Below the pieces are notes generated by a model that did no database searches, was not told where the DNA came from, and saw only the letters and a list, made by a program, of their open reading frames with translations. Below, in pieces: positions 1 to 64,000 of a stretch of 64,000 bases of DNA. Positions within the stretch are counted from its first letter, which is position 1; every line of letters starts with the position of its first letter. The DNA comes from an uncultured Gemmatimonadales bacterium (GTDB lineage Bacteria; Gemmatimonadota; Gemmatimonadetes; Gemmatimonadales; Gemmatimonadaceae): contig CAWKNZ010000008.1 in assembly GCA_963851265.1 (NCBI GenBank), positions 224,001 to 288,000 on the forward strand, written 5' to 3'. The position numbers and the translations under genes were made by a program.

Positions 1-1
1 G

Positions 2-280
2 CGCGCCCGCGTCGTCGCCGCCCTCGGCAACGGCCAGATCGACGCGCTCCGGGCGTCGCTCGAGGCGCTCGCCGCCGCGCGCGACCTGCGGCTCGACGGG
101 ACGTGGGCGCCCGAGCCGTCGTTCGTGCTGCACCGCGGCGGGCATGCGGTGCACGACGCCGACCGGCGCGCCACGGCCGCGTGGGCGGCGACGCGGCGCG
201 AGTTCGTCGACTACACCGTCGGGCCGCTCGCGCGCGGCGACGGGCGGGTCGCGGTGGGCGCGGACGGGGGGGACGCCTAA
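2..280 (+). CDS. 3' end of a small hypothetical protein, truncated by the window edge; weak resemblance to YggL/DUF469
   Basis: Frame 2 is open with GC-rich third positions up to TAA at 278-280; it reads ...HAVHDADRRATAAWAATRREFVDYTVGPL... Confidence 0.45.
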   Translation, partial: RARVVAALGNGQIDALRASLEALAAARDLRLDGTWAPEPSFVLHRGGHAVHDADRRATAAWAATRREFVDYTVGPLARGDGRVAVGADGGDA

Positions 281-289
281 CGCCCCGGG

Positions 290-640
290 TCAGGGGATGA
301 GGTGCATCAGCGCGCCCGCCGCGGTCGCGATCGCCGTGGCCGCGCCCGCGGCGCTGGTGATTCCGGTCAGGAGTCCACGCAGCGTCGGGCCGTCCGGCTT
401 CTCGGCGGCGGCCTCGCGCGTCACCGCGGCGGCGCGCTCGCGCACCGCCGCCTCGTCGGCGGACGCCGGGCCGTAGCGCGCCACCGCGTCCTCGAGGTCG
501 CGCACCCGCCGCGCCAGCTCGCCCGGATCGGCCGCCGGGCCCCCGCTCGACAGGCGCACGCCCGAGACGCGCTCGGCGATGACCTGGTTGGTCGCGGACA
601 CGGTGCTGCCCGAGATGTGGACGCCGCCGGACGAGGACAT
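290..640 (-). CDS. Small hypothetical protein: N-terminal beta/amyloid-like motif followed by a helical domain with a hydrophobic C-terminal helix
   Basis: 116-aa ORF with GGAG RBS before the ATG; directly downstream of the 669..2216 gene. Confidence 0.75.
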   Translation of the reverse strand: MSSSGGVHISGSTVSATNQVIAERVSGVRLSSGGPAADPGELARRVRDLEDAVARYGPASADEAAVRERAAAVTREAAAEKPDGPTLRGLLTGITSAAGAATAIATAAGALMHLIP

Positions 641-668
641 GGAAGCTCCGATGTGTTAGGCGGACGCC

Positions 669-2216
669 TTATGCGGCCGCGGTGGTGACCGACTGCGCCG
701 CCGTCTTGACGGACTGCGCGGCGGTCTTGACGCTGTTCATCGTGGCCGTCGCGCGGCCCCCCAGGACGACGTTGTCGCCCTCGATCTTGCTCTGCGAGAC
801 GATGACGCCCGTGTTGAGGATCGTGTCGCGGCGCCCGATCAGCTCCGCCGTGTCGATGTCCTTCGCGTCGAGGAAGTCGGTGACGGCCTCGAGGATCTGA
901 CGCTCGAGCAGCTTCGCGTGCATCTCCTGGTCGACGCGCTGGAAGTAGCGCCGGTAGTCCGCCGACGCCGCGGTTTCGCGCACCGACTTTCCGGCCCCGT
1001 AGTCGTACTCCAGGTTGTCGTCGATGCGCCGCCGGCGCTCGCGCTCCGCCGTGCGGCGGCCTAGCCGCTCCTGCAGCGCCGCGGTGGCGCGGAGGTACGC
1101 CGCGGCGGCCGAGAACGGCGCGAGCACGACCGCGACGATGCCGAGTCCGAACATCTCGCCGACGCGAGCGTCCTTCCGCAGCGCGTCGACCTTGTGGTAC
1201 GACTCGTGGATGGGCGGCAGCAGGTACTTGTTAACCTCGACGAACAGATTCGAGCCCTGGCGCACGCAGCGCAGGAACATCGTCACGACCAGCTCGCCGT
1301 CCCAGCTCGTGCTCTGCACGCACCGGTACGCGCGGATGCGCGGGTCGGCCCGCTCGGTGAGCGCGTGCACCTGCTCGGCGGGGATGCTCACCGAGGGCGC
1401 GGCGTACGGCGACGGCAGCAGCTGACGGTCGTCTCGGACGTCGCGCCCGTTGACGTACGCGACGGGGTCGAACGTGACGTGCGGCAGCCCCAGCCCCACG
1501 AGCGACTGCTCGACGCAGTCGTAGAGTTCGTGCACCGCGAACGGGCGGGGCGAGCAGCAGCCGTCGAGCATGCGCTTGCCCTTGGTGACGTTGAGGGCGA
1601 ACGACCAGCGCTCGACGAGGACCCCCGCGCCGACGAACGGCGTGAAGCCGCTGTAGACCACGAGATTCTGGCGCGCCTGCTCGCCGCACCGGGCGATGAG
1701 GGGCGCGTACTGCGCGGACGCCGGGGGGAGTGGCGCGCCGGCGAACGCGCGGCGCGACAGCCCCGACGCGATCGCGCCGAAGCGCGGGCTGTAGTCGCGG
1801 GCGAAGACGATCGCCGCCAGCACGGCCCACGCGGTGACGAGGGCGGGCACCACGTTCTGCGCCCCGATGAGCACTTCCGTCGCGAGCACCACCGCCGCGC
1901 CGCCGATGGACGCGAGGATGAGCCAGAGCGCGAACGACCGGTCCCGCCGGTCGGCCGCCGCGCAATGCGCCGCGACGGTTTGCAGGTCCACGCCGTACTC
2001 GGGCGCGGTGGCCGCGTGCTCGCGCCGGCGCACACGGTCGAGCACGTCGCGGCGGAACGCCGCGTTGGTGTACGCCGCGATCGCGAGCAGTCGCGTCGCC
2101 TCGCTCCCCGCACGCGGCGCGGCCGGAGCGGGCGGCGCGGCGGTCCCGGGTGCGGGCGCACCGCTCGCGCGCGGCGTGTAGGTGAACACGTCGTCGGACT
2201 GCGTGGGCATCGGCAT
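669..2216 (-). CDS. Hypothetical integral membrane protein (about 515 aa, 3 or more predicted TM segments) with a C-terminal beta-rich motif
   Basis: C-terminal part of ORF 669..4184 from MPMPTQ, preceded by GAGGTGGAG RBS; hydrophobic segments FALWLILASIGG..., VVPALVTAWAVL..., MFGLGIVAVVLAPF. Confidence 0.75.
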   Translation of the reverse strand: MPMPTQSDDVFTYTPRASGAPAPGTAAPPAPAAPRAGSEATRLLAIAAYTNAAFRRDVLDRVRRREHAATAPEYGVDLQTVAAHCAAADRRDRSFALWLILASIGGAAVVLATEVLIGAQNVVPALVTAWAVLAAIVFARDYSPRFGAIASGLSRRAFAGAPLPPASAQYAPLIARCGEQARQNLVVYSGFTPFVGAGVLVERWSFALNVTKGKRMLDGCCSPRPFAVHELYDCVEQSLVGLGLPHVTFDPVAYVNGRDVRDDRQLLPSPYAAPSVSIPAEQVHALTERADPRIRAYRCVQSTSWDGELVVTMFLRCVRQGSNLFVEVNKYLLPPIHESYHKVDALRKDARVGEMFGLGIVAVVLAPFSAAAAYLRATAALQERLGRRTAERERRRRIDDNLEYDYGAGKSVRETAASADYRRYFQRVDQEMHAKLLERQILEAVTDFLDAKDIDTAELIGRRDTILNTGVIVSQSKIEGDNVVLGGRATATMNSVKTAAQSVKTAAQSVTTAAA

Positions 2217-2518
2217 ACGGAACTCCACCTCGCGGCACGTGGATGCGCCGACGGTTGCCCGGCACTGGTCGCGTGCCGGGTTCCGGGGGCGGGGCGGGCA
2301 CGGCCAGACTCGCGACCGGCGCCGCCCCGCAGGCGCAGCGCCACTGTTGCAACCGATCGGAAATCGCGCCAGACCTCGGGGCCCGTGCGCGCAAGTCGCA
2401 AACGGCGATTTATGTCCGCGCCACGACGCTGCTACGTGATATTGCGCACAGTCGCGTGGCGCGAGCCGCCGTGCGGAGCCGGGCCCGGCGGCACGCGCGC
2501 GGCGAGCCCCGCCGTGCC

Positions 2519-5500
2519 TTACGCGGGCTCGGCGCGCACCGCGGCGGCGATCGCCGGCACCGCGGGGCGGGCGGGCCTCGCCTCCGTACCGCCGCCCGTC
2601 TCGGGCGCGGCGCCCGCGCCCGGCCGCTGCCCCGCCCCGCCCCGGTCGTGCCGCCGCTCCGCCCACCCGATCACGGCGCGGTACAGCACCGGCAGCAGGA
2701 ACAGCGTCAGCGCCGTGCTCGTCAGCAGCCCGCCGATCACGACCGTCGCGAGCGGCCGCTGCACCTCGCTCCCGGGCGTCGACGAGATCGCCATCGGCAC
2801 GAAGCCGAGGCTCGCCACGAGCGCCGTCATCAGCACCGGTCGCACGCGATCGCTCGCGCCCATCCGCACCGCCTCGTCGACGTCGTGCCCCGGCTCGCCG
2901 TCCAGCCCCTGCCGCAGTGCGTTCACGTGCGACACGAGGACGACGCCGTTGAGCACCGCGATCCCGAACAGCGCGATGAATCCGACGCTCGCCGAGAGCG
3001 ACAGGTTGAGGTGGCGCAACCACAGCGCCGCGACGCCGCCGACGAGCGCGAACGGAACGTTGGTCAGCACGAGCGCCGTCTGCAGCACCGAGCGGAACGA
3101 GGCGTAGAGCAGCAGCACGATCAGCCCGAGCGCGAGCGGCACCACGACCCGCAGCCGCTGCATCGCGCGCTGCTGGTTCTCGTACTGCCCGCCCCACTCC
3201 AGGAAGGTGCCCGACGGGATCGGCACCTCGCGCGCCACGCGCGCGCGCACCTCCGTGACGAAGCTGCCCAGGTCGCGCCCGCGCACGTTCGCCATCGCCA
3301 GCGTGCGGCGCTGCGCGTCCTCGTGGCTGATCTGCTCGGGGCCGGTCTGCGGCACGACGTCCGCCACCGCCGAGAGCGGCACCACCGCGCCCGTGGTCGG
3401 GCTGCGGAGCAGGAGGTTGGCGAGCGCGCCCGGGTCCTGCTGCTGCGCCGCCGGGTACCGGACGGCCACGCCGATCCGCCGCGGCCCGTCGACCATCTCG
3501 GTCGCGACGTCGCCGCCTAACGCCATGTTCACCGCGTCGCGCACGTCGGCCACCGACAGGCCGTAGCGCGCGAGGTCGGCGCGCCGCACCGAGACCTGGA
3601 GCTGCCCCGTCCCCTCGCTCACCTCGACCGACACGTCGGCCGAGCCGGGCACGGTGCCGAGCACCCCCCGGATGCGGTTGGCGATCTGCTCGTTCCGCTC
3701 CAGACTGGGGCCCACCACCTTCACCCCGAGGTCCGTGCGGATCCCGCTCTCCGCCTCGTCGAGCCGCATCGCGAGCGGCTGCGTGAAGCTCACCCACAGC
3801 CCCGGCACGCTCTTCAGCGCCGAGTCGAACGCGGCGATCATCCCCTCGGGGTCCTTCGCCGTCTTCCACTCGCCGCGGTCCCGGAGCGTCACGTACTGGT
3901 CGCCCTCGTAGAGTCCCATCGCCTCGGTCGCGAGGTCCGGACGCCCTTCCTTCGTGACGACCGAGAGCACCTCCGGAAAGCGCCGCACGATCCGCTCCGA
4001 CTCGAGCGAGAGCTTGGTCGCGTCGGCGAGCGACACGCTCGGCAGACGCCGGGTGTTGATGAGGATCGCCCCCTCGTCGAGCTTCGGCATGAACTCGGTG
4101 CCGATCCGCGTCAGCGACCACGCGGCGCTCACCGCGAGCAGGACCGCGACCGCGGTGATCACCTTCCCGTGCCGGATGCTCCACTCCAGCGCGCCCGCGT
4201 AGCGGTCGCGCAGGCGCGATTCGAGGCCGGAGGCGCCGCTCTTCCCCACGGCGCCGTCCTTTTCGCGCGCGCCGGAATCGCCCGCCTTCTCCTTCGGCGC
4301 CTTCAGCAGCGCCGCCGAGATGGTCGGCACGTACGTGAGGGCGAGCAGCAGCGAGCCGAGCACGGCACAGACGACCGTGAAGGCCATCGGTTTGAACATC
4401 CGCCCTTCCATCCCCTCGAGCGTGAAGATGGGGATGTACACGGCGACGATGATCGCGATGCCGAAGAGCACCGGCCGCCCGACCTCGACGGCCGCGTCGC
4501 GGAAGAACGCCGCGCGCGCGTCCGCGTCGTTCGCGTCCGGCGGGGCCTTCTCCATCCGGTGCACGAAGTTCTCGACCATCACGATCGCGCCGTCGACGAT
4601 CAGCCCGAAGTCGAGCGCGCCGAGCGACATCAGGTTGGCCGAGTAGCCGAACAGGTACATCCCGCCGAACGCGATGAGCATCGAGAGCGGGATCACGCTC
4701 GCCACGATGAGCGACGCGCGCACGTTGCGCAGGAACAGGAAGAGCACCGCGATGACGAGAATCCCGCCCTCGAGCAGATTCTTCGTGATCGTGTGCGTGG
4801 TGCGCCCCACCAGCTCGGTCTGGTCGTAGAACGGTACGATGTGCACGTGCTTCGGCAGCGCCGAGCGGATCTCGTCCATGCGCGCCTTCACCGCGTCGAT
4901 CACCCGGCGGCTGTCGGCGCCCTGGAGCTTGAGCACCATGCCCGTCACGACCTCGCCCTTGCCGTTCTGCGTGACCGCGCCGTAGCGCGGCATCCCGCCG
5001 TCCTGCACCGTCGCCACGTCGGCCACGGTCACGGGGGTACCCCCCGGATTCGCGATCACCACCTGCCCGATCTGGGCCGCCGACGTCAGCCGCCCCACGC
5101 CCCGTACGGTGTAGCGGGTTCCGGCGCGCTCCAGGTACGGCCCGCCGAACGACAGGTTGTTGTCCGCGAGCGCCTTACTCACGTCTCCCATCGTCAACCC
5201 GCGCGCGACGAGCCGCGCGGGGTCGACCTCGACGTGCATCTGTTCGATCAGCCCGCCCCACGAGTTCACGTCGCTCACGCCCGGCACCGTGCGCAGCCGG
5301 GGGCGGATCGTGTAGTCGTGGAGCGCCTTGAGTTGGATGAGCGACATCGAGTCGCTCGTCACCGTGTACTGGAACAGCTCGCCCATCGGCGTCGACAGCG
5401 GCCCCATCGTGGCCTCGACCCCCGCGGGCAGCGCGTTCTTCGCCTGCGCCAACCGCTGTTCCACCAGCGTGCGCGCGAAGTACACGTCCGTCCCGTCGGG

Positions 5501-5788
5501 GAACGGCACGGTGATGATCGTCAACCCCGTCTTGGACGTCGACCGGACCCCGGTCACGCCGGGGAGTCCCATCAGCGCCGACTCGAGCGGGTACGTCACG
5601 AGCTGCTCGACCTCCTCGGGGGCGAGCCCGGGCGCGGTGGCCGACACGTCGACGCGCACCCCCGTGAGGTCGGGGTACGCGTCGAACGGGATGCGCAGGA
5701 GCGCGAACAGGCCGAAGGCGACGACCGCGAGCAGCCCGCCGACCGTCACGATCCGATTCTTCAGGACGAACCCGATCAGCTTGCGCAT
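2519..5788 (-). CDS. czcA: CzcA/CusA-family heavy-metal efflux RND transporter
   Basis: 1089 aa; PFDAYPD, SLGALDFGLIVDG, GFIALFGIAVLNG and RPVLMTA motifs. Confidence 0.93.
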   Translation of the reverse strand: MRKLIGFVLKNRIVTVGGLLAVVAFGLFALLRIPFDAYPDLTGVRVDVSATAPGLAPEEVEQLVTYPLESALMGLPGVTGVRSTSKTGLTIITVPFPDGTDVYFARTLVEQRLAQAKNALPAGVEATMGPLSTPMGELFQYTVTSDSMSLIQLKALHDYTIRPRLRTVPGVSDVNSWGGLIEQMHVEVDPARLVARGLTMGDVSKALADNNLSFGGPYLERAGTRYTVRGVGRLTSAAQIGQVVIANPGGTPVTVADVATVQDGGMPRYGAVTQNGKGEVVTGMVLKLQGADSRRVIDAVKARMDEIRSALPKHVHIVPFYDQTELVGRTTHTITKNLLEGGILVIAVLFLFLRNVRASLIVASVIPLSMLIAFGGMYLFGYSANLMSLGALDFGLIVDGAIVMVENFVHRMEKAPPDANDADARAAFFRDAAVEVGRPVLFGIAIIVAVYIPIFTLEGMEGRMFKPMAFTVVCAVLGSLLLALTYVPTISAALLKAPKEKAGDSGAREKDGAVGKSGASGLESRLRDRYAGALEWSIRHGKVITAVAVLLAVSAAWSLTRIGTEFMPKLDEGAILINTRRLPSVSLADATKLSLESERIVRRFPEVLSVVTKEGRPDLATEAMGLYEGDQYVTLRDRGEWKTAKDPEGMIAAFDSALKSVPGLWVSFTQPLAMRLDEAESGIRTDLGVKVVGPSLERNEQIANRIRGVLGTVPGSADVSVEVSEGTGQLQVSVRRADLARYGLSVADVRDAVNMALGGDVATEMVDGPRRIGVAVRYPAAQQQDPGALANLLLRSPTTGAVVPLSAVADVVPQTGPEQISHEDAQRRTLAMANVRGRDLGSFVTEVRARVAREVPIPSGTFLEWGGQYENQQRAMQRLRVVVPLALGLIVLLLYASFRSVLQTALVLTNVPFALVGGVAALWLRHLNLSLSASVGFIALFGIAVLNGVVLVSHVNALRQGLDGEPGHDVDEAVRMGASDRVRPVLMTALVASLGFVPMAISSTPGSEVQRPLATVVIGGLLTSTALTLFLLPVLYRAVIGWAERRHDRGGAGQRPGAGAAPETGGGTEARPARPAVPAIAAAVRAEPA

Positions 5789-7155
5789 CAGCCGCCTCCC
5801 TCCCCGCCGCCCCCGCCGCTGCGCTGGTCGCGCCGGCGCTGGATTTCGGCCTTCGCGATTCCCGCCCCTTCCGTCACGACTGCGGCGCCCGGCGCGAGCC
5901 CGGCGACGATCTCGGCCAACCCCTGCGCACGCCGTCCCGCGCGCACGGGGAGGGCCTGCAACACCACCCCGCCGGCGTTGCCCGGCCCCGGCCGCTGGGT
6001 GACGACCACCGTATCGCCCTGGAATTCCTGCACCGCCGCGTCCGAGACGGCGAGCACCGATGCCCCGGCCGTCCCGAGCAACTCCGCCGCCGCGGTCATC
6101 TCCGCCTTCAACTCGCCGCGCGCGTTCGGCACGGTCGCCAGCACCTCCGCCGTGCGCGACGCCGAGTCGAGCGCCGGCGCCACGCGCACCACGCGCGCCG
6201 TGAAGGCGCGGTTCGGGTAGGCCGGCACGGTGAACCGCACCGTCGCGCCCACCCGCGCCGCGCCGAGCGCCTGCTCGGGGAGCCGCATCATGAGCCCGAG
6301 CGTGCCGAGCCGCCCGACCGTGACGAGCGGCGCGCCGACCGCCACGACGCTGCCCGGCTGCGCGTCGCGGGTCGTCACCACGCCGTCGTACGGCGCGCGC
6401 ACGAGCACCTCGTGCTCGTCGACGCCAGCCGGGATGGGCCCGCGGCCGACCAGGTGCGCCACGTACTCATTCGCGTACGACAGCTCTGCGTCCGCGCGCG
6501 CCGACGACGCGCGCGCGTCGGACTGCGCGTTGCGCGCGCGCTCGAGATCGGCGAGCGCACCCGCTTTCGCCGCGTACAACCGCTCGGCGCGCGCCGTGGC
6601 CGATTGCGCGTAGCGCAGGTCGCTCGCCGCCTGCGCCTTGGTGGCCTGCGCCTGTGCCAGCCGGTTCCGCGCGTCGAGCATCTCGTCGCTGTGCAGGATG
6701 ACGAGCACCTGGTCGCGCCGCACGCGGTCGCCCGGCTGCGCGAGCACGCGCACGACGCGCCCCTCCACGATGCTGCCCAACGGCTGCGTGGTGGTCGGGT
6801 CGAGCACGAGGCGCGCGGGAGCCGCCCACACGGCGCGCCACGGCACGAGGCGGGCGGTGTCGGTCTTGAACCCGGCCACGCGCGCGGCCTCGGCGGTGAG
6901 GAGCGCGGTGTCGGGCACGTTCGCGGCGGACGCGGGCGCCCCGGCGCCCTTCCCCGTGCCCTTCGCGTCGCCCTTCGCGTCGCCCTTCGCCGCGCCCTTC
7001 GCATCGCCGCCCTTGTCGGCCCCCTTGTCCGCGGCGTTCGTGCCGCCGGCGGACTTGGCCTCGCCCTTTCCGCACGCGGCGGCACACGCGAACGCCAGGA
7101 CGGCGCCGCGCCGCGCGTGCAGCGCGGCCGCGCGGAGGAATCGTGTCAGCATCAT
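5788..7155 (-). CDS. czcB: RND efflux periplasmic adaptor (CzcB/CusB-like), probable lipoprotein
   Basis: AAAC lipobox-like site; EGRVVRVLAQPGDRV and RAPYDGVV motifs; ATGA overlap with the upstream TolC-family gene. Confidence 0.88.
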   Translation of the reverse strand: MMLTRFLRAAALHARRGAVLAFACAAACGKGEAKSAGGTNAADKGADKGGDAKGAAKGDAKGDAKGTGKGAGAPASAANVPDTALLTAEAARVAGFKTDTARLVPWRAVWAAPARLVLDPTTTQPLGSIVEGRVVRVLAQPGDRVRRDQVLVILHSDEMLDARNRLAQAQATKAQAASDLRYAQSATARAERLYAAKAGALADLERARNAQSDARASSARADAELSYANEYVAHLVGRGPIPAGVDEHEVLVRAPYDGVVTTRDAQPGSVVAVGAPLVTVGRLGTLGLMMRLPEQALGAARVGATVRFTVPAYPNRAFTARVVRVAPALDSASRTAEVLATVPNARGELKAEMTAAAELLGTAGASVLAVSDAAVQEFQGDTVVVTQRPGPGNAGGVVLQALPVRAGRRAQGLAEIVAGLAPGAAVVTEGAGIAKAEIQRRRDQRSGGGGGEGGG

Positions 7156-8543
7156 TTCGTCAGCGTCGTAGCGGGGGCGGCCGGGGCGCCGGTCGCGCGC
7201 TCCAAATCCAGGCGGGCGAGGCGCAAGTCCGCGGCCCACCGCAGCGCAGCGGCGCGCACGTCGCCGCGCGACCGCACGGCGTCGAGCAGTTCGAGCAGCG
7301 TGGCGGCCCCCTCGCGGTACGCCACCTCGGTCACCGCGGCCACGTCGCGCCCGCGCGCGTCGAGCGACGCCGCGTTCAGCGCGCCCCCACCGGACGTCGC
7401 CGCGCCCCCGCTCTCAGCCAGAAGCGTCGCGTACGCGCGCACCCCGGCCTCGACCTCGGCGGTCACCTGGGCCTCCGCGGCGCGCAGGTCGTTCTCGGCG
7501 GCCACGAGATCGCCCGCGGCGCGCGCCCGCCCACCCTGGTTGCGGTCGAACAACGGCACCGAGACGTACACGCCGACGAGGCCGGTGTTCGCAGCGGCGG
7601 TGCGCTTGTACCCCGCAACCCCGCCCACGCCGGGGCGCCCGCCGAGCCGCTCGACGCCCGCGCGACGCTGCGCTTCGACGAGGCGCGCGCGGGCCGCGAC
7701 GACCTCGGGGCGTTGGCGGAGCGCGGCCTCGACGAGCGCGCGCGCGTCCGGCTCGGGCTGGTACTCGGCGGCAGCACCGGCACCGCCGCCGACGGCGGTG
7801 CCCGCGTAGGCGACCGTGCGCACCGCGGGCGCGCCGCCCGGCACGTCCACCGGGTCGGTGGGCCACGGTACCCGGTCGAGCGGGAGGGCGAGCGCGCGCG
7901 CGAGGTCGCCACGCGCGCGCTCTGCGTCGGCGCGCGCCGTGGCCGCGACGAGCCGCAGACGCGCGGCTTCGAGCTGCGTGCGCATCGCCGCGCCTTCCGC
8001 GATCGCGCCCTCGCGCGCGCGCCGCACCTGCACGGTACTGAGGCTGTCGAAGGCCTGTCGCTGCGCGTCGGCCACGCCGCGGAGGGCGACCGCGAGGGCC
8101 GCGCGCCAGTACGCGCGCGCCACGTCGTACTCGACCGTGCGCGCCGTCGTGGTCGAGTCGGCCGCGGCGCGCGCGGCGACCGCGCCGACGAGCCCGCGCA
8201 GCGCGTACCGGCGCCCGTACGCATCCACGCCGAGAGCCGCGGTGACGAACTCGTCGGGTGCGATGGGACCGCCGATGTTCTCGCGGCGGTACTCGAGCGT
8301 GGGGTTGAGGAAGGCCGCGTCCTGGCGCGCCTGGCCCACGGCCGACTGCCGGCGACCGCCCGCGGCCCGAAGCGCCGGATGCTCGCCGCGCGCCATGGCG
8401 AGCGCGTCGGCGAGCGAGAACCCGTCCTGCGCGACGGCGGGCCGGAGCGCGGCGGCGAGCAGCACGACGAGCAGGGCGGCACACGCGGCCGCCGACCGGC
8501 GAGGGGCGCGCGGTCGGAACGGGCGCAGACGAGGACTCCACAT
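7152..8543 (-). CDS. TolC/CzcC-family outer membrane efflux protein
   Basis: Signal peptide; VSVPLFDRNQG and AYREGAATLLELLDA motifs; operon position. Confidence 0.88.
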   Translation of the reverse strand: MWSPRLRPFRPRAPRRSAAACAALLVVLLAAALRPAVAQDGFSLADALAMARGEHPALRAAGGRRQSAVGQARQDAAFLNPTLEYRRENIGGPIAPDEFVTAALGVDAYGRRYALRGLVGAVAARAAADSTTTARTVEYDVARAYWRAALAVALRGVADAQRQAFDSLSTVQVRRAREGAIAEGAAMRTQLEAARLRLVAATARADAERARGDLARALALPLDRVPWPTDPVDVPGGAPAVRTVAYAGTAVGGGAGAAAEYQPEPDARALVEAALRQRPEVVAARARLVEAQRRAGVERLGGRPGVGGVAGYKRTAAANTGLVGVYVSVPLFDRNQGGRARAAGDLVAAENDLRAAEAQVTAEVEAGVRAYATLLAESGGAATSGGGALNAASLDARGRDVAAVTEVAYREGAATLLELLDAVRSRGDVRAAALRWAADLRLARLDLERATGAPAAPATTLTK

Positions 8544-8593
8544 CACTGGGCCAACGATAGCCGGCCCGCATGAACCGACGATGAACCGCGCAC

Positions 8594-9976
8594 TCACGCG
8601 GCGGGCGGAAAGGTCACCCGCGCCAACGTCCCCCCCCAACGCCCCGGTTCCAGCCGCAGCACCGCTCCGTGCGCGTCGGCGATCACCCGCGCGATCGCGA
8701 GGCCGAGCCCGCTGCCGTCCGGCCGCCGCTGGCGCGCCGCGGCGCCCCGGAAGAAGCGCTCGGTGAGGCGGCCGCGCTCGGCCCCGTCGAGGCCGATCCC
8801 CGTATCCTCGACCTCGAGCACCGCCGCGCCCGCGTCGCGCCGCACGCGCACGTCCACCACGCCGCCCGCGGGCGTGTAGCGCACCGCGTTGTCCACGAGC
8901 ACACCGAAGAGCCGCTCGACGAGCACCGCGTCGCCGTCGGCCGGCGCTTCCTCGACGACGCTCTGCGTGAGGCGCAGCCCCGCCGCCTGCGCCGGCGCGC
9001 GCCACCCCGGGAGCGCGTCGCCGACGACGTCGTCGAGGAACACGCGCGCGCGCTGCAGCTGACCGCCCGGGCCGCCGCCGGGGCCGCCCGCCGCGTCGGC
9101 GCGGGCCAACTGCAGGAGGGCGTCGACCAGCCGCCCCGTGCGCCGCAGGTCGTCGTGCGCGCGGGCGAGCGCCGCGACGTGCTCCGCGTTCGGGGTCTCG
9201 TCGAGCAGGGCGAGCTCGACGCCGCTCAGCATGCGCGCCACCGGGGTGCGCAGCTCGTGCGCGGCGTCGGCGAGAAACTGCCGCTGCTGCGCGAGCGCGC
9301 CGTCCAGCCGGTCGAGCAGCGCGTTGAAGCGCGTGCCGAGGCGCCCGAGCTCGTCGGCGGGGTTGCGCACCGGGAGCCGCGCGGGGGACCCCGGACTCAC
9401 GTGCTCGGTCGCGGCGGCCATCGCGGCCACCGGCCGGAGCGCCCCGCCCGCCAGCCACCAGCCGAGCGCGCCCGCGAGCGCGACGCCTAACGGTATGCCG
9501 AGCAGGAGCAGCGCGTCCGCCCGCGCGACCGCCTCCGCGAGCGGGGCCGTGCTCGCCTCGACGCGCACGCGCCAGCCCGGCGCGTGGCGCGCGTCGAGCG
9601 GCTCGTCGTGGCGGCGGATCGGCCCCCGCAGCGCGCGCGACACGCGCGGCGCCGACGCGACCGCGCGCCCGTCGGGGCGCAGGTACTCCAGGCTGCGGTC
9701 GGCGAAGGCGACCTCCGCGACGATCTGCTCCACGGTGCGCTCGGTCGTCCCGTACTCGGACGCTTCGAGCTGGTAGAAGCTCCGCGCCAGTTCGGCGGTC
9801 GCCGCGAGCGAGCGGTCGAGTTCGCGCGAGAGCGCGTGCACGAACAGGGCCCGGAAGACGAACGCGGCGACGACGAGACTCGTCCCGACCGACCCCGCGT
9901 ACCAGAGCGCGACGCGCCCGCGGATGGGCAGCGCGCGCCACGCCGCGCGCACCGGCGCGCCCGTGCGCGCGCTCAC
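8594..9976 (-). CDS. HAMP-domain sensor histidine kinase (CusS/CzcS-like)
   Basis: Two TM segments, HAMP DELGRL, H-box AAHELRTP, N-box LVDNAVRY, DTGIG, GSGLGL; GTGA overlap with the regulator stop. Confidence 0.92.
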   Translation of the reverse strand: MSARTGAPVRAAWRALPIRGRVALWYAGSVGTSLVVAAFVFRALFVHALSRELDRSLAATAELARSFYQLEASEYGTTERTVEQIVAEVAFADRSLEYLRPDGRAVASAPRVSRALRGPIRRHDEPLDARHAPGWRVRVEASTAPLAEAVARADALLLLGIPLGVALAGALGWWLAGGALRPVAAMAAATEHVSPGSPARLPVRNPADELGRLGTRFNALLDRLDGALAQQRQFLADAAHELRTPVARMLSGVELALLDETPNAEHVAALARAHDDLRRTGRLVDALLQLARADAAGGPGGGPGGQLQRARVFLDDVVGDALPGWRAPAQAAGLRLTQSVVEEAPADGDAVLVERLFGVLVDNAVRYTPAGGVVDVRVRRDAGAAVLEVEDTGIGLDGAERGRLTERFFRGAAARQRRPDGSGLGLAIARVIADAHGAVLRLEPGRWGGTLARVTFPPAA

Positions 9977-10680
9977 GCCGGCCCCCGCGGGTCGCCCCGC
10001 GCGAGCTCGAGCCGGTAGCCCACGCCGCGGACGGTGGCGAGGACCGCGGACTCGCCCGGCGCTTCGAGCTTGCGGCGCAGCCGCGCGACGTAGACGTCGA
10101 CGACGTTGCTGAGCGGGTCGTGGTTGTCGTCCCAGGCGTGCGTGCTGATCTGCTCGCGCGTGACCACGCGCCCCGCCTGGCGCATCAGGTATTCGAGCAC
10201 CGCGTACTCCTTCCCGGTGAGCACGATCTCGCGCGCCTCCCCGTGCGGCCCCCGCCGCGCGCGCCGCGTGCCGGTGTCGAGGGCGAGGTCGCCCACCGCG
10301 AGCACCGCGGGCACCGCGTCGGCCGGCCGGCGGAGCAGCGCCCGCACGCGCGCGACGAGCTCGGCGAGCGCGTAGGGCTTCACGAGGTAGTCGTCGGCGC
10401 CCAGTTCGAGTCCGGTCACGCGGTCCTCGACCGCGTCGCGCGCGGTGGCCATGAGGATGCGCGTGTGGTCCCCGCGGGCGCGCAGGCGGCGGCACACCTC
10501 GGTGCCGTCGAGGTCGGGAAGGCGCAGATCGAGCACCACCGCGTCGTAGGGCGTGAGCGTGGCCGCGCGCAGCGCCCCGTGCCCGTCGCCGACGACGTCG
10601 ACCGAGAAATCCGCGCGCCGCAGGTACGCGGCCGCCGCCGCGGCGAGTTCGGGGTCGTCTTCGACGAGCAGGAGGCGCAT
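9973..10680 (-). CDS. OmpR-family response regulator (CusR/CzcR-like)
   Basis: MRLLLVEDD, DLRLPD, GADDYLVKP, VDVYVARLRRKL, TVRGVGY. Confidence 0.95.
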   Translation of the reverse strand: MRLLLVEDDPELAAAAAAYLRRADFSVDVVGDGHGALRAATLTPYDAVVLDLRLPDLDGTEVCRRLRARGDHTRILMATARDAVEDRVTGLELGADDYLVKPYALAELVARVRALLRRPADAVPAVLAVGDLALDTGTRRARRGPHGEAREIVLTGKEYAVLEYLMRQAGRVVTREQISTHAWDDNHDPLSNVVDVYVARLRRKLEAPGESAVLATVRGVGYRLELARGDPRGPA

Positions 10681-10888
10681 GGCGAATAAATGGGAGACTG
10701 GCGGCGTCGGCGTGCGTGTCGGTGTGCACGGACCGGGCGCAGGCCGCTCCGCATTCATGATGCGTTCATCCGGGCCCGCTAGGGTCCCCCCCGGTCCAGC
10801 GTGTACCGCCCGATTGCTCCGCGACGCGGCATGGGCGTAAGGGTCCGCCCCGGATCCGGTGTTCCGTCCACGTCCCTCCGACCCGCTC

Positions 10889-11452
10889 ATGCTGCTTCCC
10901 CTCATCGTCCTCGGCGTTCACGCTGCAGCGCCCGCCGCCGACACCGCCGCGCCGCCGGCGCCCGACGTCGTCACCGTCGCGCCCGCCACGACCGCGACGC
11001 CCGACACCGCACGCCGCCCGCGCGCGATCGAGTACAGCGACGCCTACGCGACGCGCCTCGCGATCCACCGCATCGCGAGCTACACGATGCTGCCCCTCTT
11101 CGCGGGCGAGTACTGGCTCGGCGAGCGCCTCCTCAGCCCCAACCCGCAGCCCGGATGGGTCAGGAACGCGCACGTGGGCACGGCGTTCGGGCTCGCGGGG
11201 CTGTTCACGATCAACACCGTGACGGGCGTATGGAACCTGTACGACTCGCGCCACGACACGAGCGACCGCACGCGCAAGTACCTGCACACCGCGCTCCTCC
11301 TCGCGTCCGACGCGGGCTTCGCCTACACGGGCTCGATCGCCGGCCAGGCCCACAACTCGGCGGTCGGCCGCACGCGCCACCGCAACGCGGCGCTCGTCTC
11401 GATGGGGCTCAGCACGGCCGGCACCGCGCTCATGTGGTTCTGGAAGAAGTGA
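10889..11452 (+). CDS. Hypothetical membrane protein with four His-containing helices (possibly cytochrome b561-like)
   Basis: Signal peptide, then IHRIAS, NAHVG, YLHTAL and RHRNA segments each leading into a hydrophobic helix. Confidence 0.65.
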   Translation: MLLPLIVLGVHAAAPAADTAAPPAPDVVTVAPATTATPDTARRPRAIEYSDAYATRLAIHRIASYTMLPLFAGEYWLGERLLSPNPQPGWVRNAHVGTAFGLAGLFTINTVTGVWNLYDSRHDTSDRTRKYLHTALLLASDAGFAYTGSIAGQAHNSAVGRTRHRNAALVSMGLSTAGTALMWFWKK

Positions 11453-11459
11453 GCCGCGC

Positions 11460-12038
11460 GTGCCGCCCCTGACCCCGATGCTCGCCGCCGTGCTGCTCAA
11501 GCCCGACGCCCCGGCCCCCGCCGTCGTCGAAACGCTCGCCCGCCTCTGCGCGCCCTGGCAGTCACTCTACAGCGACTCGAAGGTGCTCTCGACCGCCGTG
11601 GTCACCGTGCACATCGTCGCGCTGCTGTTCGGCGGCGGGCTGGCCATCGCGGCCGACCGCGCGACGCTGCGCCTGGCGCGCGGCCGCAGCGCGCCCGACG
11701 CGGCCGCCGAGGAGCGGCGACTGCTCGCCGACCTCGGCGCGGTGCACCGGCCGGTGCTGGTCGCGCTCGCGTTGCTGTTCGTGAGCGGCATCCTGCTCGC
11801 CACGGCCGACGTGAAGACGTACGCGCTCTCGTGGGTGTTCTGGCTCAAGATCGGGCTCGTCGCCCTGCTGCTCGTGAACGGCGTCGTGCTCGAGCGCGCC
11901 GAGCGCGTGCTGCACCGCGGCGGCGCCGAGTCCGCGACCGGCCCCTACTGGGGCCGCCTGCGCGCCGCCTCATGGGCGAGCCTCGCGCTCTGGACGGCGA
12001 CCACCGTGGTTGGCGTCGCCCTCACCAACGCTGCCTAA
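11460..12038 (+). CDS. Four-TM membrane protein (DUF6644/CopD-like fold suspected)
   Basis: TVHIVALLFGGGLA, LFVSGILL, FWLKIGLVALLLVNG, SLALW. Confidence 0.7.
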   Translation: MPPLTPMLAAVLLKPDAPAPAVVETLARLCAPWQSLYSDSKVLSTAVVTVHIVALLFGGGLAIAADRATLRLARGRSAPDAAAEERRLLADLGAVHRPVLVALALLFVSGILLATADVKTYALSWVFWLKIGLVALLLVNGVVLERAERVLHRGGAESATGPYWGRLRAASWASLALWTATTVVGVALTNAA

Positions 12039-12051
12039 CACTCGCATCGCC

Positions 12052-12585
12052 ATGTCACACTCCACCGACCGCCCCGCCGCCGCGTGCGGCGCCTGCGAGG
12101 GCGACGCGCCCGTCGACGGCCGCCGCCGCTTCCTCCACGACGCGCTCTGGGGCGCGGCCGCGCTCGTCGCGCTCGGCGCCGCGCGCGAGACCGCCGCGGC
12201 GCTCCCCGCGCGCCTCGCCCGCGCCGCCGCCGTCGCCGGCGACGTGCGCCGCTACCCCGTGCCCGCCGCCGACGGCGTGACCATCGACCGCGACGCGGAG
12301 GTGATCCTCGTCCGCTGGCAGAACGCGGTCTACGCCTTCGCGCTCAGCTGCCCGCACCAGAACACGGCCCTCCGCTGGCTCGACGCGGACCACCGCTTCC
12401 AGTGTCCCAAGCACAAGTCGAAGTACCAGCCCGACGGGGCGTACATCGAGGGGCGCGCGACGCGCAACATGGACCGCTTCAGCATCACGCGCGAGGGCGA
12501 GCAGGTGGCCGTCGACCTCTCCGCCCTGCACAAGAACGACGCCGACGCGGCCGGGTGGGCCGCCGCGGTCGTGCGCCTCGCCTGA
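12052..12585 (+). CDS. Rieske [2Fe-2S] protein with Tat signal
   Basis: GRRRFL; CPHQ...CPKH ligand boxes. Confidence 0.9.
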   Translation: MSHSTDRPAAACGACEGDAPVDGRRRFLHDALWGAAALVALGAARETAAALPARLARAAAVAGDVRRYPVPAADGVTIDRDAEVILVRWQNAVYAFALSCPHQNTALRWLDADHRFQCPKHKSKYQPDGAYIEGRATRNMDRFSITREGEQVAVDLSALHKNDADAAGWAAAVVRLA

Positions 12586-12609
12586 CCCCACGGCCCCGGA
12601 TTCTCCCCC

Positions 12610-13137
12610 ATGTCGCACGACACTGCATTCCCCGGTCACGACTGCGCGGCGCGCTGCCCGCTCGCACAGACCGGCCGCCTTGAGGGCGGCCTCGCCCACG
12701 TGCCCGGCGTCGACCGGCGCACGTTCCTGTCGCAGGCGGTGCTCGCCTCCGCCTACGCCGCGGCGGCCGCCGCGCTCGCCGCGTGCGGCGGCGGGGGCGG
12801 TGACGTCACGGGGCCGACCCCGACGCCGATCAGCTCCAACGCGGTCACGCTCGCCAACTACCCCGCGCTCGCGAGCGTGGGCGGGGTGCAGACCGTCACG
12901 CTCAACGGCACCCCGCTCGCGATCGTCCGCACCGGCACGGCGAGTTACCTCGTGCTCTCGCTGGTGTGCCCGCACCAGCAGACGACCCTGAACGTGACGA
13001 GCACCGGCTTCCACTGCCCCAACCACGGCGCGACGTTCGACAGCACGGGCAACTGGGTCGGCGGCCAGAACACGACCCACATGGCGACGCGCACGAGCAC
13101 GTACGACGCAGCCACGGGCACGCTGACGATCGGCTAG
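12610..13137 (+). CDS. Rieske [2Fe-2S] lipoprotein with Tat signal
   Basis: DRRTFL; LAAC lipobox; CPHQ...CPNHGATF. Confidence 0.9.
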   Translation: MSHDTAFPGHDCAARCPLAQTGRLEGGLAHVPGVDRRTFLSQAVLASAYAAAAAALAACGGGGGDVTGPTPTPISSNAVTLANYPALASVGGVQTVTLNGTPLAIVRTGTASYLVLSLVCPHQQTTLNVTSTGFHCPNHGATFDSTGNWVGGQNTTHMATRTSTYDAATGTLTIG

Positions 13138-13233
13138 AGCAGATCGCGTCCGGGTGTCGCACAGGGGGACCGCCGCCGGACACAGACGCATCTCGCCCTA
13201 GCGATCGACGGACGTCACATCGGCCGGAGACCT

Positions 13234-13287
13234 GCACGCGCCCCCGGGCGAGCGCCACGATGGTGGCGCTCGCCCGGGGGCGCGTGC
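13234..13287. terminator. Perfect 25-bp inverted repeat with a 4-nt loop between convergent genes; likely bidirectional terminator or stabilising hairpin
   Basis: GCACGCGCCCCCGGGCGAGCGCCAC-GATG-GTGGCGCTCGCCCGGGGGCGCGTGC; no U-tract. Confidence 0.65.
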
Positions 13288-13297
13288 CTTCAGCGAC

Positions 13298-14455
13298 TCA
13301 GGCGATCGGGTCGCGACGGCGCCGCGCGGCCGCCCCGACGGCCGCCAGCCCAGCGCCTAACATCACCCACGTCGACGGCTCGGGAACCGTCGCGAGGCTG
13401 CCGAACAGCCCGTGCTGCTCGTCGTCGATCCCGGCCGCGAAGTAGAGGACGTTGGGGTCGCCGCCCTGACCGCCGTTGCCGAACGTGAGGCCCCACAGCC
13501 CGCTGTTCGTGATCGGCACCCCGGCCGCGTCGACCAGCGCACCGAGCGACGCGCCGGTGGCGAAGTCGAACGCGTTGATCCTGCCGTCGCCGAAGTTGCC
13601 GACGAGCAGATCGCCGCCGTAGCCGCCGAACGTCGCCGGCGCGAGCGCGACGCCCCACGGCGAGTCGAGCGCGCCCCCGTTCGACAGTCGGCGCTGCAGC
13701 ACGCCGCCCGTGCTGTACACGTCCACCACGCCGTTGCCGGCGCCGGCGACGTCCTGCCCCGTCACCGGATCCTTGACCGCGTACGTCACGACGATCGCAC
13801 TGCCCACGTGCTGCACGTTGAACGGCGCGTAGCCCGCGGGCAGCCCCGGATCGACGAAGCCCGCGCCCCCGACGTTCGCGAAGTTGCCGTCGAAAACGTC
13901 GACGCGGCCGGTGCCGAAGTTCGCCGCGTACAGGCGCGCGTCCGAGCCGGTCCCCGCGATCGCGAGCCCCGTGTACGACGCGCCACCGGCGAACCCGTTC
14001 ACGCGCGTCACGGCGTTGGTCCCGCTCGCCCCGTTCCACGCCGAGATGGTGCCCGTCGCGCTCGCGAAGATGAACGAGGCGTTGCCGCCCGCGGCGAGCG
14101 CGAAGCTCCCCGTGTTGTTGAACACCTGGCCGGTGGGCACGGCGGGTACGGGACCGCCCGGACCGGGGATCGCGACCACGAGTCCCAACTTGGTGCCGAC
14201 CGAGTTGTAGAGGGTCGAGGTGCCCGTGCCGGCGTTGGACACCCAGAACGGGCCGGTGGGCGACGCGGAGATCCCCCACGGATTCACGAGCTGCGGGTCG
14301 AGCGTGCGGGCGAGCCCCGGGACGTCCGACACGAGGTTGGTCTGCTGGATGGCGCGCTGCGCGGCGGCGGGGCGCCCGGCCACGACCAGCGTGAGGGCGA
14401 GCGCGGTCGCGGCCGCGGGACGGTGGCGGCGGCTCGAAGCGGGGCGACGTGGCAT
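13298..14455 (-). CDS. TIGR03118-family secreted protein with PEP-CTERM sorting signal
   Basis: QTNLVSD, LVNPWGI, LLVGNFGDGRINAF, GLWGLTFGNG; C-terminal VPEPSTW + TM + RRRR. Confidence 0.92.
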   Translation of the reverse strand: MPRRPASSRRHRPAAATALALTLVVAGRPAAAQRAIQQTNLVSDVPGLARTLDPQLVNPWGISASPTGPFWVSNAGTGTSTLYNSVGTKLGLVVAIPGPGGPVPAVPTGQVFNNTGSFALAAGGNASFIFASATGTISAWNGASGTNAVTRVNGFAGGASYTGLAIAGTGSDARLYAANFGTGRVDVFDGNFANVGGAGFVDPGLPAGYAPFNVQHVGSAIVVTYAVKDPVTGQDVAGAGNGVVDVYSTGGVLQRRLSNGGALDSPWGVALAPATFGGYGGDLLVGNFGDGRINAFDFATGASLGALVDAAGVPITNSGLWGLTFGNGGQGGDPNVLYFAAGIDDEQHGLFGSLATVPEPSTWVMLGAGLAAVGAAARRRRDPIA

Positions 14456-14582
14456 GCGTGGGGTGCCGGAAAGTCCGAGAGGAAGTGCGCAGGCCGGATC
14501 GGCATCCGGCCCCGCGACGGCGCGCGATGCGGCCCGTCTTTCCGGGTAGACGGCGCGAGCGCGCCGAGCATTCCCGTCCCGG

Positions 14583-16772
14583 CTATCCGAGGCGCGCGAA
14601 GAGCGCGTACGCCGCGTGCGCCGACGCCGGGCGGGCGGCCGGATCGGCGGCCGCGAGTCGCGCGATGGCCGCCGCCACCGTGTTGGCCGCGACGGCCGGC
14701 GCGGGCGCGCGCGCCACCGAGGCTGGCGCCGTGGCCGTCCCCCCGCCCGTCCCCCCGCCCGGCCCGTCGAGCTTGCGCGCGAAGAACGCGACCGGCGTAT
14801 CGTCGTCGAACGGCGTCTCGCCGGTGAGGCACGCCTGCAGGACGACCCCCGCCGAGTACAGGTCGCTCGCCACCCCCGCGGGCGCGCCGAGAAGGAGTTC
14901 CGGCGCCATGAACGCCGGCGTCCCGATCTGCGCCCCGGCGATGTCGGGCGCGGTCGACCCCGACGCGGACGCCCCGGGCGTGGACGCGCCGGGCGTGGAC
15001 GCCCCGGGCGCGAACGGCGCACGCACGAGCCGCGCGACGCCGAAGTCGGCCACCTTGAGCACGCCGCCCGCGCCCAACAGCAGGTTGGCCGGCTTCAGGT
15101 CGCCGTGCACCACGCCGTGCGCGTGTGCCACCTCGAGCGCCCGGGTGAGCTGCTTGGCCACGCCGAGCACCGCGTCGGGCGGGAGCGCGCCGTGCGCGGC
15201 GAGGAGCGCGGCGAGCGACGCACCCTCCACGTACTCCATCGTCAGGAACGCGGTGTCGCCGTCGCGTCCGAGGTCGTGCAGGCGCACGACGTTGCGATGG
15301 GTCAGCCGGCGCGCGAGTCGCAGCTCGTGCCGGAACCGATCGAGCACGTCCGCGCCCGCGGCCGCGACCTCGGGGCGCAGCACCTTCACCGCGACGGTCT
15401 CGGCGAGCTCGCCGTCGCGCGCGCGCCAGACGACGCCGGTGCCGCCGGTGCCGAGAATCGCGTCGAGCGTGTAGCGCCCGGCGAGCACGGTCCCGGCGCC
15501 GACCACGCCGCCGCTCCCACCCGCGCCCGCGCCCGCGCGCGGCAGGGCGAACGTGCGGACGGTGCGCGCGCCGTCGCGCGGACGCTCGCCGGCGACTCGC
15601 CCCGCGCCCACCCCGGGCGCCGCCAGCACGCGCACCACCTCGAGCGCGGCCCGGTCGAGCGGCGCCCGGTCGCGCAGGTCGGCGAGCAACGCGCCGAACG
15701 CGGCGCCTAACGCGCCGATCTCGTCGCCCGCTCCGCCGCCCGCGTCGCCCCCGCCCACCGCGGCGCCGGTCCGGTAGTCGCCCTCGGTGGCGCGGCGCGC
15801 GGCGTCGGCGAGCGCGCGCACCGGGCGCGCGACGCGGCGCGCGGCGAGCCACGCCGCCGCGAGCGCCAGCACGAGGCCCACGCCCCCGGCGACGAGCAGC
15901 GACCGCTGCACCCCCGCGAGCTCGGCGCGCTCGACGTCGAGCCGCCGGAGCACGACGAAGCCGCCCACCGGCTCGCCGCCGGCCGTGGTGGTCGCCCCGC
16001 CCTGCGCGAGGTAGTCGACGCCGTCGACCGCCACCGGCGCGCGCCGGCGCGGCGCGGGCACGGCGTGCACCGCGAGCCCCGGCGCGGCGACCACGGCGGC
16101 GAGCGCGTGACGCGCCGTGCCGCGCCCGGCGAAGCTGGTCGCCGCCACGTGCGCGACGTCGCGCGCGTCGCGCGTGTAGAACACCACCTCCGCCGCCGTC
16201 GCCGCGCGCACGTCGCGCGCGAGCCGGTCGTCGACGAGCTTGGTCGCGACGAGCGCGCCCACGGGCGCCTCGCCTGGCACGGCGACGGGCACCGCCACCG
16301 CCTGGAACAGCAGCGAGTCGCGCGAGACGCCGAACCCGCTCGCCACCTGCCCGCGCAGGGCGCTCGCCACGAGCGGCCGGCCGCCTAACGTGTCGCCGCT
16401 GGCGCTCGGCTCGTCGCTCTTGGCGAGCAGGCGGCCCGCGCCGTCGGTGATGAACACCCAGTCGGCGCCCAACTGCTCCGCGCCCTCGAACGTCTGGTCG
16501 AGCACGTCGTCCCGATGCTGGGCGGCCACGAGCGCCCGGAAGTACGGCCCCTGGGCGAACACGCGCGCCCCGCCCGCGAGCGCGCGCTCGCGCCCGGCGA
16601 GGAACTGGGCGACGAGGTCGGCCGCCTGCTCGAGTTCGCGCTGGGCCGCCGCGTCGCCGGCGCGGCGGACCGACGTCGACGCCGCGAGCAGCGCGGCCGC
16701 GAGCACCGCGACGACCACGCCGGCGGTGCCGGCGAACACGCGCCCGGCGAGCCCCAGGGGGCGCACGCTCAA
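14583..16772 (-). CDS. Membrane Ser/Thr (Hanks-type) protein kinase with periplasmic Cache-like sensor and HAMP domain
   Basis: TM-sensor-TM-HAMP, then GTGGTG, VAVKVL, HGDLKPAN, DFG, MAPE, SDLYSAG. Confidence 0.88.
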   Translation of the reverse strand: MSVRPLGLAGRVFAGTAGVVVAVLAAALLAASTSVRRAGDAAAQRELEQAADLVAQFLAGRERALAGGARVFAQGPYFRALVAAQHRDDVLDQTFEGAEQLGADWVFITDGAGRLLAKSDEPSASGDTLGGRPLVASALRGQVASGFGVSRDSLLFQAVAVPVAVPGEAPVGALVATKLVDDRLARDVRAATAAEVVFYTRDARDVAHVAATSFAGRGTARHALAAVVAAPGLAVHAVPAPRRRAPVAVDGVDYLAQGGATTTAGGEPVGGFVVLRRLDVERAELAGVQRSLLVAGGVGLVLALAAAWLAARRVARPVRALADAARRATEGDYRTGAAVGGGDAGGGAGDEIGALGAAFGALLADLRDRAPLDRAALEVVRVLAAPGVGAGRVAGERPRDGARTVRTFALPRAGAGAGGSGGVVGAGTVLAGRYTLDAILGTGGTGVVWRARDGELAETVAVKVLRPEVAAAGADVLDRFRHELRLARRLTHRNVVRLHDLGRDGDTAFLTMEYVEGASLAALLAAHGALPPDAVLGVAKQLTRALEVAHAHGVVHGDLKPANLLLGAGGVLKVADFGVARLVRAPFAPGASTPGASTPGASASGSTAPDIAGAQIGTPAFMAPELLLGAPAGVASDLYSAGVVLQACLTGETPFDDDTPVAFFARKLDGPGGGTGGGTATAPASVARAPAPAVAANTVAAAIARLAAADPAARPASAHAAYALFARLG

Positions 16773-17539
16773 TACCGGTCCGCCCGCGTGGCCGCGTAGG
16801 GCAGGCCGAACTTGTTGGGGTGCGCGGTGGCGACGTAGCCGCGCGCGTCGAGCGCGAGCCGCACGTCGTCCGCGCCCCCCCCGCCCACGGTGAGCGGGCG
16901 CGCCGTATCGCCCGCGCGCTCGTGCCAGGCGTGGAGCACGTACGCGCCGGCGGGCACGTCCGCGATGGTGAAGCGCCCGTCGCGCGCGGCCATCGTCGCG
17001 TAGGGCGAGGCCACCGCCACGACGAAGCTCACCATCCGGTGGTGGATGTTGCAGTAGATCGGGTACACGCCCGGGCGCGCGAAGCGCGCGCTCCGGCTCG
17101 CGTGCGAGCGGTAGAGGCCGAGGTCGAACGCGTTGGTCTCGGTGTTGCTGAACACGTTGTGACTGAACGGGTCGTCGTTCGGGAACGCGACCTCCCCGCC
17201 GGCGGCGACGATCCGCACGTGCGGCACGAACTCCCGCCCGCGCATGCTGATCTCGGTCGCGAGCGGCACCGGGTCTGGCGCTGCGTTAGGCGTCGCGTTA
17301 GGCGCCGCGCTCGCGGCGAGCGCGGCGGTGACCGCGACCGGTTCGAGGTAGAGCACCGTCTCGGCGAGGTTCGCCGGCGTCGCGCCGTCGCGTTCGGTGA
17401 CGGTGACCTGGCCGCGGACGTCGTGCCCCGCGCGCGCGGCACCCCGCACCGGACTCGCCAGCGCGCTCGCCACGACCGCGCTCGCCACAACCGCGCTCGC
17501 GACGGCCGCGCCCGCGACGAGTCGCGCGGTCAGTTGCAT
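16769..17539 (-). CDS. Periplasmic cupredoxin-like protein (MauL-like) with a carboxypeptidase-regulatory-like C-terminal domain
   Basis: Signal peptide; FPNDDPFSHNVFS, FDLGLY, YCNIHHRM, GAYVLHAWHER. Confidence 0.8.
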   Translation of the reverse strand: MQLTARLVAGAAVASAVVASAVVASALASPVRGAARAGHDVRGQVTVTERDGATPANLAETVLYLEPVAVTAALAASAAPNATPNAAPDPVPLATEISMRGREFVPHVRIVAAGGEVAFPNDDPFSHNVFSNTETNAFDLGLYRSHASRSARFARPGVYPIYCNIHHRMVSFVVAVASPYATMAARDGRFTIADVPAGAYVLHAWHERAGDTARPLTVGGGGADDVRLALDARGYVATAHPNKFGLPYAATRADRY

Positions 17540-17555
17540 GCCCCCGTCCCCGCGC

Positions 17556-19094
17556 TCACAGCTCGAACCCGAGCGCCAGGTTGACGTGGTCGGCCGCGAA
17601 GGTGCGCCCGCCCGCGTAGCGCGTGCCGAGCCGCCGGTATTCGAGCCCGAGTACGAGGGGCTGCGCCGGACGCCAGCGCAGGTGCGCCGCACAGGTGGCG
17701 TTCCGCTCCCGGTCGGGGCGGTCCTCGGCGCGCGGGTGGTCCACGCCGCAGCCGACACCGCCGGCGAGCGCGCGCGTCGCCTGCACGTTCAGCTGTGCCC
17801 AGCCGGCCACGGTGCGCACCGCCGGCCCGAACGAGCCGGCCGGCGCGCCCGGCACCGGCGACCCGAAGTTCTGCCCGATGCCGCCGCCCCCGAGCCCCGC
17901 GAGTAGCTGCCCGCCGTACGCCTCGCCGCGCAACTCGAACCGGCCGCCGAACGCGATGCGCGCGTCGACCGTCACCGCGTTCGCGGTGAGCAGCCCCGCG
18001 TTGCCCACGCGCAGCCACCCGCGGTGCACGCCCACGCCGACCTCGCTCGGCCCGTCGCCGATGCCGAAGTCCCGGATGTCGGACTGCGGCGGCGCGTCGG
18101 GGTCCTCGGCCCCCCACCGCGCGCGCAGCCGCGCTTCGAGCGACGGTCGCCCCGACCGTTCGGCCGCGTCGCCCCCGGTGCCCGGCGCCGGCGCGTACGG
18201 GTCCGCCCCCGTCGCCGGCGCGAGCGTCGAGTCCGGTGGCGCGTACGAAGTGCCGGCGTACGGCATGAGCACCGCCCCCTGCACCGCGAGCCGCACCGCG
18301 CGGGGGCCGCGGCCCGCGCGCGCCACCTCGCGCGACGCGCGGATTTGCGGCAGCCAGTTCCACAGGTTGCCCGCGGCCCCGAACACGGGCACGCCGATGG
18401 CGGCGAGGCTTCGCGGGTCGAGGTCCGAGACGAGCGGCGTCTCCGCGCCGACCAGCACGAACCCGCTCGGCCACGCCAGCCGCGCGCCCGCGGTGCGCAG
18501 GCGCGGCTCGGGAAAGAGCGGGAGGTCGCCGTTCGCGTTGCGCGAGCCGCCGTAGAAGTCCACGTCGGCGTCGGCGTCGAGCGTGCCGCCTAACACGTCG
18601 CGCACGACGAGCCCCGCGCCGACGCGCGTCTGCCGGACCGAGAGCCCGACGACGCCGGCGGCGCGCGTACGCACCTCGGGCACCGCGAAGCTCGGGACAC
18701 CGCGGTCGTCGGTGGGCCGCGACGTCCACGCGGCGTTGGTCAGCACGCGCGCCGAGACCTCGAACGCGACGCGGGAGCGCGAGCGGACCGCGCTCTCGCT
18801 CTCGCTGCCGAGCTGCTGGCGGAGCAGGGCGATGGCCGCTTCGGCGCGCGCGAGGCGCGCGGCGAGCGAGTCGGGATTCACGCGCGCGGTGTCGCGCCGC
18901 ACGGTGTCGCGCCGTGCGGTGTCACGCGGCGCGACACCGCTGGGCGCTACGCGCCCCGGCACCTGCGCCGCGAGCGGCGCGCCGGTCGCGCACGTGGCGA
19001 CGACGAGCACGCCCCATCCGCCGCAGGACGCACGACGGGCGCGGTGGCGGGCGGCGGGCGAGACGACCCGGCGCGGCGGTCGGAAGAGCGGCAC
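17556..19094 (-). CDS. Outer-membrane beta-barrel/porin (DcaP-like) with N-terminal coiled coil; start uncertain
   Basis: LAARLARAEAAIALLRQQL coiled coil; DVDFYGG, PRLRTA, GNLWNWLPQ; amphipathic C-terminal strand LALGFEL. Confidence 0.7.
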   Translation of the reverse strand: MPLFRPPRRVVSPAARHRARRASCGGWGVLVVATCATGAPLAAQVPGRVAPSGVAPRDTARRDTVRRDTARVNPDSLAARLARAEAAIALLRQQLGSESESAVRSRSRVAFEVSARVLTNAAWTSRPTDDRGVPSFAVPEVRTRAAGVVGLSVRQTRVGAGLVVRDVLGGTLDADADVDFYGGSRNANGDLPLFPEPRLRTAGARLAWPSGFVLVGAETPLVSDLDPRSLAAIGVPVFGAAGNLWNWLPQIRASREVARAGRGPRAVRLAVQGAVLMPYAGTSYAPPDSTLAPATGADPYAPAPGTGGDAAERSGRPSLEARLRARWGAEDPDAPPQSDIRDFGIGDGPSEVGVGVHRGWLRVGNAGLLTANAVTVDARIAFGGRFELRGEAYGGQLLAGLGGGGIGQNFGSPVPGAPAGSFGPAVRTVAGWAQLNVQATRALAGGVGCGVDHPRAEDRPDRERNATCAAHLRWRPAQPLVLGLEYRRLGTRYAGGRTFAADHVNLALGFEL

Positions 19095-19147
19095 GTACGC
19101 GAGAGAGCGCGAGATCGGCGCGCGGCGCCGCGCGATGTGCGTGACGC

Positions 19148-20131
19148 TTACGGCGCCGCCCCGGGCGCCGGCCGCACGCCCGGTGCCCCCAATCCTAACG
19201 CCGGTACCGAAGCCAGCAATCGCGCCGGCGTATCGTCGCTCACGAGGATCACCCCGTACGCCGCGTCGGGCCACGCGACGACGGCCTGCGCGCCGTCGGC
19301 GGCGGCCAGTACGCGGTGCGCGGCCGCGGCGCTCCGCAGCGCCGCGTACCGAAAGAAGAGCGCCTCGGGCACGCGGTACTCCAGGACGAGGCGGTCGTTG
19401 CGGCGGTACGCGAGCACCGCGCTCGCCTCGCCGTCGAGCACCGTCGTCCACGCGGCCAGCAGCCGCAGCCCGGGCGCGCGCAGCGGCTCGACCGGAAAGC
19501 CGACCGCCGCGCGCAACGCGTCGAGATCGCGCGCCCGCCCCGGCAGGTCCCCGGCCGTCGACCGGCGGTAGTCCGCGAGCACCGCGGCGAGCAGCGGCAT
19601 CTCCGCGACCGGCATCGACAACGGCGCCACGCGCCCGCGCACCGCCAGGTCGGGCGACGGGGCGCGCCAGAGCGCCGCGCCTCCTCCGACGGCGAGCGCC
19701 GCCGCGACGACGGCGGCGATCACCTGCCCCCGGCGGCGCATCCACCACGCGGGCGCTCCACCAGGCGCGCGCTCGGACGCCGCACGCGGCGCGGTGTCGG
19801 CAGGGGTGGCCGTCGCGTGCAGCCCGGGCGGCGGCGCGAGGGCGGCCGTCGCCGCCAGAATCCGGTCGCGGAGCGCGGCGGGCGCGGGCAGCACGGCGTC
19901 GGCGGCCAGGCGGTCGCGCAATGCCGTCTGCGCCGCGAGGTCCCGCCGGCAGCGGACGCACCCGACGAGGTGTGCTTCCACCCGCGCGGCCGACTCGGCG
20001 GGCAGCTCGCCGTCGGCGTAGGCGCCGAGCAGGTCGGCGAGCGTCGCGTGCTGCGCCTCGCGGACGCGGGCACGCTCGGCGGCCTCGCCCGCCTCGTTCC
20101 GGCGCGCCGATCCCCCCCAGCGGTTCGTCAC
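19148..20131 (-). CDS. Transmembrane anti-sigma factor with zf-HC2 (ZAS) domain
   Basis: LLGAYADGEL...HLVGCVRC, one TM segment; GTGA overlap with the sigma stop. Confidence 0.85.
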   Translation of the reverse strand: MTNRWGGSARRNEAGEAAERARVREAQHATLADLLGAYADGELPAESAARVEAHLVGCVRCRRDLAAQTALRDRLAADAVLPAPAALRDRILAATAALAPPPGLHATATPADTAPRAASERAPGGAPAWWMRRRGQVIAAVVAAALAVGGGAALWRAPSPDLAVRGRVAPLSMPVAEMPLLAAVLADYRRSTAGDLPGRARDLDALRAAVGFPVEPLRAPGLRLLAAWTTVLDGEASAVLAYRRNDRLVLEYRVPEALFFRYAALRSAAAAHRVLAAADGAQAVVAWPDAAYGVILVSDDTPARLLASVPALGLGAPGVRPAPGAAP

Positions 20132-20838
20132 AGCCGGGGCCCTCCACGGCGCGCATCGGGCGCGCGGCGCAGGGGGAGCACGCCGCCCATGCCCACCCCG
20201 CGCGTCCCGGTTCCGCGCGCGGCCGCGGGCGGCGCGTCCACGGCGCCGGCGCCGCGCGCGCTTCCGTCGTCGAACCACGCGCGGCGGCCCGTCATCACCG
20301 CGCCCGCCAGCAGGCGCCGCCCGCGCGAGATCCGGCTCATCACCGTGCCAATCGGGATTCCGAGCACGTCGGCGATCTCCTGATACTTGAATCCGTCGAT
20401 GTCGTGCAGCTCGACCGGGGTGGCGAAGTCGTCGGGCAAAGTCGCGAGCGCGGCGCGCACCACGACCGCGTCGAGCCGCGCGGCCACCTCGGCGAACACC
20501 GGATCGGCCTCGCCGTCGGGGTCGGCGAGGAACGCCTCGTGGGCGTCCTCGAGACGCGTGATCGAGACGAGGCGCTCGCGGCGCTCGTCGCGCTCGCGGC
20601 CGTCGGCGAGCACCGTGCGGAGAATGCGGTAGAGCCACGCCCGCGCGCTCGTCGCGTCGCGCAGTTCGCCGAACCCGACCCACGCGCGCATGTACGCCTC
20701 CTGCACCGCGTCCTCGGCGGCCGCCGCGTCCGACGTGCGGCGACGGGCGAAGCCGAGCAGGCGGTCGAGGTGCGGCAGCACGAGCGCGTGGAATCGCGCG
20801 TGTGCGTCGGCGGTCGGATCGGCGGGCGGTGAGGACAC
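20128..20838 (-). CDS. ECF sigma-70 factor
   Basis: AEDAVQEAYMRAW, AWLYRI, YQEIADVLGIPIGTVMSRISRGR. Confidence 0.93.
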   Translation of the reverse strand: MSSPPADPTADAHARFHALVLPHLDRLLGFARRRTSDAAAAEDAVQEAYMRAWVGFGELRDATSARAWLYRILRTVLADGRERDERRERLVSITRLEDAHEAFLADPDGEADPVFAEVAARLDAVVVRAALATLPDDFATPVELHDIDGFKYQEIADVLGIPIGTVMSRISRGRRLLAGAVMTGRRAWFDDGSARGAGAVDAPPAAARGTGTRGVGMGGVLPLRRAPDARRGGPRL

Positions 20839-20933
20839 GAGAGGACACGAACGAGAGACCCATGGGTCGGGCGCGTCCTCGAGTAGACGGCGCGTGCGGA
20901 GAACTTATTCCGGCACGGCCGGGTACGCCGCAC

Positions 20934-21347
20934 ATGCGCGCCCGTCCCGCCCGCCCCACGCCCGTCCACGCGGCCGCCGCTGGTGCGGCCGTCCTGCTCG
21001 CCGGCGCCGCCGGGTGTGGCGCGAGCCACTACGCGACGGCACCGGTCACCGCGCCACGCAACCGCGTCGCGGCGACCCCGAGCCTGTACTTCGCGCCCGC
21101 CGACCTCACCATCGCGGTCGGCGACTCGGTCACGTGGGCGTTTGCCGGCGTGACGCACACGGTGATCTTCCAGCGCGGCACCACCACCGGCCCCGCGGGC
21201 ACGCCCGTCGCTGCCTCGCCCGGTGCGCCGGCGGACGTCGGGCCGACGGCGGACGCGTCGGTGACGCGGGTCTTCCCCACGCGCGGCACGTTCGGCTACG
21301 GGTGCCGGCTGCACCCGGGCATGGGCGGGGTGATCCGGGTGCGCTGA
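20934..21347 (+). CDS. Plastocyanin/amicyanin-like type-1 copper lipoprotein
   Basis: AAGC lipobox; GDSVTW, HTV, YGCRLHPGM. Confidence 0.85.
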   Translation: MRARPARPTPVHAAAAGAAVLLAGAAGCGASHYATAPVTAPRNRVAATPSLYFAPADLTIAVGDSVTWAFAGVTHTVIFQRGTTTGPAGTPVAASPGAPADVGPTADASVTRVFPTRGTFGYGCRLHPGMGGVIRVR

Positions 21348-21378
21348 GCGCGCGGGCGTCGGAGCCCGCCGCCGCGCC

Positions 21379-21765
21379 CTAGCGCGCGGCGACCGTCACC
21401 GTGCCGACCATCGACGGGTGGATGTGGCAGGTGTACCGGTACGTGCCGGGCGTGGCGAACACGCGCGGGATGTTGATGCTCACGTTGCTCCCCGTGATGT
21501 TGGCGGGCGCGCCGGGTACGGAGTCGAAGAACACGTTGTGCTGGAGCGCGCTGAACGCGAACGTGACGGTGTCGCCGGCCGTGACCGACACCGCCGGCGG
21601 CGCGAAGGTGAACGACGTCGTGGCGTCGACGACCTTGTTGGCCGCCGTGGCGACCGGCGCGGGGGTGGGCGCGGTGGAGTCGGTGCCGCTCCCACAGCCG
21701 AGTAGTGCAGCCATGGGCAGGGCCACGGCGCAAGCGGTCACGGCGGGGCGAATCGTTAGGCGCAT
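21379..21765 (-). CDS. Plastocyanin/amicyanin-like type-1 copper lipoprotein
   Basis: LLGC lipobox; HNVFF, YTCHIHPSM. Confidence 0.88.
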   Translation of the reverse strand: MRLTIRPAVTACAVALPMAALLGCGSGTDSTAPTPAPVATAANKVVDATTSFTFAPPAVSVTAGDTVTFAFSALQHNVFFDSVPGAPANITGSNVSINIPRVFATPGTYRYTCHIHPSMVGTVTVAAR

Positions 21766-21869
21766 GGAACGTCTCCGGTAGGCGGGAAGAGCCGGCGTCG
21801 CTCGAACGCCGCCTCCCCCCCGCAGACGGAACGACGGTCCGCGCTATTCCGTCGCGCGACTCCGTGCGG

Positions 21870-22904
21870 CTACTCCAACAACAGCCGCGCGGGGTCGTAC
21901 GCCCGGTCTGCTCGCGGTGCGTCACCCCGGGCGGCAGCCGGCGCCGGCCGTCGGGTCAGCAGCGCCACTGCGCCGACGATCACCCCCGCCGCGACCACCA
22001 CGCGTGCACCGAGCGGCTCGCCCGCCACCGCCCACCCGAGCGCCACCGCCACCACCGGGTTCACGAACGCGTAGGTGGCCACGCGCGACGGCGGCTCCAC
22101 GCTCAACAGCCACACGTAGGCGCTGAACGCGACGATCGACCCGAACACCGCGAGGTAGCCGAGCGCGACGAGCGACGTGGCCGACACGGCCGACGCGCGG
22201 AACGTGGCGGGCTCGCCCGCGAGCGCGCTCGCGCCGAGCAGGAGGGCGCCCCCGGCGAGCATCTGCATTCCCGTCGTGAGCGCGGCGGACTCCGGCAGGC
22301 GCGCACGCCCGGCCGGGCTGCTCGCCCAGAGCGAGCCCGCGGCCCACGTCAGCGCGCCCGCCATCACGACCGCCGCGCCCGCGAGGTCGACGTGCCCGCC
22401 GCCCGTCGCACCCGGCCCGATCAGGACGACCACCCCCGCGAGACCGAGCGCGAGCCCCAGCGCCGTCGTCGCCGTCGGCCGCGTGCCGCCGGGCCGCCAC
22501 CATCCGAGCAGCACGATCCAGAGCGGTTCGGTGGCGATCAGCAGCGCGGCCACCCCCGACGGCACGCGCTGCTCGGCCCACGTCACGCCGCCGTTGCCGA
22601 CGAGCAGGAGGAGCGCGCCAACGACCGCCGCCGCCCCCCACTGCCCGAGCGTGGGCCGTGCGGCACCACGCGCCCGCGCCCACCCGTACAGCAGCGCGCC
22701 GGCCAGCAGGAATCGCACGGCGGCCATCCCGAACGGGGGCAGCGTCGTGAGCCCGAAGCGGATGCCGAGGTAGGTCGATCCCCAGATCAGGTACAGCGCG
22801 GCGTACGCGGCGAGCACCGCGGCCTGCCGCGGCCGCGCCGCGTGGCGCGCCGCGTGGCGCGCCGCGTGGAGCGCGCCGCGCGGCGCCTCAGCCGCGGCGG
22901 ACAT
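21870..22904 (-). CDS. EamA/DMT-family transporter (YedA-like)
   Basis: YLIWGSTYLGIR, YLAVFGSIVAFSAY, YAFVNPVVA. Confidence 0.9.
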   Translation of the reverse strand: MSAAAEAPRGALHAARHAARHAARPRQAAVLAAYAALYLIWGSTYLGIRFGLTTLPPFGMAAVRFLLAGALLYGWARARGAARPTLGQWGAAAVVGALLLLVGNGGVTWAEQRVPSGVAALLIATEPLWIVLLGWWRPGGTRPTATTALGLALGLAGVVVLIGPGATGGGHVDLAGAAVVMAGALTWAAGSLWASSPAGRARLPESAALTTGMQMLAGGALLLGASALAGEPATFRASAVSATSLVALGYLAVFGSIVAFSAYVWLLSVEPPSRVATYAFVNPVVAVALGWAVAGEPLGARVVVAAGVIVGAVALLTRRPAPAAARGDAPRADRAYDPARLLLE

Positions 22905-23394
22905 CCGACGCCTCGCGGTATGGCGACGCCGGTGCCACCGCGTCGTCGGGCATCGGCAGCACGGTCGTGGTCTTCAGCGTCTTGAGCACGATCGTCGTAC
23001 GCGTCGAGAGTACCGACGGCACGCCGTTGAACGTCTCGCGCAACCGCTCGTAGAGGTCCTCCGGATCGGCCGCGCGCACCTTCACGAGATAGCAGTCCTC
23101 CCCCGCGACGTCGTGGACTTCGAGGACACCGGGCACGTTCGCCAGCCGCTCGGCCGTGTCGGGCGACCCGCGGTCGGTGGTGCGGACGAACACGAACGCG
23201 AGCAGGCCGAGGTCGAGCGCGCGCGGGTCGAGGTCGAGCGCGTACCCGCGAATCACGCCGCGCTCCTCGAGCTTGCGCACGCGCTCGACCACGGCCGACG
23301 GCGCCATCCCGACCCGGCGCGCCAACTCGGCGTGCGAGGTCCGGGCGTTCTCCTGGAGCGCCGCAATGAGCTGGCGATCGATCGCGTCGAGCAT
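22888..23394 (-). CDS. Lrp/AsnC-family transcriptional regulator
   Basis: LDAIDRQLIAALQENAR, RVRKLEERGVIRGY, VAGEDCYLVKV. Confidence 0.93.
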   Translation of the reverse strand: MLDAIDRQLIAALQENARTSHAELARRVGMAPSAVVERVRKLEERGVIRGYALDLDPRALDLGLLAFVFVRTTDRGSPDTAERLANVPGVLEVHDVAGEDCYLVKVRAADPEDLYERLRETFNGVPSVLSTRTTIVLKTLKTTTVLPMPDDAVAPASPYREASDVRRG

Positions 23395-23685
23395 GATCGT
23401 TTCGGTATGCGTGTTCGGTTGGCGTTGATTCAACGACGATATGCATGATTATACGCACCTTCCACGCCGTGTAACCGCTTCGACAGAAATATCGACGTCT
23501 GCTTCTAGGCGGGATTTCGTGACCCGCGTCCGGATCCGGCGCCGCGAACGTCCGTCACCCCCCGCAGGTCGGCGTCGCGCGGCTTGCCGTGCCGGGCCCG
23601 GTGCGTAGCGTGTGCCCCGCGGTCGAGCGCGCCGTCGGGCCATCCGGGTCGGCGGCCCCACCGTCCCACCTCGGTCACAGCGTTC

Positions 23686-26076
23686 ATGATCTCGCGCCTC
23701 GTCCCGCCCGCGCTTCTCGCGTGCCTGCTCGCGCCGGCGTTCTCCGCCGCCGCGCAGCCTGCCGACACGCTGCACGCGCCGGGACTGCACGGCCCGGTCG
23801 CGATCGTCCGCGACTCCAACGGGATCGCGCACATCCGCGCGCGCGACGAACACGACCTGTTCTTCGCGCAGGGGTGGAACGTCGCGCGCGACCGCCTGTT
23901 TCAGCTCGAGCTCTGGCGACGGCAGGCCACCGGCACCATGGCCGAAGCGCTGGGACCGCGCTGGGCGCCCCGCGACCGCGCGGCACGGCTGTTCGCGTAC
24001 CGCGGCGACCCGGACGCCGAGCTCGCGCACTACCACCCGCACGGCGCGGCCATCGTCCGGGCGTTCGCCGACGGCGTCAACGCCCGCATCGCGCAGGTGG
24101 ACGCCGACCCCGCGCTGCTGCCGCCCGAGCTGCGGGCGTTAGGCATGCGCCCCGGCCGCTGGACGCCCGCGGTGGTCGTCTCGCGCCACAACGCGCTCGC
24201 CGCGAACGCGGAGCAGGAGGTCGACCTCGCGCGCGCGGTGCGGGCGATGGGCGTCGACGCGGTGCGCGCCGTCGGCCGCTTCGAGCCAGCGCCCGTGGTG
24301 CTCGCCCCCGACTCGGCCGTCGACGTCGCCGCGCTCGACGACTCGGTCCTCGCCGCGTACCGCGCCTGGCGCGCGCCGGTCACCTTCACGGCGGGCGAAC
24401 TGGTCGCGTCGGCACCCCCGGTCCCGCTCGTCCCGGCCGGGGACGAGCAGCGCGACGGCTCGAACAACTGGGTGATCGCCGGTACGCACACCGCGAGCGG
24501 CAAGCCGCTGCTCGCCAACGACCCGCACCGCACCATCCAGCTGCCGTCGCTCCGGTACTGGGTGCACCTCACCGCGCCCGGGTGGGACGTGGTCGGCGCG
24601 GGCGAGCCGGCGCTGCCGGGCGTGTCGGTCGGGCACAACGCCCACGGCGCGTGGGGCCTCACCATCTTCGGCCTCGACGTCGAGGACGTGTACGTGTATC
24701 GCACCGACCCGGCCGATCCCACACGCTACCGGTACCGCGGCGGGTGGGAGCGGATGCGCGAGGCGCGCGACACCGTGCGCGTGCGCGGCGCGCCACCGCA
24801 GCCGGCCGTGCTCCGCTTCACGCGCCACGGCCCCGTGCTCTGGGAGGATCGCGCGCGGCACCTCGCCTACGCGCTGCGCGCGGCGTGGCTGGAGCCGGGC
24901 ACCGCGCCCTACCTGGCGAGCCTCCGCCTCGACCAGGCGCGCACCTGGGCCGAGTTCCGCGACGGGGCCGTGCGCCACCTGATGCCCGCGGAGAACCTGA
25001 TCTGGGCCGACACCGGCGGCACCATCGGCTGGCAGGCCTCCGGCATCGCCCCGGTGCGACACGGGTGGACGGGGCTCGTCCCCGTGCCGGGCGACGGCCG
25101 GTACGAGTGGGCGGGATTCCTCCCCATCAACGAGCTCCCCCACGTGGTGAACCCGCCGGGCGGCGTGATTGCCACGGCCAACGAGAACAACGTGCCCGCC
25201 GGCTACGCGCACACCGACGCCGTGGGCCGCGGCGGCTGGGCCGACCCGTGGCGCGTCCGGCGCGTGCGCGAGGTGCTCGACACGACGCGCGGCGCGACCG
25301 CCGCCCGCATGGCCGCGCTGCAGCAGGACGTGGTCTCGCTGCCCGCGCGCGCGCTCACGCCGCTGCTGCGCGCCGTCACGCCGGCGGACACCGCGGCACG
25401 TTGGGCGCGCGACACGCTGCTCGCCTGGGACCACACCCTCGCGCCCACCAGCGTCCCCGCGGCGGTGTACGTCGCGTGGGAGCGCGCCCTGCTGCAGCGC
25501 GCGGCCGCGCGCGTCGTCCCGCCCGCGGCCCGCGCCTACCTGCACGGCGTGAGCGTGGCGCGCCTCGTCGAGTGGCTCACGGCGCCCGCCACGGCCCCGC
25601 GCACCCTCTTCGGCGGCGCCGGCGCGGCCGCGCGCGACTCACTCCTTGCCGCCGCACTCGACGACGCGGTCGGCGACCTCCGACGCCGGCTCGGCGCCGA
25701 CCACGGCACGTGGCGCTACGGTCAGCTCGCCTTCCACCACGTGCTGATCCACCACCCGCTCGACGCCGCGCTCGACTCGTCGGGGCGGGCCGCGTACGAC
25801 GCGGGCCCGCTGCCGCGCGGCGGGTACGCCAACACGGTGAACGCCACGGGCAACACCGACAACCAGACCCACGGCGCGAGCTTCCGGCTCGTCGCCGACC
25901 TCGCCGACTGGGACGCATCGCTCGGCACCAACACGCCCGGCCAGAGCGGGGACCCGCGCGACCCGCACTACCGCGACCTGTTTGCGCCGTGGGCCGCCGG
26001 GCGCACGTTCCGCGTGCCGTACACGCGCGCGGCGGTGGACCGGGCGGGCGAGTCGCGGCAGGTGCTGGTGCCGTAA
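23686..26076 (+). CDS. Penicillin acylase family Ntn hydrolase (peptidase S45), secreted
   Basis: Signal peptide; RDSNGIAHI, GSNNWVI (catalytic Ser), LLANDPH, PGQSG. Confidence 0.93.
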   Translation: MISRLVPPALLACLLAPAFSAAAQPADTLHAPGLHGPVAIVRDSNGIAHIRARDEHDLFFAQGWNVARDRLFQLELWRRQATGTMAEALGPRWAPRDRAARLFAYRGDPDAELAHYHPHGAAIVRAFADGVNARIAQVDADPALLPPELRALGMRPGRWTPAVVVSRHNALAANAEQEVDLARAVRAMGVDAVRAVGRFEPAPVVLAPDSAVDVAALDDSVLAAYRAWRAPVTFTAGELVASAPPVPLVPAGDEQRDGSNNWVIAGTHTASGKPLLANDPHRTIQLPSLRYWVHLTAPGWDVVGAGEPALPGVSVGHNAHGAWGLTIFGLDVEDVYVYRTDPADPTRYRYRGGWERMREARDTVRVRGAPPQPAVLRFTRHGPVLWEDRARHLAYALRAAWLEPGTAPYLASLRLDQARTWAEFRDGAVRHLMPAENLIWADTGGTIGWQASGIAPVRHGWTGLVPVPGDGRYEWAGFLPINELPHVVNPPGGVIATANENNVPAGYAHTDAVGRGGWADPWRVRRVREVLDTTRGATAARMAALQQDVVSLPARALTPLLRAVTPADTAARWARDTLLAWDHTLAPTSVPAAVYVAWERALLQRAAARVVPPAARAYLHGVSVARLVEWLTAPATAPRTLFGGAGAAARDSLLAAALDDAVGDLRRRLGADHGTWRYGQLAFHHVLIHHPLDAALDSSGRAAYDAGPLPRGGYANTVNATGNTDNQTHGASFRLVADLADWDASLGTNTPGQSGDPRDPHYRDLFAPWAAGRTFRVPYTRAAVDRAGESRQVLVP

Positions 26077-26111
26077 GTCGGCCGACGGCGCCAGCTCAGG
26101 GAAGAGCCGGG

Positions 26112-26717
26112 TCAGCCGCCGCCCCCACCCGAAGCGCCCCCGCCCCGGCGGAGGCGCGCGCCGGCGAGCCGGGTGGTCCGCCACGTCACGGCCGCCGAGG
26201 TGAGCGCGAGCACGGCGGCCGCCGAGTCGAGCACCGGGGCGATGCCGTGCACGGACGTCCCGTCGACCAGGACGGCGTAGAGCAGAAACGCCACGGCGAG
26301 CATGGCAGGCAGCAGGGCGACGGCGAGCCAGACGCCCGCCTGCCACTCGACGCGGCGCGCGGCCCCGGGCTCCGCGCGCGCCAACGCGACGCCGTCAGGC
26401 GCTAGCCCCGCGCCACCGTCGCCACCCGCGAACACCCCGACGTGGCGCTCCCGCAGCCACTCGTGGATCACGCTCCGCTGGGCGCGCGTCAGCGCGCTCT
26501 GGTGCTCGGCGTCGTAGTACGCGACGACCTCCACGGCCCCGGCGTACACCAGCCGCACCGGGCGTAGCGCGTAGTCGTGCGCCGCGAAGTCCCGCAGGTG
26601 CGACGCCGCCTCCACGTCGTCACCGAGATCCAGCACGCTGGCCCCGTGCGCCCACAGGTGACGGCGGACACGCCGCGGGCCGGCGCTGCGGCGGAGCCGG
26701 CGCGCAGCAGTCGTCAT
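26112..26717 (-). CDS. Hypothetical membrane protein with two C-terminal TM segments
   Basis: ATGA overlap with the upstream gene stop; hydrophobic C-terminal helices. Confidence 0.55.
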   Translation of the reverse strand: MTTAARRLRRSAGPRRVRRHLWAHGASVLDLGDDVEAASHLRDFAAHDYALRPVRLVYAGAVEVVAYYDAEHQSALTRAQRSVIHEWLRERHVGVFAGGDGGAGLAPDGVALARAEPGAARRVEWQAGVWLAVALLPAMLAVAFLLYAVLVDGTSVHGIAPVLDSAAAVLALTSAAVTWRTTRLAGARLRRGGGASGGGGG

Positions 26718-27367
26718 CGCCCGGCTTGCGCGCCGCGCGCCACGGCCCCGCGCAGCGTGCGCAGCACCGCAGCCGCCGGCCGGCCCGCCGCTAACCGGCC
26801 GCTGACCAGCACGAAGTGCCCGCTCGCCGTCGCCCCCCACCGGCCCGCGCTCCGCAGGCGCCACGTGCCCACGACCGAGTCGGCGCGCCACGCGCCGCGC
26901 AACACCACCTGCGCCCGCTCGCTCGCGGGTCCGAGTACGACCTCCACCGAATCGCCACCCGTGGCGGACGCGGATCCGAGCGGCTGGCGCGTCGTCGCGA
27001 CCAGGTCGGGCACCCGGTCCGCGTCGCGCGGATCGAAGCCGAACGGCGAGAAGTCGACGTCGTACGTGCCGTACACGGCGGGCCGGGCCTGCGACACGTC
27101 GCCCGTCGCGGCCGACGCCGTGAGCCAGTGGTTGGCGACGAGGGCGAGCGTCCCCCGCACACGTCCGCCGCTGGACTCGTGCAGCGCCGCGCTGTCGAAG
27201 CCGAGCGGGGGGCTGTCGAGCGCGAACGTCACATCCCACACACCCACCAGTCGCGAGGTGGGCGCCGCCAGGGACTCGCGCTCGTGTGCCGAACGGCACG
27301 CGCCGAGGAGGGCAGCCAGCACAGCAGCCAGCACGGTCGCCGATGCGGCTCTCGATGCGGCGCGCAT
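26714..27367 (-). CDS. Hypothetical lipoprotein
   Basis: LLGAC lipobox; beta-rich domain LVGVWDVTF. Confidence 0.65.
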   Translation of the reverse strand: MRAASRAASATVLAAVLAALLGACRSAHERESLAAPTSRLVGVWDVTFALDSPPLGFDSAALHESSGGRVRGTLALVANHWLTASAATGDVSQARPAVYGTYDVDFSPFGFDPRDADRVPDLVATTRQPLGSASATGGDSVEVVLGPASERAQVVLRGAWRADSVVGTWRLRSAGRWGATASGHFVLVSGRLAAGRPAAAVLRTLRGAVARGAQAGR

Positions 27368-27609
27368 CAGTAGTCCCTCCCACCGTCGCCCCATGTCCCG
27401 GCGCGCATCGCCGTCGCGACGTCCGGCCACTCCGCGCGCCAGTCCCGCTCTCTCGACGCGGCCGCTGCCCGGACGCGCGTGCGGCGCGCCCCCGTGCCGT
27501 CGCCCGTCGACTGCCGGAGCAGGCGCGCGGCACACACCGTCGCCGCGATCACCACGACGAGGCCAGTCTGGCGATTCGACCACTGCACCACGTGCTGCGA
27601 CATGCCCAT
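27367..27609 (-). CDS. Small hypothetical protein
   Basis: Its stop overlaps the next start (TGATG), suggesting translational coupling. Confidence 0.35.
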   Translation of the reverse strand: MGMSQHVVQWSNRQTGLVVVIAATVCAARLLRQSTGDGTGARRTRVRAAAASRERDWRAEWPDVATAMRAGTWGDGGRDY

Positions 27610-27824
27610 GCGGCTACCCGCGCTCGGTGGGCGCACCGGCGCGTCGCCCGGTCGGGCCGGTCACGCGCGGTGCGCGGTCCCATGAGGCTACCGCGGCGAG
27701 CGCGCAGGCCGCACAAACATCCTCGGGACGCGCGTGAAGATCGCGTAAACGGCGTGCCCGCTACCTTCGCGGGTGCCGGTGTGCACCCGCGAACATCTCC
27801 GTCCCCTTCCACCTCCCCGCCCGC

Positions 27825-29843
27825 ATGGCTCCAGCTCGTCGCACCCGCCGCGCCCTCGCGGTGCTCGCCACGCTGGCCGCACCATCCGCCGCGCCGCGCC
27901 GCGCCGCCGCCCAGCAGGCGCCGCCGACCGCCCAACCGCCACTCGGCACCCGCGGCGGCCCGACGATCGAACAGGGCGGGCTCCGCTTCCGCGACCTCAA
28001 CCGGAACGGCACCCTCGAGCCGTACGAGGACTGGCGCCTCACGCCCGAAGCGCGCGCGCGCGACCTCGTCGCCCGCATGACCGTCGACGAGAAGGCCGGC
28101 GCGATGATGCACGGCACCGCGCGCACGGTCGGGGCGATGGGCACCGCCGGCGTGGGCGCACACTACGACACCGCGGCCGACCGCGTCCTGATCGACAGCG
28201 CCAAGGTCACCAGCATGATCACGCGCCTCGGCGGCGACCCGGCGACGCTCGCGGCCGAGAACGATGCGCTGCAGGAGATCGCCGAGCACACCCGGCTCGG
28301 CATTCCGATCACCGTCAGCACCGACCCGCGGCACCACTTCCAGTACGTGATCGGCGCGAGCGTCGCGCCCGGCCGGTTCTCGCAGTGGCCCGAACCGCTC
28401 GGCCTCGCGGCGATTGGCGACCCCGCGCTCGTGCGTCAGTTCGGCGACGTCGCGCGGCAGGAGTACCGCGCCGTGGGCATCCACCTCGCCCTCTCGCCCC
28501 AGGCCGACCTCGGGACCGAGCCGCGCTGGCCCCGGATCACCGGCACCTTCGGCGACGACGCGGCGCGCGCCGCCGCGCTCGTGCGCGCCTACGTCGAGGG
28601 GTTCCAGCACGGCGGCGCCGGAGTCGACCGCGAGGGCGTCGCCACCGTCGTCAAACACTGGGTGGGCTACGGCGCGGCCAAGAACGGCTTCGACAGTCAC
28701 AACTATTACGGACGGTTCGCGAATTTCTCCGCCGGCCCCGCCGGGGCGCGCCACCTCGCCGAGCACGTGCGGCCCTTCCTCGGCGCCTTCGCGGCCCACG
28801 TGGCGGGGGTGATGCCCACCTACTCCATCCTCGAAGGCGCCTCGTGGGCGGGCCGCCCCCTCGAACCGGTCGGGGCGGGGTTCAACCATCAGCTGCTCAC
28901 CGACGTGCTCCGGGGACAGTACGGCTACCGCGGCATCGTGCTCACCGACTGGGCGATCACGAACGACTGCACACCGCGCTGCCGCGAGGGCGCGCCGGCG
29001 GGTGTGCGCCCCTCGTTCGCGGACGTCGGCATGCCCTGGGGCGTCGAGGATCTGCCCATGCGCGAGCGCTTCGTGAAGGCCGTGCGCGCGGGCGTCGACC
29101 AGTTCGGCGGAACGGAGCGCGCCGACGTCCTCGCGGCGGCAGTGCGCGCCGGCGAACTCCCCGAGGCGCGGCTCGACACGTCGGTCGTGCGCGTCCTCAC
29201 GCAGAAGTTCGCGCTCGGCCTGTTCGAGAACCCGTACGTCGACCCAGCCGACGCCGCACGGCGCGTCGGCACCGACGCCTTCCGCGCCGCGGCCGACGCC
29301 GCGCAGCGCCGCGCGCTCGTGCTGCTCGAAAATCGGGGCGGCATCCTGCCGCTCCGCGGCACGCGCCGCGTCTACCTCCACGGCATCGCACCCGAGGCCG
29401 TCGCGCGCGAGGGGTGGACCGTCGTCACCGACCCGGCGCAGGCCGACGTCGCCCTCATGCGCCTCGCGGCCCCGTTCGAGACGCTACACCCCGGCTACGT
29501 CTTCGGCGCGATGCAGCACGAAGGCAGCCTCGCCTTCCGCGACGGCGACCCGGAGTACGAGACCTTCAAGCGCGTGAGCGCCGTCGTCCCGACGATCGTC
29601 ACCGTCTACCTCGACCGCCCCGCGATCCTCACGCCGCTCAAGGCGCGCGCCCGCGCCGTGGTCGCCAACTTCGGCGTGAGCGACGCGGCGCTCCTCGACG
29701 TGCTCACCGGGCGGGCACGGCCGGGCGGCACGCTGCCCTTCGAGCTACCCGCGTCGATGGCGGCCGTCGAGGCGCAGCACTCGGACGTGCCGCACGACAG
29801 TCCGCACCCGCTCTATCCCACGGGGTTCGGCCTGCATTACTGA
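27825..29843 (+). CDS. GH3 beta-glucosidase/xylosidase, secreted
   Basis: FRDLNRNGTLEPYEDWRL, STDPRH, VKHW, MPTYS, IVLTDW (nucleophile). Confidence 0.92.
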   Translation: MAPARRTRRALAVLATLAAPSAAPRRAAAQQAPPTAQPPLGTRGGPTIEQGGLRFRDLNRNGTLEPYEDWRLTPEARARDLVARMTVDEKAGAMMHGTARTVGAMGTAGVGAHYDTAADRVLIDSAKVTSMITRLGGDPATLAAENDALQEIAEHTRLGIPITVSTDPRHHFQYVIGASVAPGRFSQWPEPLGLAAIGDPALVRQFGDVARQEYRAVGIHLALSPQADLGTEPRWPRITGTFGDDAARAAALVRAYVEGFQHGGAGVDREGVATVVKHWVGYGAAKNGFDSHNYYGRFANFSAGPAGARHLAEHVRPFLGAFAAHVAGVMPTYSILEGASWAGRPLEPVGAGFNHQLLTDVLRGQYGYRGIVLTDWAITNDCTPRCREGAPAGVRPSFADVGMPWGVEDLPMRERFVKAVRAGVDQFGGTERADVLAAAVRAGELPEARLDTSVVRVLTQKFALGLFENPYVDPADAARRVGTDAFRAAADAAQRRALVLLENRGGILPLRGTRRVYLHGIAPEAVAREGWTVVTDPAQADVALMRLAAPFETLHPGYVFGAMQHEGSLAFRDGDPEYETFKRVSAVVPTIVTVYLDRPAILTPLKARARAVVANFGVSDAALLDVLTGRARPGGTLPFELPASMAAVEAQHSDVPHDSPHPLYPTGFGLHY

Positions 29844-29886
29844 CACGCACCGCGGCGGCACGGGGCGCGCCCGACTCGAGCACTCT

Positions 29887-30321
29887 CTAGTCGAGCACCT
29901 TCACCCACGCCTCCCCGTCCACCACCGTCTCGCCGCGCTGGTTGGTGCACACGGTCGAGAGCCGCACGCGGCGCTTCGCCTCGTGCAGCTCCAGCACCTC
30001 CAGCCGCACCGTGACCACGTCGCCGGGGCGCACCGGCAGCTTGAAGGCGAGCGTCTGCGACTTGTACGCGCTCCCCGGCCCGGGCAGCACGTTCGCGATC
30101 GCCGCGGAGATGAGGCCCGCGCTCAGCATGCCGTGCGCGACGCGCCCGCCGAAACGCGTGCGTGCCGCGTGCACCTCGTCGAAGTGCAGCGGGTTGAAGT
30201 CGCCGGTGGCCGCGGCGAAGTGCGCGATGTCGGCGTCGGTGATCGTGCGCGTGACCTCGGCCGTCCGGCCCACTTCGGGCAGGGGTGCCACCGGCTCCGG
30301 CGTCACGGGATCAGCCGCCAA
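29887..30321 (-). CDS. MaoC/PhaJ-family (R)-specific enoyl-CoA hydratase
   Basis: FAAATGDFNPLHFD, AHGMLSAGLIS, PGPGS. Confidence 0.92.
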   Translation of the reverse strand: MAADPVTPEPVAPLPEVGRTAEVTRTITDADIAHFAAATGDFNPLHFDEVHAARTRFGGRVAHGMLSAGLISAAIANVLPGPGSAYKSQTLAFKLPVRPGDVVTVRLEVLELHEAKRRVRLSTVCTNQRGETVVDGEAWVKVLD

Positions 30322-30381
30322 TCGCGCACCACGCCCCGGGGCGACACCCAGCGGCGGCCCGCCCGCAACCTGCGCGCCGCG

Positions 30382-31530
30382 CTACGTCGGCCCAATCGGC
30401 CCGAGCTGCAGGTACGGCCCCACGCGACACGACCACCGCCCGGCGGCGTCGCATTCGACGACGAGCGGCGTCCCCGCGGGCGCATAGATCGGCGTCCCGG
30501 CGAAGCTCCCGATGAGCGCCGGTGCGGCCCCACTCGCCCCCACGACGGGCCCCGAGATCGGTGCAGCCCCCGGCGCGTCCGGCGCTGCTGCGGCCTGAGC
30601 CCGCACCGCGCCTCGGGGTGCCGCCGATCCCGCGGCGCCGGCCCCCGGCACCGGCGCCGGTGAGAGCCCCGTCGTCGCGCCCGATTGCACCGCTGGCGCG
30701 TCGTCCGGGGCGCCGAAGGCCGCAGCGCGGAGCACGAACCGGCCCGTGTGGCCGGCGCGCGTGTCGACGTCCAGCAGGCGCGCCCGCACGAGCGCGGCGA
30801 CCGCGTCGCTCACCGTGCTGCGCCCGAACCCGGTCAACCCCTCGAGGTCGCGCACCGACAGTCGTACCGGTGCCCCTGGGCCATCCGCCGTCCGCGTGCC
30901 GTCGCCCGCCGCGTCGGCCTGCTCCGCCAGGGCGCGGAGCACGGCGCAGGGCGCGGCGATCGCGGCCCCGACTGCGCCGAGGCGCTCGCGCACGGCGGCC
31001 CATCCAATCGACGCCACGGCGGGCGCTGGGACGATGGCGTCGGGCGCGAGGGCGAGCGGTCCGCGCGCGCCGTTGGGCTGCGCGACGACGCCGGCGCCGT
31101 ACAACACGTCCAGCGCGCGCTCCACGTCCCGCAGCCCCGCACCGGCGAGATCGCCCAGCCGCCGGAGATCGTACGGGACCGGCCGCATCAGCGCGAATCG
31201 CGACGCATCCTCGGCCCGACCGCCTTCGAGCCGCGCCTGCAGAGACACCGCGTCCGGACTGTCCGGCATGCCCGCTGCCAGCTCGGCGATCGCGCAGGCG
31301 ACGCCCACCGCGGTGCGAATCGTTTCCGCGCTGGGGCGCTCCGGACCGGGGCGTACGCGCCCGGCCCGCGACGTGGCAGCCCACGCGCCGATTGCCTCGC
31401 GCACCGCGTCCGGCGACACCCACCAGGTCAGGCCGTCGTGCGCGGCCTCCGGAACGGCGCGCACCGACACCGCCGACGCTCCGGTGCGATTGCCCGCTCC
31501 GACTGCACGCCGCCGCGGCGCGATGCTCAT
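30382..31530 (-). CDS. Winged-helix DNA-binding protein next to the putative origin; start uncertain
   Basis: HTH LSVRDLEGLTGFGRSTVSDAVAALVRARLL. Confidence 0.6.
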   Translation of the reverse strand: MSIAPRRRAVGAGNRTGASAVSVRAVPEAAHDGLTWWVSPDAVREAIGAWAATSRAGRVRPGPERPSAETIRTAVGVACAIAELAAGMPDSPDAVSLQARLEGGRAEDASRFALMRPVPYDLRRLGDLAGAGLRDVERALDVLYGAGVVAQPNGARGPLALAPDAIVPAPAVASIGWAAVRERLGAVGAAIAAPCAVLRALAEQADAAGDGTRTADGPGAPVRLSVRDLEGLTGFGRSTVSDAVAALVRARLLDVDTRAGHTGRFVLRAAAFGAPDDAPAVQSGATTGLSPAPVPGAGAAGSAAPRGAVRAQAAAAPDAPGAAPISGPVVGASGAAPALIGSFAGTPIYAPAGTPLVVECDAAGRWSCRVGPYLQLGPIGPT

Positions 31531-31570
31531 CCCGCGCCCTGCCCGACGGCCAGGTCGAGCCCCGGCGACC

Positions 31571-32022
31571 GTCCATGTCCCGCCACACCATCGGCCACCC
31601 AAGCAGCCGCGTCCGATCTGTCTATCCCCCGCCACACCGCACGTCGTCGGACACCAGCCGCGAACGCGCTGGACTGTCCGGCGGTACCCAGGGGTGAGGA
31701 AGGGGGCATAGGTGCGGTAGACACTACGGGTGCGTTCGCGATCCGTCCAGGGGTGTCCGGTGGACGGACACCGGTCACCTCGTCGGCCGTGCGGCGGACA
31801 CCGGACAGACGCACGCCAGCGCCGGGCCGCAAACGTCTACGCTGCGCCACACGACCCGCACTCCGTTCCTGCGGTACGACCGCGCCGTCCGCGCACGACG
31901 CCCGTCGGTTCGGTCGGCGGGGTGGTTCCCGGCTCTCTGGACAGTGTGGAGCACCATAGACAATCCCACACCAGGCGAACGATGCGGCGACGAGGTGGCC
32001 GCGTCCGTGGAGCGGCATAGAC
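31571..32022. repeat. Five degenerate 18-bp repeats, consensus GTGTGGMGNNNNRTRGAC (candidate iterons)
   Basis: Minus strand 31571-31588, 31620-31637, 31835-31852; plus strand 31944-31961, 32005-32022. Confidence 0.65.
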
Positions 32023-32175
32023 GATCCCGGCGGCGGGGGACGGTCGGTGATTCACCGACCATGTGTTCCTCAAGGCGTTGTACCAGAACACCTTACGTTT
32101 TCGGCGTCGCGGTGCGCGCACTCCCGTCGCGGGTCGTTGGTCAGTTGGTTGTTTCTCGATAGAGAAAACCACAAC
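31571..32175. other. Putative replication origin: iteron-like repeats, palindromes and an AT-richer tract
   Basis: Non-coding gap downstream of rep; five 18-bp repeats, four CGGACACC copies, palindrome 32042-32060, AT-richer tract 32061-32175. Confidence 0.65.
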
Positions 32176-32199
32176 ACGACCACACCGCGCGCCGCCGGG

Positions 32200-34164
32200 C
32201 TACGCCGCGTCGCTGCCTGGCGCGAACAGGTCGGGCTGCGCCGCTTCGCCTTCGCGCAACCGTGCGCCGTGCGTGACACTCGCGTCCGCCCGGATCACGA
32301 GCCCGACGGGCCGGCCCGCGACGGCCGACAGCAGCGAGGTGAGCGGATCGCGGTACTTCTGCGCGATCCAGTCGGCCGCAAACGCGTCCTCTGCCAACAC
32401 GGTCACCTGCTCGTCCGTCACGCTTCCCAGCGTGGTCCGCGCGAGCCAGGCGTCGTACGCACGGCCGTGTGCCGGGTCGGCGGCGACGAACTGTTCGAGC
32501 GTGCGCCCCCACAGGTCGTCGGCGAATCGCCATTCGCGCACCTGCGGCGCATGCGCGCCGTCACCGGACGCGGCGGCGTCACTCGCATCTGCGCCCGCCA
32601 CATCCGCACCCGTGACCGCTCGGCCGGGCGGCCCTGGATCGGCGGTGCGCGGCGCGCCGTCCCGCACCGGGGCACGATCCGGCGCCGGCGTCGAGAGCAG
32701 GCGTCCGCGCCCGCTCGCGGCTGCATCGCGTCCGCCGAGCGCGACCGGCGACGGTGGCGGGTTGGGCGCCTCCCACTCGCCCCGCTGCCCGGCCGCGAGC
32801 TGACGGTCGAGCCAGCGCTGCCACTCCGGATCGCTGAACGCGTACTCACCTTCCACGGCGGCGCGCGTCCACGCCCCCCAGTCCTCGACGGGCCGCCCGT
32901 GCGACAGCCCGCCCATGTGGGCCTGGAGGTAGTACACCCGCCGGAGCACGGTCCGGACCTGGTCGGGCCGTGCGCGGACGAGCTCGCGCGCCTGTCCGGC
33001 TGCGATGCCGAGCGCGCGCAGGTGCCACAGCAGCATGCGGTCGCTGAGGCTGTCCGTGCCGCCGGTGCCGCGCTGGTACCCGGCCGCCAGCAACCGCTCC
33101 CCCGCGACGAGCCGCACCTCGTACGTGCCGCGTCCGACGCGCGCGATGGTGCCCTCGCCGAGCACCCCGTGTTCGACGAGCGATCGCACCGCGGCCTCCA
33201 CTCCCGTCCGGGTCTGCGTCTTGGGCCGCAGCGCGGGCGGCACGTCGAGCAGGTTGTAGAGCTCCGGGAGGTCCAACACCCAGGGGTCGAGCACGCGCCA
33301 GCCGCGCGCCGCACGCACCGTGAAGATCTGCAACAGCCGCTTGGCGTAGGCCGAGCGCAGCGTGTTGTGCAGGGGTACGTCCATCCACGCCGCGATGCCG
33401 GCGGCCGCCTGGTCGAGCCAGATCGGGTTGATGCGCAGCCGCTCGATGGAGTTGTACGACTTCTGGCTCCGGTACTCGGCTTCGACGTCGTACTCGAGCA
33501 CCCAGTGCTTCCCCTCGCGCTCGCGCACCGGCGCCGCGCCGTCGGGCACGAGCGGGTGACGCGTTCCGGCGCGGACGAGCGCCGACCGGCTGCTGTAGTC
33601 GACGTCGAGTCGCGTGTAGAGGATGAGTCCTCCGAACCGTGCGAAGGCCCGCTTCACGGCCTCGATCTGGTCGCCCCCGATCGTGCCCTCGTTGCGCCCC
33701 GCGGCCCGCAGCACCGCGCGATACCCGGGGTCGCGGAAGTAGCCCTGTGCGTCGACGCCGCCCTCGTCCGCGATGCGGCAGAGGGCCAGGAAGTAGTCAT
33801 AATCGAACGTCGTGGGCAGGCCGCGCACCTGATCGCCGTGCACCTCGACGCGCACTTGCAGCCCGCCCGGGTAGCGCACCGTGCGGCGGCGGATGCGGTC
33901 GGCCTCGTTCGCCACGATCCCGCTTTCGGTCCGCTCGTAGTCGCTCTTGACCGACCCGGGCACGAGTTCCAGCAGATACAGCGGCAGCGGCACCGTCCCG
34001 ACGAGCAGGCGCTCGGGAACGAACAGCGCGAGCGGGTCCTCGATGCGCACGCCGGCCGGCGACGCGCGCGTGACCTCGATCGACGCAACGTCCCCTCCGC
34101 TGGTCGGTGGTGACGTCGACGACAGGGCCGCAGGTGCCGCCGTGCGCCCGCGCGTGCCGCTCAC
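32200..34164 (-). CDS. Putative replication initiator (RepA/RPA-like) with a C-terminal DnaA N-terminal-like domain
   Basis: GTGA coupling to the parB stop; GLPTTFDYDYFLAL and LRSAYAKRL segments typical of plasmid initiators; C-terminal LWGRTLEQ...YDAWL...FAADWIAQKYRDPL. Confidence 0.7.
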   Translation of the reverse strand: MSGTRGRTAAPAALSSTSPPTSGGDVASIEVTRASPAGVRIEDPLALFVPERLLVGTVPLPLYLLELVPGSVKSDYERTESGIVANEADRIRRRTVRYPGGLQVRVEVHGDQVRGLPTTFDYDYFLALCRIADEGGVDAQGYFRDPGYRAVLRAAGRNEGTIGGDQIEAVKRAFARFGGLILYTRLDVDYSSRSALVRAGTRHPLVPDGAAPVREREGKHWVLEYDVEAEYRSQKSYNSIERLRINPIWLDQAAAGIAAWMDVPLHNTLRSAYAKRLLQIFTVRAARGWRVLDPWVLDLPELYNLLDVPPALRPKTQTRTGVEAAVRSLVEHGVLGEGTIARVGRGTYEVRLVAGERLLAAGYQRGTGGTDSLSDRMLLWHLRALGIAAGQARELVRARPDQVRTVLRRVYYLQAHMGGLSHGRPVEDWGAWTRAAVEGEYAFSDPEWQRWLDRQLAAGQRGEWEAPNPPPSPVALGGRDAAASGRGRLLSTPAPDRAPVRDGAPRTADPGPPGRAVTGADVAGADASDAAASGDGAHAPQVREWRFADDLWGRTLEQFVAADPAHGRAYDAWLARTTLGSVTDEQVTVLAEDAFAADWIAQKYRDPLTSLLSAVAGRPVGLVIRADASVTHGARLREGEAAQPDLFAPGSDAA

Positions 34165-35591
34165 GACCGCCGGTCGCCCACGACCCCGCCGCCCGCGCCG
34201 GTACTCGCCGCGCCGGCACCCGCCGCCGTGCCCCCGGCTGCTGTGCCCGGGGCCGCGATGCCGCTGGCCGCGATGCGCGCGTCCACGCGGGCCGCGTCCT
34301 GCGCCGCGCTCGCGACGAGGCGCGCGATGTCGGGCGGAACCACGCCGCCCTGGGTCGCTGCCTGCCCCTGCAGCACCGCGGCCCGGTGCAGCAAGAGTTG
34401 GTACTCCTCGAGGAACCGCGCCCGAAACTCTTCGGCGATGCGGTCCGCGTCGCGCCGGAGGTCGTCGTCCGTCCACCGCACGCGGAACGCGCGTCCGTTC
34501 CGGATCACGCGGGCCGAGAACACGCTCTCGTCCACGAGGCGCGGCCGGACCGGCCGGGTCGCCTCCGCATCGCGCTGCGCAGCAGTAGACGCGTCGGTTG
34601 GCACAGTGGGCGGCGCGCCGGGCGGCACGCTGGGCGACGCGGAGCGATCGTCGGCAGCGGCGTCGTTCGGCGGCACGTCCCGCGACCCCGCCGCCGTGCC
34701 GCTCGCAGACGCGGCCGACGGCGTCGGCTCGCCCGGGTCGAGCAATGCGAGCAGCGCGTCCTGCCGTGCGTCCACGGACTTGATCACCGCGAGGTTCTGG
34801 AACGCACGCACCGTCACGCGCGGCGCGGCGTACAGGGGCGTGCGGTCGACGGCGCGCAGTCGTGCGATCGCCTCGCCCACGCGCACCATCTCGCTCACGT
34901 ACCCCTTGTTCTTGTCGAAGACTTCGGCGATGCGCTTCTGCGACCAGTCGGGCTGCTGGGCCAGGAGGTAGAAGCCGAGCGCAGTGTCGACCGGGTGCGG
35001 GTCGGAGCGGATCTCGTTCTCGAGCATCTGCAGCTCGACCGCCTTCTCCTCGCTGATCACGCCGTAGTCGCGGACCGGCACCTTGTCGAGCCCGATCTGC
35101 AGCGCAGCCTTCCAGCGCCGCATGCCGTACACGAGCACGCGCCGCGGATCCGTGGGTGGTCCCGCGACGCGGCGGATACCGAGGTGCTGGCCGATGTCGC
35201 GCTCGATGGCGACGGCGGCGCACAGTCGTTGGAAGTCGGCGTCCTCGACGAACTGCCGCACGTACGGTCCTTCGAGTACGACTCGCCGGGGGTCCATCCG
35301 GTACACGTCCTCCACGCGCTCGAACGCGAGCCCGGAGCCGACGGGGTGACGGGGCGCGCTCCGGGCGTCGCCGGCCGGCGCGTCGCGCGACGGAGCAGGG
35401 CCTGCCGCCCTGGCCGTCGTCATGCCCGGTTCGTGTCGGGTGCCGCCGAGCGAGACGCCATCCATCAGACCGCCGATTCCCGCGCGGGGGCCGCCACGCG
35501 CGACCGGGCGCGACGCGTCCGCGCGAGCGCCGTCGCCGCGTGGCGCTCCGCGATGGGGCGGATCCTTCGTTTGACCGTGCTGCCCCTTCAT
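34161..35591 (-). CDS. parB: ParB/RepB/Spo0J-family partition protein
   Basis: GMRRWKA (GxRR CTP motif), LENEIRSD, HTH SQKRIAEVFDKNKGYVS; ATGA coupling to parA. Confidence 0.88.
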   Translation of the reverse strand: MKGQHGQTKDPPHRGAPRGDGARADASRPVARGGPRAGIGGLMDGVSLGGTRHEPGMTTARAAGPAPSRDAPAGDARSAPRHPVGSGLAFERVEDVYRMDPRRVVLEGPYVRQFVEDADFQRLCAAVAIERDIGQHLGIRRVAGPPTDPRRVLVYGMRRWKAALQIGLDKVPVRDYGVISEEKAVELQMLENEIRSDPHPVDTALGFYLLAQQPDWSQKRIAEVFDKNKGYVSEMVRVGEAIARLRAVDRTPLYAAPRVTVRAFQNLAVIKSVDARQDALLALLDPGEPTPSAASASGTAAGSRDVPPNDAAADDRSASPSVPPGAPPTVPTDASTAAQRDAEATRPVRPRLVDESVFSARVIRNGRAFRVRWTDDDLRRDADRIAEEFRARFLEEYQLLLHRAAVLQGQAATQGGVVPPDIARLVASAAQDAARVDARIAASGIAAPGTAAGGTAAGAGAASTGAGGGVVGDRRS

Positions 35592-36526
35592 CCCTGAGTG
35601 CCTCCGTGTATACCCGTCCGGTGCGCGCCGGTCGCGTGCGTGTCCTCGTCGTCCGCCGCGGCGCTGTCCCTATCCCCTGAGCGCGCGCCGTCGTCGCTGT
35701 CGTCGGTTTCGACCGTGCTCGTCGGCGTGCGCCCACTCGGCGCGATTCCCGTCCGCGCGACGAGCGCGGCCGCGATCTCGCGGAACCACCCGCGCGCCTC
35801 GGCCGCGCCGCGTCCGCCGTAGAACTCGAGCGGCGTCTTGAGACGTTGCGCTTCGGCGATCACGATCCGCTCGAGGATCGGCGGTTCGAGCACCGCGTCG
35901 CCGAACTGCCGTCGGTACTCGTCGACCCACGCCGCGTGCTCGCCGGTGGTCGGGCGCACGCCGTTGATGATCAGGCCGTCGATGACCACGTCGGGGTTGA
36001 TCTTGTCCTGGACTGCCTCGACCGTGCGCATGAGGTCGCGGATCCCGTCGGCGGCGTACTCGTGCGGCTGCACGACGAGCACGACGCCGTCGCTCGCCGA
36101 GATGGCGACCTGGAGCCAGAGCCCGAGGGATGGGGGCGTGTCGATCACGACCACGTCGATCCCGTCGGGGATGCGTTCGCGCAGAATTCGGCGTCCCTCG
36201 CGCACGAGGGCGTCCCACTGGTCCTCGGACAGCTTCTTCTCCCAGTACGCCAGCTCGGGCGAGCCCGGCACCAGGAACAGCCGCGGGTGCTGGGGCGCAC
36301 GGAGCATCACGCGCTCGATCGGTTCCCCCGCGTACAGGACGGACCACACGTCCCCGTGCCCCGCGTAGTGGCGGCCGAGCAGTGTCGTCGTCGCGTTCGT
36401 CTGCCCGTCGAAGTCGAGGAGCAGCGTGTTCAATCCGCGCCCTGCGAGCGCACCCGCGAGATTGATCGCGCAGGTCGTCTTACCGACGCCCCCTTTCTGG
36501 AGCGCGAGGGAGATGATCCGGCTCAT
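35588..36526 (-). CDS. parA: ParA/Soj-family ATPase
   Basis: QKGGVGKTT deviant Walker A, DFDGQTNAT, IDTPPSLG. Confidence 0.95.
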   Translation of the reverse strand: MSRIISLALQKGGVGKTTCAINLAGALAGRGLNTLLLDFDGQTNATTTLLGRHYAGHGDVWSVLYAGEPIERVMLRAPQHPRLFLVPGSPELAYWEKKLSEDQWDALVREGRRILRERIPDGIDVVVIDTPPSLGLWLQVAISASDGVVLVVQPHEYAADGIRDLMRTVEAVQDKINPDVVIDGLIINGVRPTTGEHAAWVDEYRRQFGDAVLEPPILERIVIAEAQRLKTPLEFYGGRGAAEARGWFREIAAALVARTGIAPSGRTPTSTVETDDSDDGARSGDRDSAAADDEDTHATGAHRTGIHGGTQG

Positions 36527-36547
36527 CGGCGGCGGACAGGGCGGGCG

Positions 36548-36693
36548 GTTCTGCGGCAGAACTCGGGACGTCGGCGGATCACCAACTTCCCCGTTGAGAG
36601 CTGCGGACAATACCTGTCGCGGCGCGCGCGCGCCACAGCGCCGCGGGCGCGGCCGGCAGTGTCCGCGCGTCGCGCGGAGTTCTGCGGCAGAAC
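36548..36693. promoter_or_regulatory. Two identical 15-bp palindromes GTTCTGC-G-GCAGAAC upstream of parA (candidate parS or operator)
   Basis: Copies at 36548-36562 and 36679-36693. Confidence 0.6.
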
Positions 36694-36928
36694 GTGTCTC
36701 GACGCGTTGCCCACCGGAACCGCGGCACCGCGGCGCCACCACGCTTCGACATGCGGCGCGATGAACAGGTCGGGACGATGGCAGCGATGACGGCAATCGA
36801 TGACGGCCGCGTCGTGGTTACAGCGTACCCGGTCCGAACGTCTTTCGGGTCGCGGCCGCACCAGCCGCCTCCCGCCTGCGCACACCACGCCCGCCGCACG
36901 CCCCACCCCGCGTCCGCCGCATACCCAC

Positions 36929-39900
36929 GTGTCAATTCCCGGACGCCGCTTCGGCAGCCCGGTCGTGCTCGCGACCGCCCTCTACGTGGCCGCACACGCG
37001 ACGTGGCTCGTGACAGGGTGGGGAGGAACGCAGCTGCGCTCCGCGATCGCGGACGGGTTCCTGCTCCCGACGTTCCTCGTGACGGCGGTCGCCGCCTACC
37101 GCGTCGCGCGAGCGCGCGGCCTCGACCCGCGCGTGCGCCGCGCCTGGAGCTGGCTCGGCGGGTCATACGTCCTACTCTGGGCGGCCAACATCGCGTGGAC
37201 GTGGCGTGACTTGGTTCCGGGCGCGCCGGCCGCGGTCGCCACATGGGCGCGCGTCGCGGCGCTCGCCTCGTACGCACCCCTCCTAACCGGACTCCTCGCG
37301 CTCCCGAACGCGCCCCGCACGCGGGACCAGCGCCGCCGCTTCGCCCTCGACCTCGCGACGACCGTGCTCGGCGCCGGCCTGGTGCTCTGGTGCCTCGTCA
37401 TCCGGCCGGCAGCCCTCGACCCTTCCGAAGGGGTGATACGCGGCCTTCTGGCGCACGCGCCGCCGGTGCTCGACTTCGCGGTCGTGGCCATCATCGTCGC
37501 GCTGCTGCTCGGACGCCTCGAGACCGGAAGCCGGGTGGCGCTCCGCGTGCTCGCCGCGGGGCAAACGCTGAGCGTGGGCGCCGGTGTCGTCACCGCCACC
37601 CTCGGCCATGTCACCCCGTTGCCGCCCGGGCACTGGGTCGACGGGCTCTGGATGCTCTCCGACGCGCTGCTGCTCGTCGCCGCCGACCTCCAGTACCGAC
37701 ACGGGCGCAGCGAGAACGCCCCCCTGCCGCGCGACGCGCGCGAGGCGAGAGATGCGCGCGACGAGGGTGAGGGTGGGTTCACCCTCCTCCCCTACGCCGG
37801 CATCGCACTCGGCTGCGCGCTCCTGCTCTTCCTCACGCGGCCGTGGTGGGGAGAGGCGGTCGGCGTCGCCGTGTTCGGGAGCGTCGCGCTCACCGCGCTG
37901 GTGCTCGTGCGCCAGATCGCCGCGCTGCGCGACAACCAGCGCCTGCTCTCGGAACGCCACGCGCAGAGCGAGTACTTCCGCGGCCTCATCGAACACGCGT
38001 CCGACGTCGTCTACGTGGTCGACCCCGACGGACACTTCCGCTACGCGAGCCCGGCCTCGGAGCGCATCTTCGGATTCTCGCGCTCCGCCGTCGGCGACCG
38101 GTCGCTGCTCGACTTCCTGCACGCGGACGACGTCGAGCGTGCACGTGCGGCGATCACCGCCGCGGCGTCCGGCACGCGCTCGACGGTCGAACTCCGCGCG
38201 CGTCATGCGAGCGGGACATGGCTCACCATCGAAGCCGTCGCCGCACAGCTGCCCGGCCGCACCGCCCAACTCGTGCTCAACGTGCGCGACGTGACCGAGC
38301 GGACCCGGGCGGAAGCCGAACGCGAGCGCCTCGTCGCCCAACGCGACGCCGAACGCGCCCTGCTCGACGCGGTACTCGAGCAGATGCCGGCCGCGGTGCT
38401 GATCGCCGACGCCGCGTCCGGACGGCTGCTCGTCGGCAACGACGTCGTCGACCGCATTTTCGACGGGGCCTGGTCCGCACAGGCGCGGGACGGCGCCGCC
38501 CTGAGCAGCCTCGCGTTCCACCCCGACGGCCGCCCGGTCACACCCGCGGAATGGCCGCTCGCACGCGCCGTGCGCGGCGAACAGGTGCTCGGCGAGGAGT
38601 TACGCGTGGCCGGCGCAGACGAGGGGACGGCATGGGTGCGGATCAGCGCCGGCCCCGTGCGCGACCGCGACGGGCGGATCGTCGCCGGCGTGGCCGTGGC
38701 CGAAGACGTCACGGAGCGCAAGCGCCTCGAAGCCCGACTCGAGCACCAGGCCTTCCACGACCCGCTCACACAACTCGCCAACCGCGCGCTGTTCCGCGAC
38801 CGCGTCGCGCAGGCGCTCGCCGCGGCGCAACGCGGCGGGACGCGACCGACGGTGCTCTTCCTCGATCTCGACGACTTCAAGGCGGTGAACGACGCGCTCG
38901 GCCACGCCGAGGGCGACCGGCTGCTGACGCAGGTGGCCGGACGCCTGCTGAACGCCACGCGCGGTTGCGACACCGTGGCGCGACTCGGCGGCGACGAGTT
39001 CGCGGTGCTGCTCGCGTCGACGAGTCATGGCGACGAGGCCGTCGTCGTGGCCAAACGCATCATCGAATCCCTCGGCCGCCCGTTCGCGCTCGGCGAGCGC
39101 GAGGTGTGCGTCGGCGCGAGCGTCGGAATCGCCGCGTCCGATCCGGCCGACGGAACCGACGAGGTGCTGCGGAACGCCGACCTCGCGATGTACCGCGCGA
39201 AGTCGCGCGGCAAAGGCACGCACGAGGTGTTCGCGTCGCAACTCTACGCCGAGGTCCACGACCGCGCGGCACTCGAAGCCGACCTCCGGCACGCGCTGCC
39301 GCGGGGCGAGTTCCGGCTCGAGTACCAGCCCATCGTCGACCTCGAATCGGAGTGCGTCGTCGGCGTCGAGGCGCTCGTCCGCTGGAACCACCCCGAGCGC
39401 GGCCCCGTGTCGCCGGCGCGCTTCATCGGGCTCGCCGAGGAGTCGGGCGCCATCATCCCGCTCGGCCGCTGGGTTCTCGACGCGGCGTGCCGGCAGGCCG
39501 CCGAGTGGCGCCGCGCCGGCGCGCGCGACCTGTACGTCGCCGTCAACATCTCCGGTCGGCAGCTGCAGCACCCGCCGTTCGCCGCCGAGGTGGCGGCCGC
39601 GCTCGACGAATCGGGGCTCGCGCCCGACGCGCTCCTGCTCGAGATCACCGAAGGGGTGATGATGGAAGCGACGGACGCGAACCTCGCGCGCCTCGCGGAG
39701 CTGAAGCGGTTGGGCGTGCGCCTCGCCATCGACGACTTCGGGATCGGCTACTCGTCGCTCAGCTACCTCCAGCGGTTCCCGGTCGACGTGCTCAAGATCG
39801 ACAAGAGCTTCGTCGACGGCGTGCACCTGCGCGACAGCGATCGCGCACTCGCGCGCACGATCGTCACCCTCGGCGAGGCGTTGTCGCTCCGCACGGTCGC

Positions 39901-40039
39901 TGAAGGCGTCGAGCACGCGGCGCAGCGCGACAGCCTCCGCGCGCTCGGGTGCGTGCTGGGGCAGGGGTACCTCTTCGCCCGGCCGCTCGCGCCGGCCACC
40001 GTGTCGGCCATGCTCGCGGCGGGCGCGCGAAACGGCTGA
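36929..40039 (+). CDS. Membrane-bound PAS-PAS-GGDEF-EAL c-di-GMP protein
   Basis: Multi-TM N-terminus, two PAS domains, GGDEF, EAL, DDFGIGYSSL. Confidence 0.93.
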   Translation: MSIPGRRFGSPVVLATALYVAAHATWLVTGWGGTQLRSAIADGFLLPTFLVTAVAAYRVARARGLDPRVRRAWSWLGGSYVLLWAANIAWTWRDLVPGAPAAVATWARVAALASYAPLLTGLLALPNAPRTRDQRRRFALDLATTVLGAGLVLWCLVIRPAALDPSEGVIRGLLAHAPPVLDFAVVAIIVALLLGRLETGSRVALRVLAAGQTLSVGAGVVTATLGHVTPLPPGHWVDGLWMLSDALLLVAADLQYRHGRSENAPLPRDAREARDARDEGEGGFTLLPYAGIALGCALLLFLTRPWWGEAVGVAVFGSVALTALVLVRQIAALRDNQRLLSERHAQSEYFRGLIEHASDVVYVVDPDGHFRYASPASERIFGFSRSAVGDRSLLDFLHADDVERARAAITAAASGTRSTVELRARHASGTWLTIEAVAAQLPGRTAQLVLNVRDVTERTRAEAERERLVAQRDAERALLDAVLEQMPAAVLIADAASGRLLVGNDVVDRIFDGAWSAQARDGAALSSLAFHPDGRPVTPAEWPLARAVRGEQVLGEELRVAGADEGTAWVRISAGPVRDRDGRIVAGVAVAEDVTERKRLEARLEHQAFHDPLTQLANRALFRDRVAQALAAAQRGGTRPTVLFLDLDDFKAVNDALGHAEGDRLLTQVAGRLLNATRGCDTVARLGGDEFAVLLASTSHGDEAVVVAKRIIESLGRPFALGEREVCVGASVGIAASDPADGTDEVLRNADLAMYRAKSRGKGTHEVFASQLYAEVHDRAALEADLRHALPRGEFRLEYQPIVDLESECVVGVEALVRWNHPERGPVSPARFIGLAEESGAIIPLGRWVLDAACRQAAEWRRAGARDLYVAVNISGRQLQHPPFAAEVAAALDESGLAPDALLLEITEGVMMEATDANLARLAELKRLGVRLAIDDFGIGYSSLSYLQRFPVDVLKIDKSFVDGVHLRDSDRALARTIVTLGEALSLRTVAEGVEHAAQRDSLRALGCVLGQGYLFARPLAPATVSAMLAAGARNG

Positions 40040-40134
40040 CGCCCGCCGACACGGCTTGCGCATGCGCGAGCCGGCCCCGACATTCGCGCCGAAACGCGGT
40101 ACAGAAGCGAGCCATTCTCCCCGTTCCGGACGTC

Positions 40135-41106
40135 ATGAGTCGCGCCGCCCGCTGGACCCCCAGTCCCGAGCAGACAGCCCTCTGGCCGTCGATCTCGGGC
40201 AACACGATCAACGGCGTGGGCGAGACAGCCGTACGTCGCCCCTCGCCCATCTACTGGCACGCGCCCGACGCCACGCCCCACGGACCGCTTCAACTCTGGT
40301 TCCTGCGGCGAACGACGCCGCTCGTCCAGGTGGCGCGGCAGGAGCGAACGGCCGCGATCGAGGCCCCCGTCGGACCGCTCGCACCGGTGCCGGTGGAACA
40401 GAGCGCGGACGATTGGTCGCGCGTTGTGAAGGTCGCCGCACTCGCCGCCGGCGCCGACGTGGTGGGCATCACGCGCGTGCAGCCACAGTGGGTGTTCGAG
40501 GGCCACGCCGTGCCCCAACGCTGGGCGATCATGCTCGGCGTGGCGCATGGCTGGGCGTCATTGCGGACCGCCCCCGCGGAAGAAGCGGCGGCGGAGGTGA
40601 TCCGCCAGTACGCGCGCGGCATCCGCGTCGCGAAAGAGGTGGCGTCCGCCATTCGCGCGCGGGGGCACGAGGCGGTGCCGCACGGCGGGCCGATGGCCTA
40701 CCCGATGCTCCTCGTCCCGGCCGCGATCGCGGCCGGGCTCGGCGAACTCGGCAAACACGGGTCGCTCATCAACCGCACGCTCGGCTCCAACCTGCGACTC
40801 GCGTGCGTGCTCACCGACGTGCCGCTCGTCGACGATGCGGTCGACGACTTCGGGGCCGCCGACTTCTGCACGCGGTGTCAGGCGTGCAGCAATGCCTGTC
40901 CGCCGCAGGCGATCGGGTCCGAGCCACAGCTGGTACGTGGCGAGCGACGCTGGTACGTGGACTTCGACCGCTGCCTGCCGTTCTTCAACGAACACCAGGG
41001 CTGTGGCATCTGTCTGTCGGTGTGCCCGTGGAATCACCCGGGGGTCGCGCCCAACCTCGTGCGCAAGCTGGCCCTGCGTCGCGAGCGCACGACCGTCGAC
41101 GCGTGA
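40135..41106 (+). CDS. Reductive-dehalogenase/QueG-superfamily 2x[4Fe-4S] protein (cobalamin-dependent fold)
   Basis: GADVVGI, AIAAGLGELGKHG, LRLACVLTD, CTRCQACSNACP, C-x9-CGICLSVCPW. Confidence 0.8.
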   Translation: MSRAARWTPSPEQTALWPSISGNTINGVGETAVRRPSPIYWHAPDATPHGPLQLWFLRRTTPLVQVARQERTAAIEAPVGPLAPVPVEQSADDWSRVVKVAALAAGADVVGITRVQPQWVFEGHAVPQRWAIMLGVAHGWASLRTAPAEEAAAEVIRQYARGIRVAKEVASAIRARGHEAVPHGGPMAYPMLLVPAAIAAGLGELGKHGSLINRTLGSNLRLACVLTDVPLVDDAVDDFGAADFCTRCQACSNACPPQAIGSEPQLVRGERRWYVDFDRCLPFFNEHQGCGICLSVCPWNHPGVAPNLVRKLALRRERTTVDA

Positions 41107-41151
41107 TGGACCGGTAGAGCGGGCGACGGCCGACCGCGCGTGCGCCGCAGC

Positions 41152-42927
41152 TCACCACGCGGGGACGCCGCGTTGGCGGTCGCGCGACGCGCGCAGCCGC
41201 GGGGCGTGCGCGGCGAGCAGGTCGCCGCGGGTGAGAATCCCGACCGCGGTGTGTGGATCGTCACGCGCGACGACGAGCAGGCGTCCGACGTCGTGCTCGA
41301 CCATCAGGTCGGCCGCGTCGCGCAGCGTGGCGTCGGACGCGACGGTGAGCGGGGCCCGGCCGACGAGGGTGCCGACCGCCGCGGCCGGCGTGCCGACCGG
41401 GCGTAGCAGGTCGCGCCGCGTCACGACCCCCAACAACCGCCCCGAGCCGTCGACCACGGGGTAGCCCTGGTGCGCAGCGTCGGCCCCGTCCGCATCGAGC
41501 CACCGACGCACCGCGTCGACGGGCCGCTCGGCGGGCAACGTCACGGGGTTGGGCGTCATGGCCGCGCGCACGGGCACGCCGGCCAGGTAGTCGGCGGTGT
41601 ACTCCGCCCGCACCTCGGCGCCTCGGCGTGCGAGGCGCTCGGTCATGATCGACCGCGGGTTGAGCAGCAGCGAGACCAGGTAAGCGGCCGCGCATCCGGC
41701 GAGCAGCGGCACGAGCCCGAGTGGCTGGCGCGTCGTCTCGAACGCGAAGATCACGGACGCCAGCACCGCGTGCGAGGCGCCGGCGAAGATGGCCGCCATC
41801 CCGACGAGTCCCGCGACGCGCGCGTCGACGCCCAGGGACGGCGCGATCCGCGCCACGACGCTCCCGATCCACGCGCCGATCCCACCGCCGATCGTGAACA
41901 GCGGCGCGAGCGTGCCGCCCGAGGTGCCGCTGCCCAGGTACACGACCCACGAGACGAACTTGAGCGCGACCAGAACGAGCAGCGCGCGCCCCGTGATCGT
42001 CCCGGTGAGCGCGCCGGCGATGTTGTCGTAGCCGACTCCGAGCGTCCGAGGCTCGACGAGGCCGACCAAACCCACCACTACTGCGCCACCTACGGGCCAC
42101 CACATCCAGTGGATGCCGAATCGGTGGCCGAGCTTCTCGAACCCGTCCTCGACTGCGTAACAGGCGCTGGTGATGCCGGCCGCGAGCGCGCCGATCCCTG
42201 CGCCGAGTGCGACGTAGCAGGCCACGGCCGCGAGTGACGGGGCGGCCACGGCGGGCATCGCGAATACGGGTGCCACTCCGTCGAAGGCGATCCGTACCGC
42301 GCCGGCGGCTGCGGCCGCGAGGGCCACCGGCACGAGCGAACGGGCGCGGTACTCGAAGAGCAGGAGTTCGACGGCCAGGAGCACCGCGCTCACGGGCGAA
42401 CCGAAGGTCGCGGCCATGCCGGCGGCGGCGCCGGCCGCGAGCAGGGTCTTGCGTTCGTCGGCCGTGACGTGGGCGAGTTGCCCGACGAGCGACCCGAACG
42501 AGCCACCCGTGGCGATGATCGGGCCTTCCGCACCGAACGGCCCCCCGGTGCCGATCGCGATCGCGGCTGAAAGGGGCTTGAGGAGGAGCAGGCGTGGCGG
42601 GATGCGGCTCTCGCCGTAGAGCACCTTCTCCATCACCTCCGGGATGCCGTGTCCGCGGATCGCAGCCGAGCCGTAGCGCGCCATCACGCCGACGGCGAGC
42701 GCTCCCGCGACCGGCACGAGGGCCGCCCAAGCGCCCAGGTGGTGACCTGCTGGTGACACGAAGTGGGCATCAGCGCGCCCGTAATACGCCAGATTCGTGA
42801 ACAGCCCGATGAGGCGTACGAGGAACTGGGCCAGGAGTGCGGCGATACCTCCGATCACCAGTGCGGCGGCCGCGACCGCCGCCGTGCGGGCATCGACCGG
42901 GCGCGAACGGTCGTGGTCAGCGGGCAC
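41152..42927 (-). CDS. ClC chloride channel/antiporter with CBS pair
   Basis: GHGIPE, GAEGP, GTSGGTLAP; two C-terminal CBS domains. Confidence 0.92.
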   Translation of the reverse strand: MPADHDRSRPVDARTAAVAAAALVIGGIAALLAQFLVRLIGLFTNLAYYGRADAHFVSPAGHHLGAWAALVPVAGALAVGVMARYGSAAIRGHGIPEVMEKVLYGESRIPPRLLLLKPLSAAIAIGTGGPFGAEGPIIATGGSFGSLVGQLAHVTADERKTLLAAGAAAGMAATFGSPVSAVLLAVELLLFEYRARSLVPVALAAAAAGAVRIAFDGVAPVFAMPAVAAPSLAAVACYVALGAGIGALAAGITSACYAVEDGFEKLGHRFGIHWMWWPVGGAVVVGLVGLVEPRTLGVGYDNIAGALTGTITGRALLVLVALKFVSWVVYLGSGTSGGTLAPLFTIGGGIGAWIGSVVARIAPSLGVDARVAGLVGMAAIFAGASHAVLASVIFAFETTRQPLGLVPLLAGCAAAYLVSLLLNPRSIMTERLARRGAEVRAEYTADYLAGVPVRAAMTPNPVTLPAERPVDAVRRWLDADGADAAHQGYPVVDGSGRLLGVVTRRDLLRPVGTPAAAVGTLVGRAPLTVASDATLRDAADLMVEHDVGRLLVVARDDPHTAVGILTRGDLLAAHAPRLRASRDRQRGVPAW

Positions 42928-43507
42928 GCGGTGCTCCGGCGTGCTCGGGGGCGGGGGTGCGGGGGCGGCGCGCAGTTGCCGTGCGTGCTTCGAAGAACAT
43001 GGTCGGGGCGACCGTGTCGAGGCCGGCCGCGGCCACCCAGCGGGTCAGGCCACGCGCGAGCGCCGCGCGCTCGTCGGCGGGCAGCGTCGCGAGGGCGTCG
43101 ACGAGGCGTTCGGGCACGCTCCGGCGGGCGCCGCGCACCGCAGCGCGACCCGCGGCGGTCAGATAGAGCGTGCGCTGGCGCCCGTCGGTGGCGTGGGCGC
43201 GCCGCTCGAGGAGACCGCGCGCGACGAGGCGGGCGACCACCTCGCTCGCGCTGCTCTGCTGGGTGTGCGTGCGTGCGGCGAGGGCGCCGAGGGCGAGGCC
43301 CGGCTCCGCGGCCGCGGCGCGGAGGGCGAAGAGTTGGGCCGCGCTCACGCCGTGCGCGCGCGCGGTGGCGCGCGTTGAGCCGCGGAGCGCGCGCACGAGA
43401 CGGCGGAGCGCGTCCATCGCGACCTGCGCGTCGGCGTCCAACGGGTGGGCGCTCGACGGCGAGGCGTCGTCCGGCGACGTGTTGGGCGGGGAAGCGGGAA
43501 TCGGCAT
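42917..43507 (-). CDS. MarR-family transcriptional regulator
   Basis: VSAAQLFAL, SSASEVVARLVARGL, DGRQRTLYLT; overlaps the ClC start. Confidence 0.88.
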   Translation of the reverse strand: MPIPASPPNTSPDDASPSSAHPLDADAQVAMDALRRLVRALRGSTRATARAHGVSAAQLFALRAAAAEPGLALGALAARTHTQQSSASEVVARLVARGLLERRAHATDGRQRTLYLTAAGRAAVRGARRSVPERLVDALATLPADERAALARGLTRWVAAAGLDTVAPTMFFEARTATARRPRTPAPEHAGAPRAR

Positions 43508-43519
43508 GGCGGAAATGTA

Positions 43520-43547
43520 CATCGGTCCCGATGCATCGGTCCCGATG
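43520..43547. promoter_or_regulatory. Tandem palindromic operator (CATCGG-TC-CCGATG, two copies), probable MarR autoregulatory site
   Basis: Two exact adjacent copies starting 13 bp upstream of the marR ATG. Confidence 0.65.
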
Positions 43548-43699
43548 CACCGGTGCCGTGCACAGCTGCCACACCAGGCGCACCGCGTGCACGGCGTGCC
43601 GGACCGTGCGGTCCGGGAATCGACGGCGGCGCGCGGGCACGGCACGACGGCTGCCCAACCCGGGCCCGTTGCTCATTCCCGTGCCCAGGAGAACTCTGT

Positions 43700-44716
43700 A
43701 TGGAACGCCCGGACTCACAGGCGCTCTCGCGCCGCCAGGTCGTCGGCGGAATCGCCGCCGGCGTTGCCGCCGCGATCGTCGCCCCGGCCGCCGCGCCCGC
43801 TGCCGCGAACGCCGCCGCGCCCACGGGCGAGGCACCGCCGGTGTCCAACCCGATCACGCAGTATCCCCAGCCGCCGTTCCCGGCGCAGTCGCAGCCGTGG
43901 CCCGGGCTCGCGGGGCAGATGAACCCGAAGCCCGACCACGGCGAGACGAGCTACAAGGGCTCGGGGCGCCTCGCCGGTCGCCGGGCGCTCGTCACGGGTG
44001 GCGACTCGGGGATCGGCCGCGCGGCCGCGATCGCCTTCGCCCGCGAGGGGGCGGACGTCGCGATCAACTACCTGCCCGCCGAGGAGCCCGACGCGCGTGA
44101 GGTCGTGCAGCTCATCCGCGCCGCGGGGCGCAAGGCGGTCGCGATCCCGGGCGACATCCGCACCGAAGCCTTCTGCACCCAGCTCGTCGCCGACGCCGTG
44201 CGCCAGCTCGGCGGCCTCGATCTGCTGGTCAACGTCGCCGGCCGTCAGCAGCAGCGGCAGAAGATCGCCGAGCTCACCACCGACGACTTCGACGCGACGC
44301 TCAAGACCAACGCGTACGCGCTGTTCTGGATCACCAAGGCCGCGCTCCCGCACATGGGGCCGGGCTCGTCCATCATCAACACCACCTCCGAGCAGGCGTT
44401 CAACCCGTCGCCCAACCTGCTCGACTACGCGCCCACCAAGGCGTTCATCGCCACGTTCACCAAGGCGCTGGCGAAGCAGGTGGTGAAGCAGGGCGTGCGC
44501 GTGAACGCCGTGGCGCCGGGGCCGTACTGGACGCCCCTACAGGTCTCGGGGGGGCAGTCGCCCGAGAAGCTGCCGGAGTTCGGGGCCGACACGCCATACG
44601 GGCGCCCGGGGCAGCCGGCCGAAATCGCCCCCCTCTACGTGCACCTGGCCGCGGGCGAGGCGAGCTACGCGACGGGGCAGGTGATGGGCGAGTCGGCGGG
44701 CCACGGGATGCCCTGA
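43700..44716 (+). CDS. SDR oxidoreductase (YghA-like) with a Tat-like N-terminal signal
   Basis: DHGETSYKGSGRL, TGGDSGIG, YAPTK; N-terminal SRRQVV plus hydrophobic stretch; AGGAG RBS. Confidence 0.9.
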   Translation: MERPDSQALSRRQVVGGIAAGVAAAIVAPAAAPAAANAAAPTGEAPPVSNPITQYPQPPFPAQSQPWPGLAGQMNPKPDHGETSYKGSGRLAGRRALVTGGDSGIGRAAAIAFAREGADVAINYLPAEEPDAREVVQLIRAAGRKAVAIPGDIRTEAFCTQLVADAVRQLGGLDLLVNVAGRQQQRQKIAELTTDDFDATLKTNAYALFWITKAALPHMGPGSSIINTTSEQAFNPSPNLLDYAPTKAFIATFTKALAKQVVKQGVRVNAVAPGPYWTPLQVSGGQSPEKLPEFGADTPYGRPGQPAEIAPLYVHLAAGEASYATGQVMGESAGHGMP

Positions 44717-44806
44717 CCGGCGTGCGGGCCGGAGTTGTCGGCGCGCGCGCCGGCGCGCTGACGCGCGCGGCCGTGTGCCCATCCGACGCCTCGCGCGTCG
44801 GATGGA

Positions 44807-45469
44807 GTGCCCGCCGCCCGCCTCCCCTTCTGCCCGCGCGTCTGCCCGCGCGCGCGCGTCGCCGCGGGGCTGGCCGTGTTGTGGTTGGCCGGCGGATGTG
44901 CGTGGGGTCGCAGCCGCGGCGACGTCGCGGGGGGGGCGCCCACGACGACGCCACTGGCGCCGGTGTTCCGCGCCGACGGGCGCGCGGTGATGCACTGGCC
45001 GTCGCGCGTGCGTCGGCCGCTCACCGTGTGGGTGGCCGACCCGGCCTCCCACCCCGACGGGCGCGGCGACGACCGCACCGTCGTCATGGACGCGCTCGCG
45101 GCGTGGGGTGACGTTGGACTCCCGATCCGCTTCGCGCTCGTCGCCGACTCCGTACGGGCCGACGTCACGGTCGGGTGGACCGACCACCTCGCCCCGCCGC
45201 TCACCGGCAGCACCGCGTGGCGATGGGATTCCCGGGGCTGGGTGACGCACGCGCACGTCACCCTCGCCCGCCGCCACGCGGACCGCACGCGCGTGGAGGG
45301 TGCCGAGCTGCGCGCGATCGCCCTCCACGAACTCGGCCACGCCCTCGGCCTCGGTCACGCCGCCGACAGCGCCAGCGTCATGGCACCGTTCGTCGTCGCG
45401 CGCGACCTCACGGACGCCGACGCGCGCGCGGCCCGGATGCTCTACACGCTCCCGCCCGGCCGGCGCTGA
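44807..45469 (+). CDS. Matrixin-like (M10) zinc metalloprotease, possible lipoprotein
   Basis: HELGHALGLGH and SVM Met-turn. Confidence 0.8.
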   Translation: MPAARLPFCPRVCPRARVAAGLAVLWLAGGCAWGRSRGDVAGGAPTTTPLAPVFRADGRAVMHWPSRVRRPLTVWVADPASHPDGRGDDRTVVMDALAAWGDVGLPIRFALVADSVRADVTVGWTDHLAPPLTGSTAWRWDSRGWVTHAHVTLARRHADRTRVEGAELRAIALHELGHALGLGHAADSASVMAPFVVARDLTDADARAARMLYTLPPGRR

Positions 45470-45546
45470 GACGCCCGCGGCGTCGCGACGTCAGTCGACC
45501 GGGACGGCCGACCGGGACGGCGCGCGGCGACTGACGCGGCGAGCGC

Positions 45547-47667
45547 CTAACGGCCGACCCCGGCGCCCGCGAACGCGGACGCGGACGCGCCCACCAGCAC
45601 GGCCTCGACCTCGTCGGGTGCGAGTGGGGCGGCGAAGTGGAAGCCCTGGCCGAGCGTGCACCCCATGTCCTCGAGCTGCGCGGCCTGTTCGGCGTTCTCG
45701 ACCCCCTCGGCCACGGTGCGCAGCCCGAGGGCGGCGCCGAGCGCGACGATCGCGGCCGCGAGCGCGGCCGGCTGCCCGCCCTCCGCGACCCGCTCGACGA
45801 AGCTCTTGTCGACCTTGAGGACGTCGATCGGGAACTGCCGCAGATAGCTCAGCGCGGAGTAGCCCGTGCCGAAGTCGTCGATCGCCAGCCGGACGCCGAG
45901 TGTCTTCAGCGACTCGAGCCGGCGCCGCACGGCGTCGGGGTGGTGGATCACCGTCGTCTCGGTCAGTTCGAGGACGAGGTGCTCCGGCGCGAGACCGCTC
46001 GTCGCGAGCGCGGCCTCGACCTCGGCGACGAATTCGGTACGGGCGAGCTGCCGGCCCGAGACGTTGACCGCGACGGTGAACGGGGCGGCGGGTCGGCCCG
46101 CGGACGCGCGCGCGCGCTGCCACGCGACCGCCTGACGGCAGGCCTCGTCCAGCACCCAGCGGCCGATGGGCACGATGAGCCCGGTCTCCTCGGCCACGGG
46201 CACGAACTCCGACGGCTGCACGAGCCCCCGCACCGGGTGGGCCCACCGCACCAGGGCTTCGACGCCCGTCACGTCACCGTCCACCATCGAGACGATTGGC
46301 TGATACATCAGGGTCAACTCACCCCGGTCGAGTGCGTCGCGGAGCTCGGCTTCGACCGCGAGGCGCCCGACGAACGTCTCGTGCATCTCGGGTGCGAACA
46401 TCACCGCGCGCCCCTTGCCCGCGTCCTTCGCCGCGTAGAGCGCGAGGTCCGCGTCACGGAGCAACGCGTCGACGGGTCCGTCGCTCTTGAGCGCCGCGCC
46501 GTCGAAGTCTTCACCGTTACTACCGCCGCGGGCGATGCCGATGCTCGCGCCGACGCGTGCGTGGCTGCCGTCGACCTCGATCGGGCGCTGCACCGCGGCG
46601 ATCACGCGGTCCGCCACGACCAGCGCGTCGGCGTCGCCGCGCACGTTGCTGAGCAGGACGCCGAACTCGTCGCCGCCGAGGCGCGCGACCAGGTCGCATC
46701 CGCGGGTGGCGCTGAGCAGTCGACGCGCGACCTCGACGAGCAGCGCGTCGCCCGCCGCGTGGCCGGCCGTGTCGTTCACGAGCTTGAAGCCGTCGAGGTC
46801 GATGAGCATCACGGCCACGCTCGCCGGGCCGTGTGCGGCGTCCGAATCGCCCGTCCCGCTCGACACGGCCGCGGCGAGGGCGACGTCGGTGCGCTCGCGG
46901 AAGCGGGCGCGGTTGGCGAGCCGGGTCAACGGGTCGTGGTAGGCCCGGAAGTGCAGCTCGTCCTGCAGCTCGCGGTGGTGCGTGACGTCCTGCACGAGTC
47001 CGACGAGGGCGCGACTCTGCGAGCCGGCGCCCTTCCCACGCGGCCCGCCGAGGCGCGAGACGGTCATCTCGCAGCGGCGGAGCGCGCCGTCGCGGCGCCG
47101 AAAGCGTTGCTCGACGGTGACTCGCTCGCCACCGCCGATGGCCTGGGCCAGTGCGGGCAGCTCGTCCACCGCGCGCGCGTCCTGCGGCGGCGCGAAATCG
47201 CTCGTCCGCATCGCCCGCAGCTCGTCGAGCGAATAGCGGACGATCTGCTGGAACGCGGGGTTGGCATCCTCGATCCGCCCGTCGTCACCCTGCACGACGA
47301 TGCCCACCGCGGCGTGCTCGAAGATCGTGCGCAGGCGCGCCTCGCTCACGGCGAGGCGGGCCCGCGCGCGGGCGAACAACAGCGTCAACGCGAGCACGAC
47401 GGCCAACAGAATTCCGGTACGTCCGCCGTCACGCTGCAACTCGGTGAGCACCGCGCCCGGCAGTGCGGTGGTCACGTGTGCGCTGCTTGCCTGCGCGGTG
47501 GTCGCCTGCGCGGCTGTGGCCGCGGTGTCGGCCCCGCGGCCCCCGTCCGACACTGCCCGTTCACTCGGCGCGTGGGTGGCGGTGCGCAGTCGGCCCGATC
47601 GGGCGTGGTGCGTTCGCGCGCGCGCCGGCGGTGCGTCGGGGTCGGTGTATGTACGCTCGTCGATCAC
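45547..47667 (-). CDS. PAS-GGDEF-EAL c-di-GMP protein with one TM segment; start uncertain
   Basis: [29 protein letters not shown]. Confidence 0.88.
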
Positions 47668-47950
47668 GGCCGACACTTCGGAGGGCGGGGAGTCAGGTGG
47701 GGGCTCGTCGGCGTGATGCGAGACGCACCCACGCTCGCCCGAGTCTCGGTCGCTGGCGGGCGGGGCCGCAGGTCGGATCTGACCGGGAGGTCGGGCGGCC
47801 GGAGACTCGCCGGGGCCGCGCGGCCGTGGTCCCTTGTTTGGCCGCACGTTCGGGCCTAGTGTGGGCTCGCTCCGACCGGCCGTCCCCCTGGCGGCCGCGC
47901 GGTCGTGGCACCGGCGGATCGCTGCCGCCTTCCCCTCCTCGAAAGGCACG

Positions 47951-49153
47951 ATGCGGGCGCACGCCGTCACCATGCTCGGCACCGGGCTGATCGGCCGTTT
48001 CTACACGATGGCGCTGCACGCGCAGCGTGGCCGGGACCGCGTCGGCGTGGCCTACTCGCGCGACGCGGACCGCGCGCGCGCCTTCGCCGAGCGGTGGGAC
48101 GTGCCCCGCCACACCACCGACCTCCGGGCGGCGGTCGAGGACCCGTCGACCGACGCGGTCGTGATCGGACTGCCTAACAACCTGCACGAGGAGGCGGTCG
48201 CGCTCGCCGCGCGCGCGGGCAAGGCGGTGCTCTGCACGAAGCCGCTCGGGCGGACGGCGGCGGAGGCGCGGCGGATGCTCGAGACGGTCGAGCGCGCGGG
48301 CGTCTTCCACGGCTACCTGGAGGACCTCGTTTACACGCCGAAGCTGCTCAAGGCGGTCGACGCCGTGCGGGGCGGGGCGGTGGGCGACGTGCTCTGGGTG
48401 CGCTCGCGCGAGGCGCACCCGGGGCCGCACAGCGCGTGGTTCTGGTCGCCGGAGGAGGCCGGGGGCGGGGCGCTGACCGACATCGGGTGCCACTGCGCCG
48501 AGATCATCCGCACCTTCGTCGGGAAGGGAAACCGCCCCGTCGAGGTGATGTGCTGGACCGACACGCTCGTGCACCCGATCGACGCCGAAGACCACGCGAT
48601 CGCGCTCATCCGGTTCGAGAGCGGGGCGATGGGGCAGATCGAGGCGAGTTGGGCGTTCCGCGGCGGGATGGACCTGCGCGACGAGGTGGCGGGGACGGCG
48701 GGGACCATCTTCCTCAATCACTGGTTGCGCACCGGGTTCGAGATGTTCACGGCCGGCGGCGGCGGCGGGTACGTCGCCGAAAAGCTCGAGTCGGAAAGCG
48801 GGTGGCTCTTCCCGGTCGGCGACGAGGTCCACGAGCTCGGCTACATCCACATGTTCGCCGACATGTTCGGGGCGATGGACGCGGGGCGCGCCCCGGCGGA
48901 GGACTTCTACGACGGCTACGTCGTGAACGCGGTGATCGACGCGTGCTACGCCTCGGCGCGCTCCAGACGGTGGGAGCCCGTGCAACTCGATGTCTGGCGG
49001 GCGCCGGGTCCGGCGCCGCGGGTGCGGGCGGAGGCCCGGACGGTCGACGGCCAGGTGCTGATCAAGGCGGAGCGGATGCCGGACGGCACGCTGAAGCGGA
49101 TCCTCCGCGACCCGTCGACGGGCGCGATCACGGAGTCGACCGCAGACGCCTGA
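47951..49153 (+). CDS. Gfo/Idh/MocA-family oxidoreductase
   Basis: [23 protein letters not shown]. Confidence 0.9.
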
Positions 49154-49191
49154 CGGTGAGCGTCTGACGGTGAGCGTCTGACCGTGAGTGC
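49150..49191 (+). repeat. 14-bp tandem repeat (CTGACGGTGAGCGT, two exact copies and one degenerate) at a gene junction
   Basis: Read directly from the sequence. Confidence 0.7.
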
Positions 49192-52189
49192 CTCGCGCGG
49201 GCCGGCCGGCGACCCGCCTTCCGTTCGCCGCATGCCCCTCGCGTCGGTTCGCGGGCTGAGCCGGGCGGCCCGCGCGCTCGCCTTCGTGTTCGCCCACGTG
49301 TGCGCCGCCTGCGCCGTCCTTCCGGCCGCGGCGGCTGCGCAACCGGGCGAGGTGCGGCGTGTGCCGGGGGGCATCGTGCTCGGCCTCGCGCGGGGCGCGC
49401 TGCGGGTGACGTTCCACGCGCCCGACGTCGTGCACGTGACGCTCGCGCCGACGGGCAGCTTCTCCGCGCGCCCGAGCCTCGTCGTGCTACCCGCGACGGC
49501 GCCCGTCACGCCCGCGGTGGACGAGGGAACGGACGTCGTGGTCGTGCGCACCGGCGTCGCGCTCGTGCGCGTGTGGCGCGCGACGGGCGCGCTCGCGATC
49601 GAGGACGGGGCCGGGCGCGTGCTCGTCCGGGCTGCGGCACCCGGATCCGACGCCTTCACCCCCGCGCGCGACACCGGCGCGACCGCGGACGGGCCGGCGT
49701 GGGCGGTCCGCCAGCGGTTCGTGCTCACGCGCGACGAAGGGCTCTACGGTCTGGGTCAGTACCAGGACGGGGTCATGAACTACCGCGGCGAGGAGGTGCT
49801 CGTCGCGCAGGCGAACACGAGCGCCGCGATCCCATTTCTGCTGTCGACCCGGGGCTACGGCGTGCTCTGGGACAACTACAGCCGGACCGTGTTCGACGAC
49901 GCGCCCGCGGCCCCGCCATCGGCCGCGCCCGCCGCGGCCCCCGACACTGCCTCGCTGTCGTCGGACGTCGCCGACGGCATTGACTACTACGTGGTCGCGG
50001 CCCGGCACCCCGACGACGCGGTCGCGGGCTTCCGCCGGCTCACGGGCGCGGCGCCGATGTACCCGCGCTGGGCGTACGGGTACTGGCAGAGCAAGGAGCA
50101 CTACGACAGCCAGCGGGAGCTGTTAGGCGTGGCCGCCGAGTACCGGCGGCGGCGCGTCCCGGTCGACGCCATCGTGCAGGACTGGAGTTACTGGCCGGGG
50201 CCCGACCGGTTCAGCGGCATGGTCTGGGACCCGGCGCGCTACCCGGACCCGGCCGCGATGGCGCGCCAGCTCCACGCCGAGCACTTCCACTTCATGGCCG
50301 TCATCTGGCCAGCGCTCGGCGACAGCACCGCCGTCTATCGCGACATGGCCGCGCGCGGCTTCCTCTACCCGCGCCCGCACTGGGCGCCCGCGCGCGTGTA
50401 CGACGCGTACGACCCGCGGGCGCGCGACCTGTACTGGACGTACGCGAAGCGCGGCGTGTGGGACGTCGGGATCGACGCGTGGTGGATGGACGCGACCGAG
50501 CCCGAGTTCCGCTCGACCGACGACCGATACGTCACGGCGCGCTCGACGCTGGCGAACGGGCGCAACGCGTTGGGCACGTTCGCGCGCTACCTGAACCCCT
50601 ACTCGCTGCTCACCACGCGCGGGATCTACGAGCACCAGCGCGCGCTCACGGAGGCGAAGCGCGTCGTCATCCTCACGCGCTCGGCGTTCGCCGGGCAGCA
50701 GCGGTACGCGACGACGCTCTGGTCGGGAGACATCTGGTCGAGTTGGGGGGTGTTCCGCAACCAGATCCCCGCGGGGCTGAACGCCGGGATGGCGGGGCTG
50801 CCGTACTGGACGACGGACGTCGGCGGCTTCATCTCGAGCCACCGATTCCCGGGCGGCGTCGCCGACCCGGCCTTCCGCGAGTTGTACGTGCGCTGGTTCC
50901 AGTTCGGAGCGTTCTGTCCCATTTTCCGCGCGCACGGCTCGAACACGCCGCGCGAGGTGTGGCAGTTCGGCGGGCCCGGCGACTGGGCCTACGACGCGCT
51001 CGTCGCGGCCGACAGCCTGCGGTACCGGCTGCTGCCGTACGTGTACTCGCTCGCGCACGGAGTGCGCGAGGGCGGGACGATGATGCGCGCCCTGCCGCTC
51101 GCGTTTCCGGACGACCGGCGCGGCTACGGCGTGGGGGGAGCGTTCATGTTCGGCCCGGCGCTCCTCGTGAGTCCTGTGACGCGGCCGATGCGGTACCCGC
51201 CCGCGCGGGCGCAGGAGTGGATCCCCGCGCGCGACCTCTACGCGCCCGACGGCCGGACGCGCGGCATGCGCCTCGACTTCGTACGCGGCGCGGGGCGCGA
51301 CCCGTTCGTCCGCGACTCGCTCGTCGCGACGCGACCGGCCGAGGTGTTCAACCTGACGTGGGCGGGGGCGCTGCCCGAGTCGCTCGCCGCGAGTCCGTAC
51401 AGCGCGCGCTACACCGGCGTGTTGCGGGCGGAGGAGGGCGGGGGGTACGAGTTCGTGCTCACTACCGACGGCGGCGTGCGGCTCTGGCTCGGCGACTCGC
51501 TGGTGGTGGATCGGTGGGACAACCGCGACACGCTCGAGGTGCGCCACGCGGTCCGCCTGGGTGCGGGGAGCGCGCACGCGCTGCGGCTCGAGTACCGGGA
51601 GGCGCGGCCGGGCGCGGGCCGGCTCCTGCTGGAGTGGATCACGCCCTCGACCCGCGCGAGGCTGCGCCCCGACCCGAACTGGGCGACGTACCTGCCGGCG
51701 GGGGCAGACGAGGGTGTGGCCCGGCCGGGCGGGACGAGGGGCGGCTGGTACGACTTCTGGACGGGCGAGCGGCTGGCGGCCGGGCGCGTGGCAGTGCGCC
51801 CCGCGCCGATCGCGCGCGTGCCACTGTACGTGCGTGCCGGCTCGGTGGTGCCGATGGGTCCCGCGCTCCAGTACGCCGACGAGCGCGCGGCAGACCCGAT
51901 CGAGTTGCGCGTGTATCCGGGCGCGGACGGCGCGTTCACGCTCTACGAGGACGAGGGCGACTCGTACCGCTACGAGCGCGGCGTGTCGGCGACGATCCCG
52001 ATCGCGTGGAACGACGCGGCCGGAACGCTCACCATCGGCCCGCGCGCCGGGCGGTTTCCGGGCATGCTCGAGCGGCGGACGGTGCGGGTGGTGTTCGTGC
52101 GCCCGGGGCACGGCGTCGGGCTGCCGGAGGCGACGGTCGCGGACCGGGTCGTGACGTTCGACGGGCGCGCGGTGGTGGTACGGCGCTGA
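49184..52189 (+). CDS. GH31 alpha-xylosidase/glucosidase with PA14 insertion, secreted; start may be 49232
   Basis: YGLGQ, IVQDW, WWMDATEP (nucleophile), WSGDI, TDVGGF; PA14-like segment TTDGGVRLW. Confidence 0.92.
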   Translation: MSASRGPAGDPPSVRRMPLASVRGLSRAARALAFVFAHVCAACAVLPAAAAAQPGEVRRVPGGIVLGLARGALRVTFHAPDVVHVTLAPTGSFSARPSLVVLPATAPVTPAVDEGTDVVVVRTGVALVRVWRATGALAIEDGAGRVLVRAAAPGSDAFTPARDTGATADGPAWAVRQRFVLTRDEGLYGLGQYQDGVMNYRGEEVLVAQANTSAAIPFLLSTRGYGVLWDNYSRTVFDDAPAAPPSAAPAAAPDTASLSSDVADGIDYYVVAARHPDDAVAGFRRLTGAAPMYPRWAYGYWQSKEHYDSQRELLGVAAEYRRRRVPVDAIVQDWSYWPGPDRFSGMVWDPARYPDPAAMARQLHAEHFHFMAVIWPALGDSTAVYRDMAARGFLYPRPHWAPARVYDAYDPRARDLYWTYAKRGVWDVGIDAWWMDATEPEFRSTDDRYVTARSTLANGRNALGTFARYLNPYSLLTTRGIYEHQRALTEAKRVVILTRSAFAGQQRYATTLWSGDIWSSWGVFRNQIPAGLNAGMAGLPYWTTDVGGFISSHRFPGGVADPAFRELYVRWFQFGAFCPIFRAHGSNTPREVWQFGGPGDWAYDALVAADSLRYRLLPYVYSLAHGVREGGTMMRALPLAFPDDRRGYGVGGAFMFGPALLVSPVTRPMRYPPARAQEWIPARDLYAPDGRTRGMRLDFVRGAGRDPFVRDSLVATRPAEVFNLTWAGALPESLAASPYSARYTGVLRAEEGGGYEFVLTTDGGVRLWLGDSLVVDRWDNRDTLEVRHAVRLGAGSAHALRLEYREARPGAGRLLLEWITPSTRARLRPDPNWATYLPAGADEGVARPGGTRGGWYDFWTGERLAAGRVAVRPAPIARVPLYVRAGSVVPMGPALQYADERAADPIELRVYPGADGAFTLYEDEGDSYRYERGVSATIPIAWNDAAGTLTIGPRAGRFPGMLERRTVRVVFVRPGHGVGLPEATVADRVVTFDGRAVVVRR

Positions 52190-52431
52190 CGCGGGGCGGG
52201 GACGTGCCGTGCGTCCGACGCGTCTGGGCCGTCGTGCCGAAGCCACCGACGGACGGGGTGCTGAACCGACGACGGCGTGGTACGTTGGCCCCGCTGCTCG
52301 TGCCACCCGCCGCCGCGTGCTCGGGTCATCGATTCGCGGGCGTGTCGTGGAGGCGGACGACCGTGACGACCTCGCCGGCCCAATGTGCTGGCGTGCGGCT
52401 CCCCCCGGTTCACGTGAACGGGAGAGGTCGA

Positions 52432-52735
52432 ATGGCAGTCGACGTCGAGTCAGCGTGCCCGGCGGACCTGCCCGTGCTCGTGGGCCTCATGCAGGCGTTT
52501 TACGCGGAGGCGGGCTTCTCGCTGGCGCCCGCCCCGGCGGCCGCCGCGTTCGCGGCGCTGCAGGCCGACCCGCGACTCCGCGGGCGGACGCGGTGCGGCG
52601 TGGCGTGCGTGCGCTGCACGTCGAGGTCGGGCCGGACAACCGGACGGCGCGTCGCCTGTACGCGCGCGCCGGCTACGCCGACAGCGGACACCTGCTGTTG
52701 TCGCTCCCCTCGCCGCCCCGGTGCACGACGCCTAA
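52432..52735 (+). pseudogene. GNAT acetyltransferase remnant (internal deletion and frameshifts)
   Basis: N-terminus MAVDVESA...LMQAFYAE...DPRL in one frame; C-terminus GVRALHVEVGPDNRTARRLYARAGY in another; the central acetyl-CoA-binding motif A is missing. Confidence 0.7.
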
Positions 52736-52792
52736 CGCATGGTCGTGGCCGGCGCGGCAGCGGACCACCGCTCCGCGCTCGCCGCCCGCACG

Positions 52793-53515
52793 TCAGACGG
52801 GGTTCGTCGTGAGCAGGGCGACGTCGCGCACGAACACGCGAGGCGGCAGTTGCAGCACACCCATCACGAGGGCGGCGACGTCCTCCGCCTGCATCATGCG
52901 CTCGGCGGGGCCGATCTTGAGCCCGACGCCGGCGGCCAGCTCGGTGTTCACGGTGCTGGGCAGCAGGGCCGTGACGCGGACGTCGTGCTTGCGCACTTCG
53001 GCAGCGAGCGACTCGGTGAGGCGGAGCATGGCGGCTTTCGAGGCGGCGTAGGCCGCCGTCGTCGCCGCGCCTTTCTCGCCGGCCGTCGACGCGACGTTGA
53101 CGATGTCGCCGCGCCGGCGCGCGATCATGCCCGGGAGCACGGCGCGGGTCGCGTGCAGCGTGCCGAGCACGTTCACCTGGTAGATGCGCTCCCAGACCTC
53201 GGGCTCCATGTCGAGCACGGTGCCGAACTCCGCGATGCCCGCGTTGTTGACGAGCACGTCGACGCCGCCGAGCTCCGCCTCGATCTGCGCGATGGCTCCC
53301 TCGACGGCCGCGCGGTCGGCGACGTCGGCCGTCACGGCGCGCACGCGCGCGTCCGGTATGAGGTCGCGCAGTTCGGCGACCACCTGCTCCAGTTGCGTCG
53401 TGGTGCGCGCCACGAGTCCGACGCTTGCGCCGGCGCGCGCCAGCGCGTGCGCCACCGCGCGCCCGATACCCTTGCCTGCGCCGGTGACCAGCGCGGTCGT
53501 CCCCTGCAGTGCCAT
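52793..53515 (-). CDS. SDR oxidoreductase (FabG-like)
   Basis: TGAGKGIG, NNAGI, YAASK; GAGGAG RBS. Confidence 0.92.
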   Translation of the reverse strand: MALQGTTALVTGAGKGIGRAVAHALARAGASVGLVARTTTQLEQVVAELRDLIPDARVRAVTADVADRAAVEGAIAQIEAELGGVDVLVNNAGIAEFGTVLDMEPEVWERIYQVNVLGTLHATRAVLPGMIARRRGDIVNVASTAGEKGAATTAAYAASKAAMLRLTESLAAEVRKHDVRVTALLPSTVNTELAAGVGLKIGPAERMMQAEDVAALVMGVLQLPPRVFVRDVALLTTNPV

Positions 53516-53621
53516 GTCGTGCCGCTCCTCGCCAAGTCCGCTCGGTTCGCCAACTCGATCCTCGGAGCGGGAGACGCGCAACGGCGGTGCCGCCGCGTCG
53601 GTAGCTGGCCTGACGACGCGC

Positions 53622-53639
53622 CTACCTACGCGTAGATTG
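53622..53639. promoter_or_regulatory. Candidate TetR operator 1 (CTACCTACGCGTAGATTG)
   Basis: Imperfect palindrome just upstream of tetR; 13/18 identical to 54341-54358. Confidence 0.55.
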
Positions 53640-53644
53640 TCTGT

Positions 53645-54304
53645 ATGGACTCGATTGATACGGTGACGGCGGTGCTCGATGCCGCCCAGGAGCTCGCGCA
53701 GACCCGGGGCTACAACGCGTTCAGCTATCGGGACCTCGCCGCGCGCGTCGGCATCACGACCGCCAGCATCCACTACCACTTTCCGACGAAGGCGGACCTC
53801 GGCGTCGCGCTCCTCGCGCGCTACTGCGCGTTCGTGCGCGACGCGGTGGACCGCCTCGATCGGGGTGGCGGCGATGCGCGCGTGCGACTTCGCGGCTACG
53901 CCGCGCTGCTCGAGTCCGTGCTCGCTCCAGCCGGCGTCACCGACGACACGCTGCGCGCCGGCGGCGGCCGGATCTGCCTCGGCGGGATGCTGGCGAGCGA
54001 CTACGCCACGCTGCCGGCCGAGGTGCAGCGCGCCGTGCGCGGGTTCGTGGATGAGAACGTGCGGTGGCTCGCGCGGGTGCTCGCGGAGGGACGCGACGCG
54101 GGCACGCTCGCCGTCGTCGGCGCCCCGGACGCGGCGGCCACGGCGCTCTTCTCGGCGCTTGAGGGTGCGATGCTGGTGGCGCGCACGGCGGGCGACATCG
54201 GACCGTATCGCGCGGCCAGCGCGTGGCTGCTCGCGACGCTCAGTGCGCCCGCGGCCTCGCCGGACCTGGGCCCGGCCCGACCGGCCACGACGGTCGGCGC
54301 GTGA
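53645..54304 (+). CDS. TetR/AcrR-family regulator (NemR/YxaF-like)
   Basis: GYNAFSYRDLA...IHYHFPTKADL; ICLGGML. Confidence 0.92.
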   Translation: MDSIDTVTAVLDAAQELAQTRGYNAFSYRDLAARVGITTASIHYHFPTKADLGVALLARYCAFVRDAVDRLDRGGGDARVRLRGYAALLESVLAPAGVTDDTLRAGGGRICLGGMLASDYATLPAEVQRAVRGFVDENVRWLARVLAEGRDAGTLAVVGAPDAAATALFSALEGAMLVARTAGDIGPYRAASAWLLATLSAPAASPDLGPARPATTVGA

Positions 54305-54340
54305 ATCCACGTGAGCGGCCGAACGAATTTACGGATGAAA

Positions 54341-54358
54341 CTATCTACTGGAAGATAG
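54341..54358. promoter_or_regulatory. Candidate TetR operator 2 (CTATCT-ACTGGA-AGATAG)
   Basis: Palindrome in the AT-rich promoter region of the AhpD-like gene. Confidence 0.6.
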
Positions 54359-54440
54359 ATACCGGACGGGCGCTGGTCCCGCGCTCACGCGCGCACACCC
54401 TGCCGCGCAGATTCCCTCACCTCCTTTCGGAGATCCCACG

Positions 54441-55004
54441 ATGCCCCGCTTCACCGCCGTCGACCCGCAAGCCGCCGATGCGAAGGCCCGGCCCCTCCTC
54501 GCCGCCGTGCAGCAGATGCTCGGCGTCACCCCCAACATGATGCGCACCATGGCCGAGCGTCCGGCCGTGCTCGACGGCTATCTCGCGCTGTCCGGCGCGC
54601 TCGCCAAGGGCCGACTCGGACGCCGCCTCGGTGAGCAGGTCGCGCTCGCGGTGGCCGAGGACAATGGCTGCGGCTACTGCGCGGCCGCGCACACGGCGCT
54701 CGGCAAGGGCGCGGGCCTGAGCGACGCTGACGTTGCAGCCGCCCGCGACGGCACGGCGACCGACCCGCGCGCGGCGGCCGCCCTCGCGTTCGCGCGCGAG
54801 GTCGTCAGCGCCCGCGGCCACGTGGGCGACGTGGACGTGCAGGCGGCCCGCGCCGCGGGCCTCGACGACGGCGATCTCGGCGAAGTCGTGGCGCACGTCG
54901 CGCTCAACGTGTTCACCAACTACTTCAACTCGGTGGCCGGCACCGAGGTCGACTTCCCGGCCGTGCGCGCGCCGCGGGGACCCGTGCCGGCTGCGAGCGC
55001 CTGA
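54441..55004 (+). CDS. AhpD/carboxymuconolactone decarboxylase-family peroxidase-like protein
   Basis: PNMMRTMA, NGCGYCAAAH, NVFTNYFN. Confidence 0.92.
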   Translation: MPRFTAVDPQAADAKARPLLAAVQQMLGVTPNMMRTMAERPAVLDGYLALSGALAKGRLGRRLGEQVALAVAEDNGCGYCAAAHTALGKGAGLSDADVAAARDGTATDPRAAAALAFAREVVSARGHVGDVDVQAARAAGLDDGDLGEVVAHVALNVFTNYFNSVAGTEVDFPAVRAPRGPVPAASA

Positions 55005-55006
55005 CG

Positions 55007-56197
55007 GTGCGCGCGCCGGTGCCACCTCCGACGACGTCGGACGCCGCGGCCGGGGAGGCCGCCCCCGGGCCGTTCCACGCCGGAGAGCTTGCCGTGCAGG
55101 CCCGGGCCGGCGTGCGATCGCAGGCGGCGCGCGTGGGCGGGATCATCGGCCCCACGATCCCGCCGGCGTTCGCCGGATTCCTCCGCGCGGCGCGCGTGGT
55201 GGCGGCCGGCGCGGCCGACGCGCGCGGGCACGTGTGGGCTACACTCCTCGTAGGCGCGCCGGGGTTCGTCGTCGCGTCTCAAGCGCGGGTGTGGGTCGGC
55301 GCGGTGCCGGCCCCGGGCGATGCGCTGCGCGCCCTCCTCACGCGAGCGGACGCGCCGAACGCCGCCGTCCCGGCCGCGATCGGCCTAACCGTGATTGATC
55401 TGGCCACGCGTCGACGCGTGCGCGTCAACGGGACGCTTGCCGACGGGACGCTTGCCGACGGGACGCTCGGCGGCGGAACGGGAGGCTTCGCCGTCTCAGT
55501 GGAGGAGGCGTACGGGAACTGCCCCAAGTACATCCAGGCGCGCACCGCGGCCGGCGGCGCTGAGGCTCACGCCTTCGCGAACGTGGCGGGAGGCGCGACC
55601 CCGGAGCGCGACGGCCTCGGTGCCGCCGAGCGGGCGTGGATCGCCGGCGCCGACACCGCGTTCATCGCGAGCGTGGGACCGGGGAGCGTCGCGGGTTCCG
55701 AGCCGGGGGTGCGCGCCGGCGAGCGCGCCGACGCGTCGCATCGCGGCGGCGCGCCCGGTTTCATGGTCGCGGTCGACGCGCGTCGGGTGCTGCTCCCCGA
55801 CTACTCCGGCAACACCATGTTCAACACCCTCGGCAATCTCGCGGTCGATCCGCGCGTGGGGCTCACGGTGCCGGACTTCGCCACCGGCCGTCTGCTGCAG
55901 CTCTCGGGCACTGCGTCGATCGACTGGCGCCCCGAGGCCGCCGCCCGCTTCCCGGGCGCCGAGCGCGTGGTGGTCATAGCCGTCGACCGCGTGCGCGAGG
56001 TCGCCGGCGCGCTGCCGACGGAGTGGTCGCCACCGAGCCCGTCGCCGTTCAACCCGCGCGTACGCACCGAACCCCGCGCGATCTCCGCGCGGACCTCCGC
56101 CGTCGCGAGGCGAGCATCAACGACGTCCCGATCGCCGAGGCCGAGCGGCGGTTCCGTTGGCCCAAGGGCCCGCGTCCCGTCGACCCCCCCGGCCTGA
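55007..56197 (+). CDS. Pyridoxamine 5'-phosphate oxidase-like FMN-binding protein (tandem domains)
   Basis: FHAGELAVQ, YGNCPKYIQ, DASHRGG, PDYSGNTMFNTLGNL. Confidence 0.88.
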   Translation: MRAPVPPPTTSDAAAGEAAPGPFHAGELAVQARAGVRSQAARVGGIIGPTIPPAFAGFLRAARVVAAGAADARGHVWATLLVGAPGFVVASQARVWVGAVPAPGDALRALLTRADAPNAAVPAAIGLTVIDLATRRRVRVNGTLADGTLADGTLGGGTGGFAVSVEEAYGNCPKYIQARTAAGGAEAHAFANVAGGATPERDGLGAAERAWIAGADTAFIASVGPGSVAGSEPGVRAGERADASHRGGAPGFMVAVDARRVLLPDYSGNTMFNTLGNLAVDPRVGLTVPDFATGRLLQLSGTASIDWRPEAAARFPGAERVVVIAVDRVREVAGALPTEWSPPSPSPFNPRVRTEPRAISARTSAVARRASTTSRSPRPSGGSVGPRARVPSTPPA

Positions 56198-56403
56198 CCG
56201 AGCCCGGGCTGTAGCGGGGCGCGCTCCGCGCACGCGCCCCGGCGGGTGCGAACGGCGGCTTCGCGTACCCGCGCGTCGGCGCGGGAACTCCGCGGCACTC
56301 CGCGGCTACGTGGGCTGTCGCGAGCCGCTCCTGCACTCACCGTCGTCGCCGCACTGCGCGGACCGATCGGGGGTGTGCGCCGGCCGCCTTCTCCGAGGTC
56401 CCC

Positions 56404-57759
56404 GTGTCCTTCGCCCCACTCGCCGCCGCCGCCTTCCTCGGCGGGGTGCTCACGATTCTGAGCCCGTGCATCCTGCCGGTGCTGCCGTTCGTCTTCGCGT
56501 CGACCGGGCGCCCGTTCGCGCGCTGGACGGGGCCGATGCTCGCCGGGCTCGTGACCGCGTTCGTCGCGGTCGCCGCGGCCGGCACGGCCGGGGCGGCCTG
56601 GGCCGCGGAGGCGGCCGACGCCGGCCGCTGGCCCGCGCTCGCCCTCCTCGCGCTCGCCGGGCTGAGTCTGATGTCGGAGCGCGTCGCCACCGTCGTCACG
56701 CGCCCGTTCGTGCGGCTCGGGGCGGGCATCGAGCGGCGCGCGGCCGGCGCGCCGGGTACACCGGGTGCGGGTCCGGTCGCGGCGCTCGCGCTCGGCGTCG
56801 CGACCGGCCTGCTCTGGGCTCCGTGCGCCGGGCCCGTGCTCGGCCTCGTCGTCACGCTCGCCGCGTCGGGGGCGGCCCCCGGCCGTGCGGCGGCCCTCTT
56901 CGCGATCTTCGGAGCCGGCGCGGCGACCGCGCTCGCCGGCGCGCTCGTGGCCGGCGGCCGGGCGTTAGGCGCGCTGCGCCGCTTCGGCGGCGCGGAGCGC
57001 TGGGCGCGGCGCGCCGTCGGCGGCTTCGCGCTCGCGGCGGTCGCCGTGATCGCGCTCGGGTGGGACGCCGATCTCCTCTCGCGGGGCGGCCTGGTGCAGA
57101 CCGCGGGCGCGGAGGAGGCGATCCTCGCCCACGTCGCGCCGGGCGCCAAGGCCGAAGCGGCGCACGCGCTGGCATCGAGCCCCCGCGCCGCGGCCCCGGC
57201 CGCGCCGACCGCCGCGGCGCTGCCGCCGGTGCCGACGCCGGACCACGGTCCGCTCCCCGATTTCGCGGGCGGCACCGAGTGGATCAACGGCGCGTCGCTC
57301 GGCCTCGGGCCGAACGCCGGCACGCTGCGCGCGTCGGCGCTCCGCGGCAAGGTGGTCGTGGTGAACGTGTGGACGTTCGAGTGCTACAACTGCCTGAACG
57401 CGCTGCCGCACGTGAAGGCGCTCGCGGCGAAGTACCGCGGGCAGGACGTGGTCGTGATCGGCGTGCACACGCCCGAGCTGGCCCGCGAGCGGGTGCCGCG
57501 GAACGTCGAGGACGCGGTGCGCCGGCTCGGCGTGACCTACCCGGTGGTGTTCGACCCCAACTACAGCATCTGGCGCGCGTTCCACAACGAGTACTGGCCG
57601 AGCGTGTACATCGCGGACCGGAACGGCCGCATCCGCTTCCAGCGCTTCGGCGAGGGCGCGTACGACGAGGAGGACCGCACGGTGGCACAGCTCCTCGCCG
57701 AGCCGGCCCAGTCGGCGTCGACCCCGGCGGGAACTCCTCGCGCGGTCGCGGCTAGGTAG
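56404..57759 (+). CDS. dipZ: DipZ-like protein: CcdA/DsbD TM domain fused to a thioredoxin
   Basis: LSPCILP, WAPCAGP, WTFECYNC, GVHTPE, NEYWP. Confidence 0.85.
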   Translation: MSFAPLAAAAFLGGVLTILSPCILPVLPFVFASTGRPFARWTGPMLAGLVTAFVAVAAAGTAGAAWAAEAADAGRWPALALLALAGLSLMSERVATVVTRPFVRLGAGIERRAAGAPGTPGAGPVAALALGVATGLLWAPCAGPVLGLVVTLAASGAAPGRAAALFAIFGAGAATALAGALVAGGRALGALRRFGGAERWARRAVGGFALAAVAVIALGWDADLLSRGGLVQTAGAEEAILAHVAPGAKAEAAHALASSPRAAAPAAPTAAALPPVPTPDHGPLPDFAGGTEWINGASLGLGPNAGTLRASALRGKVVVVNVWTFECYNCLNALPHVKALAAKYRGQDVVVIGVHTPELARERVPRNVEDAVRRLGVTYPVVFDPNYSIWRAFHNEYWPSVYIADRNGRIRFQRFGEGAYDEEDRTVAQLLAEPAQSASTPAGTPRAVAAR

Positions 57760-57835
57760 CCCGACGACCCACGTCACGCGCCGCCCCGGACACGCGAGGC
57801 GGCGCGGTCTTTCCCGCCCGTTCGTCCCGCCCGCC

Positions 57836-58132
57836 ATGGCCGACGCTCGTCCCGACATCGTCGCCCCCGCCGTCCCAGCAGCGGCCGGGGCGGCCGCGCC
57901 CGACGCCGCGTCGCCTAACGTGCCGCCGGGCCTGGTCGAGGTGCGCGTCCGCGCGATCAGCTGCGAGGCGGCGATGCGCCGCCTTTGGGACTACGTCGAT
58001 GCCCGCCTCGGCGAGCCGGCGCGCGCCGAGACGGACGCGCACCTCGCGGAGTGTGCGGGGTGCCCGCCGCACGTCGCCTTCGCGGTCAAGCTGAAGCGGG
58101 CGCTCGCGGCGTCGCGCGGGGCGACGTCGTGA
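57836..58132 (+). CDS. Small cytoplasmic zf-HC2 (ZAS) anti-sigma-like protein
   Basis: SCEAAMRRLWDYVD...HLAECAGC. Confidence 0.8.
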   Translation: MADARPDIVAPAVPAAAGAAAPDAASPNVPPGLVEVRVRAISCEAAMRRLWDYVDARLGEPARAETDAHLAECAGCPPHVAFAVKLKRALAASRGATS

Positions 58133-59331
58133 CCGCGTTCATGTTCGCGACCGGCATCGAGTGCTCCTACCCGACGATCCGGGGCGGCACGCACCGCGTG
58201 GACGCGCTCGCGACCACCGGCCACTACGAGCGCTGGCAGGAAGACCTCGCGCTCACGGTCGAGTTGGGGATCACCGTCCTGCGGTACGGGGCCGACTACC
58301 ACCGGATCAACACCGGCCCGGGGAGCTACGACTGGGCGTTCGCCGACGCCGTGTTCGCCGAGATGCGGCGGCTCGGCATCACCCCGATCGTCGACCTCTG
58401 CCACTTCGGGATGCCCGACTGGCTCGGCAACTCGTTCCAGAACCCCGAGTTCCCGCGTGCGTTCGCCGAGTTCGCGCGCGCGTTCGCCACGCGCTACCCG
58501 TGGGTGACGCTCTACACGCCGGTCAACGAGATCTTCGTCTGCGCCAAGTTCTCGGCGCTGTTCGGCTGGTGGAACGAGCAGCTCGCCTCGGAGCGCGCGT
58601 ACGTGACCGCGACGCGGCACCTCGTGCAGGCCACGCTGCTCGCCCAGCGCGAGATCCTCGCGGTGCAGCCGCGCGCGCTGTTCATCCACAGCGAGTCGAG
58701 CGAGTACACGCACTCCAACTGCAACTGCCCGCCGACCAGGGCCCGCGCCGACTGGGAGAACCAGACGCGCTTTCTCGCGCTCGACCTGCTGTACTCGCAC
58801 GAGGTGCGGGCCGACGTGCACGCGTGGCTGCTCGCCAACGGGATGCCGGCGGACGAATACCGCACCTACATGACGCACGGGCTCGGCGGGCGCTGCGTGA
58901 TGGGCAACGACTACTACGTGACCAACGAGCGCGTGCTGCAGCACGACGGCTCGGTGTCGCACGTGGGCGAGGTGTTCGGCTGGTACCTCGTCACCAAGGA
59001 CTACTACGAGCGGTACCGCAAACCCGTGATGCACACCGAGACCAACCTGCACGAGCGCGACGACTCGGTGGCCTGGCTCTGGAAGCAGTGGCAGAACGTG
59101 CTGCGCATGCGCGCGGAGGGCGTACCGGTGCTGGGGTTCACGTGGTACTCCCTCGTCGACCAGGTGGACTGGGACACCGCGCTGCGCGAGGCGAACGGCA
59201 CGGTGAACCCGTTAGGCCTTTACGGCATCGACCGCCGGCTCCGGCCGGTGGGTGCGGCCTACCAGGCGCTCATCCGGGAGTACGCCGGGCTGAGCGTGGT
59301 GCCCAACGGCTCGTTCCTCTCGCTCAGCTGA
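58129..59331 (+). CDS. GH1-like glycoside hydrolase
   Basis: FATGIECSYP, DLCHFG, TPVNE, HTETN, GFTWYSL; GTGA coupling to the upstream gene. Confidence 0.88.
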   Translation: MTAFMFATGIECSYPTIRGGTHRVDALATTGHYERWQEDLALTVELGITVLRYGADYHRINTGPGSYDWAFADAVFAEMRRLGITPIVDLCHFGMPDWLGNSFQNPEFPRAFAEFARAFATRYPWVTLYTPVNEIFVCAKFSALFGWWNEQLASERAYVTATRHLVQATLLAQREILAVQPRALFIHSESSEYTHSNCNCPPTRARADWENQTRFLALDLLYSHEVRADVHAWLLANGMPADEYRTYMTHGLGGRCVMGNDYYVTNERVLQHDGSVSHVGEVFGWYLVTKDYYERYRKPVMHTETNLHERDDSVAWLWKQWQNVLRMRAEGVPVLGFTWYSLVDQVDWDTALREANGTVNPLGLYGIDRRLRPVGAAYQALIREYAGLSVVPNGSFLSLS

Positions 59332-60256
59332 GCGCGGCCGCGGGCGCGGCGCGCTCCGCCACCAGGCACCCCAGGAACGCGCGGGCCAGCGGGTCGTCGG
59401 GACCGCCCGCGTCGAGCCGCGTGAGCGCGTACACGTCGCGCGCGGATCCCGAGCCCCCGGCGAGGGTCCGGTAGACCACGCCCGGCGGCGGCGCCGCGTT
59501 CTCGATCCACGGGATGGACTGCAGCCACGCCCCGCCCGCCGCGACGGCGCTCAGCATGGTGCCGACGTGCTCGACCTCGAGGTTGAGTCGCCCGCGCCAC
59601 CCCGCCGCGGCGAGCCGGCCGTACTCGTCCTCGTGCTCCCGGGGGGCGCACCAGGGCGGGAAGTCGACGCACTCCAGTTGCACGAGGTCCGCGGGGTCGA
59701 CCAGCGTCGCCGCCGCGAGCGGGTGCTCCGCGGGGAGGAGGACCCCGGCGAGCGCGTCGCGGTGCACGCGCTCGGCCGCCAGTTCGGGCGCGCCCGGCGC
59801 GAGGCCCACGTGGAACCCCACGTCGAGCCGCCCCACGCGCACCGCCTCCGCGTGATAGTAGAAGGGGCGCAGGTCCAGCTCGACGCGCGCGTGCGGGTAG
59901 GTCGTGCGGAACGCGGCGAGCGCGCGGCGGACCAGCGCCTCGCCCGCGCCGATCTCGCCGAAGCCGATCACGCCGACGCGCAACGTCGCCCCGGCCCCGC
60001 CGGCGCGCCGCACGTGCTCGACCGCGCGGGCGGCGTCGGCGAGGAGCACCCGGGCGTGGCGCAGGAGTTCGCCGCCGGCGCGCGTCGGGCGAACGCCCCG
60101 CGGGTGGCGGTCCAGCAGCCGGACGCCGAGTTCGCGCTCCAGGTCCGCCAGCTGCTTGGACAGCGCCGGCTGCGAGACGTGCAGCCGTGCGGCCGCGCGC
60201 CCGACGTGTCCGGCCTCGGCGGCCGCGACGAAGTACCGCAGGTGCCGGAGTTCCAT
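59324..60256 (-). CDS. LysR-family transcriptional regulator
   Basis: MELRHLRYF...AAARLHVSQPALSKQLADLERELG. Confidence 0.93.
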   Translation of the reverse strand: MELRHLRYFVAAAEAGHVGRAAARLHVSQPALSKQLADLERELGVRLLDRHPRGVRPTRAGGELLRHARVLLADAARAVEHVRRAGGAGATLRVGVIGFGEIGAGEALVRRALAAFRTTYPHARVELDLRPFYYHAEAVRVGRLDVGFHVGLAPGAPELAAERVHRDALAGVLLPAEHPLAAATLVDPADLVQLECVDFPPWCAPREHEDEYGRLAAAGWRGRLNLEVEHVGTMLSAVAAGGAWLQSIPWIENAAPPPGVVYRTLAGGSGSARDVYALTRLDAGGPDDPLARAFLGCLVAERAAPAAALS

Positions 60257-60499
60257 GGGCGGGCGCTCGACCCGGTGAGGCGCGACCGGACCCGGGGCAA
60301 GCGCGCGGGCGGGGTCCTGCACCGGCGCGCCCCCGAGCGCCGCGCGATAACTCGCGGCGATCGGGACCATGCCCACAATGTCTTGGACGGCGCGCGCCGG
60401 CGCCAGCTAAATGGTAGAAGCCGCCGCGGCGCGGGCCGATCGTGACAATCCCGCTGCTGCGCTCCGGGCGCTCCCGGCTCCGTCAGCTGCTCCTTCCGC

Positions 60500-61087
60500 A
60501 TGCCCCACTTCGCCGACCCCGCCCCGCGCGAGTCGGACGCGTTCGAGCGGCTCACGACGCCGTTCCTGGCCGACGTCGCCCGGTTCGCCCGGTCGCTGAC
60601 GCGCGACCCCGAACGCGCCGACGACCTCGTGCAGGAGACCTACCTGCAGGCGCTCCGGGGGTGGCACACGTTCCGGCCCGATGCGGACCCGCGGCGCTGG
60701 CTGTTCACGGTCTGCCACCACGCGTTCCTGCGCACCGCGCGGACGGACGCCCGGTACGCCGACGCGCCGGACGACGACCCGGAGCTCGACTCGCTCGCGA
60801 CGGCCGTGGCGCACGCGCGAGCGCTGCAGTCGGGCGCCGCGGACGCGCTCGAGCGGATGGACCTGGGACCCGCGATCGACCTCGCGTTGGCCGCGATCCC
60901 GGCGCACTACCGGGCGGCGCTGGTCCTCGTCGACGTCGAGGGGGAGAGCTACGAGGAGGCCGCGCGCGTGCTCGGCGTTCCGGTGGGGACCGTGCGCTCG
61001 CGGCTCTTCCGCGCGCGGCGGCTCATGCAGGACGCGCTGTTCGAGTACGCGCGCGACGCGGGGTTCACGGCCGCGCGGCGGCCGTAG
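60500..61087 (+). CDS. ECF sigma-70 factor
   Basis: ADDLVQETYLQA, SYEEAARVLGVPVGTVRSRLFRAR. Confidence 0.92.
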   Translation: MPHFADPAPRESDAFERLTTPFLADVARFARSLTRDPERADDLVQETYLQALRGWHTFRPDADPRRWLFTVCHHAFLRTARTDARYADAPDDDPELDSLATAVAHARALQSGAADALERMDLGPAIDLALAAIPAHYRAALVLVDVEGESYEEAARVLGVPVGTVRSRLFRARRLMQDALFEYARDAGFTAARRP

Positions 61088-62473
61088 GCGGGTCGACGGT
61101 CGGTAGGCCGATGGTTGGCTCCGGGACCGCGGGTGCGGGCGGAGCCGGGCGGCTCGACACCGCGGGCGCGGGCTCGGTCGCGAACTGCACGAGGTCCTTT
61201 TCGAACGCCAGCGCGAGCGACCAGTCCAGCGCGGCGCGCAGCTTCTTCTCGAAGCGCGGGAGCTTGCTCAGGTAGACCGCGCGCCAGAGCACCCACGCGG
61301 GGAGCCCCGAGAACATCAGACCGCGGACGTTCGCCACGCCGACCCGTCGCCCGATCGCGGCGAGCTGGCCGATGGTCTCGAAGGCGAACGGTTTCGGCGC
61401 CTCGCCCCGCATCGCGCGGGCGATGTTCGCGCCCAGCACCGCGCCCATGCGGAGCGCGTGCTGCGCGGTGGGCGGGTGCGACGCGTCGGGGTCCGCGCCG
61501 CCCACCGGCACGTGCGCGCAATCGCCTAACGCCCACACACCCGGCCGCCCCGGGACGCGGAGGCACGCGTCGACGGCCACCCGCCCGCGCGCCTTCGCCA
61601 CCGGCAGCGCCTCGAGCACCGGGTGGGCCGCGTTCCCGGCCGTCCAGACGAGCGTGCGCGCCGTGAGCCGCCGCCCGTCGCGCAGCACCACCGCGTCGGG
61701 CTCCGCGGCGCCGACGCGCGCGCCGAGGATCACCTCGACCCCGCGCTCGGCGAGCTTCGCCCCGGCGTAGCGGCCGAGCCGCTCGCCGAGTTCGGGGAGC
61801 AGGTAGGGGCCGGGGTGGACGACCGAGACGCGCAGGTGCTCGGGGCGGACGCTGGGGTAGTAGCGGAGCGCCCCCAGGAGGAAGTCGTGCACGGCGGCCA
61901 CGGTCTCGACGCCGGCGAACCCCCCGCCCGCCACGACCACGCCCAGCAGCGGGTCGCGCTGCTCGGCGTTGCACTCGAAGTCGGCCTCCTCGAGGTAGCG
62001 CAGCAGCCGGGTCCGGAGCTCGACCGCGTCGCCTAACGACCGCATCGTGATCGCGCGCTCCGCCGCCCCCGGGACGCCGAGGAAGTTGGTGATCGAGCCG
62101 AGCGCGAGCACGAGGTGGTCGTAGCGGAGCACGTGCTGGTGGCCGGCCGTGCCGCGGCCCGCGCCGCCGTGCGTGACCGTGACCAGGCGCGCGTCGAGGT
62201 CGATCGCGTCGACCGTGCCGGTGAAGAGCGTCGCGCGCCGGAGGAGTTTGCGGATCGGGTTCACCACCGTCGCGGCGTCGAGGTCGCTCGCCGCGACCTC
62301 GTGCAGCATCGGGGTGAAGAGGGTGAAGTTCTCCCGGTTGACGAGGGTGATCTGCACCGGCGCGCCGGCCGGTAGCGCGCGCTCGAGCGCCTGCACGGCG
62401 GCCACGCCGCCGAAGCCGCCGCCGACGACGACGACGCGCGTGGGCTCGGCGGCCGGGGCGGGGACGGGGGCCG

Positions 62474-62477
<4 letters not shown>
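61065..62477 (-). CDS. ndh: Type II NADH dehydrogenase-like FAD oxidoreductase
   Basis: [32 protein letters not shown] coupling. Confidence 0.85.

Positions 62478-64000
<1,523 letters not shown>

Follow-up and report, generated by a model that had tools for sequence, protein, structure and literature searches.

To our knowledge, bacterial amyloid signalling has so far been represented by Bell/NLR pairs in filamentous bacteria and by one E. coli system, Bab/Agp. The fungal effector HET-S carries two pseudo-repeat copies of its motif. An effector-associated domain (EAD) is a folded alpha-helical domain roughly 80 amino acids long, and Kaur, Burroughs, Iyer and Aravind have reportedly described EAD coupling in NTP-dependent conflict systems that are centred on an NTPase. 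Dyrka et al. (2020, bioRxiv 10.1101/2020.01.06.895854) give BASS motifs a composition rich in G, N, I and V and poor in P and L, and name PNP_UDP, alpha/beta-hydrolase and TIR as effector domains near fungal and bacterial amyloid motifs. In Ibarlosa et al. (2024, bioRxiv 10.1101/2024.11.07.622273), Bab/Agp of E. coli ECOR25 is an abortive infection system (BASS11) in which a sensor that is not an NLR carries an amyloid motif of about 20 amino acids. In Bell/NLR and Bab/Agp, as the two preprints present them, an upstream effector carries the motif at its C-terminus and the downstream protein carries it at its N-terminus. Our literature search found no description of the family reported here, nor of amyloid signalling with a membrane protein as receptor; related pairs may be listed in Table S2 of Dyrka et al. 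or in the extended data of Ibarlosa et al., and the accessible portion of a 2026 review of the field contains no mention of 'transmembrane' or 'membrane protein'.

The window analyzed here is a 64,000-nucleotide stretch of DNA from an uncultured Gemmatimonadales bacterium. Open reading frames and their translations define a gene for a 515-residue membrane protein (669..2216, stop codon at 669-671) and a gene for a 116-residue partner (290..640, stop codon at 290-292), both on the minus strand, as are all features given below. The 28-nucleotide spacer between them (641..668) reads GGAG at 646-649 ahead of the partner ATG. Both open reading frames are intact and closely spaced with a ribosome-binding site present, and the two genes probably form one operon. 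No promoter-like or terminator-like sites were found in window positions 1-2700. RND efflux genes adjoin the pair, no recognisable defence island was found around it, and its GC content is not distinct from the surroundings.

The membrane protein belongs to an uncharacterized 2-TM family, which supplies the constant half of the pair. Searches of Pfam, NCBIfam and PADLOC gave no match to the 515-residue protein at E ≤ 1. Its relatives number 142 in species-representative genomes from at least seven phyla, a separate search with the same protein returned 17, and the closest relative (P0006) is 46% identical. The AlphaFold2 model (mean pLDDT 86.8, pTM 0.83) has helices at residues 78-116 and 119-152 that form the hairpin, and the model together with family hydropathy places the transmembrane segment at approximately residues 95-150 (1767..1934). 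The best 19-residue hydropathy is at least 1.6 in 37 of 41 family members for TM1 and in 41 of 42 for TM2. A conserved alpha+beta domain (approximately residues 171-345, 1182..1706) contains a loop with the near-invariant residues N184, Y188-S189-G190, P193-F194, G196 and G198, and is probably the sensing or regulatory core. The model then shows a long helix at residues 352-400 (1017..1163). Its first half is hydrophobic in the window protein, and only 18 of the 42 members reach a hydropathy of 1.6 (minimum 0.51), which indicates that a transmembrane segment is not conserved at this position. We infer that this helix is peripheral or amphipathic, which would place both termini of the membrane protein on the same, cytoplasmic side. 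Extra N-terminal modules occur in the family, an FHA domain in 1 of 42 members and a double zinc ribbon in 5 of 42. The gene was absent from all 60 related genomes searched, which points to sporadic acquisition.

The partner is an N-terminal motif followed by a DUF5955-like four-helix bundle (residues 39-114, 299..526), seen in the AlphaFold2 model and matched weakly by Pfam. The helices at residues 39-59, 63-77, 84-98 and 102-114 were modeled with a pLDDT of about 95. The first examination of the sequence had proposed that a hydrophobic C-terminal helix of this protein could act on membranes. The stretch is present, but it is Ala/Gly/Thr-rich and makes up the last two helices of the bundle, and in the partner relatives it is amphipathic and not transmembrane-like (median best 19-residue hydropathy 1.54, median of 3 charged residues). 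A search of 1.84 billion representative proteins gave 14 relatives of the 116-residue protein at E ≤ 1e-3. The match to Pfam DUF5955 (PF19380) has 21.5 bits and E = 3.2e-4 against a curated cut-off of 27.1 bits, and the protein matched no other sequence family. DUF5955 was matched at E ≤ 0.1 by 36 of 43 partner relatives (best E 2e-10), and among the 17 partners scanned the cut-off was passed only by the one at locus L065 (30 bits). The genes for canonical Streptomyces DUF5955 proteins (132-136 bits) lie apart from the pair, in unrelated surroundings, and the protein at the one locus read, L094, has no N-terminal motif of this kind. No mention of DUF5955 was found in the literature. A Foldseek comparison of the partner bundle with the PDB gave no match at E ≤ 0.001 and returned generic helical bundles only. 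The genome of the window has no DUF5955 match above the cut-off; a second copy of the partner helical domain, as the EAD principle would have it, was also sought there and rejected, the best other match having E = 0.02.

The C-terminus of the membrane family carries a conserved Gly/Asn/Ile-rich motif of about 25 amino acids, and the partner family has kept the same motif at its own N-terminus. The family consensus is I-L-N-N-G-V-I-V-[ST]-G-G-x-[ILV]-x-A-x-[SN]-L-A-V-G-x-G-A, with one Asn and two Gly residues invariant. Neighbourhoods were analyzed at 80 of the 142 membrane-family relatives, and 74 of these loci were assessable once those with the membrane open reading frame off the contig end (3) or with a broken or partial gene (3) were left out. 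A neighbouring gene that starts with the motif is found in 71 of the 74, a positive outcome of the adjacency test suggested at the first examination. This gene lies directly downstream in 66 loci, upstream in four cyanobacterial loci (two co-directional, two divergent), and after a second membrane paralogue in one locus. There is one motif copy per protein, with no pseudo-repeats. The motif is enriched in G (2.76-fold), N (3.56-fold) and I (2.22-fold) and depleted of P (0.14-fold) and L (0.35-fold); K is not depleted (0.94-fold) and Q is enriched only 1.32-fold. This bias resembles that reported for BASS motifs and supports the original description of the motif as amyloid-like. The motif is also private to the pair. 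A scan of five genomes (6.5-10.3 Mb) with the motif profile gave no match at E < 1e-5 beyond the membrane protein and its partner, and in the genome of the window no other open reading frame fell below E = 0.5. The Pfam amyloid-motif families HET-s, RHIM, Ses_B and NACHT_sigma did not match either window protein at E ≤ 1, and none of these families was among the matches listed for the two family alignments (25 of 31 and 25 of 58).

Co-variation of the two motif copies was measured across 28 clusters at 50% identity. True pairs had a mean score of 64.5 compared to 42.4 for non-partners (sd 15.7), and none of 20,000 permutations, which ignore residual relatedness among the cluster representatives, reached the observed value. 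The true partner ranked first in 10 of the 28 rows, and the result was stable at 13 and at 40 clusters. Nine motif columns co-vary. Motif identity is 0.40 in register and drops to 0.04-0.13 when the motifs are shifted and to 0.16 when one is reversed. A one-residue insertion is present in both partners of 8 pairs from 5 clades; motif length is standard on both sides in 40 pairs and discordant in 15. Judged by these sequence comparisons, the family pairing is a genomic signature of amyloid-signalling pairs.

The window pair is a weaker example of the same feature. The C-terminal motif of its membrane protein, as defined by the family consensus, spans residues 466-493 (738..821, ILNTGVIVSQSKIEGDNVVLGGRATATM). 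The original prediction was that the 17 residues at 470-486 within this motif (759-809, GVIVSQSKIEGDNVVLG) and residues 6-22 of the partner (575-625, GVHISGSTVSATNQVIA) form one shared motif at the facing ends of the two proteins. Both sequences and their coordinates were confirmed and the gap-free alignment was reproduced, with 6 of 17 residues identical. The shared motif at facing ends holds for the family, but the window pair on its own does not establish it. Comparison of the last 70 residues of the membrane protein with the first 50 of the partner gave a best ungapped BLOSUM62 segment score of 31, and chance is not excluded from the window alone because 173 of 3000 shuffles scored at least as well. 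The within-pair co-variation seen across the family likewise does not extend to this pair, where the score of 31 falls short of the 34.2 that the same membrane motif averages with foreign partners, and the true partner comes 18th of 28. Alignment to a motif profile built from relatives shows the partner motif to be a degenerate family copy. It scores 8.1 bits over profile positions 5-19, the whole-sequence E is about 26 against the 51,016 open reading frames of its own genome, and it lacks Asn3 and Gly24 of the motif alignment, which are two of the three family-invariant residues. The window copy may be weakened by this loss. The membrane protein motif was found with E = 1e-4 in a genome scan with a profile whose training set included its own sequence. 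This motif reads Q-S where 22-24 of 26 representatives have G-G, and P0006 has the same Q-S variant, which indicates an inherited change and no recent lesion. What is left of the pattern, G-V-x-[VI]-S ... [IV] ... A/G-x-N-x-V-[LI], preserves the beta-strand positions. Residues 473-498 of the membrane protein and residues 3-33 of the partner have pLDDT values <50, and both motifs are low-confidence tails, modeled as disordered, on confidently folded domains. The two motifs occupy positions orthologous to the conserved, co-varying motif pair of the family, and on the sequence evidence the window pair is a local degenerate copy of a real family-level feature.

The folded domain that follows the N-terminal motif has been exchanged between loci. 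The usual motif-tagged partner is the DUF5955-like four-helix bundle, as in the window. Alternative domains are TIR_2 (31.6 bits, cut-off 28), PNP_UDP_1 (E 2e-23 and 7e-25), the alpha/beta-hydrolase DUF7379 (E 9e-11) and EAD11 (E 5.5e-19), the last only in the partners at loci L015 and L016. The genome with the EAD11 locus encodes 11 EAD11 copies, including a caspase-EAD11 protein. This EAD11 network leaves the direction of signalling unfixed because sensor-like (TPR) and effector-like (caspase) proteins are both present. No third gene is conserved across the loci. The sole recurrent neighbour is a membrane-anchored discoidin-type protein, encoded upstream in 4 of 34 representative loci and absent in the window. 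No relatives were found in IMG/VR viral contigs. Plasmid mobility was considered and rejected, as the two 'plasmid' matches are replicons of 11.85 and 2.8 Mb. A word-index search with 8000 candidates scored, a weak test, gave no all-in-one fused forms among proteins of 1144-3265 residues and no C-terminal fusions among 15 matches of 224-1143 residues; C-terminal fusions were also absent from 77 complete membrane open reading frames. Fused forms, if present, would have favoured receptor-effector logic.

The NLR-type switch of the described pairs is missing here, as first noted from the sequence. No NLR or NTPase domain was detected; searches of Pfam, NCBIfam and PADLOC gave no NB-ARC or NACHT in either window protein, neither domain was among the families listed (25 of 31) for the 42 membrane-family members, and the pair has no other known oligomerising switch. 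The resemblance to the Bell/NLR BASS1-10 pairs is in the motif and its placement: about 25 amino acids, rich in G, N, I and V and poor in P and L, which end one protein and begin the product of an adjacent, usually collinear and closely spaced gene. Architecture sets the two apart, and the likeness of the motif to BASS is one of composition. The window pair lacks NB-ARC, NACHT and Bell domains, its constant component comes from an undescribed family of 2-TM membrane proteins, and the N-terminal motif sits on a variable, effector-type protein. In Bell/HeLo-type helical effectors the membrane-targeting helix is N-terminal and the motif C-terminal; in the partner here the motif is N-terminal, ahead of a four-helix bundle. 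Unlike the Bell/NLR pairs, this pair is also found in phyla without a multicellular habit (Acidobacteriota, Pseudomonadota and Bacteroidota). Compared to Bab/Agp, the window pair has the same NLR-less coupling of two adjacent gene products through a motif of about 20 amino acids, a small helical protein as one partner, and links of the motif family to TIR and EAD-type domains. It differs in that the C-terminal motif is on a large, membrane-anchored protein, and the small protein joins the N-terminal motif to a DUF5955-like four-helix bundle. Fungal HET-S/NWD2 likewise has an adjacent-gene motif pair and a disordered prion-forming tail on a helical bundle, and fungal NLR-effector pairs use PNP_UDP and alpha/beta-hydrolase as alternative effector domains. 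In contrast to HET-S/NWD2, the proteins described here have a single motif copy each and no NLR, and the polarity would be opposite if the membrane protein is the receptor. EAD systems similarly combine a constant core protein with swappable effectors through a shared homotypic module, and EAD11 itself occurs in one partner; the shared module here, however, is a disordered Gly/Asn-rich peptide of about 25 residues, and there is no NTPase.

The explanation we favour, at an even balance of probability, is that the two genes form an NLR-less, two-component, motif-coupled module of the amyloid-signalling type. The constant protein would face the cytoplasm, held in the membrane by its two-helix hairpin, and would end in a flexible Gly/Asn/Ile-rich peptide of about 25 residues, and the neighbouring gene would supply a variable output protein beginning with the same peptide. 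A trigger sensed by the membrane protein would cause it to cluster, and the clustered C-terminal peptides could then adopt a stacked, parallel, in-register beta fold. If, as we infer, the two peptides bind each other physically in such an amyloid-like fold and the signal passes from membrane protein to partner, the fold would recruit and template the identical-register peptide of the partner, which would be concentrated and activated at the membrane for a defence or cell-death response. Such a role had been proposed from the sequence and fits because partners elsewhere carry immune-type domains (TIR, PNP_UDP, alpha/beta-hydrolase and EAD11); the role itself is read from those domains, and no family of known anti-phage defence proteins in PADLOC-DB 2.0 matched either window protein at E ≤ 1. 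A bolder version, which we put forward tentatively and regard as somewhat more likely wrong than right, makes the pair an NLR-less prion-like immune class in which a membrane sensor nucleates a new C-terminal motif and templates interchangeable N-tagged effectors, and the DUF5955-like bundle may attack the membrane.

The shared peptide might instead be a plain docking tag, a stoichiometric pairing through a small beta-sheet or one beta-helical turn that tethers the partner without templating, polymerisation or amplification, much like the adaptor principle of effector-associated domains. Adjacency, co-variation, motif privacy and swappable domains fit such a constitutive hetero-association equally well, and the single motif copy on each side and the presence of a true adaptor domain, EAD11, in one partner are in its favour. 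We nevertheless consider it somewhat unlikely. The co-variation consists of identical residues in the same register with shared one-residue insertions, as parallel in-register stacking predicts, whereas complementary docking interfaces usually co-vary through different residues, and the G/N-rich, Pro-poor composition is that of amyloid signalling motifs. The roles of the two proteins could also be reversed, with the membrane protein as an executioner that damages the membrane when its tail assembles and the partner serving as a trigger, an adaptor or an inhibitory cap. The order of the genes and the polarity of the motif are those of the Bell/NLR and Bab/Agp pairs, the large protein is embedded in the membrane, and a motif-EAD11 partner could bridge to EAD11-bearing sensors such as the EAD11-TPR protein. 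This reversal is rather improbable given that TIR, PNP_UDP and alpha/beta-hydrolase are typical outputs and not sensors, and that the membrane protein is constant, large and highly conserved and accretes regulatory N-terminal modules, as is typical of a sensor.

Two further explanations concern the state of the window copy and the level at which the motif is maintained. The family feature could be real and the pair a decaying relic in this genome, its coupling lost and its resemblance residual or due to chance. The shuffle result, the low-scoring partner motif with two of three invariant residues gone, the Q-S substitution and the sporadic acquisition of the gene are all compatible with decay. 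The intact, tightly spaced open reading frames with a ribosome-binding site ahead, two confidently modeled folded domains, the retained beta-strand positions and the inheritance of the Q-S variant with P0006 argue against it, and we judge a relic to be distinctly unlikely. The similarity could also be maintained at the level of DNA, through a direct repeat or through gene conversion, making cassettes easier to exchange and having no role in the proteins. This would account for the two motif-coding segments, which share one orientation and are separated by approximately 150-200 bp in most loci, and for the clear exchange of partner domains downstream of the motif. Across the aligned motif codons, however, nucleotide identity reaches only 0.38-0.73, and the same codon is used for 434 of 813 identical motif residues, falling to 2 of 13, 3 of 12 and 3 of 12 in low-GC genomes. 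Identical residues thus often use different codons, which indicates selection on protein and not on DNA, and the pairing survives upstream or divergent placement of the partner. Upkeep at the DNA level is disfavoured and very improbable.

The pair would be a third, differently wired architecture for bacterial amyloid signalling, with clear comparative support. It is widespread and undescribed. The membrane family is unannotated, the motif is confined to the pair, and well-known immune enzymes are among the partners. The pairing gives a testable role to the membrane family and to the DUF5955-like proteins, both of unknown function, and its natural matched and mismatched motif pairs are material for specificity tests. 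Should the peptide be a docking tag only, the pair would still represent a new system of modular recruitment. Provided that the membrane protein is the sensor, the pair would provide a route from membrane events to TIR-type or nucleosidase-type effectors, and if the prion-like immune class is true, amyloid signalling would extend to membrane surveillance and to unicellular phyla.

The P0001 gene encodes a 515-aa membrane protein (minus strand, 669-2216), and the P0002 gene encodes a 116-aa small protein on the same strand (290-640). Both ORFs were verified by translation. They are separated by 28 nt, and a GGAG sequence precedes the P0002 start codon. A long ORF lies upstream on the same strand and a convergent ORF ends near position 280 downstream, so P0001/P0002 is a self-standing two-gene unit. 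The upstream minus-strand ORFs of 1089 aa (2519-5788) and 483 aa, which together span 2519-7239, look by eye like an RND heavy-metal/multidrug efflux pump and its membrane-fusion protein, and nothing indicates that they belong to the pair.

The original prediction was that the two proteins share one amyloid-like peptide at opposite termini. The peptides lie exactly at 759-809 (P0001 residues 470-486) and 575-625 (P0002 residues 6-22), and their gapless alignment has identical residues at 6 of 17 positions. Taken alone, this local resemblance does not stand out from chance. When the C-terminal 70 residues of P0001 were compared with the N-terminal 50 of P0002, the top ungapped BLOSUM62 segment scored 31, a value reached by 173 of 3000 shuffles. 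The P0002 N-terminus scored just 8.1 bits against the family motif profile, which is equaled by dozens of the 51,016 six-frame ORFs in the genome.

Relatives of both proteins were collected. No family was found for P0001 in Pfam, NCBIfam, or PADLOC. A clustered protein database yielded 17 relatives and a scan of one genome per species yielded 142, of which the best 80 loci were analyzed. The loci kept are mostly from Actinomycetota, with others from Acidobacteriota, Cyanobacteria, Chloroflexota, Bacteroidota, Pseudomonadota, and a Nitrospinales MAG. The gene was found in 0 of the 60 nearest genomes searched, and its distribution is therefore sporadic. Every alignment of the membrane family conserves the C-terminal peptide I-L-N-N-G-V-I-V-[ST]-G-G-x-[ILV]-x-A-x-[SN]-L-A-V-G-x-G-A, in which one Asn and two Gly are invariant. 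A search of 1.84 billion representative proteins returned 14 P0002 relatives at E ≤ 1e-3, and their N-termini read N-E-G-I-V-V-S-G-G-x-I-x-A-x-x-x-A-V-G-R-G-A, which is the membrane-family motif.

The expected conservation of adjacency was observed. A motif-bearing neighbor gene was present in 71 of the 74 assessable loci among the best 80 of 142; left out were loci in which the membrane ORF runs off the sequence end (L043, L058, L072) or is broken or partial (L042, L053, L055). In 66 of the 74, the motif begins the next gene downstream in the same orientation, at -59 to +82 nt. This count was made after correction of the L025 partner start and excludes L045 and L046, where the highest-scoring segment did not join the two motifs. 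In four loci, all cyanobacterial, the partner lies on the upstream side of the membrane gene, as a same-strand neighbor in L019 and L022 and a divergent one in L046 and L052, so pairing is independent of translational coupling and gene order. These upstream partner genes were located at L115:1198-1587(-), L117:1180-1596(-), L118:1198-1587(-), and L022:636-1037(+). No partner was found at L031 (protein truncated inside the motif), L045 (degenerate motif, with the sequence continuing for just 317 nt downstream), or L047. In a Caldilineaceae locus (L017:3090-7004), the membrane gene is present as a tandem pair of paralogues that both end in the motif; a single small gene with the motif comes after them, and the two hubs may share that partner.

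Additional genes accompany some pairs. Directly before the membrane gene, 4 of the 34 representative loci (L003:3025-3981, L006:3125-3982, and L018:3033-4025, E 4e-13 to 4e-15; L050 by BLAST grouping only) encode a membrane-anchored protein that combines a Pro-rich linker with a discoidin-type "NADase_transloc" F5/8 type C domain. This protein, absent from the window, may serve these loci as an extracellular co-sensor. The Kribbella-type loci examined have a third gene after the pair (L039:5831-6640, with the same position in L037, L040, L041, and L051). Its product is ~269-272 aa in L039, L040, L041, and L051, where it begins with a zinc ribbon, has one hydrophobic segment, and ends in a domain containing Cys; L037 has a 377-aa ORF with the same tail.

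Co-variation of the motifs within pairs was borne out for the family. All membrane C-termini were scored against all partner N-termini using one representative per membrane-protein-core cluster. Clustering at 50% identity (28 clusters) gave a mean of 64.5 for true pairs versus 42.4 (sd 15.7) for non-partners, none of 20000 permutations reached the observed value, and the true partner ranked first in 10/28 rows and 13/28 columns. The result was the same at 40% identity (13 clusters; 65.1 versus 39.3; 0/20000; true partner first in 7/13) and at 70% identity (40 clusters; 64.7 versus 43.5; 0/20000; 9/40). Paired motifs were 0.40 identical in register versus 0.04-0.13 when shifted by 1-4 residues and no more than 0.16 in reverse orientation, and nine alignment columns had excess within-pair identity. 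Both partners carry GNQAVG in Micromonospora and Streptomyces pairs and VASG in L034 and L048; NAGAIH...GNQTN (L078) and GPVAGNDV (L082) are further striking matches. A one-residue insertion after the Gly-Gly turn occurs in both partners of 8 pairs from 5 clades; among the other pairs, motif length is standard on both sides in 40 and discordant in 15. The same codon was used at just 434 of 813 identical motif residues, and far fewer in low-GC genomes, which indicates that similarity is kept at the protein level. Pairing also persists despite inverted gene order and orientation. In a motif-profile search of five genomes (6.5-10.3 Mb), matches at E < 1e-5 were confined to the membrane protein and its partner, and the next ones lay at E > 0.2. 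No ORF outside the pair fell below E 0.5 in the window's genome, and no locus contained a third match at E ≤ 1e-3.

The window's own pair departs from this family pattern. Its score of 31 is below the 34.2 mean of the P0001 motif against foreign partners and ranks 18 of 28. The P0002 motif lacks the family-invariant Asn and the last invariant Gly, and P0001 has Q-S where the family has G-G. The closest membrane-protein relative also has Q-S, and for this reason the pair may be a diverged sub-type rather than a decaying one.

The AlphaFold2 model of P0001 (42-row alignment) is confident (pLDDT 86.8, pTM 0.83) and consists of N-terminal helices, a long helical hairpin (78-116 and 119-152), an alpha+beta domain (171-345), a 49-residue helix (352-400), and a helical C-terminal region. 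The motif is within a low-confidence tail (473-498). Hydropathy of at least 1.6 in 37/41 and 41/42 family members supports two transmembrane helices; a third hydrophobic stretch reaches this value in only 18/42 (minimum 0.51) and is not conserved as a transmembrane segment. This arrangement would place both termini in the cytoplasm, which fits the FHA and zinc-ribbon N-terminal additions and partners without signal peptides. Extra N-terminal modules are FHA plus Yop-YscD_cpl (1/42) and double zinc ribbons (5/42), and some other members have a ~270-aa multi-transmembrane extension (carriers of extra modules are the related proteins P0003, P0004, and P0012-P0016 and members of the family alignment A2). 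These modules suggest a regulated or sensory input.

In the P0002 model, residues 3-33 at the N-terminus are disordered and precede a four-helix bundle (pLDDT ~95). The hydrophobic C-terminal helix originally proposed to act on membranes is replaced in the model by bundle helices 3 and 4, which are Ala/Gly/Thr-rich. The corresponding stretch is amphipathic in relatives (median hydropathy 1.54, median of three charged residues), making a single transmembrane helix unlikely; more speculatively, it is possible that a buried hydrophobic hairpin is freed on activation. Neither model had a convincing match among solved structures.

A profile partly built from the same sequences detected the small helical domain at E < 1e-3 in 56 of the 67 matched pairs (the window and 66 loci). 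It is weakly related to Pfam DUF5955 (36/43 at E ≤ 0.1; P0002 scores 21.5 bits versus a 27.1 cut-off). Streptomyces genomes also have a canonical DUF5955 protein (132-136 bits), which is encoded apart from the pair (L094:1483-1938(-), L095). At L094, the one locus read, it has no N-terminal motif and an unrelated neighborhood with an adjoining 268-aa ORF. Thus, motif-tagged partners are a diverged branch of the DUF5955 family. Other partners carry TIR (L014; TIR_2, 31.6 bits, above cut-off), a TIR-like or nucleoside 2-deoxyribosyltransferase-like domain (L008; below cut-offs), PNP_UDP_1 (L078 and L082; E 2e-23 and 7e-25), an alpha/beta-hydrolase (L020; DUF7379, E 9e-11), EAD11 (L015 and L016; E 5.5e-19), or a ~137-aa domain without a family match (L044, L060), and L037 and L049 have short or truncated partners. 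The Phaeodactylibacter genome of L015 (L100-L109) has 11 EAD11 domains in varied architectures, including caspase-EAD11 and EAD11-TPR, which form a large adaptor network that the motif-EAD11 partner could join.

Amyloid signaling motifs were originally found through such a genomic signature, as Dyrka et al. describe (2020, bioRxiv 10.1101/2020.01.06.895854). Pair and amyloid systems have in common a short disordered G/N-rich peptide on facing termini of neighboring gene products, co-variation with identical residues in the same register and length, and a variable partner from the immune effector/adaptor repertoire. For Bab/Agp, Ibarlosa et al. show that a motif of this kind can function in phage defense together with a sensor that is not an NLR (2024, bioRxiv 10.1101/2024.11.07.622273). 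The signature and this precedent favor a motif-coupled, amyloid-like signaling module. The membrane protein would be the constant component, as hub or sensor, and the partner with the N-terminal motif would be the output.

Physical coupling of the two proteins through the motif is highly probable. How they couple is evenly balanced between templated cross-beta stacking and simple docking. Gly (2.8x), Asn (3.6x), and Ile (2.2x) are overrepresented in the motif, and Pro (0.14x), Leu (0.35x), and aromatic and acidic residues are underrepresented. This composition closely resembles the bias that Dyrka et al. report for BASS motifs (2020, bioRxiv 10.1101/2020.01.06.895854). A plain docking tag is a live alternative. 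The membrane protein is probably upstream in the signal; the opposite direction, in which it is the executioner with canonical polarity, is also a live reading. For the favored signaling module, a role in defense or regulated cell death is slightly better than an even prospect.

The principle of amyloid signaling, including NLR-less forms, is already known. In the searchable text of the literature, no account was found of the membrane family, of what DUF5955 does, or of an amyloid-type motif pair whose constant partner is a membrane protein. The motif family appears to be new as far as is testable. Also new are the phyletic range and the architecture, with a membrane-anchored constant component and the motif at the effector N-terminus.
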